A stretch of 10,918 nucleotides of DNA, from positions 1 through 10,918 of the forward strand of contig PKZK01000170.1 of the NCBI GenBank assembly GCA_003133025.1. Direction: 5' to 3'. Positions 1 to 10,918 of the stretch are shown here, piece by piece (the first letter of the stretch is position 1; the number at the start of each line of letters is the position of its first letter). Source of the stretch: Vulcanimicrobiota bacterium (GTDB lineage Bacteria > Vulcanimicrobiota > Vulcanimicrobiia > Vulcanimicrobiales > Vulcanimicrobiaceae). A model generated the notes under the pieces. The model did no database searches. It saw only the letters and a program-made list of their open reading frames with translations, and was not told where the DNA came from. The position numbers and the translations under genes are program-made.

Positions 1-508
1 CCACCGCGGCGGCCGCGCCGCGCGCGACCAGTTCGCTCGCGGCCGCGTGCATCTGCGCGAGATCGCGCACCGGCCGCTCGAGCAGCACCTCCGCCTCGTC
101 GAGGTTCGGCGTCACGAGGCTCACGTGCGGGATCAGCGTCCAGGCGATCGCGGCCGCGTCGTCGCGGGTCAACGCCCCGCCCGCGCTGGCCAGAAACGCC
201 GGATCGTAGACGCTCGGCACGGTGCGCGCGGCGAGCGCGCGCACGACTTCGCGTGCGCTGTCGAGCGTCGGTAGCGCGCCGATGCGAAACGCGTCGATGG
301 GCGCGGAGGCGATCGACTCCAACTGCGCGCGCAGCGCCGCCGGCGGTAGCGGGAACAGCGCACCGACGCCGCCGCCGTCCTGTGCGGAGACGGCCGCGAC
401 GACCGTCAACGGATGCGCCCCGAGTTCGGCCAGCGCGCGCACGTCGAGCGTCAGGCCCGCGGCGCTCCACGGCTCGGTGGTGCCGATCGCACAGACGACG
501 GGTTTCAC
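1..508 (-). CDS. thiD: Hydroxymethylpyrimidine/phosphomethylpyrimidine kinase (ThiD, ribokinase/PfkB fold), 5' part; runs off the window
   Basis: Not in the ORF track because it has no stop in the window. Manual translation from GTG 508 gives MKPVVCAIGTTEPWSAAGLTLDVRALAELGAHPLTVVAAVSAQD...DAFRIGAL...VYDPAFLASAGGAL...LIPHVSLVTPNLDEAEVLL, matching the ThiD pattern (TAQN, KIGML, VxDPV, TPNxxEA). The start overlaps the thiE stop (GTGA). Confidence 0.85.
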   Translation of the reverse strand, partial: MKPVVCAIGTTEPWSAAGLTLDVRALAELGAHPLTVVAAVSAQDGGGVGALFPLPPAALRAQLESIASAPIDAFRIGALPTLDSAREVVRALAARTVPSVYDPAFLASAGGALTRDDAAAIAWTLIPHVSLVTPNLDEAEVLLERPVRDLAQMHAAASELVARGAAAAV

Positions 509-1149
509 GCGCGCACGCGCGCCCAGCCCGCAACGAACTCACGCGCGCGGCGCTCGGGATCGGCGGCGCGCGCCAGCGCCGAAACGAGCGCCACCATCCG
601 CGCTCCCGCGCCCGCGATCTCGGGAAGGTCGCCGAAGTCGATGCCGCCGATCGCCGCGACCGGCAGCGGCACGGCCGAACACACCGCGGCGAGTCCGGCC
701 ACGCCGATCGCATCGCCCGCATCGGACTTTGTCGCAGTGGTCTTGAACGGCCCGGTGCCCACGTAATCGGCACCCTCGGCCAATGCGCGCAGCGCTTCGC
801 CGGGAAGCCCGCACGAAACGCCGAGCACCTTGCCCGCGAGCGTTGCGCGCAGTGCGGCGGCGTCGATGCCGCGCCGGCGCAGGGCTTCCAGGTCTTCCTG
901 GCCCGCATGCAGGCCGTCGGCCTCCAGCGCCGCGTCGAGATCGTCGTTGACGATCAGCAGCGCGCCGGCGGGCCGGGTGCGCGCGAGCAACGCGCGCAGC
1001 AGCGCGCGCTCGACGCCCTGCTTGGCGCGCAGTTGGATCAGGCGCACCCCGCCCGCGAGGATCGCGTCGAGGAAGCGCTCCGCATCGGGCGTCACCGCCG
1101 TATCGACCAGCGCGTAGACGCCTTCGAGCACGAAAAGAGGCCGCGTCAC
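505..1149 (-). CDS. thiE: Thiamine-phosphate synthase
   Basis: C-terminal 214 aa of ORF 505..1791 carry ThiE motifs IQLRAK, LIVNDD, GLHAGQED, GVS, DYVGTGPFKTTATK and AIGGI. Start placed at GTG 1149, preceded by GAAGGGG. Confidence 0.93.
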   Translation of the reverse strand: MTRPLFVLEGVYALVDTAVTPDAERFLDAILAGGVRLIQLRAKQGVERALLRALLARTRPAGALLIVNDDLDAALEADGLHAGQEDLEALRRRGIDAAALRATLAGKVLGVSCGLPGEALRALAEGADYVGTGPFKTTATKSDAGDAIGVAGLAAVCSAVPLPVAAIGGIDFGDLPEIAGAGARMVALVSALARAADPERRAREFVAGWARVRA

Positions 1150-1154
1150 CGCGA

Positions 1155-1170
1155 CCCCTTCACCATCGTA
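1155..1170 (-). promoter_or_regulatory. Putative -10 element (TACGAT) and Shine-Dalgarno of thiE-thiD
   Basis: Minus strand reads TACGAT-GGTG-AAGGGG-TCGCG-GTG. No convincing -35 element. Confidence 0.35.
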
Positions 1171-1193
1171 ACGGCCGCGCCCGGCCGGGAAAG

Positions 1194-1847
1194 CTACGGC
1201 TGGACGACGACCGTGATGCCGCCCTGCACGCCGCTGCCCACGGCGGTCGCAACCAAGCGCAAACAGTAGTTGGTGCTGCCCGTCGCCGGCAGAATCGGCG
1301 TGATGCTCGCATCGTACTGGTTGGGGTTGTTCGCATCGGGAACCGGCACGGTCGGCGGACCGACGAAAATCTGCGAAGCCTGCTGCACGTAATTCGGGCC
1401 GGGGTTCGGGTTGGGCAGCAGAATCTGCTGCGCGGCGAGTTGCGTGTAGCCGATGTAGAACGGGAAGGGATTGCCGCCGCTGCCCTGCTGCAGCAGCGAA
1501 TTGACCAGCGGCGTCTGTGCCGGGGCGCCGCACGTGCTCTGACCGTTGGGTGAACCACCGGTCTGAAAGGTCGTGCCGGCCGGCAGATAGGTGGCGGCCC
1601 AGGTGAATTTCACGTCGGGGATGATCGTCGACGTGGCACCCGTTCCGTTGACCGCGGTGCCGGCGACCAGAATCGGCGCGTTGCCCTGGTAGGAAACGAA
1701 GAAGTCGTTGACCTGGCCGGAGCCGTTGGTGAAGACGATGCCGGTGGGCGTTTGATTTCCGCCCGTGCTGAGGCCGGTGCCTCCCGAGCATGCGGTCAGC
1801 GCGGCGAGACCGCCCGTGGCGACCAGCGTAAGGGCTAGACGACGCAT
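1194..1847 (-). CDS. Hypothetical lipoprotein (217 aa, G/T/P/N/Q-rich, probably beta-rich)
   Basis: GGGAG SD 6 nt before ATG. Signal peptide MRRLALTLVATGGLAALTAC with lipobox LTAC, followed by a Gly/Thr linker. Two further Cys residues could form a disulfide. Confidence 0.8.
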   Translation of the reverse strand: MRRLALTLVATGGLAALTACSGGTGLSTGGNQTPTGIVFTNGSGQVNDFFVSYQGNAPILVAGTAVNGTGATSTIIPDVKFTWAATYLPAGTTFQTGGSPNGQSTCGAPAQTPLVNSLLQQGSGGNPFPFYIGYTQLAAQQILLPNPNPGPNYVQQASQIFVGPPTVPVPDANNPNQYDASITPILPATGSTNYCLRLVATAVGSGVQGGITVVVQP

Positions 1848-1870
1848 GTTGAACTCCCGTTGTGAACGAG

Positions 1871-1907
1871 AAAAAGGTCGACGGCCTTCTTACAGTTCCG
1901 CCGTCGA
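1871..1907 (-). terminator. Putative intrinsic terminator or attenuator hairpin
   Basis: Minus strand TCGACGGC-(14-nt loop)-GCCGTCGA followed by CCTTTTTCT. Arms at 1900-1907 and 1878-1885. Confidence 0.45.
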
Positions 1908-2023
1908 TGCCGAGCCGACATTGGCCCCCCTCCTACCGGTCTCCTGTCGCGCAGCACTGGGCCACAAAGCGCCGTTTTGCGCCGCTTTCCGAAGCCGCCG
2001 CCGGCGTCGGGTTCGCGTTGAGC

Positions 2024-2857
2024 CTAGGCCGGAACGGAAATTGCGGGCAGCGGAATTTCGAACGGTGCGTCGTCGCCGTCGCGCAGATTCGGCGCGACGG
2101 TCAGGCTCAGCGAACGCGGCGTGAAACGGTCGGGCGTGAAGAAGGTCAGGGCGCCCGTGTATTCCGCGCTCGCCGCAAGGGGTAAGCCCAGGCGCAACGT
2201 GCGGTCGGTGAGGCCCGCGACCTTGGTATCGATCAGATGGTACGCCGTGCCCGCATCGTCGCGCAGCACGCTGCGCCCGTAAGGCAAGAGCGTCACCTGA
2301 CCCTCGCCCGCGTTGATGAACGTCACCAGAAATTCCACGCGGCCGGTGAAAAACGAGACCTTGCGCACGATCGCGCGCAATTTCTCGACCTCGGCTGCGG
2401 CGCCGTCGGGCGTGAACGCCTTCCACGGCTTATACGGGTCCTTGATGCGCACCGCGCCGCCCTCGCCGAGCAAACCGTAGGCCACGCGCGCCGTCGCCGA
2501 CGCCGTCGCCTGATGGGCGTGATCGAAAAACGAGACCTTCTCGGAGACGACGACCACCGTGCCGAGCGAACCGGCCGGCTCGACGCGCAGCACCTTGTAC
2601 TTGCCGATGGTCAGGCGATCGGCGGCGAAGGCCGAGCCGAAGTTTTGCGCGGTGACGAAGTATTTGCGTTCGGCCGAGGTCAGCAGCCGGAACGCGTCGG
2701 CATAGCGACCCGCACCGAGCGCGCGGAGGTACCCGTCGAGCGCGGCGCGCTGCGCGGGGCTCAGCGTCGCCTGCGCTGCGGGCGCGGCCGCAAGCGCGGG
2801 CAACGACGCAGCCGTCATGCCGCTCGCGGCGAGGAGAAACAAGGTCCGGCGATTCAT
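2024..2857 (-). CDS. Exported hypothetical protein with twin-arginine-like signal peptide; C-terminal half resembles an Ig-like/DUF4352-type beta-sandwich
   Basis: MNRRTLFLLAASGMTAASLPALA contains RR, an h-region and an AxA site. The start overlaps the parB stop (ATGA). C-terminal pattern FLVTFINAGEGQVTL...LRDDAGTAY...LAASAEYTGALTF. The domain assignment is by eye only. Confidence 0.75.
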   Translation of the reverse strand: MNRRTLFLLAASGMTAASLPALAAAPAAQATLSPAQRAALDGYLRALGAGRYADAFRLLTSAERKYFVTAQNFGSAFAADRLTIGKYKVLRVEPAGSLGTVVVVSEKVSFFDHAHQATASATARVAYGLLGEGGAVRIKDPYKPWKAFTPDGAAAEVEKLRAIVRKVSFFTGRVEFLVTFINAGEGQVTLLPYGRSVLRDDAGTAYHLIDTKVAGLTDRTLRLGLPLAASAEYTGALTFFTPDRFTPRSLSLTVAPNLRDGDDAPFEIPLPAISVPA

Positions 2858-3729
2858 GCGTCCTCGGGCAGGATGACGTCGACGATGCGCGCGAGATCCG
2901 CCGCGCTCGAAAAGCGAATTTCGATGCGGCCGTCGCCGGCGGCGGCGGCAACGATGCCGACCGGCGCGCCGAGCCGGTAGCGCAGCCGGCTTTCGACCGC
3001 CTCGAGGTCGGCGGACTTGCGCGCCTGCGCCGCGCGTGCAGGCGGCGCAGCCGTTTTTTCGCGCCGCTTCGCGCTCATGCGTTCGATGTCGCGCACGGTG
3101 AGTTCGTCGCGCTCGACCTGTTCGGCGATGCTGTTGCGAATCGCCGGATCCAAGGCCAATAAGGCGCGCGCGTGACCGACGCTCAAGGCGCCGCGACGCA
3201 GCCGCGCCTTGATGGCGTCGTCGAGAGCCAATAAGCGCAAAGCGTTGGTGACCGCGGGGCGGCTCTTGCCCACGCGCTCGGCGACGCGTTCCTGCGTGAA
3301 GGCGAACTCGTCGATCAGGTGTTGAAAACCCATCGCCTCCTCGAGCGGATCGAGACCCTGACGCTGCAGGTTTTCGACGATTGCGACTTCGAGGCTCGTG
3401 CGGTCGTCGACGCTGCGCACGATCGCCGGAATCGTCGTCAAGCCGGCGGCGGACGCCGCGCGCCAGCGGCGCTCGCCCGCGACCAATTCGAACACGCCGG
3501 GCTGGGCGGATAACGGACGCACGATGATCGGCACGAGCACGCCGAGTTCTCGAATCGACTGTTCGAGTTCGCCCAAACTCTCGGCGTCGAAGGTCGTGCG
3601 CGGTTGACGCGGATTGGGCCGGATCGCATCGACGGGCACCTCGCTCGTCGCGCCTTCGCGCGCATTCTCGGGCGGACGCTGATCCCCGAGCAACGCGCCG
3701 AGGCCGCGACCGAGTCCGCGTTTGGTCAT
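2854..3729 (-). CDS. parB: Chromosome partitioning CTPase ParB/Spo0J
   Basis: Starts MTKRGLGRGLGALL (ParA-interacting peptide), then PNPRQPR, GERRWRA (GxxRxxA CTP motif), ENLQR and HTH TQERVAERVGKSRPAVTNALRLL. ATG 3729 overlaps the parA stop (ATGA). Confidence 0.97.
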   Translation of the reverse strand: MTKRGLGRGLGALLGDQRPPENAREGATSEVPVDAIRPNPRQPRTTFDAESLGELEQSIRELGVLVPIIVRPLSAQPGVFELVAGERRWRAASAAGLTTIPAIVRSVDDRTSLEVAIVENLQRQGLDPLEEAMGFQHLIDEFAFTQERVAERVGKSRPAVTNALRLLALDDAIKARLRRGALSVGHARALLALDPAIRNSIAEQVERDELTVRDIERMSAKRREKTAAPPARAAQARKSADLEAVESRLRYRLGAPVGIVAAAAGDGRIEIRFSSAADLARIVDVILPEDA

Positions 3730-4499
3730 CGCACGGCCTCGGTGCCCGCGGCCACTTCGCGCGCGAGCGCGAGATAGGCTTGCGCGCCGCGGCTCTTCAC
3801 GTCGAAGAGCGCCGCGGGTTTGCCGAACGAGGGGGCCTCGGAAAGCCTGATGTTGCGAGGGATCTGCGTGCGAAACACCTGGTCGGGAAAATACGCGTTG
3901 ACTTCGTCGAGCACTTCGGTCGCGAGCTTGGTGCGCCCGTCGAACATCGTGACGAGCACGCCGGTCAAACGCAGATTCGGATTGAGCGCTTCGCGAATGC
4001 GCTGCACGACGGAGGTCAATTGCGAGAGACCTTCCAGCGCGTAATATTCCGCTTGCACCGGGATCAACACTTCGCTCGCCGCGGTCAAGGCGTTGAGCGT
4101 CAACAACCCCAGCGACGGCGGGCAATCGATCAACACGAATTCGTAGCGCGAAGCGAGCGGCGCGAGCACCGTCTTGAGCCGCGTTTCGCGCGACAGCGCG
4201 GAGACGAGTTCGATCTCCGCGCCGGCCAGCGCCATCGTGGCCGGAATGATGTCGAGATTGGCGACGCCCGCGGGCAGCACCGCATCGGCCGCCGGAACGC
4301 CGGAAAGTAATACGCCGTAGATATCACGCTCGAGCCCGCGTTTGTCGATACCCAAGCCGCTGCTGGTATTGCCTTGCGGATCGATGTCGATCAAGAGCAC
4401 GCTGTGGCCCAAGAGCGCAAGCGACGCGCCGAGATTGACGGCGGTCGTGCTCTTGCCGACGCCGCCTTTCTGATTGACGATAGCGATCGTGCGCGTCAC
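3726..4499 (-). CDS. parA: Chromosome partitioning ATPase ParA/Soj
   Basis: Deviant Walker A NQKGGVGKSTT, DIDPQGN, IDCPPSLG, PVQAEYYALEG and IPRNIRLSEAPSFG. Start at GTG 4499 with GGAG 5 nt upstream, overlapping the stop of the upstream ORF (GTGA); 257 aa. Confidence 0.97.
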   Translation of the reverse strand: MTRTIAIVNQKGGVGKSTTAVNLGASLALLGHSVLLIDIDPQGNTSSGLGIDKRGLERDIYGVLLSGVPAADAVLPAGVANLDIIPATMALAGAEIELVSALSRETRLKTVLAPLASRYEFVLIDCPPSLGLLTLNALTAASEVLIPVQAEYYALEGLSQLTSVVQRIREALNPNLRLTGVLVTMFDGRTKLATEVLDEVNAYFPDQVFRTQIPRNIRLSEAPSFGKPAALFDVKSRGAQAYLALAREVAAGTEAVR

Positions 4500-4867
4500 G
4501 CGCGCTCCGCCGGCACCGGCGCATCGAGACCGTAGCGGCGCTTCATTGCGGAATACCGTGCGTAGCTGTGTTCGTCGATCTCGGCCCAGGGCAGCGAATC
4601 GAGTAACGGCACGAGGCGCTCGACCAGCGCGTTGCCGCGGAACATCAATTGATAGTACGTGCGTCCTCCGTGCGCGTAGGGACCGTAGAGCCGCCCGAGG
4701 GGCCAACGGTCGAGCAGCCACTCGAACAACCGGCGGTGCCGGACGTGCATGCGGAGCGTCACCTGCGGCTGCTTTCCGTCGCCGCCGAAAGAGCCCTCGC
4801 CAATCAGGACGCCCAGGAGCACGCCCAACGCGAAAGGATCGCTGCCCGGCTGGTCTGAAGGTTCCAT
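4496..4867 (-). CDS. Stand-alone single-motif LAGLIDADG-fold protein (homing-endonuclease-like, probable DNA-binding protein)
   Basis: 123 aa. N-terminal helix FALGVLLGVLIGEGSF fits the LAGLIDADG motif (L-x-G-x-x-x-G-[DE]-G-S). It is followed by QVTLRM, helix RRLFEWLLDRWPLG, hairpin RLYGPY...YYQLMFRG and helix ALVERLVPLLD. It fills the gap between cca and parA and is coupled to parA by GTGA. Confidence 0.72.
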   Translation of the reverse strand: MEPSDQPGSDPFALGVLLGVLIGEGSFGGDGKQPQVTLRMHVRHRRLFEWLLDRWPLGRLYGPYAHGGRTYYQLMFRGNALVERLVPLLDSLPWAEIDEHSYARYSAMKRRYGLDAPVPAERA

Positions 4868-4873
4868 CGCCGA

Positions 4874-4879
4874 AGCCTA
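4874..4879 (-). promoter_or_regulatory. Putative -10 (TAGGCT) for a leaderless transcript starting at ATG 4867
   Basis: Minus strand CAGTA-TAGGCT-TCGGCG-ATG: TAnnnT 6 nt before ATG, with no SD. Confidence 0.45.
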
Positions 4880-4892
4880 TACTGTTTCACTG

Positions 4893-6299
4893 TCACGTTT
4901 CCTGTGAAACATCGGCGCGTTGCCCGGCGACGGCCTCGGCTTCCCGGTGTAAAATGGCGAGCTGCCCTTCGCGATCCAGGCCCGGATCGTCGAGCACGGC
5001 TTCCAGAACCGCGCGGAGCAAGATGCCGACCGCCGGGCCGCCACGCGAGCCCCTCGGGAGGCGTCCCGCGGCAACGAGCGCGTCGATCGCATCGGCGCCG
5101 CTGACGGCCAGATCCTTGACGGACAACGGCGGGCGCTCAGCGAGCGTTTGCCACACGCGCTCCTGGAACTGCTCGTTCTCCGGGCCGCGTTTGGGCAGAC
5201 CGCTGCCCGCGATGTCGGCCGCACGCACGGCGAACTGCAATTCCAGATTATCGATGCCCACGCGATTGATGAAGCGTCGGATTGCGGCCGGCGACAGCGC
5301 CGGATCGGCCTGGTACATATGCTGCCGCACGAGCCGCTCGGTCCGCTCGACGATCTCGCCGGGAAAGCGCAGCCGCAGGAGCAGCTCTCGCACCATGTCG
5401 GCGCCGACGTGCTCGTGCCGGTAGAAGTGCGGCCCATCCTTGGTCCGCGGCTTCCCGACGTCGTGGAGCAGGGCGGAGATGCGCAGCAACAGGTCGCCCG
5501 GCGGCGTGGCGTCGACGGTGGCCAACCCGTGGCCGAGCACGTCGAACGCGTGGAAGACGTTCTGCTCGACGCCGGCGCCCTCGTCCAGCTCCGGCAAGAC
5601 GTAGGCGAGCATACCCGTCTCGCGCATGATCGCAAATCCGGCCGACGGACGCGGCGCCAGCTCAATCAGTTTGATCAGTTCGTCGCGTACGCGCTCGGGC
5701 GAGACCGTGGCAACCAGCGGCGCGGCCTCGCGCATCGCCTCGAGCGTCGCGGCCGTGATCGCAAAATCGAATCGGGCCGCGAACTGGCAGGCCCGCAGCA
5801 GCCGCAGCGGGTCTTCCAGAAAGGCCTCGGGCTTGAGCACGTCGATCCGGCGCGCCTCGATGTCGGCCACGCCGCCGTACGGATCGACGAGCGCGCCGCT
5901 GCCCACGGCGCGGGCCAGCATATTGATGCGGAAGTCGCGACGCGCCAGATCGTCCTCGAGGGAGACGTCCGGTCCCGCCTCGACGGCGAAATCGCGATGC
6001 CCCACACCGGTCGAGCGCTCCCGGCGCGGCAGGGCGACGTCGACGGTCAGTCCGTCGAGCGTGCACTTGACGACGGCGAACGACACGCCGACCAGTTCGG
6101 CGCGGCCCACGGAAGCCAAGCGCGCGACCAGGTCGTCGAGCTCGATGCCGGTGACGACGTAGTCGAGATCCTTGGCCGGACGCGGGACGCCGTCGAGCGC
6201 CGAACGCACCTCGTCGCGGACGCGGCCGCCAACCGCATACAGCGCTCCCGCCGGCAACGCCGCGGCGAGGCGCCGGTCGACCGACTCGGCGTCAAGCAT
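4893..6299 (-). CDS. cca: CCA tRNA nucleotidyltransferase (class II) with HD domain
   Basis: VGGRVRD...KDLD, flexible loop (RRERSTGVGHRDF), EDDLARRDFRIN, EDPLRLLRA, SPERVRDEL and HD motif LLHDVGK. The start overlaps the rsmG stop by 8 nt. Confidence 0.9.
   Translation of the reverse strand: MLDAESVDRRLAAALPAGALYAVGGRVRDEVRSALDGVPRPAKDLDYVVTGIELDDLVARLASVGRAELVGVSFAVVKCTLDGLTVDVALPRRERSTGVGHRDFAVEAGPDVSLEDDLARRDFRINMLARAVGSGALVDPYGGVADIEARRIDVLKPEAFLEDPLRLLRACQFAARFDFAITAATLEAMREAAPLVATVSPERVRDELIKLIELAPRPSAGFAIMRETGMLAYVLPELDEGAGVEQNVFHAFDVLGHGLATVDATPPGDLLLRISALLHDVGKPRTKDGPHFYRHEHVGADMVRELLLRLRFPGEIVERTERLVRQHMYQADPALSPAAIRRFINRVGIDNLELQFAVRAADIAGSGLPKRGPENEQFQERVWQTLAERPPLSVKDLAVSGADAIDALVAAGRLPRGSRGGPAVGILLRAVLEAVLDDPGLDREGQLAILHREAEAVAGQRADVSQET
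4896..4911. promoter_or_regulatory. parS-like centromere site
   Basis: CGTTTCCTGTGAAACA matches the consensus TGTTTCACGTGAAACA at 13 of 16 positions. It encodes the DVSQET tail of cca and lies about 400 bp upstream of parA. An extra perfect half-site TGTTTCAC is at 4883-4890. Confidence 0.7.
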
Positions 6300-6978
6300 C
6301 CGCGCTACAGAGCGGGCGTCTTCCGGGCACGCCGCCCCGGCGGGGGAAACGCGCCGGCGTCGCGCCGCGCTTTTCGAAGATGACGATGCGGCGCACGCCT
6401 TCGAGCGGTATCTCTTCGACGCGGGCAGCGCCGAGCACGAGCGCGGCGTCGTCGGCCGCGTCCCGTTCGCCGGGTTCCTCGCGCCCGCGCTGCAAGAGCG
6501 CCCGGCCGCCGAGCGCCAGAAACGGCACCGTCAGCTCCAGCACCGTCGGGAGCGAAGCCACGCCCCGCGCGGTGGCGACGCTGAAGCGTTCCCGTAGGTC
6601 CGGTCTCCGTGCGGCATCCTCAGCGCGCAGGCAGAGGACCTGGCCCGCGATGCCCAGCGCCGCCAACATCTCCTCGAGGAAGCGGGCCTTCTTCGCGACC
6701 GACTCGATCAGCGTGACCGGCACGCCCGCGGCGAGCGCTAGCGGAATGGCCGGGAAGCCGCCGCCGCTCCCGATATCCACGAGCGGCCCGGTCACGAACT
6801 CTGCCACCGTCAGCGAGTCGCGAATATGCACGGCGACCGCCGACGGATCGCGCGCCGACGTCAAGTTGACCTTGGCGTTGCGCTCGAGCAGCAGGGCGCT
6901 GAAGCGCCCAAGGCGCTCGGCTATCGCCGGGTCGGGGTGAAGCGCCGCGTCGCTTTCATCCGGGGAAATGGGGCTCAT
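6292..6978 (-). CDS. rsmG: 16S rRNA m7G527 methyltransferase RsmG/GidB
   Basis: NAKVNLTS, HIRDSL, SAM motif DIGSGGGFPAIPLA, ESVAKKARFL, RAED and C-terminal PARFPRRGGVPGRRPL. Canonical position after mnmG. Start uncertain: ATG 6978 gives a typical 228 aa; ATG 7071 is an alternative. Confidence 0.93.
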   Translation of the reverse strand: MSPISPDESDAALHPDPAIAERLGRFSALLLERNAKVNLTSARDPSAVAVHIRDSLTVAEFVTGPLVDIGSGGGFPAIPLALAAGVPVTLIESVAKKARFLEEMLAALGIAGQVLCLRAEDAARRPDLRERFSVATARGVASLPTVLELTVPFLALGGRALLQRGREEPGERDAADDAALVLGAARVEEIPLEGVRRIVIFEKRGATPARFPRRGGVPGRRPLCSADA

Positions 6979-7052
6979 CCTTTCTCGATTGTCAGCAAAG
7001 TCCGCGTGCGGCCGCCAAATGCGACAGTCACCCGGGTGTCCATTATCCTGGA

Positions 7053-7248
7053 AACTGGTGGTATTGGACATCGCCTTCCGTCGTGGCGATCTGTAACGCG
7101 GCCGGCCGCGCACGAAGAGTAGGAGCTCCCCAAGCCGAGCCTGTGCGGCGCGCTACCGTGAAACCCTGAGACTCACGTCGCGCCGTGCGTTCCCAGTCTT
7201 CCGGGAGGACACTTCGTGAAGTTCATCTCCGACAGCATCTTCTCAGTT
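7053..7248. ncRNA. Candidate structured non-coding RNA or long structured leader (family and strand unresolved)
   Basis: Nested complementary segments form one long rod: 7111-7117/7212-7218, 7126-7130/7203-7207, 7146-7152/7179-7185 and 7157-7161/7173-7177. Side hairpins at 7070-7090 and 7097-7110, and possible closing pairing 7053-7057/7244-7248. Confidence 0.4.
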
Positions 7249-7350
7249 GCCCCGGTTTTGGCATCCGTCGCAGGCCGCCGGCAAACGCCGCGCCCAAACC
7301 GAGGTGCATACCGCCGCTGCAGCCGCTCGCTCCGGCATTCGACGGCGCAA

Positions 7351-7359
7351 ACGATAGCA
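7351..7359 (-). promoter_or_regulatory. Putative extended -10 promoter (TGCTATCGT) downstream of mnmG, pointing toward rsmG
   Basis: TGn-TAnnnT match 22-30 nt after the mnmG stop. Confidence 0.35.
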
Positions 7360-7380
7360 TCCGAACCGGCGACATCGGCT

Positions 7381-9240
<1,860 letters not shown>

Positions 9241-9247
9241 CGACTTC

Positions 9248-9256
9248 ATGCTATCA
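9248..9256 (-). promoter_or_regulatory. Putative extended -10 (TGATAGCAT) for leaderless mnmG
   Basis: TGA-TAGCAT-GAAGTCG-ATG. No SD before either candidate ATG. Confidence 0.45.
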
Positions 9257-9264
9257 CGCGCGCT

Positions 9265-10623
9265 TTATTTCCCGATGCAGAAGCGCGCGAAGATCGCATC
9301 GAGGAGCCGCTCGTCGGCCTCGCGCCCGCCCAACTCGCCGAGCGCGCGAATAGCGCCGCGCAAGTCCCCCGCGATCAGGTCGGTCGCGTCGCCGATGCGC
9401 AGCGTCTCCTGGGCCGCGGCCAGCGCCTCGGCGGCTTCGAGCACGGCGCCGGCCTGACGCGCGGTGCCCAGATGCGGGCGCGACCAATCGGGTTCGTCGC
9501 CGCGCGCCGCCGCGCCGGCCAAGCGCGAACGCAGCGCTTCCACGTCGCCGGCGTCGCGCGTCGAGCCCAGCAGTGCGTCGGACTCCGGCTCGTCGCGCTC
9601 GTCGAAGCCGGCGCGCCCGGCATCGCTCTTGTTGAAAAAGAGCACGCGCGGCCGGGTGCGGGTGCGCGCCAAGAGCGCGCGTGCCTCGGCATCGAGCGGA
9701 AGCGAGGCATCGATCACGACCAGCGCCAAGGCGGCCGAGGCGAGCGCGACCTCCGTGCGGGCGATGCCTTCGGCCTCGATCCGCCCGGCATGTGCCCGAA
9801 TGCCCGCGGTATCGATCAGCCGCGCCCAGCCGTCGCCCAGCGCCACGCTCTCCTCGAGCGTATCGCGGGTCGTGCCGGGCAGTTCCGAGACGATCGCCCG
9901 CTCGGCGCCGAGCAGGGCGTTGAGCAGCGACGACTTGCCCGCGTTCGGCGGCCCGACGATGGCGACCGAGAGGCCTTCGCGCACGAGCCGGCCGCGCTCC
10001 CAGTCGCCGGCCAGGGTCGCGCAGCGCTCGCGCACCTCGGCGATCTCGGCGGTCAGGCGCGCCGGATCCGGAGACGGCACCTCATCGGGGAAGTCGACGG
10101 CCGCGGCCAACTCTTCCGCGATGCGCTCCAGCCGAGCGCGCAGCGCATCGGCCTCCGCGGCCAAGCCGCCGGAGAGTCGGGCTGCCGCGGCGCGCGCCGC
10201 AGCGGCGCGGTCGGCGGCGATCAGGTCGGCCACCGCTTCGGCGGCGGCCAGGTCCATTTTGCCGGCCAGGTAGGCGCGGCGCGTGAATTCGCCCGGCCGC
10301 GCGAGGCGCGCGCCGGCCTCGAGCACGGCGATCAGCGTCTCGCGCGCAACGGCCGGCGAGCCGTGCACGTGGAGTTCGAGTACGTCCTCGCCCGTATAGC
10401 TCGCCGGCGCGGCGAAGAACAACGCGAGGCCTTCGTCGAGCCGGCGGCCGCGCGCGTCGACGATTCCAGCCAGCGTCGCTAGGCGCGGTTGCAACGCGGC
10501 TCCCGGCGCGACGCGCTGCGCGATCGCGCGAACCTCCGGCCCGCTGACGCGCACGATCGCGATCGCGCCGCGCCCGGGCGGCGTGGCCAACGCGGCAATC
10601 GTGTCGCGTACGGGCGCGTCCAG
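9265..10623 (-). CDS. mnmE: tRNA modification GTPase MnmE/TrmE
   Basis: DTIAALATPPGRGAIAIVRVSG, SYTGEDVLELHVHGS, ARPGEFTRRA, G1 GPPNAGKSS, GTTRD, DTAG, NKSD and C-terminal FCIGK. Start uncertain: the track's TTG 10590 truncates the DTIAA motif, so CTG 10623 is proposed. Confidence 0.97.
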   Translation of the reverse strand: MDAPVRDTIAALATPPGRGAIAIVRVSGPEVRAIAQRVAPGAALQPRLATLAGIVDARGRRLDEGLALFFAAPASYTGEDVLELHVHGSPAVARETLIAVLEAGARLARPGEFTRRAYLAGKMDLAAAEAVADLIAADRAAAARAAAARLSGGLAAEADALRARLERIAEELAAAVDFPDEVPSPDPARLTAEIAEVRERCATLAGDWERGRLVREGLSVAIVGPPNAGKSSLLNALLGAERAIVSELPGTTRDTLEESVALGDGWARLIDTAGIRAHAGRIEAEGIARTEVALASAALALVVIDASLPLDAEARALLARTRTRPRVLFFNKSDAGRAGFDERDEPESDALLGSTRDAGDVEALRSRLAGAAARGDEPDWSRPHLGTARQAGAVLEAAEALAAAQETLRIGDATDLIAGDLRGAIRALGELGGREADERLLDAIFARFCIGK

Positions 10624-10631
10624 GTGAGGGC

Positions 10632-10918
10632 TTAGGCCTTCGGCGAGACGACCACGCGCCGCTCGGGTTCGACGCCCGCCGACTCGGTGGTCACGAACGG
10701 GTTGTCGGCGAGCGCGAGGTGGATCACCTTGCGTTCCGAGGGCAACATCGGATCGAGCGCGATCGAACGCTTCTCGCGCACGGCGCGCTCGAGCGTCTGC
10801 AGCGCGAGACCTTTGAGCATGTCCGCACGACGTGCGCGATAGCCTTCCGCATCGATCGTGAAATAGTGGCGGTCTTTCTTGACGCCCGCGTTCACGATGT
10901 TGTTGAAGATCAGGTTGA
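10632..10918 (-). CDS. jag: Jag/KhpB/EloR RNA-binding protein, C-terminal part (end of KH domain plus R3H domain); 5' end outside the window
   Basis: Frame is open to the window edge: NLIFNNIVN...IDAEGYRARR...LDPMLPSERKVIHLAL...TTESAGVEPERRVVVSP, with an R3H RxxxH motif. Canonical position upstream of mnmE. Confidence 0.92.
   Translation of the reverse strand, partial: NLIFNNIVNAGVKKDRHYFTIDAEGYRARRADMLKGLALQTLERAVREKRSIALDPMLPSERKVIHLALADNPFVTTESAGVEPERRVVVSPKA

Follow-up and report, generated by a model that had tools for sequence, protein, structure and literature searches.

The window, as we call the whole 10,918-nucleotide stretch of DNA analysed here, holds a small free-standing gene immediately ahead of parA and parB whose product is predicted to adopt a LAGLIDADG fold, and the question it raises is what a fold of homing endonucleases does beside a chromosome segregation module. 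Chromosomal ParABS is treated as a system of three parts with one near-universal 16-bp parS. The genes concerned are:

2854..3729, minus strand: parB, an ordinary parS-type CTPase with a GERRWRA motif, in which Arg157 and Gly185 are the equivalents of Caulobacter R173 and G201
3726..4499, minus strand: parA, a Soj-type ATPase (Pfam), whose GTG start overlaps the stop of the LAGLIDADG gene
4496..4867, minus strand: the predicted LAGLIDADG-fold gene (P0001), single-motif, 123 aa, with Glu24 at the catalytic-acid position and Met40 at the usual Gln position
4893..6299, minus strand: CCA-adding/poly(A) polymerase-HD gene (cca/HD; Pfam), upstream context
6292..6978, minus strand: rsmG (gidB; Pfam), context from the origin-region cluster

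The minus-strand order is a partial ORF that we take to be jag-like, mnmE, mnmG, rsmG, cca/HD, the LAGLIDADG gene, parA, parB, two unnamed genes and thiE. The 123-aa ORF runs from 4867 to 4496, contains LLGVLIGEGSFGGDGKQ and ends in a TGA that overlaps the GTG of parA (GTGA); the plus strand at 4496-4867 is interrupted by stops, and the GC content of the gene (0.67; 0.82 at third positions) is like that of its neighbours. Contigs of other peat and moss runs span 4425-4914 and 4758-5282 with 2-3 differences, covering both the gene and the sequence upstream of it, so the gene is not an assembly artefact and the ORF described in an earlier note on this DNA is real. No gene-skipping joint was found among the 15 of 28 joints between close contigs that were listed in four DNA runs, a comparison in which contigs cannot prove absence. 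The flanking cca/HD and parA genes are intact, with open frames and the expected Pfam domains; an intron- or intein-encoded enzyme was rejected on this basis, in agreement with the earlier note, and the position at the head of the parAB operon that the same note assigned to the gene is not clear, as the cca/HD stop lies just 25 bp upstream. Among the matches listed in GTDB, the closest named relatives are Vulcanimicrobiota (Eremiobacterota) MAGs. Elsewhere in the window, two minus-strand genes between parB and thiE (1194-1847 and 2024-2857) encode proteins with signal-peptide- or lipoprotein-like N-termini that have no Pfam match and have counterparts in 2/80 and 3/80 related loci, respectively, and the mnmG-rsmG interval of about 400 bp (6980-7380) holds no convincing gene; relatives carry variable inserts in their cluster.

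Sequence searches alone gave a faint signal for the fold. The window protein itself had no match in Pfam, NCBIfam or PHROGs. Across 90 relatives, Pfam returned weak matches to LAGLIDADG_3 in 15 (best E 0.028) and to LAGLIDADG_2 in 10 (best E 0.1); a PDB sequence search with the window protein returned I-OnuI variants only (E 0.09-0.85), and the same search with a tandem fusion from the family, P0122, gave no match. In the ESM Atlas, the window protein falls at 0.96 with clusters automatically named LAGLIDADG-domain proteins, and relatives in UniRef carry the same automatic label. The AlphaFold model (pLDDT 91, pTM 0.82) comprises a helix at residues 11-24, strands at 25-29 and 34-41, a helix at 42-54, strands at 59-66 and 69-77, and a helix at 78-90, which is the expected alpha-beta-beta-alpha-beta-beta-alpha core with a first turn of four residues. 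Foldseek with this model returned LAGLIDADG proteins in 43 of 43 listed rows, and VIA-align ranked LAGLIDADG nucleases first (best Z 12.4 to 3uvf, rmsd 2.3, 104 residues aligned), with WhiA below them (Z 7.9, 5.4 and 4.6). A single-motif LAGLIDADG fold, which the earlier note had read from the letters, is strongly supported by these structural predictions. PHROG 5046, labelled as an HNH endonuclease, matches 47 of the 90 family members (best E 9e-6) and may be a mislabelled LAGLIDADG family, the nearest phage kin.

In the family alignment, Gly15 and Gly19 of the motif helix are invariant, Glu24 aligns with the GEG glutamate of the I-OnuI variants, and Met40 occupies the position of their active-site Gln; the invariant Asp98 we take to be probably at the peripheral Lys position. 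Natural tandem fusions occur in Binatia-like genomes (L038, 6001-6651, and P0122), and P0122 is modelled as a two-domain LAGLIDADG protein (Z 18.8, 204 residues aligned, rmsd 3.0, to two-motif enzymes); because this fusion models as a two-motif enzyme, the family probably dimerises canonically, through the first (motif) helix. A complex prediction with two copies of the protein and ParB scored 0.00, giving no answer and no evidence either way. Other fusions join the gene in frame to the downstream cca/HD gene (L019 and L024, from G036 and G299; 574 and 535 aa, with Glu24 changed to Gly) or to RsmG-like sequence (P0202), and these are either real or read-through artefacts.

The family comprises 2,413 relatives at the 90% level and 401 clusters at the 50% level, and GTDB holds at least 558 loci, of which the best 80 were examined for context. 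Across phyla, relatives are about 55-70% identical to the window protein. The synteny check that the earlier note had proposed links the gene firmly to the origin region: 79 of these best 80 of at least 558 loci adjoin rsmG and/or parA, the exception being a second, unlinked copy (L088) without a site, in the genome of L038, which has a linked copy too. Within the window's own family, 29 of 29 fetched loci have cca, rsmG or parA as a neighbour. The best 80 GTDB loci show the gene in at least six different placements or orientations, and those seen are cca-gene-parA, rsmG-gene-cca, mnmG-gene-rsmG, gene-rsmG-parA, rsmG-gene-parA, after parB, divergent from parA, and inverted. Named cultured carriers include Deinococcus wulumuqiensis, D. 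radiomollis, Meiothermus hypogaeus and Conexibacter arvalis. The distribution is patchy, with the gene in 38/206 genomes of the window's family, 0/94 in the other families of its phylum and 5/121 in the Conexibacter class.

What the earlier note overlooked is an extended parS site just upstream of the gene, made up as follows:

4883..4911, minus strand: extended parS, 29 bp, T-GTTTCAC-AGGAAAC-GTGACA-GTGAAAC-A, with the core GTTTCAC-N13-GTGAAAC at 4884-4910
4896..4911, no strand assigned: parS-like 16-mer with a perfect left arm and a degenerate inner arm, within the final cca/HD codons
4883..4895, minus strand: carrier-specific 13-bp extension that ends in a third perfect ParB half-site (GTGAAACA) and faces the LAGLIDADG gene

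The extended site lies 15 bp upstream of the LAGLIDADG gene. The 16-mer at 4896-4911 has 3 mismatches to the parS consensus (0.06 such matches expected by chance), and the extended site at 4884-4910 is the sole one of its kind in the window's assembly (80% complete), in which no exact canonical parS was found. Among 110 carrier loci, which include at least eight duplicates between two sets, GTTTCAC-N13-GTGAAAC with at most one mismatch is present in 101, and the site lies no more than 260 bp upstream of the gene in 98, usually with the extension facing the gene. A scan of arm spacers up to 25 gave 152 matches for a spacer of 13 and 57 for a spacer of 0, mostly inside the former, and no more than 3 for any other. 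In 95 distinct sites, the outer arms are near invariant, little of the inner arm beyond its first G and last C is retained, and the third arm follows after six bases. In a few relatives that share the window's gene order (L002, L004 and L014), the spacer is 14 or 15 bp long or the third arm is degenerate, indicating that spacing is relaxed in the window's clade. At window position 4891, contigs of three other runs have C for T, which brings the spacer nearer the family consensus.

The extended site can also be found away from the gene. G513 (L178:7177-17140) has an intact extended site just after mnmG, separated from the gene by about 10 kb of ordinary genes, and in other genomes the site lies downstream of the gene or 1.4 or 4.7 kb distant; its retention at such positions indicates that it is more than an operator. 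Two explanations of its origin were rejected: a tandem duplication, as the sequence past the third arm is not repeated, and a cassette with terminal inverted repeats, as inverted flanking sites occur in some clades only.

Gene and site occur together with few exceptions. In tallies that overstate the number of independent events because the sampled genomes are kin, the Deinococcota have the gene in 37/91 genomes and the exact site in 37/37 carriers versus 0/54 non-carriers, the family around Conexibacter arvalis has the gene in 29/61 and the exact site in 26/29 carriers versus 0/32 non-carriers, and the window's family has the exact site in 32/38 carriers versus 2/168 non-carriers, those two lacking the inner arm. 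A carrier in the window's family is defined by a strong match, so that a single weak match (G144) counts as a non-carrier; the genomes flagged as unpublished (G128, G248, G213, G264, G238 and G246) are all non-carriers and enter the denominators only. Two of the three Conexibacter-family carriers without the exact site have a one-mismatch site, and the third has a divergent gene copy and no third arm. This copy (L181:5199-5489, G437) reads GVSRGTPQ in the first hairpin in place of GGDGKQPQ, has no upstream site, and is followed by half-sites without the third arm, a possible case of protein and site having changed together.

Genomes without the gene show what occupies the same slot in its absence. 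In 30 own-family non-carriers, hand-picked from the 168 and all retaining the gene cluster, a plain parS-like 14-mer is present at the locus in 29 and a third arm in 1; the latter, in the rsmG-cca interval of G115 (L112), has one mismatch and was probably left behind when the gene was lost. Counting canonical parS with no more than one mismatch, the Conexibacter family has 84 sites in 32 non-carriers (19 for a reversed-pattern control) versus 17 in 29 carrier genomes (control 13), the latter being background level. Two to five perfect parS occupy the rsmG slot in 5 of 5 fetched non-carrier loci of this family, and a genome-wide search of C. arvalis found the split site only and no canonical match. 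As parS is often degenerate in own-family non-carriers too, weakening of the inner arm is clear in the Conexibacter family only. Judged by this distribution, the extended site is what stands in for ordinary parS in carriers. The link to ParABS that the earlier note proposed is strongly supported and tighter than claimed, in that the gene travels with an extended parS of its own.

The partner proteins appear conventional. Pfam and alignment identify the window ParA as an ATPase and ParB as a CTPase with parS-type specificity residues. Among 86 carrier ParBs, Arg157 is invariant and Gly185 is conserved in at least 90%. Carrier ParB retains the CTPase motif and has an unchanged recognition helix; the equivalent Caulobacter residues, R173 and G201, are given as parS-specificity residues in the available part of PMC7383237. 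No carrier-specific change was found in ParB (35 versus 27 sequences, compared outside the C-terminal domain of the non-carrier proteins) or in ParA (36 versus 30).

The earlier note had suggested that the gene is domesticated and had proposed a dN/dS calculation, which yielded about 0.1 (0.04-0.15 in 12 pairs), similar to ParB and indicating purifying selection. The acidic motif residue, which it noted as retained, is present in the window protein and in 66/66 loci outside the window's phylum, not what one would expect of a dead enzyme. Within the window's family, Gln, Ala or Gly takes the place of Glu24 in 13/38 carriers belonging to at least five separate lineages. Among the relatives without Glu24, dN/dS is 0.06-0.21 (13 of 14 pairs computable; bootstrap upper bounds of 0.36 or less). 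Gene and host distances are correlated (Spearman 0.73 against a permutation maximum of 0.37; 37 genomes, FastTree trees), and gene clades mostly match host phyla in a tree of 44 of the best 80 GTDB loci, which left out 28 Solirubrobacterales and 8 loci without full ParA. A few placements conflict with the host (G183 with genus g19, and a Bacillota copy among Binatia) and suggest transfer. On a 67-genome tree of hand-picked genomes, gene presence requires 14 changes, so the gene is dispensable. The tree congruence, the low dN/dS and the recurrent replacement of the catalytic acid favour domestication over other readings without establishing it, and patchiness counts against it. The earlier note had also named a distribution that would point to a mobile endonuclease, namely patchy homologs in unrelated contexts with clean gene-less alleles: the gene is patchy and gene-less slots with plain parS exist, and the contexts are not unrelated.

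The reading we favour, and consider on balance probable from the sequence patterns, is that the protein has been domesticated as a DNA-binding dimer, a cofactor gating the loading of ParB at the extended centromere. The LAGLIDADG dimer would bind either the 13-bp extension or the middle of the 29-mer, cutting not being required, and the bound dimer would control ParB loading or spreading at the site. The extension is likely the target of the protein, because it is lost when the gene is lost, and ParB likely still acts at the site, because its ParB-type arms persist. In carriers that have a destroyed inner arm and no other parS, ParB most plausibly depends on the partner. IHF acts at plasmid P1 parS, where it aids loading of the ParB-family protein. 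By the same logic, the bound dimer would most likely bend or organise the site so that ParB can load, because the inner arm in carriers is often weakened and other parS are few. An alternative mode of the same model is a one-sided roadblock to ParB sliding.

The strongest competitor to a gating cofactor is an active free-standing homing-type nuclease that cuts palindromic plain parS, is survived by carriers because their rewritten parS is bound and left uncut, and spreads as a cassette that converts gene-less origin regions, a form of centromere drive with inactivation and domestication in some lineages only. We regard it as unlikely, and the observations divide on it. The intact Glu24 outside the window's phylum is in its favour, and the purifying selection that continues after loss of the acid, together with the Met and, probably, Asp at the peripheral catalytic positions, is against it. 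Depletion of perfect parS in carriers is what cutting would produce, and 5/6 own-family carriers with an exact canonical parS belong to the Glu-to-Gln clade, which amounts to one evolutionary event; an exact parS is, however, present immediately upstream in Glu-intact G139 and elsewhere in the genome in G438 and G443, in which Glu24 was not read. A drive element would fit a gene that is invariably located at a parS slot, in varied positions and patchily, whereas the trees are broadly congruent with phylum-level clades dominant, no relatives were found in the phage and plasmid sets (IMG/VR, PLSDB and INPHARED), and no decayed copies are evident among 104 carriers, where the stops, flagged but not individually excised, fall at the end of the gene or close to it. 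In the accessible text of a review, peripheral Gln and Lys are only moderately conserved in LAGLIDADG enzymes and palindromes are recognised by single-motif dimers, both of which suit a nuclease, and I-AniI is killed by a Gln-to-Met plus Lys-to-Met double change (PMC3017599). A parS-cutting drive may also be the origin of the system, even if the cofactor model fits the present.

A second alternative, which we consider improbable, is that the protein regulates transcription of its own gene and of rsmG-parA-parB, with the 29-mer serving as an operator for repression alone or for locking of a sliding ParB clamp in the manner of KorA and KorB. The usual location of the site, at most 260 bp upstream and with the extension turned towards the gene, would suit an operator, as would the 6-bp spacer, often TTGACG and resembling a -35 box, but no fixed spacing to a -10-like hexamer emerged in 94 distinct downstream sequences, and the window region gave no sigma-70 match. 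Partners that lock the clamp of a ParB-family protein are known (PMC13768133, in the sections available). Our low estimate reflects the variable promoter spacing and the sites located downstream or at distances of 1.4, 4.7 and 10 kb from the gene; an operator would, besides, leave the genome-wide loss of ordinary parS unexplained. A passenger, that is, an old endonuclease relic near the origin without a segregation role, is very improbable and largely refuted, since the many close relatives without the gene and the lack of visible ParA/ParB co-adaptation are outweighed by a dN/dS of about 0.1, by 55-70% identity between phyla and by the almost complete association with one specific site in three phyla.

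How the candidate cofactor relates to known systems can be considered for each of its components. It shares with single-motif homing endonucleases (I-CreI, I-MsoI, I-CeuI, I-Vdi141I and I-TnaI) the predicted core fold (Z 8-10 to these chains), the glycine-rich first helix ending in an acid and, in the modelled fusion P0122, dimer-type packing. It is only 10-19% identical to these enzymes and, unlike them, has a very short first hairpin and a Met at the Gln position and has repeatedly lost the acid; its gene is free-standing, chromosomal, single-copy, mostly vertical and tied to parS, not to an intron or intein. By its predicted fold the protein falls within the LAGLIDADG structural superfamily, but it lacks the signs of mobility of a homing endonuclease: the gene is free-standing, was found in none of the viral, plasmid and phage sets, and has a tree in broad agreement with that of the host.

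WhiA (DUF199) is likewise a LAGLIDADG fold that bacteria have retained for a role connected with the chromosome, and the earlier note had invoked it as a precedent. The common fold stands, and the analogy is a loose one: in the available sections of PMC3240954, Streptomyces WhiA binds the parABp2 promoter and comprises two motifs plus an HTH domain that drives DNA binding, whereas the window protein is one domain of about 105 residues with no HTH in the AlphaFold model and with its own adjacent site. Membership in WhiA was rejected, as 0/90 members match it in Pfam or NCBIfam and the protein is a single domain without HTH.

The carriers share with ordinary chromosomal ParABS using a 16-bp parS, such as Thermus thermophilus parSc, the same ordinary ParA and ParB and the mnmG-rsmG-parA-parB cluster, and differ in the 13-bp extension, the third half-site and the dedicated linked protein; in most Conexibacter-family carriers, moreover, the inner arm has been destroyed, and the family's carriers have few other parS left. 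The first 16 bp of many Deinococcota sites are those of Thermus parSc (TGTTTCCCGTGAAACA, on the opposite strand, last base aside), which was shown to bind ParB (PMC4409726, in the part available); for D. radiodurans, a segS consensus is given in the table of a review. Comparable too are plasmid P1 parS-IHF and RK2 KorB-KorA/TrbA, where a ParB-family site has extra boxes and a second DNA-binding protein shapes loading or halts the clamp; KorA, in the available text, locks the sliding KorB clamp (PMC13768133). These are plasmid systems with unrelated partner folds, whereas here a LAGLIDADG domain is found on the main chromosome, and by analogy the protein can be likened to an accessory centromere-binding factor built from a homing-endonuclease fold. 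Literature searches within open full texts, without supplements, returned papers on WhiA, introns and ParB in general and no description of the gene family or of the gene-site pairing, neither of which is mentioned in the available portions of PMC7022226, PMC10786196 and PMC8987985.

A bolder version of the cofactor reading, plausible although we would lean slightly against it, is that many bacteria segregate with a four-part system in which ParB by itself is unable to use the centromere. Loading at a split parS would be licensed by a captured homing-endonuclease dimer, which would turn the centromere into a switchable one, and the origin may lie in a selfish parS-cutter that forced the rewrite. 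Across several phyla, an alternative centromere architecture with a dedicated partner protein appears to replace the standard parS, and the gene likely adds a fourth component to the segregation machinery, one that is apparently absent from print. The extended site also explains why consensus searches fail to find parS in some genomes, and the carriers make the regulation of ParB loading at parS, a long-standing question, directly testable. If the cofactor reading is true, the family would be a second independent domestication of LAGLIDADG after WhiA; if the nuclease reading is true, it would be a selfish element aimed at the bacterial centromere.
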